Shown here: piece after piece, positions 1-64,000 of the stretch
Position numbering within the stretch: position 1 is the first letter of the stretch
Layout of the letters: each line of letters begins with the position of its first letter
Assembly: GCA_965228895.1 (NCBI GenBank)
Contig: OZ245842.1
Location: forward strand, 2,080,001 to 2,144,000
DNA from: Alphaproteobacteria bacterium
GTDB taxonomy: Bacteria; Pseudomonadota; Alphaproteobacteria; SP197
Length of the DNA: 64,000 bases
Direction: 5' to 3'
Translations under genes and position numbers: made by a program
The notes under the pieces: generated by a model
Database searches by the model: none
What the model was told of the DNA's origin: nothing
Seen by the model: only the letters and a program-made list of their open reading frames with translations

Positions 1-1
1 C

Positions 2-1501
2 ATCAAGAGTGAAGCCGCGGGTCTTGACCGTCTGGCCCAGTACAAACTGGGCGTGTTGCATGAGACCGGCCATCTGACGACAGCCGATCCGCCGGTTGCG
101 GTGTTCCGCTACCAGCAAGCCGCCAACGCCGGATTGCCCGAAGCGCACATTGCGCTCGCCAGACTCTTTCAGCATGGCATCGGTATCGAGGCGGATCCGG
201 TCGCCGCGCAGCAGCATCTTTTGGCAGCGATCGAAGCGCGACCGGCACTGCGCCTTCCGGCACGACCTGCCCCGACCGAGGCGGTTGCCGAAGCGACCGC
301 TGTCGAAGTACCTGCCGATGGCGATTTGCTTTCAGGCGAAGAAGGCGAGGGTGAAGGCGAGGGTGGTATTCTGGCCGCCATCACCGGCGAAACGACCGGC
401 ACGCAGATCGTCGTTGAGACCGGCACCGTCCAAACCGCGGCGATCGATCCGAGCATGTCAGCGGCAGAGTTGGAAGCTCTCGAGACGTCCGTGGTGCAAG
501 GGCAGCTACGCCGCAGAACTATCGTCGGCGCGTCATCTGATGACAGTGTGTCTGGCGGTGCCGGCGGTGGAACTGAAGTTGAATCAACGGCCGAAGCAAC
601 TGTCGCCGCCGTGTCGTCCGGCGACGACGCAACATCGGTTACCGATAGCACTAGCGAAGCCGAGCTTGGCGCCGGGATTTTGGCAGGCCTTCTCGGTAAC
701 GATGACGTTGTTGCTGAAGGCGCATCAGAATCCGACGGGCAGCCCATCGTTCAGCTTTGGGAAACCGATACCGGCGTTGCGATCGTGCCACCCGAAGCGC
801 CTTCTGCAGCCACCGAACTCGTGGAACCGTCCGAGCAATCCGAGACTGCGCTTGCGGCCGATGAGACAAGGGAGGCGGGATCGCGGTGGGTGCCTCCCGC
901 GGAGGTCGCCGCGCTTTACTACCCCAAAGAGCCGCTTGAAGAGACGACCGCAGACTTGGCGCCCGTGCCAAACCAGGAGTCCACGGGAACGGGTCAGGCC
1001 GTCGACGGCGGCGATTCCGTCAGCGTTTCGGCCGGACGTCTCGATACCCGGCAGGCCAATGACCAGCCGGACTTTTCCTGCGCCGAGACGACGACGGGTG
1101 CAACGATGGCCATGCCGGTGATTCGCGAAGAGGGCGACCTCAGCGATGAAGCGACCGATGACGAACAACGTCTTGTTGAGCCGCTCAGCCCTGACCAGTT
1201 ATCAATGCTCGAAGAGGGGTTTCGCGAAAAGGCCGCCGGTAATTTTGATGGCGCGCTCGCTGCCTGGAAGCCGCTCGCCATGGAAGGGTTGCCGACGGCG
1301 CAATACCTTGTGGGCTTGCTCTATCTCACCGGCGATGCGCTGCCGCGCAATCTGCGAGCGGCCTACGCATGGTTCAGTCTGGCGGGCGATCGCGGTCATC
1401 AACTGGCGAACTGCGAACGCCTTCGCTTGGCCGAACGTCTGTCGCCAGACGATATCGCCCTGGCCAATGACCTTGCCAGTACGCTCGCGCCGATCCCTTA
1501 G
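2..1501 (+). CDS. SEL1-like repeat protein with long acidic low-complexity linker (5' end lies outside the window)
   Basis: Frame is open from base 2 (IKSEAAGLDRLAQYKLGVLHETG). SEL1-type repeats AQYKLGVLHETG and AHIALARLFQHGIG at the N-end and AQYLVGLLYLTGDALPRNLRAAYAWFSLA at the C-end flank an E/D/A/T/S-rich middle. Confidence 0.75.
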   Translation: MKSEAAGLDRLAQYKLGVLHETGHLTTADPPVAVFRYQQAANAGLPEAHIALARLFQHGIGIEADPVAAQQHLLAAIEARPALRLPARPAPTEAVAEATAVEVPADGDLLSGEEGEGEGEGGILAAITGETTGTQIVVETGTVQTAAIDPSMSAAELEALETSVVQGQLRRRTIVGASSDDSVSGGAGGGTEVESTAEATVAAVSSGDDATSVTDSTSEAELGAGILAGLLGNDDVVAEGASESDGQPIVQLWETDTGVAIVPPEAPSAATELVEPSEQSETALAADETREAGSRWVPPAEVAALYYPKEPLEETTADLAPVPNQESTGTGQAVDGGDSVSVSAGRLDTRQANDQPDFSCAETTTGATMAMPVIREEGDLSDEATDDEQRLVEPLSPDQLSMLEEGFREKAAGNFDGALAAWKPLAMEGLPTAQYLVGLLYLTGDALPRNLRAAYAWFSLAGDRGHQLANCERLRLAERLSPDDIALANDLASTLAPIP

Positions 1502-1655
1502 GCTCAACACTCACTCGCCGTTGGCTGGTGGCGTCTTCAGCAGCAACACAGGAGTTTTGCGAACGCGCGTGATCGTCCCTTAGGGGGGTGCTTTTATCCG
1601 GTAGTCCGTGGTTGATACGCTGGCTCAGCCCACGACGCGGAATGACCAAATCCGC

Positions 1656-2240
1656 TTAGGGGGAGACGTTCTCGTCCCCTTCGGTCCAGGCCCAGGTGGT
1701 GTTGCTGGGCACCGAAGCGGGTGCCGCCTCGGCCTGTGCCGTCGTCACTTCGACGTCCGAGCACATCATCATTTCGACGGGGAAGCTGTTGCCGGGCAGA
1801 CAGACAGGTTGGACGCTGCAGACCTTTTCCGTCCGCGATGACATCGCGATGTTTGTCTGCATGCCGGTGACCACCGACTGTTCACCGTCGGACGACGCGT
1901 CGGCGACCAATTCTGTTTCCGAAGCAACGTCGTTCGTTTTGGCTTCCTCGGCTGTCGCGACGGGCACGCTTGTGTTCCCGGCGCGCGTCTCAACTTCAAC
2001 GTCCTTCGAGGCACCGCCGGGCTGCTCGCCATCGATCATGGCCAAGCAGCTTTGCGACACCGAATCATCGAGGCCGCTCAGGGCTTCCATGACGTTGGGC
2101 GCTTGGCTCGCCGCGGCTTGCCCGGGGTCGACCAGGGCGTCCAAAACCATGCCGGCGGCGGTTATGCCCAGCGTCGCGGGCTCGCAGGCCGCCGTTGTCA
2201 GCAACACGGTCGTTGCTGCGGGGATCATCAGGGAGCGCAT
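1656..2240 (-). CDS. Hypothetical lipoprotein
   Basis: Signal peptide ending in a lipobox-like LTTAA-C; Cys-containing C-terminal segment CSVQPVCLPGNSFPVEMMMC. Confidence 0.6.
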   Translation of the reverse strand: MRSLMIPAATTVLLTTAACEPATLGITAAGMVLDALVDPGQAAASQAPNVMEALSGLDDSVSQSCLAMIDGEQPGGASKDVEVETRAGNTSVPVATAEEAKTNDVASETELVADASSDGEQSVVTGMQTNIAMSSRTEKVCSVQPVCLPGNSFPVEMMMCSDVEVTTAQAEAAPASVPSNTTWAWTEGDENVSP

Positions 2241-2491
2241 GGCCAGGACTATACGCTAGTGCCGCTACCAAGTCTGATGGGTATAGGTCTTAGCCCCTTT
2301 GCCTTGATGATAAGCCAAGAGGTCTATCTTTCGGGCAGAAGACGCTCTTAAGAGGTAGAGATCCCATTTGTAGTAGACCTCCCGATACTTGGTTTACGAC
2401 CCATGCCCACAATCGTTTTTTGCCTGTCCTTGGTAGATTACTTCGCGCCCCAGGTATGAGCCGGTGGCGATTGGGATAGACAGCATAGTGG

Positions 2492-4555
2492 GTGACGGCG
2501 ATGGCAAACATCAACCTTAAGGAAATGTATGCCATCGCGGCGCAGCACTATTTGGCCGGTCATCATGAAAAGGCCGCAGCCACCTACCGCCGAATCCTTA
2601 AGATTGAGCCCGGTCGCACCGACGCCGTTCATTTGCTCGGCAAGATCGAGTACTCGCGACGCCAGTTTGAGACGGCCCTGGGGCTGTTCGAGCAATGCCT
2701 CGACATGGTGTCGGATGACGATCTGAAATTGTTGACGGCGTCGCACCGCATGCGCGGCGAGACGCTGAGATCGCTGGGGCGCCATGCGGATGCTGTCGAA
2801 GCCTGCCGTAGGGCGCTCGAACTTCAGCCTGACAGCACGCCCGCCCTTATCAGCATGGGCGCGGCACTGCGCGGCCTTGGCCGTTTGGACGACGCGTTGG
2901 CGTGCCTGGACTGTGTGATCGAGCTTGAACCGGAAATGGATGTTGCCCACAACAATCGCGGTAATGTGTTGCGCGAGATGGGTCGCTCGGCCGAAGCGAT
3001 CGCGTCCTATCGGCACGCGCTTGCCATCAATCCGCGGATGATCGACGCGCACAACAACCTCGCCAATGAATTGCGCAATCTCGGTGAGCTTGAGCAGGCG
3101 ATTGCCTCGTATGAGCAAGCGTTGAGCATGCGCCCGGATGACCCTGTCTTCCTGGTGAATCTGTTTAATGTCCTGAGCTATGCCTGCGCGTGGGAACGGC
3201 GCGCCTGGGTTGCCAATCGTCTCGCCAAGGTAACCGACGACCAAGTTCAGCGGGGCGTCTTGGTAACGGAGACTCCATTTGTCTGCAGCCTGCGCAGCGA
3301 TGACCCCGCCTTGATGCACGACATTGGAACGGCCGCGCTGGTCGCTGCCTCCCGCAAGGCGCCGACGCAGCGTAGTGATTGGCACAAGTCCGTCGCAGCG
3401 CCGGCGTCATCGGACCGGCTGCGTGTCGGGTACTTTATCGACGGCTTGGACAACCAGCCGGCGCGTCGCAAGCTGCAGACGCTGGCCCAAAGCCACGACC
3501 GTGATCGGTTTTCCGTCTTCGCTTACTGCTGCGGCAACGAGCTTAACCGTCAAAATCAGATCGAACGTGTCTGCGATGGCTATACAAACCTTCGGCACCT
3601 GGACGATGTTGAGGCAGCCAAGCGCATTGCCGCCGATGGCCTTGATGTCTTGGTCGACCTGTCGGGTCATCAACCGGGAAGTCGCCTGGGTGTCGTGGCG
3701 CAGCGCCCGGCACCGGTCCAGATGACCTGGCCAAATCTGGTCGTCACCACGGGGCCGTCGTGTGCAGATTTCTTGGTCACCGACAACGTGACGGTGCCGC
3801 CGGCTGATGCCCATCACTTTGGCGAATCTCTGCTTTATCTCCCGGCCGGCCATCAGGCCTTGGGACATGAGTCGCTGCCAATTCCGGCGCACCCCGATCG
3901 TCCGTCGCTCGGATTGCCGAGTGATGGCATTGTCTTTGCCTGTTTCGGTCGCGCGCTGCGCTTTGACCCCACTGCTTTTGACTGCTGGATGAAAATTCTA
4001 GCCGCTGTACCCGACAGTGTCCTCTGGCTGGGTCGGATGAACCGTCTGACGGTGACAAACCTGCGCGCGGTCGCCAAAGCATCTGGCATCGACCCAAACA
4101 GACTGATCATTGCCGGGCGATCGCGGGCCAAGACATCACATTTGAGCCGCCTGGCTTGCGTCGACGTGTGGCTCGACACCCACAACCAGAGCAGCGATAT
4201 GGCGTTGATGGACGCTCTTTGGGCTGGCGTTCCTGCTGTTACGCTCGCTGGCAAGACGGCGCCGGCGCGCGCTGGCGCTAGCCTCTTGAAGGCCGCTGGA
4301 CAGGACGGCTTGGTGGTCGATGGGCCGCGTGCCTATATGGCGCTTGCGATCGAATTGGCGAACCAGCCCGAGAGGCGGGACGCTATCGCCGCGCAACTGG
4401 TGACGGGACGCGATGCCGGCGCCCTGTTCGACAAAGCCGTCGTGATCAGCCGGTTCGAGCAGATGCTGGAACGTGTCGCTGGACGCGAGCCCGAACTCAC
4501 CATGCTTGAGTCCAAACTGCCCAGTCACGCGGGAGTTTCTGGCGCCGCTTTGTGA
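2492..4555 (+). CDS. TPR-containing O-GlcNAc transferase-like protein (GT41/SPINDLY family) with degenerate catalytic motifs
   Basis: N-terminal TPRs (AHNNRGNVLREMGR, AHNNLANELRNLG), then GT41 motifs RLRVGY, DGLDVLVDLSGH, RPAPVQ, ILAAVPDSVLWL and DALWAGVPAVT. Start may be the ATG at 2501. Confidence 0.85.
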   Translation: MTAMANINLKEMYAIAAQHYLAGHHEKAAATYRRILKIEPGRTDAVHLLGKIEYSRRQFETALGLFEQCLDMVSDDDLKLLTASHRMRGETLRSLGRHADAVEACRRALELQPDSTPALISMGAALRGLGRLDDALACLDCVIELEPEMDVAHNNRGNVLREMGRSAEAIASYRHALAINPRMIDAHNNLANELRNLGELEQAIASYEQALSMRPDDPVFLVNLFNVLSYACAWERRAWVANRLAKVTDDQVQRGVLVTETPFVCSLRSDDPALMHDIGTAALVAASRKAPTQRSDWHKSVAAPASSDRLRVGYFIDGLDNQPARRKLQTLAQSHDRDRFSVFAYCCGNELNRQNQIERVCDGYTNLRHLDDVEAAKRIAADGLDVLVDLSGHQPGSRLGVVAQRPAPVQMTWPNLVVTTGPSCADFLVTDNVTVPPADAHHFGESLLYLPAGHQALGHESLPIPAHPDRPSLGLPSDGIVFACFGRALRFDPTAFDCWMKILAAVPDSVLWLGRMNRLTVTNLRAVAKASGIDPNRLIIAGRSRAKTSHLSRLACVDVWLDTHNQSSDMALMDALWAGVPAVTLAGKTAPARAGASLLKAAGQDGLVVDGPRAYMALAIELANQPERRDAIAAQLVTGRDAGALFDKAVVISRFEQMLERVAGREPELTMLESKLPSHAGVSGAAL

Positions 4556-5001
4556 GTCCGCGCGTTCCTGGCATGAGAATCTCGCGATGCTGGGGGGCGG
4601 TCGCACACGGTGGCCAAAGGATCATGTTTCACCGCTACCGCAATTCCGCGCTGTCAATCGTCTACTACCCATCATTACCAAAAGGTAGCGCGACGCTCGG
4701 TTTCGAGAACCCCGAGCCGCAAAACGAGCCGGCTCCGGGGATGAACAATCCGAACAGGAGCGTTGCCGGGTATTTCGACATGCACAACCCGCTGTCGACA
4801 CCGCGTGCTTACTTCCCGGTCGAAGAGGATGACGTCGTGGTTTTCCCGTCAAATGCGTGGCATGGCGTGGCGCCCGGCAAACAGACCCAACCACGGATAT
4901 CAATCGTGGCGGATACCTTGATCGTGACCAATGCAATGAAGGGCGATGAATCTCTTCTGCCGCCGGTTTCGATGTGGCGGCGCTTAGGCGACAAGGCTTA
5001 G
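4552..5001 (+). CDS. Short putative 2OG-Fe(II) oxygenase-like protein (possibly truncated or a pseudogene)
   Basis: W-x(10)-HRYRNSALSIVYY, FPSNAWHGV and RISI resemble the H-x-H..S..YY / FPS..H.V / R-x-S pattern of TIGR02466-type proteins. The GTG overlaps the upstream stop. Confidence 0.5.
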   Translation: MSPRVPGMRISRCWGAVAHGGQRIMFHRYRNSALSIVYYPSLPKGSATLGFENPEPQNEPAPGMNNPNRSVAGYFDMHNPLSTPRAYFPVEEDDVVVFPSNAWHGVAPGKQTQPRISIVADTLIVTNAMKGDESLLPPVSMWRRLGDKA

Positions 5002-5359
5002 CCGGACTTTTCTTCAAGGCACGCAGACACAACCGATGTACTCAAAGTGGGTAGGGGGCACCTATACCATTTCGACGGCGCTGAGATTTTGATCTGGAAT
5101 ACCTTCAATGCCCGCGCGTGTAATCCTGAATCATGCTTCGAGAAAGCGTGGCGACAGCGTCTAATTGGGCCACTTCGTAAGCGTCTTACGTCCCCACGAG
5201 CGCTTCGAAGACGATGCTTCCAGCATCTGAGAAATGGCCCTCGTCGCTTCCCCGACCCCGACCTGCACCCGCGGCGGGGGCCTCTCTCACCCCGTCAACG
5301 TCATCATCCAGTCAGGTAACTGAGCGCGACTCGACGACGTCAAGATGGACTGACCGTTG

Positions 5360-5710
5360 TCAGGGCGCGCCTAAGTCGCCCAGCATCGATTGCGACTGCA
5401 AATCCATGAGGTAAAGGCGCAACTCGTGGAGATCGCGGTCTGTCTTCTGGAATGACAGCCTCACCGGATGCGCGGTGGCGAACCACTCGCGCAGGCGAAG
5501 GTGCGACCAGTCGACGACCTGCACAACCTTGCCGAGTTCCCGCGCTTGACCTAAACCGATAGTCTCGCCGGGCATGACGTGGCAGGTGTTGCATTGGTCG
5601 TCCGCAAGTGATTTGCCGGAGCTTAGATCGGTGGCCGATAGGGTGGATGAATGGATTGTTGCCGTGGCCAAGCCCACAGAAATCAACAGGAAAGTGCGCA
5701 AGCCGGGCAT
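5360..5710 (-). CDS. Small periplasmic monoheme cytochrome c
   Basis: Signal peptide followed by GKSLADDQ-CNTCH (CxxCH); a distal HP motif; SD-like AGAGG upstream. Confidence 0.75.
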   Translation of the reverse strand: MPGLRTFLLISVGLATATIHSSTLSATDLSSGKSLADDQCNTCHVMPGETIGLGQARELGKVVQVVDWSHLRLREWFATAHPVRLSFQKTDRDLHELRLYLMDLQSQSMLGDLGAP

Positions 5711-6051
5711 GGAGTTCTACCTCTGATCCATAAAGAATGCTTTTGGTGTGATCGCCGACATGGACCCGGATGAAAGATGCGGTTATCCGTTGTGGCGGGG
5801 CGTTCTAGCGTATGTGGTCGCCAGTCTAAGGCAGTGGGTGGCGCTTGACACTAACACTTCAGTCTTATGGCAAAGTTGGTGTCTTAGACTTGCGGTACGT
5901 AAGGATTTCTTCGTAAGGATCAATGCTAAATCGGCTGGTCAGAAGTATTACTCGCGAATAATCGAAATGATTCCGTTTGCTTTCTCGATCAACTCGGCGC
6001 GAACCAACACACTCGGCACAAGCTGGTGTGAATGACAACGGAGGAGACACT

Positions 6052-6573
6052 ATGAAGCTGTTTGGATCGATTGGGGCTATCTCGATCGTGAATAGACGAA
6101 TTCAAACAATTGCTGCGACGGCGTTGCTCGCCGCCGGGATCTCGATGGCAGCAAACACTAACACCGCGGTGGCGCAGGAAATTGTGCCGGACACATGGAC
6201 CGTAGACTGCCAGGCGCCGAAGTGCGTCTTGTATTATGTGACGTCCGGTATGCGGATCTATATCGGTGAAGAGCTTGAAGGCGACCGCCTCCTGATGGAG
6301 ATGCGCCTTGGCCCGTCCCTGGAAGGGACGCCGGTGACCATGCGTATCGACACAGGCTATAGCGCCGGCTTAATCGTCACCGAATGTGCAGACGAGAACA
6401 ATTGCCGCTTGATTCTCGATATCAGCGAAAACGAACAGTTGGTCGATCAGCTGAAGCAGGGTGGATCCGGCATGACCGCCTACGTGATTGACGAAGGTGA
6501 CACGATCATCATGGTGCCGTTCACGCTGAGTGGCTTTACGGCTGGCTACAACGAAATGGCAGCGGGCGGTTAG
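6052..6573 (+). CDS. Invasion associated locus B (IalB) family protein
   Basis: SD GGAGGAG before the ATG at 6052; signal peptide (AVA-Q); W-x-x-x-C, a Cys pair and the C-terminal PFTLSGFTAGY typical of IalB. Confidence 0.7.
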   Translation: MKLFGSIGAISIVNRRIQTIAATALLAAGISMAANTNTAVAQEIVPDTWTVDCQAPKCVLYYVTSGMRIYIGEELEGDRLLMEMRLGPSLEGTPVTMRIDTGYSAGLIVTECADENNCRLILDISENEQLVDQLKQGGSGMTAYVIDEGDTIIMVPFTLSGFTAGYNEMAAGG

Positions 6574-6631
6574 ACAAGCTGTCGGCGGCGCGCGCCAGCG
6601 CGCCTCCTGAACGGCTCCTTCTGCGGTAGTC

Positions 6632-7219
6632 ATGGCAGATCGACGCGTTTTCATCGTCAACGATCAAAGGAATGTCCGGGTTCTGCTCGAGACACTCCTG
6701 ACGGCTTCAGGATATGCCCCGGTCTGCTACGACGCTGGCCGGGCATTCCTGCACGACTTGCCACGCCTCAAACGGGGTTTGGTCCTCCTTGACGTACGCC
6801 TTCCCGATATCGATGGCCTGGAGGTGTTGGCCCGTATCCGCGAGGAGAACGCCAGTCTCAAGGTCATCATGATGACCGGCCATGCTGACGTCCCGGCGGC
6901 CGTGCGGGCCATGCAGGAAGGTGCCGTCGACTTCATCGAAAAACCGTTCTCTCAGGATGCCTTGCTTGCAAGCCTGGAGCGTGCGTCCAGTGCGCGGCAA
7001 AAGGCTGTTGGCGCTTCCAGAAACGTCTCGACGATGGACCGGCTGTCACCGCGCGAACGCCAGGTCCTGCAAGGTATTGTGGCGGGAAAGACCAACAAGC
7101 TGATTGCGCGCGACCTCGGCATCAGCCATCGCACTGTCGAGGCCCACCGGGCCCGTCTGATGATGAAGTCCGGCGCAGACTCCGTTGCCGACCTCGTCCG
7201 TATCGCACTCCAAGGTTAG
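6632..7219 (+). CDS. FixJ-type response regulator (REC + LuxR HTH), orphan
   Basis: LLDVRLPDIDG, MTGHADVPAAVRAM, DFIEKPF, LSPRERQVL and GISHRTVEAHRARLM. Confidence 0.9.
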   Translation: MADRRVFIVNDQRNVRVLLETLLTASGYAPVCYDAGRAFLHDLPRLKRGLVLLDVRLPDIDGLEVLARIREENASLKVIMMTGHADVPAAVRAMQEGAVDFIEKPFSQDALLASLERASSARQKAVGASRNVSTMDRLSPRERQVLQGIVAGKTNKLIARDLGISHRTVEAHRARLMMKSGADSVADLVRIALQG

Positions 7220-7245
7220 GGCGCCAGACTTTTTCGGGGACTGCT

Positions 7246-7893
7246 CTAGGTCAGTTCGGCCACCACCTGATCGGTCGTGCGTTGACGGCAGTAGCCTTTG
7301 ATCTCGTTGAGCGCGTTGTCGTGGCGTTCTTGGGAGTAGGTGGCGCAGGCATCGCCGACCAGCGTGACGAGATAACCGAGGTCGCAGGCGTCGCGTACCG
7401 CTGATTCCACACACTGATCGGTGATCAACCCGCTGATCACCAGCTGGCGGACGCCCAGGTTGCGCAGGATGTAATCGATGTGAGTCGAGACGAAGACGCT
7501 GGACGATGATTTGGGCAGCCAGATCTCATCGTCGTCCGGTGCGATCTCGTCGATGACCTTGCCATCCCACGAGCCCTTGGGCACGTGGAAGCCGGTGATC
7601 TTGTAGTCCAGGCTGCGGTCGCGGCCGTCCTTGGTCAGGCTCTCGATGGTCGTGTACATGACCTCGATACCCACTTTGCGGCACGCAGTCTGCAGACGCT
7701 GCATGTTGGGTTTGACCGTCTGCTCCAACCGCTCGAAGTAGTAGCCGTAGCGGGCATCGATATCGGCTGCCGACAGCCCCTCGAATTCGCCGCCGTCCGT
7801 CCGCGCGCAGAAATTCTGCACATCGATGAACAGGAGAGCTGACTGGCTGGGTTCTAGAGGAATTTCGCGGCTCGGTTTGGGTTCTTGTGTCAT
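7246..7893 (-). CDS. Isochorismatase-family cysteine hydrolase (PA5507-like)
   Basis: ALLFIDVQN, K-SSSSVF and GLITDQCVESAVRDA give the Asp-Lys-Cys triad; family motif DGRDRSLDYK. Confidence 0.88.
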   Translation of the reverse strand: MTQEPKPSREIPLEPSQSALLFIDVQNFCARTDGGEFEGLSAADIDARYGYYFERLEQTVKPNMQRLQTACRKVGIEVMYTTIESLTKDGRDRSLDYKITGFHVPKGSWDGKVIDEIAPDDDEIWLPKSSSSVFVSTHIDYILRNLGVRQLVISGLITDQCVESAVRDACDLGYLVTLVGDACATYSQERHDNALNEIKGYCRQRTTDQVVAELT

Positions 7894-7920
7894 GGCGCTG
7901 TCCGGGTTGGCGGATCGCTC

Positions 7921-9069
7921 TTAGGCCGAATGGGCTCGCGGATAGATCCGCGCGGCGTTCTGGGTGGCGATCATGGCGATGATACGGTCGGCCTCGGCGA
8001 CATTGCACATGTCGTCGGCGATCCAGCGGTCCAGATGCTGTTTGAGCGCGCGGCGAAACTGCAACTGACCGAGATAATAGAGCTCGGCAAGGCCAAAGGC
8101 ATCGGAGCTATAGAGCTGTTTGTAGAACGGTCCCATCTCCAGCGCTTCGCCCAGGATGTCGGCGGCCTGCGGTCCGGCGAAGTTCAGGATCACGCCGACA
8201 TCGTAGTAGACGTTCTGAAAGATCTCGGCGAGCCAGGCGGCCTCGCGCTGGAACGGATAGTTGTGCAGCAGGGTACACGGCACCTCCCAGCCTTCCATGG
8301 CGCGCAGATAGTCGGTGAAATGGCTGGGATCACAGGCGTGCATGTAGATATCGGGATCGCCGAACCCGACATGGATCTGAAGCGGCAGTTTATGGTCGCG
8401 GCATAATGCGCCGCCGGCCCACAAGCCATGGCGGACGATCTCAACCTCGTTCAAGCGGAACTTGCCGGTTTTTTCCGACGCCTTGAACCATCGGTCCGTG
8501 CCCGCCTGGACCTGTTCTTTGGTCGGCGGCGTCTGGTCGATGGCGAAGGTGACGCGATAGGCGACGATGGTCTTCAAGCCCACCGCATGTTGGGCCCGTT
8601 TGGCGAGTTCTTCGGTGAACGCTGCGGGAAAGTCCCTGGCCGATACACCGCTGCGTGCGACTTCTTCGGCCACCGCTTCGATGCGCACGACTTCGTAAGC
8701 CGGGCGGTCCGACAACTCGGCCATCATCGGCGGGGTGGCGATATCGTCGCTGCGGTGGCCGGTATCGACCAAGAGGCTCTCCAGGCCGCAGGTCCGCAGC
8801 AGCCTTTTGTTGACCTCCTCGGCACCCAGGGCGCGGCGTCGTTCGACATAGGCTTCGCCGCTGCAGAACGGTTCGAGGTCCAGCAGCGGTGCGCACCAGC
8901 GCCGCACCACCAGGCCGAGCGGCTTATCGAACTGGGATGTGCCCGGCGGAGGCGGTTTGTAACTCTCGCTCATCAGCGCCTCGAACGTGGCGAGGTCGAG
9001 ATCGCTGGGCACCACGCCGTGGCAGTGGTGGTCGATCAGGGGCAGGTCGACATTGGGTTCAGTAGGCAA
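7921..9069 (-). CDS. Amidohydrolase family protein (FluG/NodGS N-terminal-domain-like)
   Basis: IDHHCH metal motif, GLKTIVAYR, PLQIHVGFGD, LLHNYPF and YSSDAFGLAE. TTG start at 9069 after GAGAGG. Confidence 0.85.
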   Translation of the reverse strand: MPTEPNVDLPLIDHHCHGVVPSDLDLATFEALMSESYKPPPPGTSQFDKPLGLVVRRWCAPLLDLEPFCSGEAYVERRRALGAEEVNKRLLRTCGLESLLVDTGHRSDDIATPPMMAELSDRPAYEVVRIEAVAEEVARSGVSARDFPAAFTEELAKRAQHAVGLKTIVAYRVTFAIDQTPPTKEQVQAGTDRWFKASEKTGKFRLNEVEIVRHGLWAGGALCRDHKLPLQIHVGFGDPDIYMHACDPSHFTDYLRAMEGWEVPCTLLHNYPFQREAAWLAEIFQNVYYDVGVILNFAGPQAADILGEALEMGPFYKQLYSSDAFGLAELYYLGQLQFRRALKQHLDRWIADDMCNVAEADRIIAMIATQNAARIYPRAHSA

Positions 9070-10372
9070 AGCGGTACCTCTCACACATGGCTTCGGGGCT
9101 TTGATCGGCGAACATCGCGCTCTCATAGCGTTTGAGGGAGGTGTAGGCCTCGATCATGATGGGCGAAAACCAGCCGAGCACCGTTTCGTCGCCGGCGAAG
9201 GCTTCGAGCGCCGCGTCCAATGATTGAGGCAGCGGTTCGATCCCGAGCTCCCGGCGTTCGGCGTCGCTGAGGTCGGCTGGATCGCTGTCGAGCAGGGGTG
9301 GCAACGCCAGTTTGCCCCGAATGCCTTCAAGGCCCGCACGCACGATTGCGCCCAGGGCCAGATAGGGGCTTGCTGTCGCATCGGTGGCGCGGAATTCGAT
9401 GTTGAACGCGTTGCCGCGCTCGGCGGGATCATGTTTGGGCGAAGGGCAGATACGGATCGCCGCCTCGCGGTTCTGGACGCCGACGGCGTTGTAGCCGCAG
9501 CTCCAATGGTGCGGTCCAAGCCGCAGGTAGGAGACCGGGCTCGGCGCGGCCAGCGCGGTCAAGGCCGCCATATGGCGCGAGATGCCGGCGACGAAGTGGG
9601 CGGCGACGTCGCTCAGTTCGCCCGGCCCATCCGGGTCGAAGGCGGCGGGATTGCCCTGGTCGTCGCGAAAGCTCATGTGCAGATGACAGCCGTTGCCGAC
9701 CCCATCGGGCGTCGGCTTCGGTGTCACCGTGGCATGCAGACCGCAGCGCCGGGCGACCTCGCGCAGAACTTCCCGCGTTACGACGACACGATCGGCGCCG
9801 GCAACACCTTCAGCCGGTCCGCAGCTGATCTCGTATTGACTAAGACCATATTCCGGCTCGACCGTCTCCAGGCCGACATCGACGCTCTTGAGCGCCGCCA
9901 CGAGGCGCTCGATAAACGGCGCGACCTGACGCGCGCTGCCAAGCGAGAAGGGTGCGACCCAGGGACCGTCGCCACCGGTTAGCAGGAATTCGTTCTCATA
10001 GGCCGAGTGCAGTGTCAGCCCGGTCTCGGCTTTCAGATCGTCAAGCGCAGCGATCAGGAAACTGCGGGTGCAGCACTCCCAGGGGCTGCCGTCGGCGTTG
10101 AGCGAATTGCACAGGACGAAGTCCAAGGCCGGCCAGTCGCCATCGCCATCCAGGTGAACCTGGGTCGCCGGGTCGGGCGTTTGCCGCAGTTCGGTCATCG
10201 GACCCCAGGGGTTCGGCGCGATATCCTCGAACGGTGTCAGCGACTGTCCGGCCGCGGCCCAGCCCAAGCCGTGTTGTTTGCGGCTCTCGTATTCGCTCTT
10301 CGGTACGCCGCGCGTGCGCGCCAACCCGACCAGGTCGTTCCAGACCAGATAAACGACATCCCCCTCACTCAT
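9059..10372 (-). CDS. Glutamine synthetase-like gamma-glutamyl ligase (PA5508/PauA7-like)
   Basis: YENEF, EPEYGLSQYEI, GNGCHLHMS, SYLRLGPHHWS, NREAAIRICP and NIEFR; N-terminal LTP..I..PWG..LR..PDP pattern. Confidence 0.88.
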   Translation of the reverse strand: MSEGDVVYLVWNDLVGLARTRGVPKSEYESRKQHGLGWAAAGQSLTPFEDIAPNPWGPMTELRQTPDPATQVHLDGDGDWPALDFVLCNSLNADGSPWECCTRSFLIAALDDLKAETGLTLHSAYENEFLLTGGDGPWVAPFSLGSARQVAPFIERLVAALKSVDVGLETVEPEYGLSQYEISCGPAEGVAGADRVVVTREVLREVARRCGLHATVTPKPTPDGVGNGCHLHMSFRDDQGNPAAFDPDGPGELSDVAAHFVAGISRHMAALTALAAPSPVSYLRLGPHHWSCGYNAVGVQNREAAIRICPSPKHDPAERGNAFNIEFRATDATASPYLALGAIVRAGLEGIRGKLALPPLLDSDPADLSDAERRELGIEPLPQSLDAALEAFAGDETVLGWFSPIMIEAYTSLKRYESAMFADQSPEAMCERYRFAY

Positions 10373-10375
10373 GAC

Positions 10376-11281
10376 TTAGCTTCGTCCCCCGTCGTTCTCC
10401 TGTTCGCTCCATGTCGAGCCCGTCCTGAGCTCCTCAAGCACCTCGATGCGCTGACGGATCGACGTCCCCATGCGTGCAACCAGCGCGGCCAGCAAGGTCT
10501 CGGCGACGGCGAGGGCAGCGACAAGCGAGTCATAGGGCGACGGCGCTTCGACGCTGGCGGTCAGCACATGATCGGCGATGTCGGCAATTGGCGACAGCCA
10601 GGGATCGGTGATCAGGACAATCGTCACACCGCGTTTCGCGGCCTTGTGGGCAAAGTCCACGGTGTCCTTCTGGTAGCGTCGAAAGTCGAAGACGATGAGC
10701 ACATCGCGCCGGCCCATGTCGAGCAGACTGTCGTTCCGCAAGCCGCCGTCGGACCCGATAAGTCGGCAGTTCGGCCGAAACTGGAAGAGATCGGAGAAAA
10801 GGGCGGTCGCGCATGTCTGCGACGAGCGCCCGCCGGTCGTCCAGATCGGCCGCCGCGGGTCGGCCAGAAGCTCGACCACGGCCTCGATTTCGGCACGCGG
10901 CAGATTGGCAAAGGTCGCGTCGAGCGCGCGCACGAAGGTCTGGTGCGCCTGCTCAACGACATCCTTCGGGCCCGACTTGGCGCGCCGGCGTTCGTACATG
11001 CGAAGTGGGGAATCAATGCGCGCGGCGAGATCCTGGCGCAGCGCCTTTTGAAACTCTGGATAACCAGCGAAGCCGAGTTTGGTTGCGAAGCGCACGACGG
11101 TCGGGCCGCTGACCTGTGTGCGCTGCGCAAGCTCGGCCACGGTGTCGAAGCCCGCCATCATGTTGGTGGCGAAGAGCGCGCGCGCGACCTTACGTTCGGA
11201 TGGCGTTAGATCGGCGGAGCGCTGATGAATCAACTCGCCCAGCGTCGTGCGCTCGGTGTCTTTATCCGTCGCCGCAGTCAT
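10376..11281 (-). CDS. RpiR/MurR family transcriptional regulator
   Basis: LTPSERKVA and VSGPTVVRFATKLGFAGYPEFQ HTH, then a SIS domain (DVLIVFDFRRY, ITDPWLSPIA). Start taken at MTAATD. Confidence 0.9.
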   Translation of the reverse strand: MTAATDKDTERTTLGELIHQRSADLTPSERKVARALFATNMMAGFDTVAELAQRTQVSGPTVVRFATKLGFAGYPEFQKALRQDLAARIDSPLRMYERRRAKSGPKDVVEQAHQTFVRALDATFANLPRAEIEAVVELLADPRRPIWTTGGRSSQTCATALFSDLFQFRPNCRLIGSDGGLRNDSLLDMGRRDVLIVFDFRRYQKDTVDFAHKAAKRGVTIVLITDPWLSPIADIADHVLTASVEAPSPYDSLVAALAVAETLLAALVARMGTSIRQRIEVLEELRTGSTWSEQENDGGRS

Positions 11282-11296
11282 GTAACAAGCATTACA
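11281..11296. promoter_or_regulatory. Palindromic operator candidate TGTAA-N6-TTACA for the RpiR-family regulator
   Basis: TGTAACAAGCATTACA lies in the divergent intergenic region and overlaps the regulator start codon; a second TGTAACA is at 11320-11326. It resembles HexR-type TGTAA...TTACA boxes. Confidence 0.55.
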
Positions 11297-11455
11297 GAAC
11301 GGATCGAAACGGTCAATTGTGTAACATGAAGCTTGACGGGCTAAACGGCAGGTCCCTATCGTTGTTCCATAACCAACCGTTAACAAAGCGGGGACAAAGG
11401 GGTGGGGCAGCCGGCTGCCGGCAAGGGGCAATCACCAGGGCCGAGTGGGGGCGTG

Positions 11456-13297
11456 ATGCGGTTGCTGCCGCAGGGCACGGTGCCCGGCAGTCTGATTCTC
11501 ATTGTCCCGATCGTTATCGTAACGCTGATTGCTTGGCAGACCGTTGGCGCGGCCATGCAGGGCACGGTCACCCACTACCTTGTCATGACCGTCGCGGTCC
11601 TGGCGTTCAGCATCTTCACCGGCAACTCGGGCATTCTGAGTTTCGGTCACGCCGCCTTCATGGGGTTGGCGGCGCACATCACCGGTGCGCTGACCATACC
11701 GGCGGCGCAGAAGGCGATTTTTCTGCCCGAACTGCCCATGTGGCTGGCCCAGACGGAGCTCAGTTTTCTGACTGCCGGCCTCATCGCGGTTGTCATCGTC
11801 ACGGTGATAGCCTTCCTGATCGGTGTGCCGATCGCCAGGCTTGGTGGTCCGTCGGCGGCCATCGCGACCCTGGGCCTGTTGATCATCATCTACGGCGTCA
11901 TCGTCGGTGCGCGTGATTTCACGCGCGGTAGCCAGGCGCTGATCGGCGTACCAAAGGAAATCGATATTCCGACGGCGTTGATCTTTGCCGCGCTGGCAAT
12001 CGTCATTGCCCGCGCCTTCCGGGATTCGCTCGCCGGACTCGAACTGCGCGCAGTGCGCGAGGACGAACCGGCGGCGCGCGCCATTGGCGTCAACGCGCCG
12101 GGCCGACGGCTTTTGGCCTGGACCGTCAGCGGCGGCGTCGCAGCACTTGCCGGTGTCCTGCTGGCGCATTATCTGGGCGTCTATTCGCCCAAGGAGTTCT
12201 ACTTCCAGATCACCTTCGCGATCCTGGTCATGCTGATTGTCGGCGGTATGACCAGCGTATCCGGCGCGGTGGTCGGCGCCATTGCCGTCACCGTGATGAT
12301 CGAGGTGTTGCGCACCGCCGAGGACCGCCTGAACGCCGACGTTTTCGGCGAACCCACCGTGTTCGGCCTGACCGATATCGGCCTCAGCCTGGCTATCCTG
12401 GCTATTCTGTTTTGGCGGCGCGAGGGCCTGTTCGGCTTCTGGGAAGTCGATGAGCTCTTCGGACGCTGGCGAAAACGAAACGTTAGCCATGACACCGCCC
12501 CGTCGACTTCGGAAGCCGCGGCCAAGATCGCGCCGGAAGGCAGCTTGGCCGTCGAAAACGTCGTCAAGGCGTTTGGCGGCCTGCGCGCGGTGGATGGCGC
12601 CAGCCTGGACCTCCGGCCGGGCGAAATCGTCGGCCTGATCGGCCCCAACGGCTCGGGCAAGACGACGCTGCTGGGCACGATCTCTGGCGCCCTGGAGTTG
12701 ACCGAAGGTCGCATCGAATTGGATGGCGACGACATCTCCGACCTGCCGGCCCATAAAATTGCGCGCCGCCATGTCGGCCGGACCTTCCAGAACATTCGCC
12801 TCTTCGTGCACTTGACCGTGCTCGACAACGTTAAGGTCGCGTTGGCGGCGAGCGGCACGCGCCTGGCGCCGGCGGAGATGGTGGCGCGTTCAACCGCGCT
12901 CTTGGGCGAACTCGGTATCGCCGACTATGCGTACCGGCGCGCCGGTACGCTGCCCTATGGTTTGCAGCGCCGGCTGGAGATCGCCCGGGCGCTGGCTCTT
13001 ACGCCGCGCTATCTGCTGCTCGACGAGCCGGCAGCGGGCATGAACGAAACGGAATCCGACGAACTGCTGGAGATCCTGGGCCGGTTGCGTGACAGCCGCG
13101 GTCTGGGCCTGCTGGTCGTCGACCACGACCTGCGCCTGATCATGCGTTTATGCGACCGGGTGGTCGTCTTGAACAAGGGACAGGTCATTGCCGAGGGCGC
13201 ACCGGGAGAGGTTCAAGCCAATCCCGATGTGATCGAGGCATATCTTGGCAAACGCAGGGCGGCGACCCGTGCCGCACCTGCACCACAAGGGAGGTAG
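11456..13297 (+). CDS. Branched-chain amino acid-type ABC transporter, fused permease and ATPase (LivM-LivG-like)
   Basis: Hydrophobic N-half with SFGHAAFMG and AVREDEPAARAIGVN; C-half with GPNGSGKTT, LPYGLQRRLEIARAL and LLLDEPAAGM. Confidence 0.9.
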   Translation: MRLLPQGTVPGSLILIVPIVIVTLIAWQTVGAAMQGTVTHYLVMTVAVLAFSIFTGNSGILSFGHAAFMGLAAHITGALTIPAAQKAIFLPELPMWLAQTELSFLTAGLIAVVIVTVIAFLIGVPIARLGGPSAAIATLGLLIIIYGVIVGARDFTRGSQALIGVPKEIDIPTALIFAALAIVIARAFRDSLAGLELRAVREDEPAARAIGVNAPGRRLLAWTVSGGVAALAGVLLAHYLGVYSPKEFYFQITFAILVMLIVGGMTSVSGAVVGAIAVTVMIEVLRTAEDRLNADVFGEPTVFGLTDIGLSLAILAILFWRREGLFGFWEVDELFGRWRKRNVSHDTAPSTSEAAAKIAPEGSLAVENVVKAFGGLRAVDGASLDLRPGEIVGLIGPNGSGKTTLLGTISGALELTEGRIELDGDDISDLPAHKIARRHVGRTFQNIRLFVHLTVLDNVKVALAASGTRLAPAEMVARSTALLGELGIADYAYRRAGTLPYGLQRRLEIARALALTPRYLLLDEPAAGMNETESDELLEILGRLRDSRGLGLLVVDHDLRLIMRLCDRVVVLNKGQVIAEGAPGEVQANPDVIEAYLGKRRAATRAAPAPQGR

Positions 13298-13302
13298 AGT
13301 TA

Positions 13303-14475
13303 ATGACGATATCCCGTTGGTTAAAGACAACCGCCATGTCGGCGGCGCTGGTCGGCGCCGGTGCGATGGCCGGTACGGCGGTAGCGCAAGACACGCTGAT
13401 CATCGGCTATGCCGGTGGCCACACCGGCTATTTGGCGCCCTACGACCAGCCGTCGCTGAAAGGCGTGCAACTGGCGATCGAGGAGATCAATGCGGCCGGT
13501 GGTATCGGCGGCACCATGCCAATCGAACTGATCGTCAAGGACACCCGCTCCGACACGGCCCAGGCTGCCGTGGCGGCGCAGGAACTGGTCGATGAGGGCG
13601 TTCATGTCATGATCGTCAGCTGCGACGTCGACCCGGCCGTTGCGTCCGGCGTCGTCGCCCAGGCTGCCGAGATCCCGTCGGTCAGTTCATGCGCTTCGAC
13701 GCCGACCCTGCCGGCGGCGGTTGGCCCCTACATGTTCAGCAACTACACCGCCGACAACCTGCAGGCGGCTGTGCTGGCCGACTACGCGCGTCAGGAAGGT
13801 TATGAAAACGCCTATGTCCTTCTGTCGCGTGACACGCCTTACACGGAGAAGCTGCCTGAGTACTTTGCCGAAGCGTTCGGCGATCGCGGCGGCAACGTCG
13901 TCATGATCGGCGAATACACCATGGGCCAGCAGGACTTTTCGGCCGAGGTCACCAACATCACCGGCCTCGATCCGCAGCCCGACGTCATCATGACATCGGC
14001 CTATGAGCCCGATTTCCCGGCGTTCATCAAGCAGCTTCGGGCAGCCGGCATCGATACGCCGGTGCTGGGTTCCGACGGCATCGATTCGCCGACCACGTTC
14101 TCGCTCGGTGACGTCTCCGAAGGCGTTGTCTTCTCCAACGCCGGCTTCCCCTCGGAAGGCAGTGCGCTTGAGGCGTACGAAGTCGCCTATGAGGAGAAGT
14201 ATGGCGAGCCCAACGACACGATCTTCTCGGCCACCGGTTATGACATCGTCAAGGTCGTGGCCGCGGCGGTCGAGCAGGCCGGGTCGACGGACGGCGCGGC
14301 CATCCGTGATGCCTGGGACAACCTGGAGAACGTCGAGGTGGCGACCGGCACGATGACCTACAAGGGTCAGGAACGTGTGCCCGTGCGTGTCGTTGCCTTG
14401 AACCGTGTCAACAACGGCCTGCGTGAGCATGTCGGTGACTTCTCGCCTGATCCGTCACAGATCCCTGCTCCGTGA
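13303..14475 (+). CDS. ABC transporter substrate-binding protein (LivK/Leu-Ile-Val-binding family)
   Basis: SD GGAGG; signal peptide (AVA-Q); AIEEINAAGGIGG, DTRSD and QDFSAEV. Confidence 0.9.
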   Translation: MTISRWLKTTAMSAALVGAGAMAGTAVAQDTLIIGYAGGHTGYLAPYDQPSLKGVQLAIEEINAAGGIGGTMPIELIVKDTRSDTAQAAVAAQELVDEGVHVMIVSCDVDPAVASGVVAQAAEIPSVSSCASTPTLPAAVGPYMFSNYTADNLQAAVLADYARQEGYENAYVLLSRDTPYTEKLPEYFAEAFGDRGGNVVMIGEYTMGQQDFSAEVTNITGLDPQPDVIMTSAYEPDFPAFIKQLRAAGIDTPVLGSDGIDSPTTFSLGDVSEGVVFSNAGFPSEGSALEAYEVAYEEKYGEPNDTIFSATGYDIVKVVAAAVEQAGSTDGAAIRDAWDNLENVEVATGTMTYKGQERVPVRVVALNRVNNGLREHVGDFSPDPSQIPAP

Positions 14476-15197
14476 GCGATCAGGGCCACGTACTGACGGT
14501 TGAGGGGCTCACGGTCCGCTACGGCGCTATCGAAGCCGTGCGGGGCGTGAGCCTCGCCGTCGACGACGGAGAGATTACGACCCTTCTCGGCGCCAATGGC
14601 GCCGGGAAGAGTTCGACACTGAACGCGATCATGGGCCTGGTGCCGGTAGCGGCCGGGACGGTCGTCTTGGAAGGCCGCAACGTGGCCGGCGAAGCGCCGG
14701 AGCGTGTCGTGCGCCGTGGCATGACTCTGACGCCGGAGGGCCGCCACGTCTTCGCCAACCTGACGGTGATGGAAAACCTGTCGCTGGGGGCGGCCTCGCG
14801 CCGCGACCGCAGCGAGATCGCCGCCACCCGTGACGATATGATGACCCTGTTCCCCGTGCTTGCCGAACGCCGCGAACAGGTGGCCGGTACGTTGTCTGGC
14901 GGTGAGCAGCAGATGCTGGCAATCGCGCGCTCGCTGATGTCGAAGCCGCGCATTCTTCTCTTGGACGAACCGTCGCTCGGCCTGGCGCCTCAGATCGTCG
15001 ATACGATCTTTGAGCTGATCGCCGGCCTGCGTGATCGTGGCCTGACCATCCTGCTGGTCGAACAGAACGTCGACCTGGCGCTCGAGATTGCCAACCGAGG
15101 TTATGTCATGGCCTCCGGTTCGATCGTCATGTCCGGCACGGCCGAAGAGCTTCGCCGCTCCGCCGGCGTCGAGCGCGCCTATATGGGCGTGGCCTGA
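14472..15197 (+). CDS. ABC transporter ATP-binding protein (LivF-like)
   Basis: GANGAGKSS, LSGGEQQMLAIAR and LLLDEPSLGLAP. Confidence 0.92.
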   Translation: MSDQGHVLTVEGLTVRYGAIEAVRGVSLAVDDGEITTLLGANGAGKSSTLNAIMGLVPVAAGTVVLEGRNVAGEAPERVVRRGMTLTPEGRHVFANLTVMENLSLGAASRRDRSEIAATRDDMMTLFPVLAERREQVAGTLSGGEQQMLAIARSLMSKPRILLLDEPSLGLAPQIVDTIFELIAGLRDRGLTILLVEQNVDLALEIANRGYVMASGSIVMSGTAEELRRSAGVERAYMGVA

Positions 15198-15221
15198 ACC
15201 GGACGGCGGGGCGGGGGCGCA

Positions 15222-16106
15222 ATGGATATCCTGGTTCAGCAGTCGGTCAACGCTTTGGCGCTTGGCGGCACCTATGCCTTGCTGGCGCTGGGCCTTGCCA
15301 TGGTGTTCAGCGTGCTCGGCCTGATCAACTTCGCCCATGGCGATCTGATGACGATCACCGGCTATGCCATGTTCTTCTGCATTGCCGGTGGCTTAGCGTT
15401 TCCCGTCGCCGTATTCGCCGGTATCCTGGCGGCGATTGCCGCGGCCGTCCTGATGGAGCGAGTTGCCTTCAGGCCGGTGCGCGACGCCAGTACGGCGACC
15501 ATGCTGCTGACCAGCTTTGCGGTCAGCACGATCCTGCACATGCTGTTCCAGAACCTGATCTCGGCACGGCCTCGGGCCATCCCGATGCCCAGTTTTCTCG
15601 GTGGTGCCATCGACATTGCGGGTTTCGATATTGGCGCCATTCAGGCGGTATCCATTAGCGCGACCGCCCTCTTGCTCTTCGCGCTCACCATGTTCCTGCG
15701 CCGCTCCATGCTGGGCATCGCCATGCGCGCGGCCTCGCTCGACTTCCCGACCACGCGGCTCATGGGCATCAACGCCAACGCCGTGATCTCGACGGCCTTC
15801 GCCATATCCGGCCTCTTGGCCGGTGTTGCCGGCGTGCTGTGGCTGGCGCAGCGCGGCTCCGTCGACCCGCTGATGGGTTTTCTGCCGGTGCTGAAGGCCT
15901 TTATCGCCGTCGTCCTCGGCGGTTTGGGCAGCCTCTCGGGCGCCGTCGTTGGTGGCCTCGTCTTGGGCATCATTGAAGTCGGCCTGCGTGCCTTTTTGCC
16001 TGAAGAACTGCTGCCGTTCCGTGAGTCCATCGCGCTGTCGCTGGTGATCATCCTGCTGCTGATACGGCCCGAAGGCCTGCTTGGGCGCAAGGAAGCCATT
16101 CGTTAG
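15222..16106 (+). CDS. ABC transporter permease (LivH-like)
   Basis: YALLALGL, INFAHGD and VLGGLGSLSGAVVGG. Confidence 0.92.
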   Translation: MDILVQQSVNALALGGTYALLALGLAMVFSVLGLINFAHGDLMTITGYAMFFCIAGGLAFPVAVFAGILAAIAAAVLMERVAFRPVRDASTATMLLTSFAVSTILHMLFQNLISARPRAIPMPSFLGGAIDIAGFDIGAIQAVSISATALLLFALTMFLRRSMLGIAMRAASLDFPTTRLMGINANAVISTAFAISGLLAGVAGVLWLAQRGSVDPLMGFLPVLKAFIAVVLGGLGSLSGAVVGGLVLGIIEVGLRAFLPEELLPFRESIALSLVIILLLIRPEGLLGRKEAIR

Positions 16107-16116
16107 GAGCGACGTC

Positions 16117-17292
16117 ATGACAGCGATCCAGAAAAAAGACGTCGTCGTGATAGGAGCCGGCATCGCCGGTGCATCGGCAGCCTACTTCTTGGCACAGCAG
16201 GGTATCGATGCGGCATTGGTAGAGCGCGAGCATCCTGCCAGCGGTCCCACCGGCACATCGTCGGCTGTCAGTCACCTGTTCTATACGGAGGCCGAGCTCT
16301 CACTGCTGGCCAGGCGTGGCTGCGAACTGCTGAAGGCCATCCCCGAGATCACCGGACACCCGCACCCGGTCTTCCACCCGGTTGGGATGTTATGGGCATG
16401 CGGAGCGAGTAACGAGGCGGTCTGGCGGGACGCGGCGACGCGCATTCGTGACGACGAGGGCGGCGGCATCGACATCCTGACACCGGGCGACATGGCGGGG
16501 ATGGCGCCGGGATTTGCCATGGATCAGATCGTCCTGGCTCTGTGGGAGGAGGCCTATGGCTATGCTGACCCCTATGACGCCACCAACGCCTTTGCGTCGG
16601 CGGCACGCGATGGCGGTGTCGAGGTGAAGCAGCAGGCCCGCGTTACCGAGCTAGAGGTAATGGCCGGCAAGGTATCGGGGCTTGCCCTGGCGAACGGCGA
16701 GCGGCTGGCGGCGGACTGCGTCATCTGCGCCATGGGGCCGTGGACAAGCTCGTTCGTTCGGGATCAAACCGGCGTTGATTTGCCGCTTCACATCGAGCGC
16801 CACGCCATGGCGGTTCTGGATGCCGCCGATCGTGCCGAGAGCGTTCTTCCGTTCGCATGGTGCGACGACATCAATGCCCATTACGCACGGCCCGAACGCG
16901 ATCACACCATCCTGGTCGGTACCTGGGCAGGTGGCGGTACCGGCGTTCGCAACGAGGAAGCCGACCGGCCCCAACAGCACACCGATCCCGACAACTTCGA
17001 CTCCGGATCATCACAGGATGAATCCGCCTGGATCGTGGAACAGGCCTTGCCGCGCATACCCGCGCTCGCAGAGCTCGGCATCAAACCAGGCTACGCCTGC
17101 CTCTACGATATGAGTCCGGACGATCTTCCGGTCGTCGACGCGGTGCCGGATGTTGACGGGCTCATTGTTGTCGCCGGATCCAGCGGCCATGGCTTCAAGC
17201 TTGGCCCCGCGGTCGGTGAGGAGGCCGTTCGGTTGGCGACCACCGGAGCTTCCGATCTGCTGGCACCTTTCGGCCTCTCTCGTTTCACCTGA
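16117..17292 (+). CDS. FAD-dependent oxidoreductase (D-amino acid oxidase/sarcosine oxidase beta family)
   Basis: VIGAGIAGAS Rossmann motif, GYADP, YDMSPDDLPVV and SGHGFKLGPAVG; SD AGGAG. Confidence 0.88.
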   Translation: MTAIQKKDVVVIGAGIAGASAAYFLAQQGIDAALVEREHPASGPTGTSSAVSHLFYTEAELSLLARRGCELLKAIPEITGHPHPVFHPVGMLWACGASNEAVWRDAATRIRDDEGGGIDILTPGDMAGMAPGFAMDQIVLALWEEAYGYADPYDATNAFASAARDGGVEVKQQARVTELEVMAGKVSGLALANGERLAADCVICAMGPWTSSFVRDQTGVDLPLHIERHAMAVLDAADRAESVLPFAWCDDINAHYARPERDHTILVGTWAGGGTGVRNEEADRPQQHTDPDNFDSGSSQDESAWIVEQALPRIPALAELGIKPGYACLYDMSPDDLPVVDAVPDVDGLIVVAGSSGHGFKLGPAVGEEAVRLATTGASDLLAPFGLSRFT

Positions 17293-17303
17293 TGGAGGAT
17301 AGC

Positions 17304-18623
17304 ATGGCCAATTCTCTCCTGGAGCGTGACGCAAAGGCGTTGGCCGCCATTGGCAAGCTCCGGTGTTTCCCCCTGACCATCAAACATGCGCGCGGCAACT
17401 ATCTGATCGAAGAGGATGGGCGTGAGGTGCTGGACATGGCGGCCTCGGCCGGCGCGGCCCTCCTGGGTTATGGCCACCCTGCCGTGGCGGAAGCCGCCCA
17501 ACGTGGAGTGACCGAGGCATGCAGTGCCTCCGATATGTTCGGCGCATCGGAAACCGCCGTCAGCCTGGCCGAGGAGCTCTTGGCGTTGGTCCCAGGACAG
17601 GGCGAACGCCGCGTCTGGTTCGGCCATAGCGGGTCGGATGCTAACGACACGGCCATGCGCGCGATCAGCGCGGCGACGGGGCGCCGGCGTTTCCTGTCGT
17701 TCTATGGCGCCTATCACGGCGGGGTGTCCGGCTCGATGTCAGTATCCAGCCACCCATCCCAGCAGCACAGCCTGCCACGCGCCGGTCTGGTCCAGATACC
17801 CTATCCCAACCCCTACCGGCCGTTCTCGGGCGAGGACGCGGCCAAGGCCGTGCTCGACTATCTCGACTTCGTGCTGGAATGCGGCGCGCCGCCGGACGAC
17901 ATCGGCGCTTGTTTCATTGAGCCGTTGCAGTCCGATGGCGGCATGATCGTGCCGCCGCCGGGTTTCTTGAAGGCGTTACAGGATCGTTGCCGCCGGCATG
18001 GCATTCTGCTTGTCAGCGACGAAGTGAAAGTCGGCCTGGGCCGGCCCGGCCGCTGGCATTGTTTCGAGTGCGAAGGCATCGAGCCGGATGTCGTTACCTT
18101 CGGCAAGGGGCTGGGCAGCGGCGTGCCGCTCTCGGCCATTGTCGCGCCGGCAGCGATCATGGATTGCCAGCCCGCTTTCGCGCTGATCACGACAACCGGT
18201 AATTCGGTTTGCACGTCGGTCGGGCGCGCGGTTTTGAAGACGATCGAGGACGAAGGCCTTGTCGCCAATGCCGCGGCGCGGGGCGACCAGATCATGGTGG
18301 GCCTGAAAGCCCTTCAGGCCGAGCATCCGATGCTGGGCGAAGTCCGGGGCAGGGGATTGGCCATCGGCCTTGAGCTGGTCAACGACCGTGAGACCCGCGA
18401 ACCGGCCGGTATGGCAGCCGCCAAGGTCGTCTTCCGGGCCTACCAGCTCGGTGTCGTCTGCACCTATGTCGGCATGTACTCCAACGTGCCGGAACTGACA
18501 CCGCCGCTGACGCTGAACGACAGCGAGGCCAAACTGGCGATCGATGTCATCGGCCAGGCGATCGACGATGTCGAGCAAGGCCGCGTCTCCGATGCCGATG
18601 TTGCCGAGTTTGCTGGTTGGTGA
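17304..18623 (+). CDS. Class III PLP aminotransferase or racemase-like enzyme
   Basis: SGSDAND, YHG, IEPLQSDGG, SDEVKVGLGR and TFGKGLG (PLP lysine); SD GGAGG. Confidence 0.88.
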   Translation: MANSLLERDAKALAAIGKLRCFPLTIKHARGNYLIEEDGREVLDMAASAGAALLGYGHPAVAEAAQRGVTEACSASDMFGASETAVSLAEELLALVPGQGERRVWFGHSGSDANDTAMRAISAATGRRRFLSFYGAYHGGVSGSMSVSSHPSQQHSLPRAGLVQIPYPNPYRPFSGEDAAKAVLDYLDFVLECGAPPDDIGACFIEPLQSDGGMIVPPPGFLKALQDRCRRHGILLVSDEVKVGLGRPGRWHCFECEGIEPDVVTFGKGLGSGVPLSAIVAPAAIMDCQPAFALITTTGNSVCTSVGRAVLKTIEDEGLVANAAARGDQIMVGLKALQAEHPMLGEVRGRGLAIGLELVNDRETREPAGMAAAKVVFRAYQLGVVCTYVGMYSNVPELTPPLTLNDSEAKLAIDVIGQAIDDVEQGRVSDADVAEFAGW

Positions 18624-18624
18624 C

Positions 18625-19449
18625 GTGACGGATCCGGTGCTGAGCGTCGACGACGGCCCGCCCATTGAGGTGTTCAATCCCGATGGCCAGGCCGATTGTC
18701 TGGTGGTCTGCGATCACGCATCGAACAGGATTCCAGAGCGTTTTGCGAAGCTCGGTCTGGCCACTCAACACCTCGGCGAACACATCGCCTGGGATATCGG
18801 CGCCGCCGTCATGGCGCGGCGCTTGGCCGAGCGGCTCGACGCGCCTGCGATGCTGACGAGATTTTCGCGCCTTATCGTCGACTGCAACCGCTACCTCGAC
18901 CATCCCGCGGCCTTCGTTGCGGTCAGCGACGAGATCACCGTACCAGGCAACGCCGGACTGTCGGCAGAAGACAAAGAGGCCCGCGCCGCAGCGGTCTACT
19001 GGCCCTATCACGAGGCCATGGAGGCCTGGCTGGGTGATGCCGTGGCGAATGGGCGTGTCCCAACCCTTATCGCCTGTCACACGATGACGGATCGCATGCG
19101 CGGCAAGGACCACCGGCCCGAGGAAGTCACCGTATGCTGGGACCGAGACGCCCGTTTGGCGGTGCCGTTCATCGACAACCTGAAGGCAGTCGACGGTTTG
19201 GTTGTCGGCGATAACGTCCCTTATGGGCTCGACCTGGGCGAAGACTACACCGTGCCCGAGCACGCCATGCGCCGAGGATTGCCTCACTTGCAGTTCGAGG
19301 TGCGTCAGGATCTGGTCACCGAAGAGCGTGAAGCCGTGCGTTATGCCGACATACTGTATGACGCCATCGCCGAACCTCTGGCGTCATCTGACGCCCACCG
19401 TCTTGAGCACCATTGGCCGCTTGATAACGACATTCAGGTGCGCAGGTAG
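18625..19449 (+). CDS. N-formylglutamate amidohydrolase family protein (PA5509-like)
   Basis: VCDHASNRIP, HIAWDIGA, FSRLIVDCNR, PYH and FEVRQDL. GTG start just after the upstream stop. Confidence 0.88.
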   Translation: MTDPVLSVDDGPPIEVFNPDGQADCLVVCDHASNRIPERFAKLGLATQHLGEHIAWDIGAAVMARRLAERLDAPAMLTRFSRLIVDCNRYLDHPAAFVAVSDEITVPGNAGLSAEDKEARAAAVYWPYHEAMEAWLGDAVANGRVPTLIACHTMTDRMRGKDHRPEEVTVCWDRDARLAVPFIDNLKAVDGLVVGDNVPYGLDLGEDYTVPEHAMRRGLPHLQFEVRQDLVTEEREAVRYADILYDAIAEPLASSDAHRLEHHWPLDNDIQVRR

Positions 19450-20849
19450 ACGTCGTCCAGGCGTTCGATGTCGTCTTCGCCGAGATAACTGCCGCACTGG
19501 ATCTCAATCAGGCGCATGGGGTCGTCGCCCAGGTTCTCGAGCCGGTGGACGGCGCCCAGAGGCACAAAGGTCGACTGGTTGGGGCCGAGATCGCGGACGT
19601 CGTCACCGACGGTGATACGGGCCGTGCCGCTGACCACGGTCCAGTGCTCGGATCGATGGGCATGGCGTTGCAGTGACAGGCGGCCACCCGGCTTGACCAT
19701 GATGTGCTTGACCTGAAACCCGTCGCCCGCGTCGATACTCTCGTAGTAGCCCCAGGGCCGGTAGACCTTGGCGGGGTCGATCTGCTCGTTGCGGCCGCGC
19801 TTCTCAAGCTCGCCGACAACCTGCTTGATTTCGTCGAGCCGGTCGCGCGGCGCGACCAGGACGGCATCCTTTGTCGCGACCACGACCATGTTTTTGAGGC
19901 CCAATGCCGCGACCAGGGGCCCCGATGAGTCGATCAAGCTGCCCTCGACGCCGATGGTGAGCGTGTTCCCGCGCTCGACATTGGCGCTTCTTGACGCCGC
20001 GGAGCGGCGCCACAGCTCGCCCCAGGAACCAACGTCGCTCCAGTCGCAATCCAAGGTCGTCGTTGCGGCCTTGGCGGTGCGTTCCATCACGGCATAGTCG
20101 ATAGAGATGTCCGACGCCCGGCTGAAACTCGCCGCATCCAATCGGATAAAATCGAGATCCCTTACCGCATCGGCATGGGCCTGCCGGCACGCTGCGACCG
20201 TCTCGGCATCGAAGGCTTCCAGCTCGGCAAGATAGGTCTTGGCGGTAAAAAGGAAGATGCCGCTGTTCCAGGTATAGCCACCTTCCGCCAGATAACGCTC
20301 CGCTGTCTGACGGTCAGGCTTTTCCTTGAATGTCGCGACCGCCTGAACCCCGTCCGCGACCTCATTGTCAGCGGCTTTGATGTAGCCATACCCGATTTCC
20401 GCGCGGTCCGGCGTAACGCCGAAGGTGACAACGTAACCGTCGTTGGCGGCGGGCAGGGCGCGCAGGACCGATTGGCGAAAACCTTCCGCCCGTTGGATCG
20501 CGTGGTCTGACGACATGATCAACAGCGTCGTTTCGGGCGCCAAAAGGGCGGCTGCGGCGATTGCCGGCGCGGTGTTACGCGCAACCGGCTCCAGCACGAT
20601 TGCGCCAGGCTCTACGCCCACTTCGCGCATCTGCTCGGCGGCGAGGAAGCGGTGCTGATCGTTGGCAATCACGATCGGGCGGTCGAAACGGGGATCGTCG
20701 GCAACGCGCAGAACGGTATCCTGAATCAAGCTCAAGTCGCTGGCCAAGGGCAGAAACTGCTTGGGCATGGACCGCCGCGAGGCCGGCCACAGGCGCGTTC
20801 CCGCGCCGCCCGACAAGATAATGGGGGTAATGAGGGGGGCGTTGCCCAT
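19434..20849 (-). CDS. manC: Mannose-1-phosphate guanylyltransferase/mannose-6-phosphate isomerase
   Basis: ILSGGAGTRLWPASR..PKQF, EPVARNTAPA, FKEKPD, SIDYAVME, WSDVGSW and the cupin RPWG..LSLQRHAHRSEHW. Confidence 0.93.
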   Translation of the reverse strand: MGNAPLITPIILSGGAGTRLWPASRRSMPKQFLPLASDLSLIQDTVLRVADDPRFDRPIVIANDQHRFLAAEQMREVGVEPGAIVLEPVARNTAPAIAAAALLAPETTLLIMSSDHAIQRAEGFRQSVLRALPAANDGYVVTFGVTPDRAEIGYGYIKAADNEVADGVQAVATFKEKPDRQTAERYLAEGGYTWNSGIFLFTAKTYLAELEAFDAETVAACRQAHADAVRDLDFIRLDAASFSRASDISIDYAVMERTAKAATTTLDCDWSDVGSWGELWRRSAASRSANVERGNTLTIGVEGSLIDSSGPLVAALGLKNMVVVATKDAVLVAPRDRLDEIKQVVGELEKRGRNEQIDPAKVYRPWGYYESIDAGDGFQVKHIMVKPGGRLSLQRHAHRSEHWTVVSGTARITVGDDVRDLGPNQSTFVPLGAVHRLENLGDDPMRLIEIQCGSYLGEDDIERLDDVYLRT

Positions 20850-20891
20850 GCTGGCGATCGTCTCCAGTTGAATCCGCTCTGATGCTATGAA

Positions 20892-20957
20892 TAGAGCAGA
20901 TTCACCTGCTTTGACGGAATCGCGAAGCGACTTTATCAAAAAACGGGATCTGCTCTA
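20892..20957. repeat. Palindromic intergenic element, TAGAGC...GCTCTA family (copy A)
   Basis: TAGAGCAGATTCAC...GCGAAGC...GATCTGCTCTA with two GANTC sites; closely similar to the reverse complement of 39775-39838. Confidence 0.75.
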
Positions 20958-21000
20958 ACGGCGCGCGGACTTTACAAGGACGCCGGTCCGGCCGCAAAAG

Positions 21001-21804
21001 ATGACCATGTTTACGCTTTCCCAGATCGCGCGCGGCCTGACCCAACCGGGCAATGCTCTGGTTCTCCTGCTGGCCTTTGGCCTTCTTCTGACCCTGTGGC
21101 GGGGTACCCGGCGATCGGGCCACCGCGTGATGGGCGTTGCGGCCGTCTTGCTGGTGCTGATCATGCTCTTGCCGGTCGGCGCCTGGTTGCTGGTGCCGCT
21201 GGAGAACCGGTTTCCCCGGCCTGAGCCGATGCCGGAGACGGTCGCCGGCATTATTGTCTTGGGTGGTGGCCAGGATGCGCGGCTGACCGTCGACCGCGGG
21301 GCCGTCACGGTCAACGGCGCGGCCGAGCGCATGATCGAGGGCGTTGGCCTGATGGCGCGTTATCCCGACGCCGACGTTTACTTCACCGGTGGCCTGGGCG
21401 TGCCAGGCATGACCGAGGCCGATGTCGCGCGTGAGTTCTTCAGCCTGATGGGCGCCGACATGGACCGCATCCGTTTCGAGATGGGCGCACGAAACACTTA
21501 CGAGAACGCCATTTTGTTGCATGACCTCGTCGAACCTGCGCCGGGCCAGATTTGGCTTCTGGTGACGTCGGCATCGCACATGACCCGGTCTGTGGCGTCA
21601 TTCCGCCAAGCCGGATGGTCGGTGACCGCCTATCCGGTGGACTATCAGACGCCGCGAGCCGGCGATTGGCGGATCGGGTTCTCGGCATCCGGCCATCTGC
21701 GCGGCCTGGACATCGCGCTGCACGAATACATTGGCCTCATCGCCTATTGGGCGCTGGGCAGGATCGATGACCCCTGGCCTGGGCCGGAGGCGTCACCGGG
21801 CTAG
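21001..21804 (+). CDS. YdcF/ElyC/SanA family (DUF218) membrane protein
   Basis: N-terminal TM helices, IIVLGGG, FTGG, ARNTYENA, LVTSASHM, YPVDY and HEYIG. Confidence 0.88.
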   Translation: MTMFTLSQIARGLTQPGNALVLLLAFGLLLTLWRGTRRSGHRVMGVAAVLLVLIMLLPVGAWLLVPLENRFPRPEPMPETVAGIIVLGGGQDARLTVDRGAVTVNGAAERMIEGVGLMARYPDADVYFTGGLGVPGMTEADVAREFFSLMGADMDRIRFEMGARNTYENAILLHDLVEPAPGQIWLLVTSASHMTRSVASFRQAGWSVTAYPVDYQTPRAGDWRIGFSASGHLRGLDIALHEYIGLIAYWALGRIDDPWPGPEASPG

Positions 21805-22772
21805 AGCTTGTGATAGTCGCGGTACCAGTCGACGAAGCGCGGAATGCCGTCGTCGATGGTCGTCGCGGGCTCGAAGCCCAAGTCGTTCCGGCTGGCTTCG
21901 ATATCGGCGTAGGTCTCCTTGACGTCGCCCGGCTGCATCGGTTCCAGGATAATTTCGGCCTTCAGTTGCAAGGCCTGTTCGATGACGTTGATGAAACGCA
22001 TCAACGGCTCGCTCTTGTGGTTGCCGAGGTTGTAGATCCGGTGCGGCGGTGAATCGTCGGGGATGTTATCCAGGCTGGCAAGGACACCGGCGACGATGTC
22101 GTCGATATAGGTGAAGTCGCGCATCATATCGCCGTTGTTGAACACCCTAATCGGGCGGCGTTCCGAGATCGCCTTGGTGAATATGAAGGCCGACATGTCC
22201 GGTCGGCCCCAGGGACCGTACACCGTGAAGAATCGCAGGCCGGTCGCCGGAATGCCGTAGAGATGGCTATAGCAGCGCGCCATCAATTCGCCCGCGCGCT
22301 TGGTCGCGGCATAGAGCGAGACCGGATTGTCGACCCGGTCGTCGACCGAGAACGGGATATCGGTGTTGCCGCCGTAGACCGACGATGAGCTGGCGTAGAC
22401 CATATGTTTCATGCCGTCGACATGGCGCGCCAGCTCAAGCATGTTGAGATGACCTTCGACATTGGCGCTCGTGTAGTCGTGCGGATGATCAAGCGAATGG
22501 CGAACGCCCGCCTGCGCGGCCAGATGCACGATCCGATCGATGTCTGGATGGCTGCTGGAAAGCGCTGAAACCGCGTCTTTGTCGGCGATATCAAGACGCT
22601 CGAAGGTGAAACCCTTCTGGTCGGTCAGCGTCGCAAGCCGAGCCTCTTTGAGATTCACATCGTAATAGGTGTTGAGGTTGTCGATGCCGACGACCTCATC
22701 ACCGCGCGCCAACAGTGCGCGCGACACGTGGGATCCGATGAAACCGGCCGCGCCGGTCACGAGGACACTCAT
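21801..22772 (-). CDS. NAD-dependent epimerase (UDP-glucuronate 4-epimerase-like)
   Basis: TGAAGFIG, HLAAQAGVR, YASSSSVYG, YAATK and GLRFFTVYGPWGRPDM. Confidence 0.92.
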   Translation of the reverse strand: MSVLVTGAAGFIGSHVSRALLARGDEVVGIDNLNTYYDVNLKEARLATLTDQKGFTFERLDIADKDAVSALSSSHPDIDRIVHLAAQAGVRHSLDHPHDYTSANVEGHLNMLELARHVDGMKHMVYASSSSVYGGNTDIPFSVDDRVDNPVSLYAATKRAGELMARCYSHLYGIPATGLRFFTVYGPWGRPDMSAFIFTKAISERRPIRVFNNGDMMRDFTYIDDIVAGVLASLDNIPDDSPPHRIYNLGNHKSEPLMRFINVIEQALQLKAEIILEPMQPGDVKETYADIEASRNDLGFEPATTIDDGIPRFVDWYRDYHKL

Positions 22773-22850
22773 GTGGTCTTTCCCGTCGATTGAGCCCGAT
22801 CGTCGCCCACAAACGGCGGGGAACTGGCGGACAAGCGCTCTTGGTGCTGT

Positions 22851-23891
22851 CTAGCGGTGACGTTCGTCGAACGCAAGGCTGTCGGCGCCACGCTGGTAAA
22901 CCCCGCCGCGACTGTTGAGAACCGGTTGGAAACCCAGCGAACGCAGGACGTCGCGCGTATGACCGATCCCGCGGGTCGTGGCCGCCGTCTCATAGTTGAA
23001 GAGACTTGCCGGATCGGCGGCGCGCAGGGCCGCCGCATCGAGCAGGATGTGCGCGGGGTCGAAGGGCGGTCCGACCGGCGCGAACACGGCGCGCTTCGCA
23101 ATGGCGGCAGGCAAGGCCTCCAGATTGCGCTCCAAAGCCGACGTATAGCCATAAGAACTCTCGACGCAGACCCGGTTGAGCGGCGCGTGCTCAAGCAGAT
23201 GGCCCAGAATGCCGGCGATGTCGACATTGCCGGTCCCACAGGCGACGCCGACCACCCGGTAACCATCGTCGGTCTTGGCCAGCACATGGTCTTTCAAGTG
23301 GACCGCGTGCACCCACGGCGCCATGGCCGCCGCCGCGTCGACCGGGTCTTCGACGACGTTCATGGAGTTGCCGAAGTCATAGAGTGCCTGGACTGCCGGA
23401 TGATTTACGGTATCAAGGATCTCAGCGACCTCAGCACCGGTGAACTCTTCGTGGTTCTCCAACAGCAGCATGATGCCCTGATCGGCGACCCGGACCGCCG
23501 CTTGCTTTAGATCCGCAACCGTCTTGGCCATGATTTCCGCGGTCGTGCCGGTATGACGTGTGTAGGTCCTCAGCTTGTCCGCACCGATCTGCCGCGCGGC
23601 CATCGCCATGGTAGCCAGGTGATCGGGGTCGGTGCCGGACGTATCCGTCTCGACAAAAAATCCGGCATCGCTGGCGGCCTCGGCGATCGCGGCAAGGCGT
23701 GCTGGATCGGTGCCGCCGGCGCAGCGAAAGTTTTGGCCGTTCATGCTGATGTGAACACCGGCAACGCCCAGGTCGACGGCCCGATCGATGAAGGCGAAGG
23801 CATCGAAGCCCGGCTGGTGCAGAAAGTGCTGCTCGAAGCAGAATGTGTGCAGGCCGATGCGCACTGTCTGGGTGGTCTCGGGTGTCGGCAT
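22851..23891 (-). CDS. Sugar phosphate isomerase/epimerase family (xylose isomerase-like TIM barrel)
   Basis: Metal-ligand pattern LENH, YDFGN, VHLKD and terminal E (CVES). Confidence 0.78.
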   Translation of the reverse strand: MPTPETTQTVRIGLHTFCFEQHFLHQPGFDAFAFIDRAVDLGVAGVHISMNGQNFRCAGGTDPARLAAIAEAASDAGFFVETDTSGTDPDHLATMAMAARQIGADKLRTYTRHTGTTAEIMAKTVADLKQAAVRVADQGIMLLLENHEEFTGAEVAEILDTVNHPAVQALYDFGNSMNVVEDPVDAAAAMAPWVHAVHLKDHVLAKTDDGYRVVGVACGTGNVDIAGILGHLLEHAPLNRVCVESSYGYTSALERNLEALPAAIAKRAVFAPVGPPFDPAHILLDAAALRAADPASLFNYETAATTRGIGHTRDVLRSLGFQPVLNSRGGVYQRGADSLAFDERHR

Positions 23892-23893
23892 TG

Positions 23894-24877
23894 TCAGGAT
23901 CCGTATTGCGACAACATGTCGCAGAAAACAGTGTGGTCGACATTGCCGCCCGATGCGACGACGGCGACCGACTTGCCGTCCAGGGGCAACTTGCCGCTGG
24001 TGACCGCGGCCAGCGCAGCCGCGCCGCCGGGTTCCAGGACTATTTTGAGATAGCGGAAGGCAAGCGCCATGGCGCTGCCCACATCGTCTTCGCTGACCGC
24101 AAAGCCATCGGTCACAAGTCGGCGGTTGATGGCGAACGTCAGTTCACCGGGCGTCGAAGCGAGCAGGGCATCACACAGCGACGGCGTAACCGTCTCGATC
24201 CGTTGCCGCGTGCCTGCTTCAAGCGAACGCTTGGTATCGTCCCAACCTTCGGGTTCGGCGGTATGGATTGTCGCGCCGGGTAGACGTTCACCAAGGGCGA
24301 CGGCGCTTCCGGCGGTCAGGCCGCCGCCACCGCAGCACACGACGACGTGGTCGAGAGCCACGCCGCGTTCCCCGGCCTGTTCGGCAATCTCGAGGCCCAC
24401 CGTGCCTTGTCCCGCTATGATTTGGGGGTCGTCATAAGGTGGAACGACGGCACGGCCCTGTTCCCGGGCGATTTCGAGGGCGATGGTTTCCCGGTCGGCC
24501 CCGTGGCGCGGATAGGTCACGACCTCCGCGCCCCAGGCGCGGGTGTTGTCGAGTTTCACCGCCGGTGCGTCGTCCGGCATCACGATCACCGCAGGCGTCT
24601 TGAGGAAACGCGCGGCCGCAGCCACGCCCTGGGCGTGATTGCCCGATGAATAGGCGACAACACCGCGCTCTCTGGCTGCCGCATCGAGCTGGCTGATTTT
24701 GTTGAAGGCGCCACGAAACTTGAACGAGCCGGTCAGCTGCAGGTTCTCGGCCTTGACCAGTAACCGGCCGCCAAGCCGTTCGTTGAGCAATGGCGCTTCG
24801 AGCAGGGGCGTCACGACTGCTTGGCCGCGCAACCTCTCAGCGGCCGCCTCGATGTCGCTGAAACCAGGCTCGTTCAT
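23894..24877 (-). CDS. Threonine/serine dehydratase family PLP enzyme
   Basis: KAENLQLTGSFKFRGA, SSGNHAQG, AGQGT, GGGGL and SGGN. Confidence 0.9.
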   Translation of the reverse strand: MNEPGFSDIEAAAERLRGQAVVTPLLEAPLLNERLGGRLLVKAENLQLTGSFKFRGAFNKISQLDAAARERGVVAYSSGNHAQGVAAAARFLKTPAVIVMPDDAPAVKLDNTRAWGAEVVTYPRHGADRETIALEIAREQGRAVVPPYDDPQIIAGQGTVGLEIAEQAGERGVALDHVVVCCGGGGLTAGSAVALGERLPGATIHTAEPEGWDDTKRSLEAGTRQRIETVTPSLCDALLASTPGELTFAINRRLVTDGFAVSEDDVGSAMALAFRYLKIVLEPGGAAALAAVTSGKLPLDGKSVAVVASGGNVDHTVFCDMLSQYGS

Positions 24878-25563
24878 GGGCCGGCCAAGAGAGGCAGCAA
24901 CTCGTTCAACTGGCTGATTTCAGCTTTTGGAGTGCCAGGCAGGCGTTCGCGCGGTTGACCGAAACGGTTGATCCAGACGACCTGGAATCCGTAGTTCGCC
25001 GCGCCCGCCACATCCCATGCATTCGACGATAGAAAACAGATCTCTTGCGATGCCAGGCCAAAGGCCTGGTTGGCCATGCGATAGGTGTTGGAGTCCGGTT
25101 TGAAGATACCGCAGGCCTCGACCGAGAGGACATGGTCAAACAAAGGAACCAGACCCGCGTTCTCGACGGCGGCCCGCAGCATGGTTGGTGCGCCGTTGGA
25201 GAGGATGGCCAGCGATAACCCGCGCTCGCGCAGAACCGCCAGCGTCTCCGGCACCTCGTCATAGGCGTCGAGCGCGAGATAGGCCTGCATCAAATCGTCC
25301 TTGAGCCCGTCGTCGCTGATGCCGGCGTCGGCAAAGGCGTAGTCGAGGGCATCCGCCGTGACCTGCCAGAAATCGGCGTGCCGGCCCATAAGGCTGCGCA
25401 GCCACGTGTATTCCAGCTGTTTCTGGCGCCACAGCCCTGAAACGGCATCGGCATGGCCACCCAAACGCTCGCGGTGGCGTCCTACCGCGGAATGCACATC
25501 GAACAAGGTCCCATAAGCGTCAAAGGCGCATGCTTTGACGCCGACGATCGGTGTCGAACCCAT
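24874..25563 (-). CDS. Haloacid dehalogenase, type II
   Basis: FDAYGTLFDV, WRQKQLEYTW, ILSNG, FKP and SSNAWDVAGA. Confidence 0.9.
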   Translation of the reverse strand: MGSTPIVGVKACAFDAYGTLFDVHSAVGRHRERLGGHADAVSGLWRQKQLEYTWLRSLMGRHADFWQVTADALDYAFADAGISDDGLKDDLMQAYLALDAYDEVPETLAVLRERGLSLAILSNGAPTMLRAAVENAGLVPLFDHVLSVEACGIFKPDSNTYRMANQAFGLASQEICFLSSNAWDVAGAANYGFQVVWINRFGQPRERLPGTPKAEISQLNELLPLLAGP

Positions 25564-25701
25564 GGTTTGCCCTTCTTGACGTTCGGCGCGAAGCTAACCG
25601 AGCCTCACGATCTTGGCGAGCCTTGCTTGCAGCGCGACGTTACCTGGCATTATGGTGCGCCGATTCTGACCTTCCGCCATCATCAGCCCATGGAGAGTAC
25701 G

Positions 25702-26577
25702 ATGTTCAAGGGGTCTTTCGTTGCCCTCGTCACGTTGTTCCGAAACGGGCAGGTGGACGAGAAAGGTTATCAGGACTTCGTCAACTGGCAGATCGAGCAG
25801 GGGACCAACGGCCTGGTGCCGATGGGCACCACCGGTGAATCGCCCACCTTGTCGCACGATGAGGATATGCGCGTCGTCAAGCTGTGCATCGAGGCCGCCG
25901 GCGGGCGTGTCCCGGTTATCGCGGGAACCGGCTCCAATTCGACGGCGGAATGCATCGAACTGTCGCAAAGCGCCAAGGAGGCGGGCGCGGACGCGGTGCT
26001 GATCGTCACCGGCTACTACAACAAGCCGACCCAGGAAGGGCTTTACCAGCACTACAAGGCGGTAAACGACGCCGTCGACATTCCGATCGTCGTCTACAAC
26101 ATTCCCGGGCGCACCGGCGTCGACATCTCGGTCGAGACCATGGCCCGCATCGCCAGTCTGCCGAATGTCGTCGGGTGCAAGGAATCAACGGCAGCCGCCG
26201 ATCGGGTGTCCAAGCAACGGGCGCGCATTGGAACAGGGTTTTGCCAATTGTCCGGCGAAGACGCGGCCGTCCTCGGCCTGCTGGGCATGGGCGGTCACGG
26301 CTGCATCTCGGTCACCGCGAACGTCGCGCCGGCGCTGTGCTCGGCCATGCACAGGGCTTGGCACGAAGGCGAGCATGAAGCGGCGCGTGAAATCCAGGAT
26401 CGTCTGATGCCGCTGCACGAGTCTCTCTTCGCCGAAACCAGCCCCGCACCAATCAAGTTTGCGGCGTCGTTGTTGGGTTATGGTGATGGCTCGGTGCGTC
26501 TGCCGCTGGTCGAGCCGGGGCCGGCGACCAAGGAGCGGGTTGCCCAGGCCATGCGTGGCCTTGGGTTGATCGCGTAA
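25702..26577 (+). CDS. dapA: 4-hydroxy-tetrahydrodipicolinate synthase
   Basis: [38 protein letters not shown] and LSGED. Confidence 0.95.
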
Positions 26578-26584
26578 CGGCGCC

Positions 26585-27061
26585 ATGGCCAAAAAGAAGG
26601 CCGAACCGACGAGCCTGACTGTGGCGCGTAACCGCAAAGCGCGCCGTGACTACTTCCTGGACGAGGAGTTCGAGGCCGGCATCCAATTGACCGGTACCGA
26701 GGTGAAGTCGCTGCGTGAGGGCCGGGCGACCATCAACGAGGCGTTCGCGCGAGAGAAGGATGGCGAGATCTGGCTTGAAGGGATGCATATCCCCGAATAC
26801 GACCCCGCAGGCCGGACCAACCACGAACCCAACCGGTCGCGCAAGCTGCTGCTGCACCGGCGCGAGATCAGCCGCCTGATCGGCGCCACGAACCGCTCGG
26901 GGCAGACACTCGTGCCTTTGAGCCTCTACTTTAACCGGCGCGGCATTGCGAAGGTCTCGTTGGCTCTGGCCCGCGGTAAACATACGTATGACAAGCGCCA
27001 AGCGGTCCGTGACCGCGACTGGCAGAGGCAGAAAGCAAGGCTTTTGCGCGACCGCGGCTGA
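26585..27061 (+). CDS. smpB: SsrA-binding protein
   Basis: [30 protein letters not shown] and GKHTYDKR. Confidence 0.97.
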
Positions 27062-27075
27062 CCGCCGGGCCTTCC

Positions 27076-27708
27076 TTAGAGCTGTTCTTGAATCTGGGCA
27101 AAGACGGCCTCGAACATGGCGGGTGTCAGGCGGCCGGTGTTCGTGTTGAGACGCGAGCAATGGTAGCTATCGACCAGCTTTAGGTCGTCACCGACATCGT
27201 GATCAGCGGCGTGGCCAAAACGAAATTGCGATTGTTTGTGGCCCAACGCCCGCAGCACCGCGTTATGGGAGATGCCGCCGAGTGCCAAGATTACGCGCAG
27301 CTTGGTCATGGCACCGAGCTCGCGCGCCAGAAAGCCGTTGCAGGCGCTGATTTCGCTGCCGATGGGTTTGTTCTGAGGCGGCACGCACCGAACCGCATTG
27401 GTGATGCGGCTGTTGATCAACCGAAGACCATCATCAGGGCGCGCTTCAAACACACCTTCGGCGAAGCCGGTCTTGATCAGCGTGGGATAAAGCAGATCTC
27501 CCGCGCCATCGCCGGTGAACGGCCGGCCGGTCCGGTTGGCGCCTTTCAGGCCCGGCGCCAAGCCAACGACCAGCAATTGCGCGTCTCGCGGGCCGAACGC
27601 GGGGACGGGCGCGTTGTGCCAATCGGGGTGGCGCCCCCGGATATCCAGCCGAAAGTCGACCAGGCGCGGACAAAGCGCGCAGTCCCGAGCCGGCGCGAAC
27701 CCGCTCAC
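27076..27708 (-). CDS. Uracil-DNA glycosylase (family 5, Fe-S)
   Basis: CALCPRL, GLAPGLKGANRTGRPFTGD, NAVRCVPPQNKP and YHCSRLNTNTG. Confidence 0.92.
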   Translation of the reverse strand: MSGFAPARDCALCPRLVDFRLDIRGRHPDWHNAPVPAFGPRDAQLLVVGLAPGLKGANRTGRPFTGDGAGDLLYPTLIKTGFAEGVFEARPDDGLRLINSRITNAVRCVPPQNKPIGSEISACNGFLARELGAMTKLRVILALGGISHNAVLRALGHKQSQFRFGHAADHDVGDDLKLVDSYHCSRLNTNTGRLTPAMFEAVFAQIQEQL

Positions 27709-28322
27709 GACGTGCGAATGACCACCGCTTCCTCGTCCTCGTCCTCGTAATCCTCGTAGCCGTCGTCCGCACGATCGGTGGAACGTTCGACATACTTGCG
27801 GGCGATGACATCGGCGATATCGGCGATATCAATGAAGTTGTCGGCTTGGCGGCGCAAATCATCGGCCACCATGGGCGGTTGGGTTTTGAGACTGCTGACC
27901 ACGGTAACCCGGGTGCCCTTGCGCTGAACCGCCTCGACCAGGGAGCGGAAATCGCCGTCACCGGAAAACAAGACCGCGTGATCCATGAAATCGGCCATTT
28001 CCAGCATGTCGATCGCCAGCTCGATATCCATGTTGCCTTTGATCTTGCGCCGCCCCATGGCGTCGGTGAACTCGCGGGTCGGCTTCGTTACCATGGTATA
28101 GCCGTTGTAATCGAGCCAGTCGATGAGAGGCCGGATCGGCGAATACTCTTGATCATCTACCAGGGCGGTATAATACATGGCACGAATTAGACGGCCGCGA
28201 TTAGAGAATTCTTCTTTGAGTAACCTGTAATCTATATCAAATCCTAATGATTTTGCTGTTGCGAAAAGATTGGCGCCATCAATAAACAAAACCATCCGCT
28301 CTTCATTATAAAATTTTACCAT
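27705..28322 (-). CDS. NYN domain-containing protein (LabA/DUF88)
   Basis: FIDGANL, KGNMDIELAID, FSGDGDF and LRRQADNF; conserved alphaproteobacterial position near folK-rpoZ. Confidence 0.92.
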   Translation of the reverse strand: MVKFYNEERMVLFIDGANLFATAKSLGFDIDYRLLKEEFSNRGRLIRAMYYTALVDDQEYSPIRPLIDWLDYNGYTMVTKPTREFTDAMGRRKIKGNMDIELAIDMLEMADFMDHAVLFSGDGDFRSLVEAVQRKGTRVTVVSSLKTQPPMVADDLRRQADNFIDIADIADVIARKYVERSTDRADDGYEDYEDEDEEAVVIRTS

Positions 28323-28989
28323 ATTATTTGTTCTTCCGTTCTTACAATTGCTAAGTCGACGGTTTGGTTGTGCATCCGCAGTGTTTGTTCGCTTGTCTGA
28401 CAGCGCGGTAGCAACAGATGTGTTTTAGTTCTCGTTGGTGACTGTTCGCAAGTCGGCGTGTGGGCAAACAGGTCGAGGACATAAGCTTTGCGACGTATAG
28501 GCGAGTACCGGGCGGTGTGTTGCAATCGCAATGGCTCGTGCCTGCCGGTCCCAACCACATTTTCGGCGCCCGTGACGGCTGGCGCACCTATGTTTTCACG
28601 CTGTCATACAGTCGCAATAGGTGCTGACTCGCGCACTTCCAACTATCGATCTAGTCGAGTACTTACCACCTCTGATGCTGTGGGTAGATTTGGTGTAGGG
28701 CCATGGCCGGGTGGGGTACGTCGCATGTTCGGATGCTTCTTGGGCCGAGGCTTGTTAACCTTTTTTCTAACGATCTCAATGTGTTCGACCGTCAGGTTGC
28801 GGCAGGCGGGCATGTCGTTGATCTTAAGTAACCAAGTTTTGAAGTAACGAGACGATCGGCACGCGAGATGGATGGTGTGAGCAAAACCATACACCAGCGG
28901 CCCCGGGGGAAAGAAGCGGGGCAGCATGCGCGTTGCGTTCTGAGTTTCTGTGAGACCGCCGAAGAACGATGTCATCCGGTGTCTGTGTC

Positions 28990-30219
28990 ATGAGGTCGCT
29001 TGCTGCAGTTGCATTGGCGATCGGTGTTCTCGCTCTCGGTCCAGTCCTGTCCGCCGGTTCGGTTTGGGCGTCTGACGGCGAGAGTCATCGCCATGGCGAT
29101 GACATTGACTTTGCCAGCCTTATGGCGCCAAGCCTTGGTTCTGACGACGACCACGGCGATTGGGTTACGACCGACTGGTACGCCGGCATGGTCGGCTTCG
29201 ACGATCCGGTGGTCGTCACCCGTTATGACCGAGGTTGGCGAGGCGAGACGGGGTTGACGCGCGTTGCGCTCGACCAGGTGTTTGTCGGCAATGTAAGCGC
29301 CACCAGCCAAGGCGGCGTCTTGCTGTACAAGATGGATGGCGCTTTTGATAAGTCGGCTGATCCGCTGGTTAGCTTGACCGCGACCGCCATGGCGAATGTT
29401 TCCGACATTGCCCTTTGCGAAGGCGACGTGTGCGGCGAGCGGACCGACGATGTGCAGGCGACGAACGTGCAGGCGACATCGGGCGATGCCTCGGCGTCGC
29501 CGTCTGTTGATTTCGCGCAGATGATGGCGCCCAGCCTGGGCTCTGGTTCTGGTTCGATGACCGCCTACATCCTGCTTGATTTGATCATTGCCTATGATGT
29601 CCGCACGTCCCAGGTTCTGGTCGGGCACGTGGATGCTTACGCCGCGGTTGATTCGGTCTTGGTGAGCCCAGCGGTTGAAAGCCCAGAGCCCGGTGATGTG
29701 GTGCCGGAGGTCAAGGTTGCCGCGACGGCCGTTGGCAATGTGGGAACACTGGAAAGCGACGTTGGCGTGCGAGGCGAGAGCGTGCAGATCGTCGTTGGCG
29801 CGATCCTGCCGCCGGAAGAACCAGTGGTTGATGAGCCGGTGGTGCAAGCGGCTCTGGACGTCCCAAGCGAGAATGCCGACCCGCTGTCAGGCGTGCTGTC
29901 AGGTCTGGTCAGTGACGACCACATTGAGAAAGCCCAGATCACTGCTGAGGCTTCCGTTGGTTCGTTGGCCGGCGTCTTCACCGATGTCAGCGCTACAGCG
30001 CTCGCCAACCTGCATGTAACCCATATTGACGTCACCGACGTTGGTGACGTCAGCACAATTGACGTTGACCAACTCGCCTATGCCGACGCAATGGCCATCG
30101 TCCATCTCGAAGAGATCGCGCTTGAGCACACGCCCGGTCTGCGTGCGGCGGCGACGGCGCTGGGCAACATCAGAAATGTTGTCATCAGCATGGCCGACGG
30201 AATCGAAACTGGTTTCTAA
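28990..30219 (+). CDS. Secreted Val/Ala/Asp-rich protein with ATAxxN repeats (holdfast-anchor/beta-solenoid-like)
   Basis: Sec signal (VWA-S), four ATA[MVL][AG]N motifs, an internal duplication DFAxxMAPSLGS and its own terminator. Confidence 0.6.
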   Translation: MRSLAAVALAIGVLALGPVLSAGSVWASDGESHRHGDDIDFASLMAPSLGSDDDHGDWVTTDWYAGMVGFDDPVVVTRYDRGWRGETGLTRVALDQVFVGNVSATSQGGVLLYKMDGAFDKSADPLVSLTATAMANVSDIALCEGDVCGERTDDVQATNVQATSGDASASPSVDFAQMMAPSLGSGSGSMTAYILLDLIIAYDVRTSQVLVGHVDAYAAVDSVLVSPAVESPEPGDVVPEVKVAATAVGNVGTLESDVGVRGESVQIVVGAILPPEEPVVDEPVVQAALDVPSENADPLSGVLSGLVSDDHIEKAQITAEASVGSLAGVFTDVSATALANLHVTHIDVTDVGDVSTIDVDQLAYADAMAIVHLEEIALEHTPGLRAAATALGNIRNVVISMADGIETGF

Positions 30220-30245
30220 GAGCGGTCTAGAACCCGCGACCAAGT

Positions 30246-30271
30246 AAGGGTGCCTGGCGGCGCCCTTTTTT
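30246..30271 (+). terminator. Rho-independent terminator
   Basis: AAGGGTGCC-TGGC-GGCGCCCTT followed by a T run. Confidence 0.75.
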
Positions 30272-30413
30272 GTGTTATCGCTGCTTGTTGCATTCGGCGC
30301 GCGATTTGGCGTGCAACCATTGCCACGATGTGATGAATACGCCAGCGGCCAAGCGTTGGCCGTGTGGCGGAAAACTCAATGGCCTGGTCGTGACGCAACA
30401 CGCCGATTATCCC

Positions 30414-30908
30414 ATGCCCATCCTGATCGGCCTGGGCGCCAACCTGGACTCACGTCACGGTTCGCCGCGCGAGACCATCGAGCTTGCCTTGGCGAGCCTT
30501 CAAGATGCTGGTGTCACCGTGGTCGCCGTGGCGCCGATGTATGAGAGCGCGCCGGTGCCGGCGAGCGATCAGCCCTGGTTCGTCAACACCGTCGCTGTGC
30601 TCGAGACGGATAGGACGCCGGAAAACCTGCTCGATCTGCTCCATGTGACGGAGCAGGCGTTCGGCCGCGAACGGCGCGAACGCTGGGAGGCACGGGTGCT
30701 GGATATCGATCTTTTGGACTATCGCGGCCAGGTCAGTCCGACGGGATGTCCCATTTTGCCACACCCGCGCATGGCCGAGCGCGCCTTTGTGTTGCTGCCG
30801 CTGCGCTGCCTGGTGCCCAAATGGCGGCACCCGGTGACCGGAACGTCGATCGACGCGCTGGTCGCGGCCTTGCCGGCGGACCAGGAGATCCGGCCCCAGG
30901 AGCCTTGA
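30414..30908 (+). CDS. folK: 2-amino-4-hydroxy-6-hydroxymethyldihydropteridine diphosphokinase
   Basis: IGLGANL, QPWFVN, RVLDIDLL and LPHPRMAERAFVLLPL. Confidence 0.95.
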   Translation: MPILIGLGANLDSRHGSPRETIELALASLQDAGVTVVAVAPMYESAPVPASDQPWFVNTVAVLETDRTPENLLDLLHVTEQAFGRERRERWEARVLDIDLLDYRGQVSPTGCPILPHPRMAERAFVLLPLRCLVPKWRHPVTGTSIDALVAALPADQEIRPQEP

Positions 30909-30997
30909 GGCCAAGCCTGACAGGGCTTGCCACCACCCTTGCATAAGGCTATGACCACGGCCACATAGAACGGATTGTTGACAGGAAAGAATGAACC

Positions 30998-31387
30998 ATG
31001 GCGCGTCTTACCGTTGAAGACTGTATCGACCGGATTCCCAACCGTTTTGAGCTGGTGATGCTGGCCGCGCAGCGTGCCCGCGAGCTCGGCGCCGGGGCGC
31101 CGATGACGGTCGACCGCGATAACGACAAAAACCCGGTCGTGGCGCTGCGTGAAATCGCCGACGATACGGTTGAGCTGGATGGTCTGCGCCGCAAGCTCGT
31201 TTATGGCGGTGAACCCCAGCATGACGATGATGATCTTGAAGGCGACCTTGGTCTGGGCGATGAGGTCGGCCTGTCGGGCGATGCGGTCGCCGCCGCTGCC
31301 GCTGCGGCATTGGCCGGTCTTGGCGCTGAAGTGGTCGACGAGACGGCGGTTGAAGAGGCGGCCCCGACCGACGAGAACCAAGCCTGA
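30998..31387 (+). CDS. rpoZ: RNA polymerase omega subunit
   Basis: [23 protein letters not shown] and [12 protein letters not shown]. Confidence 0.97.
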
Positions 31388-31467
31388 GCTTTATGATCTC
31401 ATCGCGTGGTGCCCGCGCCTTGCGGGTGTAGACTGGCGAAGCAGTCAAAGCGCGCTAGAACAACAAC

Positions 31468-33615
31468 ATGCTTCGCCAATACGAACTGGTCGAGAAGGTA
31501 AGGGACTACGACACGTCCGCCGATGAGGACGCGCTGAACCGCGCCTATGTCTTCTCGATGATGGCCCACGGCCATCAGACCCGTGAATCCGGCGATCCCT
31601 ACTTCTCGCACCCCGTGGAAGTCGCGGGCATTCTGGCCGATATGCGCCTGGATGGTGCCTCGATCATCACCGGCCTGTTGCATGACACGGTCGAGGATAC
31701 CGATGCCACGCTGGAGGGCATCGAAGATCAGTTCGGACAGGAGGTCGGCCGCCTTGTCGACGGCGTCACCAAGCTGTCGCGCCTGGAGCTTCAATCGGAA
31801 AACACGAAGCAGGCCGAAAACTTCCGCAAGTTGCTGCTGGCGATGTCGGAAGACATCCGGGTCTTGTTGGTCAAACTGGCCGACCGGCTGCACAACATGC
31901 GTACCCTCCATCATGTGGCCAAGCCGGAAAAACGCGTGCGCACCGCCAGCGAGACTATGGAGATCTATGCGCCGCTGGCCGAGCGGATCGGCATGCAGGC
32001 GCTTAAGGACGAGCTAGAGGACCTGGCTTTCGTCGAACTCAACCCGACCGCACGCGCGTCGGTGGTCGAGCGGCTGCGCTACCTGCGCGAAGAAGGCGGG
32101 GATATGATCACCCGCATTGTCGAGCGCCTGGAACAGACGCTGTCTGAAGCCGGTATCGAGGCCGAGGTGATCGGGCGGGAAAAGCGGCCCTATTCGATTT
32201 GGCGCACCATGCAGCGCAAGAATGTCGGCTTCGAGCAGCTGTCGGACATCGTCGCGTTCCGGGTTGTCGTCGACACCGTCCCGCGCTGTTATGAGACCCT
32301 TGGTGTCGTCCACGGCACCTGGCCGACGGTGCCAGGCCGTTTCAAGGACTACATCTCGACACCCAAGCCGAACGGCTATCGCTCGATTCACACGACCGTT
32401 TATGGGCCCGAACATCAGCGCCTGGAAATCCAGATCCGGACCCGCGAAATGCACGAAATCGCCGAGTTCGGGGTTGCCGCGCACTGGAGCTATAAATCCG
32501 GCGACCCGACATCGGCGGTTCGCGATGGACGCCAGTACCGCTGGGTCCGCGAGCTGTTGGAAATCCTGGAGCATGCGGCTGGCCCCGAGGAGTTCCTGGA
32601 GCACACCAAGCTCGAGATGTTCCAGGATCAGGTTTTCTGCTTTTCACCGCGCGGCGACATCATCGCGCTGCCGCGCGGCGCGACACCCGTCGATTTTGCC
32701 TATGCCGTGCACACGGATGTCGGCGACACCTGTGTTGGCGCCAAAATTAACGGACAAATCAAACCGTTACGGACAATTCTTGAGAATGGAGATCAGGTTG
32801 AGATCGTGCGCTCCAACGTCGCCGCACCGAGCCCGACCTGGGAACAGTTTGTCGTAACCGGCAAGGCACGCAGCCGCATTCGGCGCTTTGTGCGGGGCAA
32901 GGAGCGAGACGAGTACATTCAGCTCGGCAAGGCGATCGTCGAGCGCGCGTTTGTCCAGGCCGGCTTTGACGCAACGCGCAAGGCCATTCGGCGCGCCTGC
33001 GAGGTGTTGGGCCAAAAGACCCCTGACGATCTTTATGCCGCGGTCGGCGATGGCGGTATCTCCGGCTCTGCGGCGGTTGGCGCGGTTTACCCGGAAGCTG
33101 TCGATGGCAAACCCGCAAAAGGCAAGGCGCGGGGCAAGAAAGGCAAGGGCTCTGCGGGCGACCACGCGATCCCGATCCGCGGCCTGATCCCCGGCATGGC
33201 GGTCCATTTCGCCAATTGCTGCCACCCGCTGCCGGGGGACCGCATTGTCGGCATTGTGACCACCGGCAAGGGCGTCACGATCCACACCATCGATTGCGAC
33301 ATGCTGCAGCAGTTCGAGGCGACGCCGGAACGCTGGATCGATGTCGCCTGGACGGTTGACGGCGAGACCGCCGAGCTGCACGTGGGTCGCATTCACGTCA
33401 CGGTTTCCAACGAACCGGGCACGCTAGGGACCATGTCGACCCTGATTGCCCGCAACAACGGCAATATCTCGAACCTCAAGATCACCAACCGGTCGACCGA
33501 CTTTTTCGACATGGTCATCGATGTTGAGGTCAGGGACGTAAAACACCTGACCAACGTTATTGCCGCGCTCAGAGCCAACCCCAGCGTCAACTCCGTCGAG
33601 CGGTCCAGACTGTGA
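31468..33615 (+). CDS. spoT: Bifunctional (p)ppGpp synthetase/hydrolase (RelA/SpoT homolog)
   Basis: HD domain (LLHDTVED, KLADRLHNMRT), RFKDYISTPKPNGY, TGS (DFAYAVHT), CCHPLPGD and a C-terminal ACT domain. Confidence 0.96.
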   Translation: MLRQYELVEKVRDYDTSADEDALNRAYVFSMMAHGHQTRESGDPYFSHPVEVAGILADMRLDGASIITGLLHDTVEDTDATLEGIEDQFGQEVGRLVDGVTKLSRLELQSENTKQAENFRKLLLAMSEDIRVLLVKLADRLHNMRTLHHVAKPEKRVRTASETMEIYAPLAERIGMQALKDELEDLAFVELNPTARASVVERLRYLREEGGDMITRIVERLEQTLSEAGIEAEVIGREKRPYSIWRTMQRKNVGFEQLSDIVAFRVVVDTVPRCYETLGVVHGTWPTVPGRFKDYISTPKPNGYRSIHTTVYGPEHQRLEIQIRTREMHEIAEFGVAAHWSYKSGDPTSAVRDGRQYRWVRELLEILEHAAGPEEFLEHTKLEMFQDQVFCFSPRGDIIALPRGATPVDFAYAVHTDVGDTCVGAKINGQIKPLRTILENGDQVEIVRSNVAAPSPTWEQFVVTGKARSRIRRFVRGKERDEYIQLGKAIVERAFVQAGFDATRKAIRRACEVLGQKTPDDLYAAVGDGGISGSAAVGAVYPEAVDGKPAKGKARGKKGKGSAGDHAIPIRGLIPGMAVHFANCCHPLPGDRIVGIVTTGKGVTIHTIDCDMLQQFEATPERWIDVAWTVDGETAELHVGRIHVTVSNEPGTLGTMSTLIARNNGNISNLKITNRSTDFFDMVIDVEVRDVKHLTNVIAALRANPSVNSVERSRL

Positions 33616-33750
33616 CGCCAGGGTTCCCGCCGGACCGGCCATCGGCTATATGCAGGCTCTTGCCGTGAAATCCGAATTGTTTGGAGTGTGTGCCATGGCC
33701 CGCAGGCGGCGCCCAGTGCAGGTTAACCACACCGGATCAGGCCAACCGGC

Positions 33751-34170
33751 ATGATTCTGGGCCTTGGTCTCGACATCATCGACATTCGGCGCATCGAAAA
33801 CACGCTGGAGCGCTTCGGTGATCGCTTCACCCATCGGATCTTTACCGAAATCGAGCGCAGCAAGGCCGATCGGCGTCGCATGCGCGCGGCGACCTATGCC
33901 AAGCGGTTCGCCGCCAAGGAGGCTTGCTCCAAGGCCCTGGGTACCGGCTTTCGCCGCGGCGTTTTTTGGCGCGATCTGCAGGTAACCAACCTGCCGAGCG
34001 GCAAGCCGACCATGAAGCTGACCGGCGGCGCCGCCATACGCCTGGAAGAGTTGTTGCCCGACGGCATGACCGCTGTCATCGATCTCTCCATGACCGACGA
34101 TCACCCTTTGGCGCAGGCCATGGTGATCATTTCCGCCATTCCGCAGTCCGGGAACTCCCTTGATGCCTGA
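33751..34170 (+). CDS. acpS: Holo-ACP synthase
   Basis: [24 protein letters not shown] and GKP. Confidence 0.96.
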
Positions 34171-34945
34171 CGTCGATAAATCCGCCGAAGTGGCCAAGGC
34201 CGAGGCGGCCAAGAAGAAGGATGGCGGCTGGTTCGAGCTGATCCGCACCGTCTTTTACGCGGTGCTGATCGCTCTCGTGGTCCGTACCTTTGCCTATGAA
34301 CCCTTCAACATTCCGTCGGGGTCAATGAAGCCAACCTTGCTGATTGGCGACTATCTCTTCGTTTCGAAGTTCGCCTATGGCTACAGCAAGTATTCGTTGC
34401 CGACCTTCGGCGTCGACCTGTTCGACGGGCGCATCTTCGGATCGGACCCGGAGCGCGGCGACGTCGCGGTGTTCCGCAAGCCGACCGAGCCGGATATCGA
34501 CTTCATCAAGCGGATCGTCGGGTTGCCCGGCGATCGTATCCAGATGATCGGCGGTGTCCTCCATATCAATGATCAACCGGTCGAACTGACCGCCGATGGT
34601 ATATTCGTCGACGACATGTGCTCGCGTACCCGCGAAGTCCCGCAACTCATCGAGACCCTGCCCAACGGTGTCAGCCACCTGATTCTGAACGAGATCGATG
34701 GCCACTATCTCGATAACACCGACGTCTATCTGGTGCCCGATGGGCACTACTTCGCCATGGGCGACAACCGCGATCAATCGTCGGATAGCCGCGTGACCAA
34801 CAGCGTCGGTTTTGTGCCTGCCGAGAACCTGATCGGCCGCGCGGAGATCATCTTCTTCTCCGCCGATACCTGCGGCAGCCTGTACAATCCGCTGACCTGG
34901 CCAAGCTCGATCCGGTGGAGCCGGCTTTTCATGTCGATCGAATGA
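34163..34945 (+). CDS. lepB: Signal peptidase I
   Basis: [21 protein letters not shown] and [11 protein letters not shown]. Confidence 0.96.
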
Positions 34946-35640
34946 CCGGCGAGCCGGGCCTCGATCGGCTTCAGGAGATCCTGGGTCACCAATTCGGCGA
35001 CGATGAACTTGCCCGTCAGGCGCTGACCCATCGCAGCACGGCAGCAGGTCGCCTGGGACATGGCTACGAACGGCTCGAATTTCTGGGCGACCGGGTCCTC
35101 GGCGTCGTGGTCGCGCACATGCTCTACGACCGCTTCCCCGATGAACCGGAAGGCAAACTGTCCGTTCGTCAGGCCTCGCTCGTACGCAAAGAAACCCTGG
35201 CGGAGGTTGCGCGGGAACTCGGTCTGGGCGACTTCATCAACCTGTCGGCCGGCGAGGACGAGAGCGGGACGCGCGATAGCGCATCGGTTCTGGCCGACGT
35301 GACCGAGGCGTTGATCGGCGCTCTTTATCTGGACGGCGGTCTTAAGGCGGCGTCCGACTTTATCCGCCGCTGTTGGGACGCACGCATGCAGGCGCAGACG
35401 ACGCCGCCGCGTGACGCCAAGACCAGGCTCCAGGAATGGGCTCTGGGCCGCGGGCTGCCTCTGCCGTCCTACCGTATGGTGTCCCAGGAGGGACCGGCGC
35501 ACGAACCGGAGATCACGGTTGAATTGACCGTGAAAGGCCAAGCTGCCGTTGTGGCGACCGGCGGCTCCAAGCGGGCCGCGCAACAACAGGCGGCCGAGGA
35601 TCTGCTTAACCGACTTGGTGAAGCCGGAGACGGCGCATGA
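34942..35640 (+). CDS. rnc: Ribonuclease III
   Basis: ALTHRS, ERLEFLGD, EALIGALYLDGG and the dsRBD KTRLQEW. Confidence 0.97.
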   Translation: MTGEPGLDRLQEILGHQFGDDELARQALTHRSTAAGRLGHGYERLEFLGDRVLGVVVAHMLYDRFPDEPEGKLSVRQASLVRKETLAEVARELGLGDFINLSAGEDESGTRDSASVLADVTEALIGALYLDGGLKAASDFIRRCWDARMQAQTTPPRDAKTRLQEWALGRGLPLPSYRMVSQEGPAHEPEITVELTVKGQAAVVATGGSKRAAQQQAAEDLLNRLGEAGDGA

Positions 35641-36545
35641 ACGCCGACGCCACGTCCTGTGGTTTCGTCGCTCTGCTGGGCGCGCCCAATGCCGGCAAAT
35701 CGACCCTGCTGAACGCCATGGTCGGCGCCAAGGTCTCGATCGTGACGCCGAAGGTGCAGACGACGCGGACGCGGATTACCGGTATCCGCATCGTTGACGC
35801 GACCCAGGTGATCTTCGTCGATACGCCCGGCATCTTCGCGCCCAAACGGCGCCTGGAGCGGGCCATGGTCGAGGCGGCATGGGCCGGGCTGGAGGGCGCC
35901 GATGTCGCGGTCCTGCTGATCGACGCGACCCACGGCGTCGACAAGAACACCCGGCGCATCCTCGACCGCCTTGCGGAGAAAAAACGGCCTGTTGTTGTCG
36001 CGCTCAACAAGGTCGACCGGGTCGCCAAGCACAACCTGTTGCCGCTGGCCGCCGCGATCAACGAGGCCGGCCAGGCCGACGAGATCTTCATGATTTCGGC
36101 GCTTAACGGCGACGGCGTCGAGGAGCTGCTGCGTTATGTCGCCGAAAGCATGCCGCCGGGGCCGTGGCTTTATCCCGAAGACCAGATCTCTGATGTACCC
36201 ATGCGCATGATGGCGGCCGAGATCACACGCGAGAAGCTGTTCCTGGCGCTCCATCAAGAGCTGCCCTATGGCCTTTCGGTCGAGACCGAGATGTGGACCG
36301 AGATCGACGAGGAAGACGCGGTCAGGATCGACCAGATCATCTACGTCGCCAAGGACGGTCACAAACCCATCGTGCTCGGCAAGGGCGGCCAGATGCTGAA
36401 ACGCATTGGCACGACCGCGCGCAAGGAACTGGAAGCCATTCTGGGCTGCCGGGTGCACCTCTTCCTGCACGTCAAGGTGCGGCCCAATTGGCTGGATGAA
36501 CCGGCCCGCTATCGCGAGATGGGTCTGGAGTTTCCGCGCCAATGA
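35637..36545 (+). CDS. era: GTPase Era
   Basis: GAPNAGKSTL, QTTR, DTPG, NKVD and a KH domain (VLGKGG). Confidence 0.97.
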   Translation: MNADATSCGFVALLGAPNAGKSTLLNAMVGAKVSIVTPKVQTTRTRITGIRIVDATQVIFVDTPGIFAPKRRLERAMVEAAWAGLEGADVAVLLIDATHGVDKNTRRILDRLAEKKRPVVVALNKVDRVAKHNLLPLAAAINEAGQADEIFMISALNGDGVEELLRYVAESMPPGPWLYPEDQISDVPMRMMAAEITREKLFLALHQELPYGLSVETEMWTEIDEEDAVRIDQIIYVAKDGHKPIVLGKGGQMLKRIGTTARKELEAILGCRVHLFLHVKVRPNWLDEPARYREMGLEFPRQ

Positions 36546-36585
36546 CAGCGTGGCGTTGGATCAATCCCCGCTCACGCGGAAACGG

Positions 36586-36658
36586 CGCTGGCCCGCGCCC
36601 CCTCCTGGCCACCCCGAGGATGCTGCCATGGGTGGCCGGGAGGGGGCGTGGGCCGGTG
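36586..36658 (+). other. 29-bp GC-rich stem-loop in the era-recO intergenic region
   Basis: 36586-36614 pairs continuously with 36630-36658; the four non-Watson-Crick pairs are all G-U on the + strand. Confidence 0.7.
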
Positions 36659-36692
36659 ATGCCGACGAAACCGAGAACGCGCTAGACAGCCT

Positions 36693-37439
36693 ATGCAGTG
36701 GTCCGACGAGGGTTATGTGCTCAACGCCTGCCGCCACGGTGAAACGAGTGCCATCGTCAGCCTGCTGACCCGCGAACACGGCCGCCATCCCGGACTGGTG
36801 CGTGGCGGCGCGGGCCGCAAGTCGCGCGGCATGCTGCAGCCCGGCAACCGCGTCGAGGCCCGTTGGCGCGGCCGGCTTGAAGAACATCTGGGCACCTACA
36901 CGATGGAACTGGCGACAGCCCAAGGATCAGTGCTGCTGGACGATGCCGATCGTCTGGCCTGTCTGGCCTCGGCGTGTGCGGTCGTCGAACAGACCTTGCC
37001 CGAGCGCCATCCCTATCCGGCGGTCTATGAAGCTTTCGGCGCCTTGCTCGACGCGTTGTCGGCGGACAACGAGATCTGGAGTCCGATCTATGTCCGCTGG
37101 GAACTCGGGCTCCTGGAGCAACTGGGGTTTGGTCTTGATCTCTCGTCTTGCGCGGCAACCGGCGCGACCGATGATCTTATCTACGTCTCGCCAAAGTCAG
37201 GGCGCGCGGTCTCGGCCGCTGCCGGCGAAAGCTATAAGGCGCGTCTGTTGCCGCTGCCGGCATTTCTGACTGGTTCCGGCAACGCTAATGCCGATGATGT
37301 GCTTGCCGGACTGGCCTTGACCGGCCACTTTCTGGAGCGTCACCTGCTTGCTCACGACGCCACCGGGATCGCGCCGGCGCGTGAGCGATTTCTCCATCGC
37401 TTGGCTCGCAAAGAGCCCGATCGGCCCTCATCCAGGTGA
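36693..37439 (+). CDS. recO: DNA repair protein RecO
   Basis: HGETSAIV, GLVRGG, LQPGN, LGFGLDLSSCAATG and YVSPKSGRAVS. Confidence 0.95.
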   Translation: MQWSDEGYVLNACRHGETSAIVSLLTREHGRHPGLVRGGAGRKSRGMLQPGNRVEARWRGRLEEHLGTYTMELATAQGSVLLDDADRLACLASACAVVEQTLPERHPYPAVYEAFGALLDALSADNEIWSPIYVRWELGLLEQLGFGLDLSSCAATGATDDLIYVSPKSGRAVSAAAGESYKARLLPLPAFLTGSGNANADDVLAGLALTGHFLERHLLAHDATGIAPARERFLHRLARKEPDRPSSR

Positions 37440-37472
37440 TGAGGGCCGTGAATCGATCTCGCGTTACTAAAG

Positions 37473-37525
37473 AAGAGCAAGATTCACGCTTCTGATTGGA
37501 TTCAATCAACAGCGATCTTGCTCTT
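37473..37525. repeat. Palindromic intergenic element, AGAGC...GCTCT family (copy D), upstream of parC
   Basis: AAGAGCAAGATTCAC...TGATTG-GATT-CAATCA...GATCTTGCTCTT with two GANTC sites. Confidence 0.6.
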
Positions 37526-37554
37526 TCCACAATATCTGGTGGTATAACCCGCGT

Positions 37555-39777
37555 ATGACGGACGTCGTAGACAAACCCAATATTGAACCGGTCGCGCTCG
37601 GCGAGGCGCTCTCCGAGCGTTACCTTGCCTATGCGCTCTCCACGATCACCGCGCGATCCCTGCCTGATGTGCGTGACGGCCTGAAGCCTGTCCACCGGCG
37701 CCTGCTTTACGCCATGCGCCAACTGAAGCTCAATCCGGCCGACGGGTTCAAGAAATCCGCCCGCGTGGTCGGCGATGTGATCGGTAAGTACCATCCCCAT
37801 GGCGATGTCGCGATCTATGACGCGCTGGTCCGGCTGGCCCAGGACTTTGCCGCCCGTTACCCGCTGGTCGACGGCCAGGGCAATTTCGGTAATGTGGACG
37901 GCGATAGCGCCGCGGCTATGCGGTACACCGAAGCGCGCATGACCGAGGTCGCGATGGCGCTGCTGGAGGGCATCGACGAGGACGCCGTCGACTTCCGCCC
38001 GACCTATGACGGCTCCGAAGACGAGCCGGTCGTCTTGCCCGCGCGTTTCCCGAACCTGTTGGCGAACGGCGCCAGCGGCATTGCCGTCGGTATGGCGACC
38101 AGCATCCCGCCGCACAATGTCGGTGAGCTGTGCGCGGCGCTGGTGCACTTGGTCGACAAACGCAATGCCCAGGCCGCGACCCTTGCCGGGTACATTCCAG
38201 GGCCCGATTTCCCGACCGGCGGCGAACTGGTCGAGCCGCATGAGAACATCAAGGAAGCCTATGCCACGGGCCGCGGCTCGTTCCGTCTGCGCGCGCGCTG
38301 GGTCAAGGAGGACCTTGGGCGCGGCCAGTATCAGATCGTCGTCACCGAAATTCCCTATCAGGTGCAGAAGTCACGCCTGATCGAACGCATCGCCGAACTG
38401 ATCGACGCGCGCAAGCTGCCGTTGCTGGAGACCGTGCTGGATGAGTCGGCGGAGGATATCCGTCTCGTCCTGCAGCCCAAGAGCCGGACGGTCGAGGCCG
38501 AGGTGCTGATGGAAAGCCTGTTCCGCGCGACGGAGCTGGAAAACCGCATCAGCCTCAACATGAACATGCTGGATGGCGACGGCGTGCCCAAGGTGATGAA
38601 CCTGCGCGATGCGCTCCTGGCGTTCATCGATCATCGCCAAGTGGTGCTCGTCAGGCGCAGCCGCTACCGGCTCGACAAGATCAACCATCGCCTGGAGATC
38701 CTGGGCGGCTACCTGATCGTCTTCCTGAACCTGGACGAGGTGATCCGCATCATCCGCGAGGAGGACGAGCCCAAGCCGGCGCTAATGAAGCGCTTCAAGC
38801 TCTCCGACGTTCAGGCCGAAGCGATTTTGAACATGCGCCTGCGGTCTCTTCGCAAGCTTGAGGAGATGGAGCTCAAGCGCGAGAAAAAGGCGCTGACCGA
38901 TGAAAAGAAGTCGCTGAACGCGCTTTTGAAGAGCGAAGCCCAGCAGAAGAAGATGCTGAAGGCCGAGTTCAAGGACATCCGCGCGAAGTTCGGCGAGAAG
39001 ACCGAGCTCGGCAAACGGCGCACCACGATTGGCAAGCCGCCGGCCGAGATCGACGTGCCGATCGAGGCGACCGTCGAGCGCGAGCCGATTACGGTCGTTC
39101 TGTCGGCCAAGGGCTGGATCCGCGCGGTCAAAGGCCACGGCGACGCCGTCGGCACCCTGCGCTTCAAGGAAGGCGACCGTGAGCGATTCCGCTGCGAGGC
39201 CCACACCACCGACAAGCTCGTCTTGTTCGCCACCAACGGCCGTTTCTATACGGTCGCTTGCGATAAGCTGCCGGGCGGGCGCGGTTACGGCGATCCCGTC
39301 AAGCTGATGATTGACCTGGGCAATGAGGGTGATATCGCCTCCATGATGGTCTATGTCGGCGGCCGTCAGTTCCTGGTCGCGTCGTCAGAGGGCAGGGGTT
39401 TCCTGGTGCCGGAGGATGCGGTGCTGGCACAGACACGTGGCGGCAAGCAGGTCCTGAACGTCTCGGGCAAGGGCGAGGCTGTTGTCGCCCGTGTCGCGGA
39501 AGGCAGCCACGTCGCGGTTGTCGGGGAAAACCGCAAGCTCATCATCTTCCCGGTCGGCGAACTGCCGGAGATGACCCGGGGCCGCGGTGTCATCCTGCAG
39601 CGCTACAACAGCGGCGGCCTGAGCGATGCCAAGACCTTCACGCTGAAGGAAGGGCTGAGTTGGCGTAGCGGCAGCCGGACGCGTACGGAAACCAACCTCA
39701 AGAACTGGGTCGGCAAGCGCGGTCAGGCCGGACGTATCGCTCCGCCCGGTTTCTCCAGCGCCAACCGGTTCGGCTAG
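37555..39777 (+). CDS. parC: DNA topoisomerase IV subunit A
   Basis: [22 protein letters not shown] and AAAMRYTEA; 740 aa with no GyrA box; position after recO. Confidence 0.93.
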
Positions 39778-39838
39778 AGTAGATCCTGTTTTGATGGAAT
39801 CGCTTCGCGACAACGTCAAGGCAGGCGAATTTGCTCTA
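39775..39838. repeat. Palindromic intergenic element (copy B, inverted relative to A); supplies the parC TAG
   Basis: Reverse complement TAGAGCAAATTCGCCTGCCTTGACG...GCGAAGCGATTCCATCAAAACAGGATCTACTCTA aligns with copy A. Confidence 0.75.
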
Positions 39839-39848
39839 GTCATAGACG

Positions 39849-39912
39849 GAGAGCGGGTTCACATGGTTAGGGGAAACCGTCAATCGGTTCCCCCTAACCA
39901 TGATCCGCTCTA
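39849..39912. repeat. Palindromic intergenic element (copy C) with the same termini but different inner arms
   Basis: GAGAGCGGGTTCAC-ATGGTTAGGGG-AAACCG-TCAAT-CGGTTC-CCCCTAACCAT-GATCCGCTCTA. Confidence 0.65.
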
Positions 39913-39925
39913 AGCCGCCGCGCCG

Positions 39926-40468
39926 ATGGCTGAGCCAACGCCGCCCGCCGGCACCGTTGGCGCGCTGATCGGTCACATTGATGCTCTCAACCGTGCGGTA
40001 GGGCGCGCGGCGTCGTGGCTGCTGCTGGCCATGGCCTTGGTGACCTTGGCCGTTGTTATCCTGCGCTACGTCTTTTCGACCGGCTTTATCTGGCTCCAGG
40101 AAAGTTACGTCTGGCTCGACGGCATCGCTTTCATGGTCGCCGCCGGCTACACGCTTTTGCGTGACGGTCATGTGCGGGTCGATGTCATCTACCGGTCGGC
40201 CTCGACGCGTTTCAAAGCCTGGGTTGACCTTCTCGGCAGTCTGTTTCTCTTGCTGCCGACCGTCATCGTCGTCGCCTGGTTTTCCGTACCCTATGTCGCG
40301 GCGTCCTGGGAACGCTTGGAAACATCCCGCGAGGCCGCCGGCTTGCCCGGCGTCTTCCTGCTGAAGACGGTCCTGCTGGTCTATTGCTTGTTGTTGGGCC
40401 TCCAGGGGCTAGCGCTGGCGGCGCGCAGCGCGCTCGTACTGATGGATCGGCGGGAGAGGCGGCCATGA
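39926..40468 (+). CDS. TRAP transporter small permease (DctQ)
   Basis: Four TM helices, WLQES and GHVRVDV. Confidence 0.9.
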   Translation: MAEPTPPAGTVGALIGHIDALNRAVGRAASWLLLAMALVTLAVVILRYVFSTGFIWLQESYVWLDGIAFMVAAGYTLLRDGHVRVDVIYRSASTRFKAWVDLLGSLFLLLPTVIVVAWFSVPYVAASWERLETSREAAGLPGVFLLKTVLLVYCLLLGLQGLALAARSALVLMDRRERRP

Positions 40469-42027
40469 GCGGCGCCGAGATCCTCGCCGTCCTGATGGTC
40501 GCGACGACCTTCGCGGTCCTGCTGGCCGGCTATCCCGTCGCGTTTTCCTTGGCCGGCACCGCGCTCGTCTTCGCCGGTATCGGCTGGGCCACCGGCGAGT
40601 TCAGCATCAATCTTCTGGGCGGCTTGAGTTCCCGCTACTTCGGCGCCATGACCAACGAAACCCTGGTCGCCGTGCCGCTCTTCATCATGATGGGGTTGTT
40701 CCTGGAACGCTCGAAGATTGCCGAACAACTCCTTGAAACTATGGGAATTTTGTTTGGTCGACTTCGGGGCGGGCTGGCGCTGTCGGTGATGATCGTCGGC
40801 GTGCTGCTGGCGGCCTCGACCGGCATTGTCGGGGCGACCGTCGTGACCATGGGGCTGCTCAGCCTGCCGACCATGATGAAGGCGGGCTACGACAACCGCC
40901 TGGCGACCGGGACGATCTGCGCGTCGGGTACCCTCGGTCAGATCATTCCGCCCTCCATCGTCCTGATCCTGCTCGGCGACATGCTGCAAGGCGCCAACAC
41001 CGAGGCGCAGAACGCACTTGGCAACTTCGCGCCCGACCCAGTCTCCGTGATCGACCTCTTTGCCGGCGCCTTCATACCCGGCGTCCTGCTGGTCGGCCTC
41101 TACATGATCTACATCCTCGCGCGCTCGGCGCTCAGGCCGGGCGATGCACCGCCGTTGGTCGATACGCAGGACGCGCGTCTGTTGGCGCGGGTGGTCGACG
41201 TTCTGATCCCGCCCCTGGTGCTGATCATCGCGGTCCTGGGATCGATCTTGGCAGGCGTTGCGACGCCGACGGAAGCGGCGGCGGTCGGCGCCATCGGCGC
41301 CGCGCTGCTCGCTGCACGCCAATTGTCGTCTGGGCGAGGCCTGGCGCCGCTGGTGGCGGCCGGTTGTCTGATTGCCATGCTGCTGGTCGCCAATCTGTTT
41401 GATCTGAGGATCGGCCGCGAGGTCGTGCCCTGGTATGACACCGCGGCTTTCTGGGCGGCGGTTATCCTGGCCGTCGGTTTTGTCGGTGGGCTCGTCTTAA
41501 GTCTCCGGCAGCTTCATCGTACCCGTGTGCTGGGCGACGTATTGGACGGTTCGCTGAAGATCACCTGCATGGTCTTCGTCATCCTGCTCGGCGCCTCGGT
41601 CTTCGCGCTTGTCTTCCGCGGCCTACACGGCGACGACTTGGTTCACGAGGTGCTGACCGACCTGCCGGGCGGCGTTTTCGGCGCCATGGTGCTGGTCATG
41701 GCCGTCATGTTCGTTCTTGGATTCTTCCTCGACTTCATCGAGATCGTTTTTGTCGTCGTGCCGATTGTCGCGCCGGTCCTCTTGACCATGGGGCTGGATC
41801 CGGTCTGGCTCGGCGTCATGATCGCAATCAATCTGCAGACGAGTTTTCTAACGCCGCCGTTCGGCTTTGCGCTGTTCTATCTGCGCGGCGTCGTGCCCGA
41901 CAGCATCCGCACGGCCGACATCTATCGGGGCATCGTGCCGTTTGTCGGTATTCAGCTTGTCGGGCTGGGTCTGGTCGCCCTCATCCCGTCACTTGCTACC
42001 TGGTTACCGAAGGTCCTGTTGCGTTAG
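40465..42027 (+). CDS. TRAP transporter large permease (DctM)
   Basis: LVAVPLFI, GTLGQIIPPSI, ATPTEAAAVGA and NLQTSFLTPPFGFALFYL. Confidence 0.92.
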   Translation: MSGAEILAVLMVATTFAVLLAGYPVAFSLAGTALVFAGIGWATGEFSINLLGGLSSRYFGAMTNETLVAVPLFIMMGLFLERSKIAEQLLETMGILFGRLRGGLALSVMIVGVLLAASTGIVGATVVTMGLLSLPTMMKAGYDNRLATGTICASGTLGQIIPPSIVLILLGDMLQGANTEAQNALGNFAPDPVSVIDLFAGAFIPGVLLVGLYMIYILARSALRPGDAPPLVDTQDARLLARVVDVLIPPLVLIIAVLGSILAGVATPTEAAAVGAIGAALLAARQLSSGRGLAPLVAAGCLIAMLLVANLFDLRIGREVVPWYDTAAFWAAVILAVGFVGGLVLSLRQLHRTRVLGDVLDGSLKITCMVFVILLGASVFALVFRGLHGDDLVHEVLTDLPGGVFGAMVLVMAVMFVLGFFLDFIEIVFVVVPIVAPVLLTMGLDPVWLGVMIAINLQTSFLTPPFGFALFYLRGVVPDSIRTADIYRGIVPFVGIQLVGLGLVALIPSLATWLPKVLLR

Positions 42028-43148
42028 GTCCAGGACGGCGACAGCGCGCGGGCTTGCAGGAAGGCAAGGTCGGCGACATCCGACCAGGCGCTGGCCTCAG
42101 CCCGGAACGCCTTGATGCTGTCATAGGTCTCGCGGCTCAACGTGTCATCGCCGATGGCTTCTTCGATGACGTCGACCGACAGGGTCGCCAAGGTTTCCAA
42201 GATCGTATCGGAGAACCGGCGGATATCGACACTGTGGTCGTCCTTCAGGCTTTGCAGCGAGGAGCTGTTGCGCGCGACAAACTCGTTCAGCACCATCTGA
42301 TTGGCGCCATGGCAGGCGACCTCGACCAGTGATTTGAGATCGGCGGGCAGGTCGTTCCAGGCGTCCAGGTTAACGAAACAGTCGATCGGGCCGGAGGGTT
42401 CGTGCCAGCCGGGGTAATAGTAGTACGCGGCGTGCGACTGCAGGCTGAAGGCGAGGTCGTTATAGGGCCCGACCCAATCGACCGCGTCCAGATCGCCTGA
42501 CGCCATCGCCGTTGGAATCTGGCCGCCCGGCATCGTCACGACCGTCGCGCCGGCAGCCGCCAGAACCGCGCCGCCCAGGCCGGGCATGCGGATCTTCAAG
42601 CCGTTGAAATCGTCCATCGCGTTGATTTCGCGGTTGTACCAGCCGCCCATCTGGGCGCCGGTGTTACCGGCCGGGAAGAATTTGCAGTTGAGTTCGCCGT
42701 AAATGCGGTCGGCCAAGTCCTGGCCGCCACCGAACGCAAACCACGCGTTCTGCTCCTGGGTCGTCAAGCCGAAGGGCAGGGCCGACAGGAACTGGATCGC
42801 CTTGATCTTGCCGGACCAGTAATAGGGTGCGCCGTGCCCCATCTGCGCCGTGCCGTTGCCGACCGCATCGATCGACTCAAACGGCGGCACGATTTCGCCC
42901 GCGCTCCTGACCGTGACCGTCAGACGTCCGCCCGAGGCTTCAGTGATGTACCGGGCCAGTCTGTCGGCACCGGTTCCCAGACCCGGGAAACCGGGCGGCC
43001 ACGCGGTGACCATGTCCCAATCGATCGTGCTTTGGGCAATTGCCGGTGCCGGGAGCGCGGAGGCGCCGGCAGCGACGCCGCCCGCGGCTGCGCCTTTCAA
43101 CATGTCGCGGCGTGCGAGCGGGCGTTTGGGCGTTTTTTCGGTCATCAT
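42024..43148 (-). CDS. TRAP substrate-binding protein (DctP, TakP/2-oxoacid-binding type, Tat-exported)
   Basis: Tat motif ARRDMLK; GNTGAQMGGW, KIRMPGLG, WVGPYND and YYYPGWHE. Confidence 0.88.
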   Translation of the reverse strand: MMTEKTPKRPLARRDMLKGAAAGGVAAGASALPAPAIAQSTIDWDMVTAWPPGFPGLGTGADRLARYITEASGGRLTVTVRSAGEIVPPFESIDAVGNGTAQMGHGAPYYWSGKIKAIQFLSALPFGLTTQEQNAWFAFGGGQDLADRIYGELNCKFFPAGNTGAQMGGWYNREINAMDDFNGLKIRMPGLGGAVLAAAGATVVTMPGGQIPTAMASGDLDAVDWVGPYNDLAFSLQSHAAYYYYPGWHEPSGPIDCFVNLDAWNDLPADLKSLVEVACHGANQMVLNEFVARNSSSLQSLKDDHSVDIRRFSDTILETLATLSVDVIEEAIGDDTLSRETYDSIKAFRAEASAWSDVADLAFLQARALSPSWT

Positions 43149-43182
43149 GTCCCCTGGTATCGTCGGCAACGGCAAGGTTGGC

Positions 43183-43956
43183 TCAGTCGGTCTCGAGGTC
43201 CTGCCAACCTGTCGCGGTCAGTGCCTCGAGAGGCCGGAAGCGTGCCTTGTAGGACATCTTATCGCAGCCGGCGATCCAGTAGCCCAGATAGACGAACGGC
43301 ATCGCGTGCGCCGCTGCGTGGTTGATCTGCCACAGGATCATGTACGTCCCAAGACTGCGCTCGGCGAGATCGGGGTCAAAGAACTTGTAGATGCCCGACA
43401 GACCGTCGCCGATCCAATCGGTAAGCGAGACACCGACCAGATCGTCCTCGCTGGTGCGGAACTCGATCAGCCTCGTCTTGACCGGCGTTTCTTCGATCAT
43501 CGCGCGATAGTCGGCAAACGTCATGGTCGCCATGCCGCCGTCGTGATGCCGCTGCTTTTGATAGCGGTCGAAGACGTCGTACTGCTCCAGGGTCGCGGTC
43601 GCGTCGACGATGGTCGCCTTGAGATCGTCGTTGCGCCGCCATGTCTTGCGCATGGTGCGCCCCGGACTGAAGCGCGCGACCGGTTTGCGCACGGGAACGC
43701 ACGCGTTGCACCCGACGCAGGCCGGTTTGTAGACGAGGTTGTGGCTGCGGCGAAAGCCGGCGCCGGTGAGCTCATCGTGAATATCCTGGGCGAACGGACC
43801 GGACAGATCCGTCACGATTTTCATTTCCATCCGGTTGGGCAGATAGGGACAGGTCTGACCGCGTGTGCCGAAGAAGAAGGCAAGCGGGCGCGTGCGCTCT
43901 TGCCCGCCGCTTGAGGCAAGCGCTGAATCGAGGGGTCTGCCGTCTGGTCTTGTCAT
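43183..43956 (-). CDS. Arginyl-tRNA-protein transferase-like protein (bacterial Bpt/Ate family)
   Basis: CPYLP, GFRRSH, YKPACVGCNAC, RHHDGGM, SLGTY and YLGYWI..KMSYK. Confidence 0.9.
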   Translation of the reverse strand: MTRPDGRPLDSALASSGGQERTRPLAFFFGTRGQTCPYLPNRMEMKIVTDLSGPFAQDIHDELTGAGFRRSHNLVYKPACVGCNACVPVRKPVARFSPGRTMRKTWRRNDDLKATIVDATATLEQYDVFDRYQKQRHHDGGMATMTFADYRAMIEETPVKTRLIEFRTSEDDLVGVSLTDWIGDGLSGIYKFFDPDLAERSLGTYMILWQINHAAAHAMPFVYLGYWIAGCDKMSYKARFRPLEALTATGWQDLETD

Positions 43957-43969
43957 GCCGGCGAAAGGG

Positions 43970-44005
43970 TAGAGCAGATCACCTTGTGATGGAATTGCTT
44001 CACGA
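43970..44005. repeat. Half copy of the palindromic intergenic element (copy E)
   Basis: TAGAGCAGATCACCTTGTGATGGAATTGCTTCACGA aligns with 39775-39810 (TAGAGTAGATCCTGTTTTGATGGAATCGCTTCGCGA). Confidence 0.6.
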
Positions 44006-44017
44006 TGGCGCCGTCGC

Positions 44018-45871
44018 TCACGGCAGGTTGTAGTAAACGGGCGCAAAGAATGAGAATGCCACCCACAAGATCAGCACCAGCGGCAGGCCGACCTTGATGA
44101 AGTCGCTGAACCGATAATGCCCGGGCGCCATGACCAGAAGATTGGTCTGATAGCCGATCGGCGAGGCGAACGAGCAACTGGCGGCCATCACGACAGCGAC
44201 GGCAAAGGCCATGGGATCGACACCCAGGCTGTGCGCCATGCTGATCCCTATCGGCGTGAACAAGACGGCCGACGCGTTGTTGCTGAGAATGTTCGTCATG
44301 ATGGCGATCATCAGGAAGAAGGCGGACAACACGACCGCCGGTCCGGCATCGCCGGTCGCGCCGATCACCAGCGCGGCCAAGTAAGCGGCACCGCCCGTGT
44401 GTTGCATCGCAGCGCCCATCGCGAGCGCGGCGCCGACCAGCATGACCACCTTGATGTCGACGGCGCGGGTCGCCTGGCGCACGTTCAGACAACTGGTCGC
44501 GATCATGGCCGATGCGCCAGCGACCGAGGCGATGACCGGCGGCAGGATATCGGTGGCGATGGCAAGCACCACCAGCGCCAAGATGGTGAGGGCGCGGCGT
44601 GCCAGCGGCACGTTGGGCAGTTCGGCGGCCGACCACTCCATCAGCAGAACGTCGGGGTTGGCCCGCAGGGCCTCGATCTCGCCGCGCCGGCCCTGGACCA
44701 GCAGCACATCGCCGGGCTCCAGACGTATCTCGGTGATGCGCTGGCGGATCATGCGCGAGCGCCGTTGAATGCCCAGGACCAGACTCGAGAAACGACGCCG
44801 GAAGCCGATCTGCTCCAGGTTCTGGCCGACCATCCGGCTGGCCGGTGCGATCATAACCTCGACAAGGACGCGTTCCTCGCCCGGCATCCAGCCCCATTGT
44901 TCATCGCCGGCATCGGTGTCGCGCCGGTCGACATCGGCCATCAGGCCGTGGTCACGGGCCAGGGCGTCGGCCAGCGCCTGGCGCGTCCCGGCAACCACCA
45001 GCGTGTCACCGGGCGCCAGGGCGACGGAATCGAACGGCGGCAGCTCGGCGTGTTCGCCGCGCTGGACCATCTGCACCGTGATATCGGGCAAGCTGGCGAA
45101 CTGACCGGCCGCCGCGTGCTGGCCAACCAGGTTCGACGACGGCGCCAGGGTGATTTGCGCGATGTACTGGCGCCCGGCGTTGCCCACCAGGCGGCCGGCC
45201 AGGCCGCTGCGTGGTTTGAGCAGACGCGGGGCGACCAGGATCGTATAGACCAGACCGATACTTGCCAGGACCACACCCGGTACGGCGAAAGAAAACATAC
45301 TGAACGGCTGTTCGCCGAGTTCCCGCAGACTGCCGGAGACCAGGAGGTTCGTGCTGGAGCCGATCAACGTAATCATGCCGCCCAGGCAGGCCGCATAACT
45401 CAGAGGGATCATCACTTTGCTGACGGAACGTCCGCGCCGTTCCGCGAGCGCCTGCAGGACCGGGATGAAGACGACAACGATTGGCGTGTTGTTGGCGAAC
45501 GCCGAAAGCACGAGGGCGACGATCAGCGCAAGGCCGATGGCGACGCGGGCGCGTCCGCGCGTCAGCATCAGCATGCCGCCGGCGATGCGTTGCAGCGCGC
45601 CCGTCTGGATCAACCCCTGGCCAACCACCAACAGGCAGACGACGGTGATCAGCGCGGGGTTGGCGAAGCCGGCCAGAACTTCGCTTGGCGCCATCAGGTT
45701 TTCGCCGTCTGGCCCGGCCAATGGCAGAATGTTGAAAATGACGAGCAGGACGGCGATCACGCTGATCGAGGTGAACTCCAGCGTGTAGGTTTCGGTCGCA
45801 TAGAGGTAGACCGCCACCACAATGACGGCGAATGTCAGCCACATCGACAGAGATGCGTCGGGCATGGGCAT
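44018..45871 (-). CDS. SLC13/CitMHS family permease with two TrkA-C domains
   Basis: AGFANPA, SAFANNT, TLIGSSTNLLV, LSNNASA and SPIGYQTNLLV. Confidence 0.9.
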   Translation of the reverse strand: MPMPDASLSMWLTFAVIVVAVYLYATETYTLEFTSISVIAVLLVIFNILPLAGPDGENLMAPSEVLAGFANPALITVVCLLVVGQGLIQTGALQRIAGGMLMLTRGRARVAIGLALIVALVLSAFANNTPIVVVFIPVLQALAERRGRSVSKVMIPLSYAACLGGMITLIGSSTNLLVSGSLRELGEQPFSMFSFAVPGVVLASIGLVYTILVAPRLLKPRSGLAGRLVGNAGRQYIAQITLAPSSNLVGQHAAAGQFASLPDITVQMVQRGEHAELPPFDSVALAPGDTLVVAGTRQALADALARDHGLMADVDRRDTDAGDEQWGWMPGEERVLVEVMIAPASRMVGQNLEQIGFRRRFSSLVLGIQRRSRMIRQRITEIRLEPGDVLLVQGRRGEIEALRANPDVLLMEWSAAELPNVPLARRALTILALVVLAIATDILPPVIASVAGASAMIATSCLNVRQATRAVDIKVVMLVGAALAMGAAMQHTGGAAYLAALVIGATGDAGPAVVLSAFFLMIAIMTNILSNNASAVLFTPIGISMAHSLGVDPMAFAVAVVMAASCSFASPIGYQTNLLVMAPGHYRFSDFIKVGLPLVLILWVAFSFFAPVYYNLP

Positions 45872-46109
45872 GGCAGGCGTTCGCCCTGTTCCGTGGTCGT
45901 CGAGTTGGCCGATTATACCAAAGTTGGTGCCATCGCCCGCTTTTACACGGCGCGGCGCAATCGGGCGGCTATTGGGGCGGCGGGCGCATGTCATACAGCC
46001 TTGTCGGGCCCATGAACAGCGCGATTTTTTGGCAATCTCGCGCCGTACAGGTAGAGGTTTTCAAGACGGCTGCGCTATCATCGCCCGGTGACGGCAGGGG
46101 GATGAGGCC

Positions 46110-46601
46110 TTGAGCCGAAAACGCAACTTTACCAAGCGACAATTGCGCGATGCTCTCGGGCGTTTTGCGACGGGTGTCACGATCATCACGACCTGTACCC
46201 GGGAAGGCGAATTGCTGGGAATCACGGCCAATTCGTTCAATTCCGTGTCTCTTGAGCCGCCGATGGTGCTGTTCAGCTTGGCGCGCGAGGCTTACAGCCT
46301 GAACAAGTTCGAGACCTGTGATTTCTTCGCGGTCAACATCCTGCGCGAGGATCAGAGGGACCTGTCCGACAAGTTCGCCAAGGCGTCAGTCGACAAGTGG
46401 GAAGGCGTCGACTACACGACCGGCGTCACCAGTTGTCCGCTGATCCCTGAATCGCTGGCAACGTTCGAGTGTTACACGCGCTTCCACTATGACGGCGGCG
46501 ACCACGTGATCTTTGTCGGCGAGGCGTTCAACATGACCGCCGGTGACGGCGGTCCTCCGTTGCTTTACTTCGACGGAAAGTACGAAAAAATCAGCTCATA
46601 A
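46110..46601 (+). CDS. Flavin reductase family protein
   Basis: LGRFATGVTIIT, TANSFNSVSLEPP and GGDHVIFVGE. Confidence 0.9.
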   Translation: MSRKRNFTKRQLRDALGRFATGVTIITTCTREGELLGITANSFNSVSLEPPMVLFSLAREAYSLNKFETCDFFAVNILREDQRDLSDKFAKASVDKWEGVDYTTGVTSCPLIPESLATFECYTRFHYDGGDHVIFVGEAFNMTAGDGGPPLLYFDGKYEKISS

Positions 46602-46669
46602 ATCACTTTAAGAGCAGAAGATTTTAAGATTTATAACAAAAGGTTATTGAATATAATTAGTTTAACATA

Positions 46670-47467
46670 TTAGGAGGTTCTTGACACCCATGCCATGGCG
46701 CAATCCAGGAGATTCCTGATCGTTGCCTTCACCTTGTCGGCGCGCTTGTCGAGATAGCGGAACGGCGGGTCTTCTTCCATGTAGGTGATCTCGGAAAGCT
46801 CGAGCTGAACGGCATGGATGCCGTCATCGGGCTGGCCGTAACTGCGCGTGATAAAGCCGCCCTTGAACCGCCCGTTCAGCACCGCGCCGTGTTCGGCGCC
46901 CCGTTCGGCGATCGCCAGCAGTTGGCCGGCGAGTTCGGCGTCGGCGCTGGCGCCTGACGCCGTTCCCAGGTTGAAATCGGGCAGGCGGCCGTCAAAGAAG
47001 CGGGGCGCGACCGAGCGGATCGTATGGCCGTCCCACAGGACAACCCGGTCATGGCGCGCCCGCAGCCGTTTGAGTTCGGCGGCGATCTGATCGTGATAGG
47101 GGCGCCAATAGGTTTCCAGGCGGCGCTCGATCTCCACATCATCGGGCGCCTGTCCGGGCAGATAGATCGGCGAGAAGTCGAACATGGTGAGGGGGCACAG
47201 CTCTGTATTGCTGGCACCCGGATAGAGCGGCGCGTTGTCCGGCGCGCGGTTGAGATCGATGACATAGCGTGAATGGGTCGCCGTCAGCACCGTTGTGCCC
47301 ATGTCAGCCGCCATGTCGTAAAGCCGGTCGACATGCCAGTCCGTATCCGGCACGTGACGCGCCGGACCGGTCATGTGTTCGGCAATGCCGATCGGCACGT
47401 GGGTGCCGGCATGGGGCAGGCTGACAAGAAGCGGCGCCTCGCCGCGGATCAGCGTATAGGGTTGCAT
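46670..47467 (-). CDS. hutG: N-formylglutamate deformylase
   Basis: PLLVSLPHAGT, DTDWHVDRLY, SRYVIDLNR, NGRFKGGFITRSYG and HAVQLEL. Confidence 0.85.
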   Translation of the reverse strand: MQPYTLIRGEAPLLVSLPHAGTHVPIGIAEHMTGPARHVPDTDWHVDRLYDMAADMGTTVLTATHSRYVIDLNRAPDNAPLYPGASNTELCPLTMFDFSPIYLPGQAPDDVEIERRLETYWRPYHDQIAAELKRLRARHDRVVLWDGHTIRSVAPRFFDGRLPDFNLGTASGASADAELAGQLLAIAERGAEHGAVLNGRFKGGFITRSYGQPDDGIHAVQLELSEITYMEEDPPFRYLDKRADKVKATIRNLLDCAMAWVSRTS

Positions 47468-47508
47468 CGGTACTCCTTGGTCGCCTCCGTAACGCGGTGA
47501 GCGAGCCG

Positions 47509-49944
47509 TTAGGGCGTCTCAGACGGTTGAAGCAACAGGGTGTGGGCGGGCTCGATCAACGCGCGGTCCGTTGGAATGGTGACCATGTCGTTGTCGCGCC
47601 AGCGCGTGACCATGTTGTCGTAGTACGGCGAGAAGATATGGCCCGATTGCCCGGGCACCCAGACAAATCGAGAGTTGTTGAGATCGGCCAGGTCCATCAC
47701 GGCACGCATGCTGGCGCCGTGGACGGTTTCGAAGACCGCGTTGTCGTTGTTGAAGATGTAGACGCCGACATTGACGCTGTAACTGTCGCCGCCGATGGGG
47801 ACACGGATTTCGGTTATGTCCGACAGCACCGGCACATGCTGAAACAGACGGTGGCGGAAGACTGCGGCGTGGGCTTCGCCCCACCGCCAGGTGGCGGGAT
47901 CGGTTCCGTAGCGCGCGGTAAGAAAGGCTGCGGCATCGTCGAATGCCTGCCCGGCAAGCCGATGGCAGGCAGCCGCGGCTATCTCGGCATCTTGGGTCTC
48001 ATCGACACACCAATCGGCGAGGTCGCCGGACATCACCGCGTGGACAAAGGTCGGCCGGTGCCACCACGCGTCAAAAAACAGCTCACCCAGATCGTCGGCA
48101 TAGATGAGGCGCGTCAGTTCGCGATACCAGGTCGCGAAGATCAGAGGTTGGTCCGATGCCTCGTCCATGTCGCCGCGCCAATCGACAAGCCTGTCTCTCA
48201 ACGTCTGGCCAAGGGGCGTTTCCGGCTCGCTTGCCAGAGCAAAGGGCAGGAAGTGCTGGGCCATCAGGGAGTGCGTATCGGCCTGGATGGCGGCGAACGT
48301 TTCGACCGTATGGTCGCGGCTGAGATCCAGGAGGTCGCGGATCCGCTGGCTGCGGTAGCCCGGCTCCCAGTCGTTGCTCAGAAAGTAAGGGTAATCGTCG
48401 CCGACGACCTTTTCGTTTGCGGTGACGATGTAGCCGCGCGGCGGGTCGACCAGTTGGGGCAGATCCTCGAACGGGATCGCGCCGACCCAGTCGTAGTCGC
48501 CCGACCAGCCGGGGACGGGGACCGATCCGTCGCCGCTTCGCCGGATCGGGATGATGGCGGGCGCGTAGTAGCCGATGCGTCCGCCGGTCTCGGCCAGGAC
48601 GATGTTCTGTTGGGGGCCGCGATAGTCACGCGCCGCTTCAAGCGCATCCTCCCATGACGTCGCCGTGTGCAGCTTGAGGGCCGCCTGGATGCTGCGGTCA
48701 TCGTCGCTCAGCATGGTCCACGCGAGTGCGACAATCTCGTCGTCTTCGCCCAGGCCGTCCGTGTAGTCGGGGTAGATGTCGGAGATGACGGGGCCATGCC
48801 GCGTGCTGCGGATCGTGATGGTCTCATCGTCACCAAACCGAACGGTGATGGTCTCGTCGCGCAGCACGAATGGATCGCTGCCGTCGGGCGTGACGTAGCG
48901 GCCGGGATCGTCCGGGTCGACACGTTCCAGGAAGAGATCCTGGGTGTCGGGACCTGTGTTGGTAAGGCCCCAGGCGAGATCGCGGTTGTGGCCGACAATG
49001 ATCGCGGGAACGCCGGGCAAGGTCGCGCCAACGACGGAAAGACCCGGCGCTTCAAGATGCGCCATGTACCAGGTGGCCGGGATGTTGTGGCCGAGATGGG
49101 GGTCGTTGGCCAGCAGCGGACTGCCCGAGGCGGTCATCGTGCCGTCGACGACCCAGTTGTTCGACCCGTTTCCTGGCCGGGGCAAGAGGTCGAGAAAGGC
49201 TTGGATCCAGGGTGCGCCGCCCAGGCCGGCGGCGCGGAGCGCCTCATCGACAATGATCGGCCCATCGGCCGGATGCGGCGGGAAGAACGCCTCGGTCTTT
49301 TCTGGCCCGAGCAACTCGATCATGCGCGCGCGCAGAACTTCCGAACGCCAGTTGCCGGAGAGGTGAAGCGCCATCACCTTGAGCCAGGCGAGCGAATCCT
49401 TCGGTTGCCAAGGCGCCGGTGCGCCGGCGAGCAAGAGGTCGAGTTCCGGGGCGGCGCCGCCGCGATGGGTGGCGAGGTACGCGTTAACGCCGGCCGCATA
49501 GGCTTCAAGCGTGCCGATCGTTGACGGATCGAGCTTTTCAAGGCTGGCAGCGGCAAGGCCGTCCAGGTCGAGCATGCGGAAGAACCGGTCAAAACGAACG
49601 GTTGCGCTGCCCATAACTGACGACAAGCGCCCCCGGACGATCAGCCGTTGCTGTTCCATCTGGAACATGCGGTCCTGGGCATGAACGAAACCGAGCCCGA
49701 AAAAGGCGTCCGCCGGCGACGCCGCAAAGATATGCGGCACCCCGTTGGCGTCACGCTGGATCTGAACCGTATCGGCCGGACCGTTGACCTCTATCGTGCC
49801 GTCGAGTTGCGGCAGCGAATACCACAGCCACCCGGCTCCGGCCGCGATCAGGCCCGCGATGACCACGACGAGGATCCCCAGGCCGAACAGAAGACGGCGT
49901 GGCCAGCGCCATGGCGACTTCGGTTTTTCTTGTAGAAAAGTCAA
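47509..49944 (-). CDS. Penicillin acylase family Ntn-hydrolase (membrane-anchored)
   Basis: N-terminal TM, RDANGVPHIFA, HAQDRMFQME, autoprocessing site G|SNNWVV and LLANDPHL. Start uncertain (TTG at 49944 used). Confidence 0.88.
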   Translation of the reverse strand: MTFLQEKPKSPWRWPRRLLFGLGILVVVIAGLIAAGAGWLWYSLPQLDGTIEVNGPADTVQIQRDANGVPHIFAASPADAFFGLGFVHAQDRMFQMEQQRLIVRGRLSSVMGSATVRFDRFFRMLDLDGLAAASLEKLDPSTIGTLEAYAAGVNAYLATHRGGAAPELDLLLAGAPAPWQPKDSLAWLKVMALHLSGNWRSEVLRARMIELLGPEKTEAFFPPHPADGPIIVDEALRAAGLGGAPWIQAFLDLLPRPGNGSNNWVVDGTMTASGSPLLANDPHLGHNIPATWYMAHLEAPGLSVVGATLPGVPAIIVGHNRDLAWGLTNTGPDTQDLFLERVDPDDPGRYVTPDGSDPFVLRDETITVRFGDDETITIRSTRHGPVISDIYPDYTDGLGEDDEIVALAWTMLSDDDRSIQAALKLHTATSWEDALEAARDYRGPQQNIVLAETGGRIGYYAPAIIPIRRSGDGSVPVPGWSGDYDWVGAIPFEDLPQLVDPPRGYIVTANEKVVGDDYPYFLSNDWEPGYRSQRIRDLLDLSRDHTVETFAAIQADTHSLMAQHFLPFALASEPETPLGQTLRDRLVDWRGDMDEASDQPLIFATWYRELTRLIYADDLGELFFDAWWHRPTFVHAVMSGDLADWCVDETQDAEIAAAACHRLAGQAFDDAAAFLTARYGTDPATWRWGEAHAAVFRHRLFQHVPVLSDITEIRVPIGGDSYSVNVGVYIFNNDNAVFETVHGASMRAVMDLADLNNSRFVWVPGQSGHIFSPYYDNMVTRWRDNDMVTIPTDRALIEPAHTLLLQPSETP

Positions 49945-49954
49945 GTATTTGAGT

Positions 49955-51118
49955 TCATTTCTTAAGGTCTCGTAGCAACGACTCGCGATGCTCGTCCAGG
50001 CGCGGAATGGCGCCTCTGACGCTGGGGTCGTCATAGGCTGACAGTTTGATCGGGTTGCCGGCCATGGAGAGCTTGCCGGTTTCGGCATCCTCAACGCTGA
50101 CCACCATGTTGCGGGCCAGGACCTGAGGATCGGCCAAGACCTCGGCAACGTTGTTGATCGGGCCGCAGGGCACGCCTGCGGCCTCAAGTACCTTCAGCCA
50201 GTGACCCGTCATATGGTCGGCCAGCGCAGCCTCGACCTCGATTTTGAGCGCCGCCACGTGGTGGGCGCGGTCGCTGTTGGTCAGATAGCGCGGATCGTCG
50301 ACCCATTCCGGCTTGCCCAGAGCCCCGGCCAGCTTGGCGAAAAGAGAATCATTGCCGGCCGCAATGATCAGGTGGCCGTCGGCCGTCGCGTAGGCCTCGA
50401 ACGGCACGATCGAGGGATGGCGCGCACCGAGCGGTTTCGGTGTTTCGCCGGTGGCGACATAGCGGGCGATGGCATTTTCCAGGATCGCCACTTGGCAATC
50501 CAGCATGCCGACGTCGATTTTCATGCCTTCGCCGGTACGCTCGCGGTCATAGACCGCCGATGCGATGCCGATGGTCGTGAACAGGCCCGCCGTGATATCG
50601 CCGACACTCGTGCCCACCCGTGTCGGCGGGCCGTCGGGCTGGCCGGTCAGGCTCATGACGCCGCCCATGCCCTGGACGACCATGTCATAGGCCGGCCGCT
50701 CGGCGTAGGGCCCGCTGTGACCGAAGCCGGAGACGGCGGCATAGATCAGTTGCGGATACTGCTCGTGGAGCACATCCCAGCCCAGACCGAGCTTATCCAT
50801 GACGCCGGCACGGTAGTTCTCGACCAGGATGTCGGCGCTGGCCAAGAGATCATGAAAGATCGCACGATCGGCATCGTCCTTGAGGTTGAGGGCGATACTT
50901 TCCTTGCCGCGGTTGAGCGACGCGAAATAGGCGGAGACCGCACCCATATAGGGGCCGAAATGGCGGGCATCGTCGCCCTTTTCCGGGACTTCGATCTTGA
51001 TGACGCGGGCGCCCAGGTCGCTCAGCACCATCGTGCAGTAGGGCCCGGCGAGAACGCGGGTGAGATCGAGAACGGTCAATCCGCTGAAAGGGCCGCTGGA
51101 GGGGCCGTCGGCTGGCAC
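49955..51118 (-). CDS. CaiB/BaiF family class III CoA-transferase
   Basis: LDLTRVLAGPYC, NRGKESIALNLK, ENYRAG, SGFG and AYD. Confidence 0.92.
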   Translation of the reverse strand: MPADGPSSGPFSGLTVLDLTRVLAGPYCTMVLSDLGARVIKIEVPEKGDDARHFGPYMGAVSAYFASLNRGKESIALNLKDDADRAIFHDLLASADILVENYRAGVMDKLGLGWDVLHEQYPQLIYAAVSGFGHSGPYAERPAYDMVVQGMGGVMSLTGQPDGPPTRVGTSVGDITAGLFTTIGIASAVYDRERTGEGMKIDVGMLDCQVAILENAIARYVATGETPKPLGARHPSIVPFEAYATADGHLIIAAGNDSLFAKLAGALGKPEWVDDPRYLTNSDRAHHVAALKIEVEAALADHMTGHWLKVLEAAGVPCGPINNVAEVLADPQVLARNMVVSVEDAETGKLSMAGNPIKLSAYDDPSVRGAIPRLDEHRESLLRDLKK

Positions 51119-51271
51119 GGGAGTTCACCTGTCGAAAGAGGAAGATCGCGCGTTTCTAGCCCATGCGGCATTCGTGGTCCAACGCCCGGCGTCACAGCGA
51201 ATTTCTTTGATTCGTGCGATAATCCCCCAATATGAAGGGCCTTCGATGACGGGGGCACCAGGGAAGAACGG

Positions 51272-52450
51272 ATGGCCAAGGACAAATTTGACGACGTCAC
51301 CCAGATGGTCCGCGCGATGACGCCGAGCTATCCGGTCTACTGCATCCATCCCGAAACCCTGAAGGCGACTGCCGAGCGGTTTGTCGAGACCTTCCCGGGC
51401 CGGGTTCTCTACGCCATCAAGTGCAACCCGCATCCCAAGATCATGCAGATCCTGTACGACGCCGGCATCCGCCACTTCGATACGGCGTCGCTGGCGGAAA
51501 TCGCCCAGGTGCGCGAGCAGTTCCGCGATGCCGGCGCCTACTTCATGCACCCGGTCAAGGCGCGGGCGGCGATCAAGGCGGCCTATGAGGTCTATGGTAT
51601 TCGTCATTACGTGGTCGATCATCCGGCGGAACTTGCCAAGGTGCTCGATGAGACGGGCGGCGAGGGCGTCACCATCGTGGTGCGCATCGCGACGCCGGCC
51701 GCCGGTGCGGCCTATGATCTTTCCAAGAAGTTCGGCGTGCGTCCGGCCGAGGCGCCTTATATTTTGAAGGAGGCGAAGTCCTGGGGCTGTCAGACCGGCC
51801 TGTCGTTCCACGTGGGTTCCCAATGCCTGGTGCCGCGCGCCTATAAGACGGCGCTGGAAATGGTCGGGGATGTCATCGAGGCGGCCAAGGTCGATCTGCA
51901 CATGCTGGATGTCGGCGGCGGTTTCCCGGCCAGCTACCAGGGCGTACAGATGCCACCGCTCGAAAGCTACATGACTGAGATTTCCGAAGGTCTGAAGACG
52001 CTCGATCTGCGCAAGGACTGCACGGTCATGTGCGAGCCGGGCCGCGCGCTGGTCGCCGACGGTATGTCGCTGGTCACCCAGGTGCTGCTGCGCAAGGAAG
52101 ATCAGGTCTACATCAACGACGGTATCTACGGCAGCCTGTCGGAGATGGTCACCGCCAAGGTCCAGATGCCGGTGCGCGCCATCCGTCTTGACGAACCGAT
52201 GTCTGACAACGGCATGGACTTCAGCGTCGCCGGGCCGACCTGTGACTCGCTCGATGTCCTGCCGTTCACCTTCCACCTGCCCGAAGACATGCGCGAAGGC
52301 GACTGGATCGAAATCGGCACGGTCGGTGCCTATGGCAACGCGCTGCGCACCAACTTCAACGGCTTCTATCCCGACACCTTCGTTGAAGTCTCGAAGGCAA
52401 CTGATGCCGCGCTGATCGGCGACGGTGTCTTGCAGGCCAAGGCGTCGTGA
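51272..52450 (+). CDS. Ornithine/lysine decarboxylase (fold-type III PLP enzyme)
   Basis: YAIKCNP, FDTASLAEI, KKFG, SFHVGSQ, DVGGGFP, EPGR and GPTCDS. Confidence 0.9.
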   Translation: MAKDKFDDVTQMVRAMTPSYPVYCIHPETLKATAERFVETFPGRVLYAIKCNPHPKIMQILYDAGIRHFDTASLAEIAQVREQFRDAGAYFMHPVKARAAIKAAYEVYGIRHYVVDHPAELAKVLDETGGEGVTIVVRIATPAAGAAYDLSKKFGVRPAEAPYILKEAKSWGCQTGLSFHVGSQCLVPRAYKTALEMVGDVIEAAKVDLHMLDVGGGFPASYQGVQMPPLESYMTEISEGLKTLDLRKDCTVMCEPGRALVADGMSLVTQVLLRKEDQVYINDGIYGSLSEMVTAKVQMPVRAIRLDEPMSDNGMDFSVAGPTCDSLDVLPFTFHLPEDMREGDWIEIGTVGAYGNALRTNFNGFYPDTFVEVSKATDAALIGDGVLQAKAS

Positions 52451-53340
52451 GCGCGGTCGCCAAACAACATCATATCGACGTGCCCCATGGCGACGGCACG
52501 GTGCGTCTTGGCTATCTGGAATGGGGTGACAGCGACGCTGCGCGAACGGCGTTGTGTATCCATGGTATCTCGCGCAACGCGCACGACTTCAATTGGCTGG
52601 GGCGCGAACTGGCGAAAGCCGGATGGCGCGTTATCGCGATCGACATGGTCGGCCGCGGCGCCAGTCAGTGGCTCGACGATCCCGCCGGTTACGCCGTGCC
52701 GTCATACATTCAGCACACGGCCCACGTGGTGGCGGCGCTCGATTTGGGCGAGGTCGATTGGATCGGCACGTCGATGGGCGGGCTTATCGGCATGATCGCT
52801 GCCTCAATCGGCGCGGTGCCGATGCGCCGCCTGGTGCTGAACGATATCGGTCCTTTCATCGCCGCCGATGTCATCGCCGGCATTGTCGAGCGGGCAGGCG
52901 AGGTGCCGGCATTCGACAACGAAGACGCGATCAAGGCGTTTTTGATGGAGCGGTTCACACCCTATGGTCCGGTGAGCGATAGCCAGTGGTCCTATCTGGC
53001 CCATCATAGCGGTCGGCGCGATGGCAATGGCACGTTGCGTCTGGCCTGCGATCCCGCCGTCGTGGCGCCCATGGCGAACCAGGAACCGGGCGACGCCGAT
53101 CTCTGGGAGAGTTTCGACGCGATCAAGGTGCCGACCCTGGTGGTGCGCGGTGGTGTGTCCGAGGTTTTGGATCAGCCGACCGCCGAAGCGATGATGACGC
53201 GCGGCCCCAACGCCACGCTTGTCACCTTTCACGGCATCACCCACCCGCTATGGCTTGCCGACGACGAGCAGATCCACTTAATACGCGATTGGCTTGAGGG
53301 CCATCCGCTCAGCGAGGATCGCCTCGCCGCCAAGAGTTAG
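52447..53340 (+). CDS. Alpha/beta hydrolase
   Basis: CIHG, DMVGRGAS, nucleophile elbow GTSMGG and LNDIGP. Confidence 0.88.
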   Translation: MSAVAKQHHIDVPHGDGTVRLGYLEWGDSDAARTALCIHGISRNAHDFNWLGRELAKAGWRVIAIDMVGRGASQWLDDPAGYAVPSYIQHTAHVVAALDLGEVDWIGTSMGGLIGMIAASIGAVPMRRLVLNDIGPFIAADVIAGIVERAGEVPAFDNEDAIKAFLMERFTPYGPVSDSQWSYLAHHSGRRDGNGTLRLACDPAVVAPMANQEPGDADLWESFDAIKVPTLVVRGGVSEVLDQPTAEAMMTRGPNATLVTFHGITHPLWLADDEQIHLIRDWLEGHPLSEDRLAAKS

Positions 53341-53359
53341 GCGGGCACGAGAGGCGGCC

Positions 53360-56628
<3,269 letters not shown>

Positions 56629-56660
56629 GGTGCCCTGATCCTTTGTCTGTCGGTGGTCGT

Positions 56661-56704
56661 AAAATAGAGATGGGGAGCGGCGCCAGCAGGCGCCGCCCCC
56701 CATC
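56661..56704 (-). terminator. Terminator-like 16-bp hairpin between the OsmC-family gene and metY
   Basis: 56669-56684 pairs with 56689-56704 (one G-U on the minus strand), followed by UCUAUUUU. Confidence 0.5.
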
Positions 56705-56720
56705 GGGACCCCTGCGGCGG

Positions 56721-57257
56721 CTACTCCGCCGCCGAAATATGTACCGCCGCGGGGGTTATTTCCAGACTGACGGGCGTTTCGCCGCCGATGATGTCGAGCA
56801 CCGGGCAGTGACGATCAACCGTCGCTTTCAGTTCTTCCAGTCGTTCAATCGGCGCTGGGCTATCGATGTCCACGCTGCCACGAATGGCGGTGAAACCCGG
56901 TCGGACGTCCTCGTTTGCGGCGGTAAAGCCGCTCAAGTCGATATCGCCCTCCAGGTGCACCGACACGCCATCCAGCGGGATGCCCAGGCGATCGGCGTAG
57001 AGTCGGTAGGTGATTTCCTGGCATGACGCCAACGAGGCCAGGATCAGCTCGACGGGGTTCGGGCCCTTGTCCGTGCCGCCGAGCGCCTCGGGTTCGTCGA
57101 CATCCAGGAAGAAGTTCCGCGTATTGACCCTGCTGTGCAGGCCCGCGATTTGGCGACTGGTCGCGCTGAATGTCGCTTGTGCCGCTTCGTTGTCGGCAAC
57201 AAAGGTGTCGCGCAGACCGTTGAAGCCATCGCGATAGGCAAATTGTTCCGTGGTCAT
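56721..57257 (-). CDS. OsmC/Ohr family protein
   Basis: DEPEALGGTDKGPNPVELILASLASC and HCPV, carrying both family cysteines; SD AAGGAG before the ATG at 57257. Confidence 0.88.
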   Translation of the reverse strand: MTTEQFAYRDGFNGLRDTFVADNEAAQATFSATSRQIAGLHSRVNTRNFFLDVDEPEALGGTDKGPNPVELILASLASCQEITYRLYADRLGIPLDGVSVHLEGDIDLSGFTAANEDVRPGFTAIRGSVDIDSPAPIERLEELKATVDRHCPVLDIIGGETPVSLEITPAAVHISAAE

Positions 57258-57312
57258 CGTCTGTCTCCTTGAACCACCGTTATCAAACGGGCCCACGGGA
57301 GACTTCCCGTGG

Positions 57313-57361
57313 CGCTTTAGCGGTTGGCGACGCGGACGCAAGCTGCCCCTCAAATCCCGCG
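57313..57361 (-). ncRNA. SAM-II (SAM-alpha) riboswitch aptamer 2, gene-proximal
   Basis: RNA CGCGG-GAUUUGA-GGGGCA-GCUUGCG-U-CCGCG-UCGCCAACC-GCUAAAGCG: P1 stem, GAUUU loop, UUGC and the 3' GCUAAA pseudoknot arm. Confidence 0.8.
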
Positions 57362-57386
57362 GGTCCCTTCGGGGAACCAAGCCAAC

Positions 57387-57420
57387 AAAAAAACCGCCTC
57401 AGCGTGGTGCCGGGCGGTTT
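57387..57420 (-). terminator. Intrinsic terminator between the two SAM-II aptamers
   Basis: RNA AAACCGCC-N14-GGCGG followed by seven U. Confidence 0.75.
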
Positions 57421-57434
57421 GAAACGTGGTCCGG

Positions 57435-57488
57435 CGCTTTAGCTGGTATTTTTAGAGCGCCCCGCAAGCTGACAATCAAATCGGCGCT
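57435..57488 (-). ncRNA. SAM-II (SAM-alpha) riboswitch aptamer 1, promoter-proximal
   Basis: RNA AGCGCC-GAUUUGA-UUGUCA-GCUUGCG-G-GGCGCU-CUAAAAAUACCA-GCUAAAGCG; it lies upstream of metY, a typical SAM-II target. Confidence 0.85.
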
Positions 57489-57615
57489 GATGAATCTTAA
57501 ATCACTATCGCTTGCGGGTTGTCAAGCGGTTCCCGCCGGCGGCATTCGCACAGGTGACATGGCCACCTTGCCGTGATGGCAGGGCAGACAGCGCTCACGG
57601 ATGTGTCGAAGTACG

Positions 57616-57644
57616 TTGACCTTGCGCCCGTCACCTCTAAGAAT
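57616..57644 (+). promoter_or_regulatory. Candidate sigma70 promoter for the polyamine-binding protein
   Basis: TTGACC-N17-AAGAAT, about 90 nt before the ATG. Confidence 0.4.
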
Positions 57645-57736
57645 CCCAATCGCTGGGCGGACACACCCCCCTTTCGATGGTGTCGCCTAAGCGGGAACCA
57701 AGTGAACGTCACGAGCGACAGAGGAGAGAGCTCACA

Positions 57737-58888
57737 ATGAGACGTGGATTGGACAAACTTTACTATCGTTTGAAGGACGGCGCGCTCAGCCGGCGTGAGA
57801 TGCATGCTGTTCTGGCGGCGGGTGGCTTCTCGCTCGCGGCGATGAATGTCGGCGGCCGACAGGCTCTGGCCCAGGAGAGCTGCGGTTCCGACCACCCGAC
57901 CTTCTTCATCTGGTCGGGCTACGAGATTCCGGAGTTCTATCCGGCCTACATGGAAAAGCACGGCTGCCTGCCTAACTTCTCCATGTTCGGCGACGAGGAA
58001 GAGGCCTTTGCCAAGATGCGCGCCGGTTTCTCGCCCGACGTCATGCAGCCCTGCTCCTACAAGGTGAAGCAGTGGTACGACGCCGGCCTGTTGGCGCCTA
58101 TCGATACATCGCGCCTGTCGAACTGGTCCGATCTGATTCCCGCGCTGATCGACATGCCGGTCGGTACCCAGGGCGGCGAGCGGGTGTTCATCCCCACCGA
58201 TTGGGGCCTGACCTCCGTCACCTACCGCAAGGACTTGGCGCCGGAGTATGTCGACAACAACACCTGGGGCATTCTCTGGGACGAGACCTACTCAGGGCGC
58301 CTGTCGATGATCGACAGCCTGATCGACGGTGTCGCCGTCGCCGGCATCTACAAGGGCGTGCCCAATCCGTTCAACCTGTCGAACCCCGAAGACATGGAAA
58401 CGGTGCGCGAGGCCCTTCAGGTCCAGTTGCCGCTGCTGCGCTTTTATTCGAACAGCATGACCGATGTGGAGAACGCCTTGGCGTCCGGTGAGCTGATCGC
58501 GGCGGCAACCTGGAACAGCTCGTGGGTGGCGCTGAAGGACCAGGGCCTTGATGTCGGCTTCATGACGCCGAAGGAAGGGCCGATGACCTGGGTTTGCGGC
58601 ATCGTGCGCAATCCCGCCAACGACTCGCACGGTCCGGAGATGGTCGACCTGGCTTATGAGGTGATGGACAGCTTCATCAGCCCCGAAGCCGGCGCCTGGG
58701 AAATCGAGAACTACGGCTACGGCGTGTCGAACCAGAAGGCGTTCGAATTGGTCGGTCCGGAGAAGCTTGCCGAACTCGGTCTGCCGGCGGATCCCGGCCC
58801 CTACCTGGCGGCCGGTATCTTCCAGGAGGCCATGGTGCCGGAAGACAAGATCCAGATCATGTTCGAAGAGGTCAAGGCGGGCATGTAA
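57737..58888 (+). CDS. Polyamine-type ABC substrate-binding protein (PotD/PotF family), orphan
   Basis: Tat-like SRRE signal, WSGY, IDTSRLSNW, WG.T, WGILWD and PKEGPMTW; SD GAGGAG. Confidence 0.85.
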   Translation: MRRGLDKLYYRLKDGALSRREMHAVLAAGGFSLAAMNVGGRQALAQESCGSDHPTFFIWSGYEIPEFYPAYMEKHGCLPNFSMFGDEEEAFAKMRAGFSPDVMQPCSYKVKQWYDAGLLAPIDTSRLSNWSDLIPALIDMPVGTQGGERVFIPTDWGLTSVTYRKDLAPEYVDNNTWGILWDETYSGRLSMIDSLIDGVAVAGIYKGVPNPFNLSNPEDMETVREALQVQLPLLRFYSNSMTDVENALASGELIAAATWNSSWVALKDQGLDVGFMTPKEGPMTWVCGIVRNPANDSHGPEMVDLAYEVMDSFISPEAGAWEIENYGYGVSNQKAFELVGPEKLAELGLPADPGPYLAAGIFQEAMVPEDKIQIMFEEVKAGM

Positions 58889-58910
58889 GCCCTCCCTCGA
58901 TCGTTGGGGG

Positions 58911-58943
58911 CGGGGCGGTCTTTTGGCCGCCCCGTTTCTTTTT
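58911..58943 (+). terminator. Rho-independent terminator
   Basis: CGGGGCGGTC-TTTT-GGCCGCCCCG-TTTCTTTTT. Confidence 0.75.
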
Positions 58944-58975
58944 GACGCGGAGTCTGGAGCCGTTAACCTGCCGCC

Positions 58976-59710
58976 ATGCGTTTCCTGGTTTTTCAGCATA
59001 TCGACATCGAACACCCCGGCATCTTCCGCGACCTGATGGCGGAAGCCGGGATCGGCTGGGATGCGGTGGAGCTTGACGAAGGCGAGCCGATCCCCGCCCT
59101 CGACAGTTACGACGCGCTGATGGTGATGGGCGGGCCGATGGATGTCTTCGACGAAGACGAGCATCCATGGCTGGTTCCGGAGAAAGCAGCGATCCGCGAA
59201 GCCGTGCGCGAGCGCGCTATGCCGTATTTCGGATTTTGTCTCGGCCATCAGTTGCTGGCTGACGCGTTGGGTGGTCGGTGCGAGCGCATGCCGGTGCCGG
59301 AGGTCGGCATCATGGAGGTGTCGCTGACCGACGCAGGCAAGCGTGATCCATTGATGCAAGGCATCCCCGGCACATTCAAGGCGCTGCAGTGGCACGGCGT
59401 CGCGGTGACCGAGATGCCCGAGGGCGGTGTTGCACTGGCGCATTCGCCGATCTGCGCGGTGCAGGCGCAGCGCGTCGGCGCTCTTGCCTTCGGCATTCAG
59501 TACCACGTTGAGATGACCGACAAGACGGTCCAGGAGTGGGGCGCGGTGCCGGCTTATCAGGAGTCACTCGAAAAGACATTGGGTGCCGGCGCGCTCGATC
59601 GGTTCGACGCGGAGTGCCGTGCCAACATGGGTGACTTCAACAAGGCCTCTCGCCGGTTGTTCGATAACTTCCTGGGCGAGATCAAAGCGAACGGGCGCGA
59701 CGTCGCCTGA
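58976..59710 (+). CDS. Type 1 glutamine amidotransferase family protein
   Basis: MGGPM, GFCLGHQLLA (Cys), QWH and IQYHVE (His-x-Glu). Confidence 0.9.
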   Translation: MRFLVFQHIDIEHPGIFRDLMAEAGIGWDAVELDEGEPIPALDSYDALMVMGGPMDVFDEDEHPWLVPEKAAIREAVRERAMPYFGFCLGHQLLADALGGRCERMPVPEVGIMEVSLTDAGKRDPLMQGIPGTFKALQWHGVAVTEMPEGGVALAHSPICAVQAQRVGALAFGIQYHVEMTDKTVQEWGAVPAYQESLEKTLGAGALDRFDAECRANMGDFNKASRRLFDNFLGEIKANGRDVA

Positions 59711-61068
59711 TGAGCTGGAAGCCGAACGCCGCCGCCGTCCAGGCGTTGCTTGATCATGAGATTCAAACTTTCGAAAACGATCATCCGCGTTCGCGCGCGT
59801 TGTTCGAGGCCGCCGGCGCGCATCTGCTGAACGGCGTGCCGCTCAACTGGATGCGGCGCTGGGCAGGCCCGTTTCCGCTCTACGCTGATCGTGCCAGCGG
59901 CGCCCACGTGACCGATGTCGATGGCCGCGACTACGTCGATTTCTGCATGGGCGATACCGCATCGCTGTTCGGTCACGGCCGGACAGATGTGGCGCAGGCG
60001 CTCAAGACGCGCCTTGCGACTGGCGCCAGTATGATGCTGCCGACCGCCGATGCGGCGGAAGTCGGTGCGTCACTTGCCGAACGTTTCGGTTTGCCGACTT
60101 GGCAGTTCGCGGTTTCCGCGACCGATGCCAACCGCTTCATTCTGCGTTTGGCGCGCGCGGTTACCGGCAAGCGCAAGGTCTTGCTGTTCAACGGCTGTTA
60201 TCACGGCAATTTGGTCGAGGCATTGGTTACAGCGAGAAACGGCGTCGCCGCGGCCAGTCCGGAGATGGTCGGTCATGAGGTCGACCCGCGCGAGACGACG
60301 GAAGTCGTCGAGTTCAACGACATCGAAGCGGTCGAACGTGTGCTGGCCGCCGGCGACATCGCCTGCGTCATGACCGAACCGGCGCTGACCAACTGTCGGA
60401 TCGTATTGCCCGAACCTGGTTTTCTCGAGGCGGTCAAAGCCGCCGCACACCGTCATGACGCCATCTTCGCGCTCGACGAAACACACACCATCTGCTGCGG
60501 CCCGGGCGGCTACACGGCGCTCCATGACGTCAGGCCGGACACGGTGACGCTCGGCAAGCCGATTGCCGGCGGCGTGCCGGCGGCAGCCTATGGTCTCTCT
60601 GCCGACCTCGCCGCGCGGGTTGGTGCGGTGATGGCGGAGACCGGTCCGGGCATCTTTGCCATCGGCGGTACGTTGACCGGCCATGCGCTGGCATTGGCCG
60701 GCATGCGCGTCATGCTTGACGATGTCATGACCGACAAGACGTTCGCTCCGATGATGGAAGCCGCGGAAGCGATCGAAGCAGGTGTTGGTGATGTCCTCGC
60801 GAGGCATGAATGCGACGGTCATGTCATCCGGCTCGGTGCGCGTGTTGCCTATGACCCCTTCAGCAAGACGACGTCGAACGGGCGCGATGCAATGGCGGCG
60901 ACCGATGAACTGTTCGATCGACTGCTGCACCTCTTCATGCTGAACCGCGGCGTATTGTTGACGCCGTTCCAGAACATGTGCCTGGTCGCGCCTCAGACCG
61001 CGCGCTCGGATATCGAGCGCCATAGCGGTCTGCTCGATGATCTGCTGACCGCGCTGCGTCCGTCATAA
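59710..61068 (+). CDS. Class III aminotransferase (GSA-aminomutase-like subfamily)
   Basis: DVDGRDYVDF, SATDANRF, CYHG, EPALTN, DETHT, LGKPIAGG and GGTLTG. Confidence 0.87.
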   Translation: MSWKPNAAAVQALLDHEIQTFENDHPRSRALFEAAGAHLLNGVPLNWMRRWAGPFPLYADRASGAHVTDVDGRDYVDFCMGDTASLFGHGRTDVAQALKTRLATGASMMLPTADAAEVGASLAERFGLPTWQFAVSATDANRFILRLARAVTGKRKVLLFNGCYHGNLVEALVTARNGVAAASPEMVGHEVDPRETTEVVEFNDIEAVERVLAAGDIACVMTEPALTNCRIVLPEPGFLEAVKAAAHRHDAIFALDETHTICCGPGGYTALHDVRPDTVTLGKPIAGGVPAAAYGLSADLAARVGAVMAETGPGIFAIGGTLTGHALALAGMRVMLDDVMTDKTFAPMMEAAEAIEAGVGDVLARHECDGHVIRLGARVAYDPFSKTTSNGRDAMAATDELFDRLLHLFMLNRGVLLTPFQNMCLVAPQTARSDIERHSGLLDDLLTALRPS

Positions 61069-61113
61069 ACCTGCGCCGGTTCTGCGTTACGTTCTTGTTT
61101 TGGAGATTTGCCA

Positions 61114-61512
61114 ATGCCTAGCAGTGTGGTGTCGCCGACAAAAGAGTCACTTGCCGTCGGTCCGCTGAACGCGGTTCGCCTGTTTTGTGTCGAGGTTGCC
61201 CCGGCGGCCGATTTCTATCGTGACGTTCTCGGCCTGACGGAACTGTTTCGCAGTGACGATGCCGCCATGTTTCAGAGCGGGCAGGTTGGGTTGTTGGTCG
61301 AGAAGGGCGACCCCAACGATGCAGAAGAGGCCGAGCTGATCGGGCGCTTCGCCGGCATCTCGTTCCCGGTCGACGATATCGCAGCGGTCTACGCCGCCTG
61401 GTCCGAGGCGGGCGTTAGATTTCACGGCGAGCCCAAGCGTCAGCCTTGGGGCGGTACGCTTGCCCATTTCGACGACCCCGCCGGCAACACGCTCACCCTC
61501 GTACAGGAGTAA
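61114..61512 (+). CDS. VOC/glyoxalase family protein
   Basis: FYRDVLGL, SFPVDDI and QPWGG..AHFDDPAGN. Start uncertain. Confidence 0.82.
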   Translation: MPSSVVSPTKESLAVGPLNAVRLFCVEVAPAADFYRDVLGLTELFRSDDAAMFQSGQVGLLVEKGDPNDAEEAELIGRFAGISFPVDDIAAVYAAWSEAGVRFHGEPKRQPWGGTLAHFDDPAGNTLTLVQE

Positions 61513-61530
61513 GCGCGGAACGCGACGTGT

Positions 61531-62754
61531 CTACCCCGTGAACGCCTGGAGGCCGGTCTGCGCGCGGCCCAGGATCAGGGCGTGGATATCGTGGGTGCCC
61601 TCATACGTGTTCACGGCTTCCAGGTTCAGCACGTGACGGATGACACCGTACTCGTCGCTGACGCCGTTGCCGCCATGCATGTCGCGTGACATCCGCGCGA
61701 TGTCGAGCGACTTGCCGCAGGAGTTGCGCTTGATCAGCGAGATCATTTCCGGTGCGGCGCGGTTCTCGTCCTTCAATCGTCCGACCCGGAGACATGACTG
61801 CAAACCGATCGCGATTTCCGTCTGCATGTCGGCGAGCTTCTTCTGGATCAACTGATTGGCGGCGAGCGGTCGGCCGAACTGGGTGCGCTCCAGCGTATAG
61901 GTTCGTGCGGCATGCCAGCAGAAGCTGGCGGCACCCAGCGCGCCCCAGGCTATGCCGAAGCGCGCGTTGTTGAGACAACCGAACGGGCCCTTCAGGCCGC
62001 GGATGTCGGGGAAGGCGTTTTCTTCCGGCACGAAGACGTCGTCCATGACGATTTCGCCGGTCGGCCCGGCGCGCAGACTGAACTTGCCTTCGATCTTCGG
62101 TGTCGTCAGGCCCTTCATGCCGCGTTCCAGGACAAAACCCCGGATGTCGCCCTCATCGTCTTTGGCCCAGACAACGAAGACATCGGCGATGGGCGAGTTG
62201 GAGATCCACATCTTGGCGCCGGACAAGAGGTAACCGCCATCGGCCTTGCGCGCCCGGGTCTTCATGCCACCGGGATCGGAGCCGTGATCGGGTTCGGTCA
62301 GGCCGAACGCACCGATGAACTCGCCGGTCGCGAGCTTGGGCAGGAACTTCTGCCGCTGCTCCTCGGTGCCATAGGCGTGGATCGGGTGCATGACCAGACT
62401 GGACTGGACCGAGGCCGACGAACGGTAGGCGCTGTCAACATATTCGATCTCATGGGCGATCAGGCCGTAGGCGACGTAGCTGACGCCAGCGCAGCCATAA
62501 CCGTCGATGGTCGGGCCCAACAGGCCCATCTCGCCCATCTTGGCCATGACGTCGCGGTCGCTCGACTCGTTGCGGAAATCGTCCTGAACGCGCCCCATCA
62601 GGTAGTCGCCGGCGAATTGGCGCGTGCTGTCGCGGATCATGCGCTCGTCTTCGGTCAACTGCTCGTCGAGCAGGAACGGATCGTCCCATTGGAAATGGGC
62701 GCGCTGCTTGGCGCTGGAAGAGGAGGTGCCCGACTGGGCCGCTGCCTTGCTCAT
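61531..62754 (-). CDS. gcdH: Glutaryl-CoA dehydrogenase
   Basis: [49 protein letters not shown] and [21 protein letters not shown]. Confidence 0.92.
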
Positions 62755-62836
62755 GATCGAGGCTCCGCGTCGCGAATATGGAGGTTAACCGATCATATAG
62801 CGCCTTACCGGGTGCTTGGCGAGGGTAGCGCTGCCA

Positions 62837-64000
62837 TCACTGGTTGGTCCGTGCCAGGTCGTCTCCGGCTTCGACCACCAGTTCGGCGAGCCGGTCGACG
62901 TGCTGACGACTGGTTCCGTAGTGCATGATGTTGGCGCGGATCGCGAACCGGCCGTTCAGTACGGTTTGGGACGGATAGGCTTCGCCGTCGGCCTGGATCT
63001 TGGCCAAAACGGCCTTGTTGAGGGCGTTGAGGCGATCGTCATCGCCGCGCAAAGCTTTGGGCGCGAAGCGAAAACAGACGATAGACAGTTCGACGGGTGC
63101 AAGAAGTTCCAGATCGTCACGTTCGTCGATGACACTAGCGAGGTGACGGGCGAGGCTGTTGTGGCGTGTCACGGTCTTGGCGAGGCCCTGGCGGCCGATA
63201 TGCATCAAGGTCGCCCAGACCTTGAACGCACGGTAGCTGCGGGTTAGCGGAAAACTGTACTCCATCGGCGGGCCCAGTTCATCGCGGCTGTCGGGACCGT
63301 CCACGCGGATGTAAGGCGGAATCAGAGAAAACGTGTCGCGCAAATTGGCGGCATCGCGCACCAGGACACAGCCGCACTCGATCGGCACGGCCATCCATTT
63401 GTGAGGATCGAGGGCGAGCGAGTCCGCCCGCGCCAAACCGGCGAACTGGGGGGCGAGATCGGCGTCCAGGAAACCGAAGGCGCCGTAGGCGCCGTCGACG
63501 TGGAGCCACAGCCCTTCGCGTTCGGCGATGTCGGCAAGACCGTCCAGATCGTCGATCGCACCGGTGTTGACGGTTCCGGCGCTGCCGACAACACAGAACG
63601 GGTGAAATCCATCTTTCTTATCTTTATCAACAAGTTCCGCTAGTTTATTGAGGTCCATATGGAAGTTGTCATCGGTGGATACCTGCCGGATGGCGTCGCT
63701 GCCCAAACCCATCAGCTCAACCGCTTTTCTGACACAGGCGTGGACTTCGCCACCGGCATAGAGCATCAGGCGCGGGCCGCCGTGGAGCCCGTCTTTCCGG
63801 ATATCCCATCCTAATCGCTTGGCGGCATGGTGCCGTGCTGCTGCAAGCGCTGTCAGGTTCGCCATCGAGCCGCCGGAGGTCAGCACGCCGTGGGCCTCGG
63901 GGTTGGTGAACCCCATCAACGTCTTCAGCCAGCCGATCACGCAGCGCTCCAGGACGATCGCGCCGTGGAAACCGCCGCCGCACGCGATATTGGCCGACGC
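62837..64000 (-). CDS. Group II PLP-dependent decarboxylase (aromatic-L-amino-acid/diaminobutyrate decarboxylase family), 5' end outside the window
   Basis: SGGSMANL, AGTVNTGAIDD, WLHVDGAYG and DPHKW; the frame stays open to base 64000. Confidence 0.9.
   Translation of the reverse strand, partial: ASANIACGGGFHGAIVLERCVIGWLKTLMGFTNPEAHGVLTSGGSMANLTALAAARHHAAKRLGWDIRKDGLHGGPRLMLYAGGEVHACVRKAVELMGLGSDAIRQVSTDDNFHMDLNKLAELVDKDKKDGFHPFCVVGSAGTVNTGAIDDLDGLADIAEREGLWLHVDGAYGAFGFLDADLAPQFAGLARADSLALDPHKWMAVPIECGCVLVRDAANLRDTFSLIPPYIRVDGPDSRDELGPPMEYSFPLTRSYRAFKVWATLMHIGRQGLAKTVTRHNSLARHLASVIDERDDLELLAPVELSIVCFRFAPKALRGDDDRLNALNKAVLAKIQADGEAYPSQTVLNGRFAIRANIMHYGTSRQHVDRLAELVVEAGDDLARTNQ

Follow-up and report, generated by a model that had tools for sequence, protein, structure and literature searches.

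A conserved SAM-II / terminator / SAM-II arrangement and its probable role in two-layer SAM control ahead of an OsmC-like gene in Alphaproteobacteria

The window, i.e., the whole 64-kb stretch of DNA analysed here, carries on its minus strand an OsmC-like gene of 178 amino acids (56721-57257; Pfam OsmC, 4.3e-23), followed by metY, encoding O-acetylhomoserine sulfhydrylase (55339-56628; Pfam Cys_Met_Meta_PP, 2.5e-120; TIGR01326, 620.5 bits against a cut-off of 495), and hemB, encoding delta-aminolevulinic acid dehydratase (54318-55334; Pfam ALAD, 9.1e-134). The OsmC-like protein also matches the NCBIfam model for the OsmC-related (seleno)protein at 80.8 bits, below its cut-off of 95. A conserved hairpin with a GGCGGCGGAG loop overlaps the OsmC stop codon (56755-56709, minus strand), and a terminator-like, G+C-rich hairpin of 16 bp follows it (56704-56669, minus strand); the GGCGGCGGAG block gave weak, scattered rows against Rfam and no convincing match. 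The upstream neighbour is divergent and encodes a solute-binding protein on the plus strand.

The leader of the OsmC-like gene, also on the minus strand, begins with a -35-like TTGACA read from the sequence (57520-57525), a site that the promoter scan missed because its -10 element is weak, and transcription would start a few bases upstream of P1 of the first aptamer (57488). Aptamer 1, of the SAM-II class, spans 57497-57419 according to its RF00521 match, with P1 formed by AGCGCC (57488-57483) and GGCGCU (57461-57456), the L1 motif GAUUUGA (57482-57476), GCUUGC (57469-57464), and the tail GCUAAAGCG (57443-57435). An intrinsic terminator follows (57420-57387), composed of the stem AAACCGCC / GGCGGUUU, an inner stem CGGC/GCUG, and seven U in total. 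Next come the hairpin H0 (GGUUCC / GGGACC, 57378-57362), adjoining P1 of aptamer 2, and aptamer 2 itself, a SAM-II variant (57361-57289; RF00521 match 57370-57297), with P1 formed by CGCGG (57361-57357) and CCGCG (57335-57331) and with the motifs GAUUUGA (57356-57350), GGGC (57348-57345), GCUUGC (57343-57338), and again GCUAAAGCG (57321-57313). A further hairpin, H1 (CCACGGGA-AGUC-UCCCGUGG, 57312-57293), stands between the 3' strands of P2b and P2a, the latter being the GCCC at 57292-57289, the distal partner of the loop GGGC and our candidate for P2a. In the MFE folds, a small hairpin, H2 (CCGUU-UGAU-AACGG, 57290-57277), shares the last two C of this GCCC. The Shine-Dalgarno sequence (SD) AAGGAGAC (57270-57263, with GGAG at 57268-57265) and the AUG of the OsmC-like gene (57257-57255) complete the leader. 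Much of this had been listed in a preliminary description of the same DNA, namely two aptamers with GAUUUGA, GCUUGCG, and differing yet pairing P1 stems, a terminator between them, and two small hairpins plus an SD after aptamer 2, and all of these features are found on the minus strand as described. A promoter-like site inside aptamer 1 (57475-57448) was judged to be a chance match, its hexamers falling in core and loop positions that differ among relatives. A transcript from this site would meet the terminator anyway.

Infernal searches against Rfam at gathering thresholds returned no match in the 64-kb window. A local E-value search of 57150-57700 returned full-length SAM_alpha (RF00521) matches for aptamer 1 (34.3 bits, E 4.7e-6) and for aptamer 2 (24.5 bits, E 0.0021), both below the RF00521 gathering score of 36 bits, while SAM_V (RF01826) and SAM-II_long_loops (RF01726) were absent from the ten rows that this interval gave at E up to 10. 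The two SAM-II hits that the preliminary description expected of such a search were thus obtained, neither of them at gathering score. Searching the whole genome recovered the same two aptamers (E 1.1e-5 and 0.005) among five SAM_alpha rows with E up to 1. One of the other rows is a canonical SAM-II element of 77.6 bits with a metZ-like gene downstream (judged as metZ by eye, from the N-terminus), which indicates that this organism uses the SAM-II class. Another, at 31.5 bits, is an aptamer-1-like element with its own terminator upstream of an ORF for the CysG N-terminal domain (TIGR01470, 78.5 bits against a cut-off of 62.3). The fifth row, at 17.8 bits, was taken as noise.

The same models recognize the orthologous leaders. 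Aptamer 1 orthologues match RF00521 in 13 of 14 relatives (28.4-41.8 bits), with the gathering score reached in four of the 14 (36.9-41.8 bits), and aptamer 2 orthologues match in 17 of the 19 relatives' loci (24.5-30.1 bits), none of which reaches 36. Both aptamers of all aligned relatives but one variant (L016/L081) retain GAUUUGA, GCUUGC, and GCUAAAG; in this variant, several P2b and L1 positions are changed together without a simple Watson-Crick pattern. The P2b motifs of aptamer 1 (loop GCUU, tail AAGC) and its U-rich L1 are present and invariant in the aligned leaders, and P2b therefore cannot covary. According to the text of Huang and Lilley (PMC6061858), the SAM pocket of SAM-II and SAM-V is built by the U-rich L1, CUU, and AAAG. 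We infer SAM to be the ligand of both aptamers.

A DNA search of 41 genomes (the window genome and 40 relatives) gave a match in 24 of them. Both aptamers and the terminator are present in 15 genomes, i.e., the window genome and 14 relatives, distributed over five genera (three genomes each in genera g1, g2, and g3, five in g4, and one in g5), and the layout of promoter, aptamer 1, terminator, aptamer 2, and SD is kept across all 15. The aptamer 2 part alone, with a promoter of its own, occurs in other genomes of g4 and in one more distant genome. We also scanned public genomes with a pattern made from the invariant parts of aptamer 2 and obtained at least 119 loci, which among the matches listed belong mostly to Rhodospirillales-like Alphaproteobacteria, with record names such as Thalassobaculum, Nisaea, Dongiaceae, Stellaceae, Kiloniellaceae, Ferrovibrio, and Aliidongia. 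Seven of these loci end at a contig end, leaving 112 that can be evaluated; among the matches listed, an aptamer-1-type core lies 117-155 nt upstream in about 30 of the 112, and 82 have none. The order aptamer 1, terminator, H0, aptamer 2 is constant in every tandem locus among the matches listed, and TTGAC stands 33-37 nt upstream of aptamer 1 P1 in all 29 readable tandem leaders among them. In the tandem leaders the stretch from the terminator to H0 is too short for another promoter, and with a single conserved promoter both aptamers would be carried on one transcript. The tandem arrangement of SAM-II, terminator, and SAM-II is real and conserved, and in view of the conservation of both aptamers, of the terminator, and of their order, chance does not account for the aptamer matches.

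Covariation is visible in both P1 and the terminator of the first half of the leader. P1 of aptamer 1 consists of six pairs, the outermost being A-U in nine and C-G in four of the 15 sequences in the RNAalifold consensus, and the remaining pairs are nearly invariant in these sequences; P2a, as read from the alignment, has at most 1-3 bp. The terminator hairpin is predicted by RNAfold as well as by RNAalifold, with two stem pairs showing both-sided changes in five and four of the 15 sequences, and each of the 26 unique tandem leaders parsed among the matches listed has a hairpin with a U run. A simple terminator scan missed the hairpin at 57420-57387 because its loop exceeds the limit of the scan.

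The relatives support an antiterminator in which the aptamer 1 tail would base-pair to the terminator loop on its 3' side. The tail bases just 5' of AAAG read GCGGCUA, GCAGCU, GCCGC, or CCAGCU in different relatives, and the 3' side of the terminator loop carries the respective complements UAGCCGC, AGCUGC, GCGGC, and AGCUGG. Over the 26 unique leaders among the matches listed, this duplex has a native mean of -10.70 kcal/mol, which no shuffle out of 5000 attained, against -8.94 kcal/mol for non-native combinations; the shuffle figures overstate the significance because related sequences are not independent. In 22 of the 26 leaders among the matches listed, the duplex borders on the terminator 3' arm or runs into its beginning. 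Given that no linker is left between the tail duplex and the terminator stem, the two should be unable to coexist on steric grounds. In the window itself the pairing comprises only 4 bp (CAGC/GCUG, -6.4 kcal/mol), and the antiterminator effect may therefore be weak here. The pairing put forward earlier, UUUGA with UCAAA plus GGGCG with CGCCC, did not hold up in the alignment, UC(A/G)AA being found in three of the 15 aligned leaders, all from the window's genus. In the mechanism that we propose for this first layer, the free tail of aptamer 1 would act as the antiterminator; on binding of SAM, the tail (..CCAGCUAAAGCG) would be locked in the P2b triple helix and thereby withheld from the terminator loop, so that the terminator at 57420-57387 would form and transcription would stop.

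It may be asked whether aptamer 1 and its terminator are mainly a small riboswitch-derived RNA gene, acting in trans or giving a stable by-product, with aptamer 2 as the sole cis regulator. Such an RNA has precedents in Sinorhizobium meliloti, where terminated SAM-II leaders build up at high SAM as the sRNAs RZ and RA1/RA2, according to the text of Scheuer et al. (2022; PMC9373788), and aptamer-1-type elements with a terminator also stand alone, as the one before the cysG-like gene of the same genome does. However, neither a gene nor a second promoter lies between the terminator and aptamer 2, and among the matches listed the fixed-distance TTGAC occurs only upstream of aptamer 1 and the order of elements is the same in all tandem loci. 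A terminated sRNA would be a by-product of the first layer anyway and would be compatible with cis control, and we regard an RNA gene as the main role of this element as improbable.

The second aptamer departs from the family consensus in several respects. Counts were made on 109 distinct aptamer 2 sequences among the matches listed. Because GGCAGCUUGC and GCUAAAGCGCCACGG were set in the search pattern, P2b and the 5' strands could not vary in this set, whereas the H1 3' strand and GCCC were left free. Within this set, H0 has both-sided changes at all six of its pairs; it is also kept in the RNAalifold consensus of the 15 leaders and is present where aptamer 2 stands alone. P1 pairs in every sequence (100%), a C-G pair being replaced by U-A once, and the P2a pairing GGGC/GCCC is likewise 100% paired, its outer pair being G-C in 106 sequences and A-U, U-A, and G-U in one each. 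Position four of P2a pairs in all 86 unique combinations among the matches listed, including UGGC/GCCA (L082) and AGGC/GCCU (L119). The basal pairs of H1 are invariant and its upper pairs are A-U in 50, G-U in 28, G-C in 27, and C-G in three sequences (among the matches listed). Taken as a whole, the structure has 93.9% of its cells paired against 90.2% in shuffles, with ten pairs showing both-sided changes; in none of 500 shuffles was the observed value of any of five whole-structure measures reached, and sliding the partners lowers the pairing from 93.9% to 51% or less. A P2a longer than 4 bp was considered and rejected, the mean helix length being 4.52 against 4.45 in shuffles, with 1011 of 5000 shuffles as high.

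In the SAM-II family consensus the P2a 3' strand follows one base after AAAG. In aptamer 2, by contrast, the P2b-P2a 3' strand is not contiguous: a hairpin of variable length, H1 (17-40 nt), parts AAAGC from GCCC in all GCCC-bearing loci (116 of 119, among the matches listed). The L3 of aptamer 2 is rich in C instead of A, and two hairpins are added. The U-rich L1, CUU, and AAAG are invariant in the 109 sequences among the matches listed, where the search pattern required them, and the 20 relatives found by DNA similarity, without the pattern, keep them as well. Aptamers 1 and 2 are thus, by their sequences, clearly distinct SAM-II subtypes. Each subtype also occurs alone, and the pair is a combination of the two, not the result of a recent duplication; the homo-tandem of the preliminary description does not apply in any simple sense.

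The SD is found some 45 nt downstream of the aptamer 2 P2b strand and hence not inside P2, the location described for metX SAM-II and SAM-V in the texts of PMC6061858 and PMC3326309. The loop and 3' arm of H1 (GUCUCC) are complementary to GGAGAC of the SD (57268-57263) and would form an anti-SD, worth -10.7 kcal/mol in the near-identical locus L033. Over 85 distinct H1 sequences among the matches listed, the complementarity between H1 and the ribosome-binding site (RBS) averages -13.75 kcal/mol for native and -11.69 kcal/mol for non-native combinations, and the native mean was reached by none of 5000 and none of 3000 shuffles. The matches exceed the generic CUCC/GGAG, as for AAGUCUCCC with GGGAGACUU in L037. 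The 3' half of H1 is better by at least 3 kcal/mol in 39 of the 85, and in ten of the 85 it is instead the 5' half that matches the RBS or start region, e.g., with -20.7 kcal/mol in L098 (both counts among the matches listed). By these comparisons, the match between H1 and the RBS exceeds what chance would produce. For either half, such complementarity would serve a purpose only when repression entails an open H1. We also considered whether the 5' arm of H0 might pair with the GGACC that precedes the SD; this was rejected, since H0 changes to GAUCC/GGAUC in relatives in which the SD-proximal GGACC is unchanged.

Given these observations, we propose that read-through transcripts carrying aptamer 2 would be subject to a second layer of control. 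The base of H1 overlaps the P2 strands, so that P2 formation driven by SAM would weaken H1, and the freed anti-SD would pair with GGAGAC of the SD (57268-57263) and block translation of the first gene. RNAalifold lengthens H1 by two G-C pairs, formed by GC of AAAGC with GC of GCCC; since these pairs use P2 bases, P2 formation would have to remove at least them. Folding under constraints gave a mixed picture. The probability that the window SD is unpaired was 0.79 in the free leader, 0.61 with the tail GCUAAAGCGCC blocked, and 0.81, i.e., little changed, with GCUAAAGC and the distal GCCC blocked, which amounts to no clear switch in the window leader. Blocking the tail GCUAAAGCGCC was the only model that occluded the SD, bringing its unpaired probability to 0.01 or less in nine of 20 relatives. 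The direction of switching, off with SAM, is thus deduced from the gene functions, and the opening of H1 by SAM is likewise our inference.

Taken together, we consider it probable, at roughly three chances in four, that the leader holds two SAM-II-class riboswitches in series on one transcript, giving two-layer SAM control ahead of the OsmC-like gene, metY, and hemB. A terminator after aptamer 1 and an SD after aptamer 2 would provide the two layers. The assignment of termination to aptamer 1 and of translation to aptamer 2, as originally suggested, fits the comparative evidence on the layout; the simple homo-tandem, the antiterminator, and the background from which that description started do not hold.

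A different role of aptamer 2 would follow if SAM locked H1 in a three-way junction of P2b, H1, and distal P2a and left the SD free, so that aptamer 2 would be neutral or would turn translation on and repression would come from the first layer only. The distal GGGC/GCCC pairing has compensatory changes and encloses a closed H1; this covariation-supported partner of P2a would keep H1 closed, and under the distal constraint the SD is just as accessible as without any constraint (unpaired probability 0.81 and 0.79, respectively). Activation by SAM would, however, be hard to rationalize for genes of sulfur, methionine, and SAM biosynthesis or uptake, and the RBS matches the 3' half of H1 in most loci, with ten of 85 using the 5' half instead (among the matches listed), and either pairing needs H1 to open. 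We therefore hold this outcome to be unlikely, and continue with SAM-dependent repression at both layers as the preferred reading.

Among the matches listed, the genes after aptamer 2 include metY, cysG, DUF2849 with sulfite reductase, hemB, a rhodanese-domain gene, and metN. cysG (siroheme synthase) follows in at least 39 loci and the OsmC-like gene in at least eight, all of them tandem. A set of sulfur, methionine, and siroheme genes suits a repressor that senses the end product, SAM, and in the window both aptamers stand ahead of methionine/SAM-related genes (OsmC-like gene, metY, and hemB). That aptamer 2 no longer senses SAM, and is instead a sensor of a related metabolite or a structured leader with SAM-II-like motifs, might be argued from its scores below threshold in all relatives, its C-rich L3 and two extra hairpins, and a regulon wider than usual for SAM-II (cysG, sulfite reductase, and hemB included), yet the persistence of all three pocket elements in the 109 sequences among the matches listed, where the pattern required them, and in the 20 relatives found by DNA similarity makes this very improbable.

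The strong terminator-like hairpin between the OsmC-like gene and metY counts against control of metY by the leader, and in the relatives no cobalamin or other known riboswitch was found downstream of aptamer 2 at E up to 0.5. The output of aptamer 2 may be relayed to metY and hemB by the translation of an ORF, either short or OsmC-like, whose end lies inside the second conserved hairpin, next to the terminator. This relay is part of a broader and quite tentative proposal, in which aptamer 2 would be an uncatalogued SAM-II subclass folding as a three-way-junction pseudoknot, with H1 serving both as a part of the aptamer and as the expression platform, one half of which swaps to the RBS. Such a subclass would be widespread in Rhodospirillales-like Alphaproteobacteria, where standard models report none, and would govern genes of sulfate assimilation, siroheme, and methionine.

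The tandem leader is one more example of a catalogued design and by itself changes little. Standard annotation misses it, no Rfam gathering match being present in the window. Of more consequence is aptamer 2, a well-conserved and distinct variant with at least 119 copies, which ties predicted SAM sensing to cysG, sulfite reductase, and hemB, and whose natural series of H1/RBS pairs offers ready compensatory variants for the study of pseudoknot control of an SD about 45 nt past P2b. The aptamer 2 architecture and the exchange between H1 and RBS are the only parts of the system that may be new. The published work on SAM-II with cysG or in Rhodospirillales, as far as its listings and the text of Leyn et al. 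(2014) show, describes no H1-type variant, and Leyn et al. report SAM_alpha only in Rhizobiales and Rhodobacterales, with none in nine Rhodospirillales genomes.

Tandem riboswitches of this kind are known from earlier work. The text of Sherlock et al. (2022; RNA Biol 19:1059; PMC9481103) counts 44 tandem SAM-II/SAM-II riboswitches, among them pairs in which a terminator follows the upstream aptamer and the downstream aptamer is placed at the RBS as well as pairs with a terminator after each aptamer, and classes these pairs with the SAM-II/SAM-V "bi-mechanism" tandems. The preliminary description had taken the known tandem to be SAM-II plus SAM-V, and with these 44 in print since 2022 the novelty claimed there falls. 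Like some of them, the window leader combines a SAM-II aptamer that has a terminator with a second one placed at an RBS, presumably on one transcript; it differs in that its two aptamers are clearly of different subtypes, the text of Sherlock et al. giving a count without sequences. The SAM-II/SAM-V tandem of 'Candidatus Pelagibacter ubique' (Poiata et al., 2009, as cited in the texts of PMC9481103 and PMC6061858) is similar as well, since a transcriptional SAM-II is followed by a translational SAM pseudoknot and both aptamers serve the same ligand. The second aptamer of the window, in contrast, has no SAM_V match, and its SD is located about 45 nt past P2b and not inside P2a.

With the SAM-II class as first described (metA motif; Corbino et al., 2005; PMC1273637, as given in its text), the window leader shares the P1 hairpin, the motifs GAUUUG, GCUUGC, and GCUAAAG with a predicted loop/tail pseudoknot, a promoter just before P1 (here the TTGAC), a terminator after P2, and methionine genes downstream. 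It departs from that class in the P2a of aptamer 1, of 1-3 bp at most, and in the 5' hairpin and inserted hairpin of aptamer 2; a P2a of 2 bp, similar to that of aptamer 1, is described for metX SAM-II and SAM-V (Huang and Lilley, PMC6061858). The view that SAM-II normally acts singly and at the level of translation, from which the preliminary description set out, needs correction, given that intrinsic terminators are reported for many SAM-II representatives (Corbino et al., 2005) and that SAM-II switches are, by the texts of PMC6061858 and PMC1273637, mostly transcriptional. The metZ and metA leaders of S. meliloti (PMC9373788), as described there, provide parallels to both halves of the present leader, as they include SAM-II combined with a terminator to yield a short RNA and a translational SAM-II placed far upstream of the start. 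In S. meliloti these are single aptamers on separate genes, whereas here both functions would be placed in series in one leader.

The first gene under the predicted SAM riboswitch in the window, immediately before metY, encodes an OsmC-family protein (56721-57257, minus strand) with two cysteines, in LASCQE and DRHCPV. Such a gene lies downstream of aptamer 2 at 8 of the 119 loci listed from a scan of public genome records with at least 119 matches to the aptamer-2 pattern, and all eight of these loci carry the tandem.

Sequence comparison with the loci of relatives revealed a conserved hairpin that overlaps the OsmC-like stop codon. It lies, with a terminator-like hairpin, within window positions 56755-56661 (minus strand) and recurs at loci L009, L010, L013, L016, L017, L021-L025, L031, L043, L055, L074, L081, L095, L104, L136 and L144. 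The loop contains an invariant GGCGGCGGAG, and the stem shows compensatory differences between genera, reading CCCC-C-GCGGCGG/CCGCCGC-A-GGGG in the window and, in two other genera, CUUCGGCAG/CUGUCGAGG and CCCGGCAG/CUGCCGGG. The G+C-rich terminator-like hairpin (16 bp) follows on the 3' side, and metY or hemB comes next. Relatives that have no OsmC-like gene carry an ORF of 37-70 codons with a variable body and the same end point at the hairpin. Since the reading frame across the conserved block differs between lineages, its conservation is at the level of the RNA. No convincing match to this block was found in Rfam. Through the hairpin, read-through into metY/hemB may be coupled to how the upstream ORF is translated, a step predicted to be controlled by aptamer 2.

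Aptamer-1-type elements also occur outside the tandem. A second SAM-II of this type in the source genome (L003; contig C1, 5303225-5303302, minus strand, 31.5 bits) is solitary, has its own terminator and is located about 200 nt upstream of an ORF whose N-terminal domain is of the siroheme synthase type (TIGR01470, 78.5 bits); accordingly, cysG of this genome seems to be subject to a single layer of SAM control. In one genus, the tandem is preceded at a distance of about 1.3-1.4 kb by an extra aptamer-1-type SAM-II with a terminator (L018, 2956-3054, minus strand; L020, 137-224, plus strand; genome G008, contig C18, 31898-31951), and two predicted SAM-controlled units are arranged side by side there.

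In one lineage (L016, 1491-1560, plus strand, and L081), the element at the aptamer 1 position has ligand-pocket motifs altered by a linked set of transitions (GAUUUGA to GGUUCGA, GCUUGC to GCUCGC, CAAAU to CGAGU and GCUAAAG to GCCGAAG) and gave no Rfam match at E-values up to 0.5; aptamer 2 of this lineage is normal. This aptamer 1 is either decaying or of altered specificity.

The reverse complement of aptamer 1 and the terminator is matched in Rfam by RF02424 (Bp2_287), a candidate "sRNA" family from Burkholderia, at 23-33 bits in the window (57388-57529, plus strand) and at L020, L018, L007, L008 and L003. This alignment suggests that the RF02424 family represents the antisense strand of a SAM-II-like leader and its terminator.
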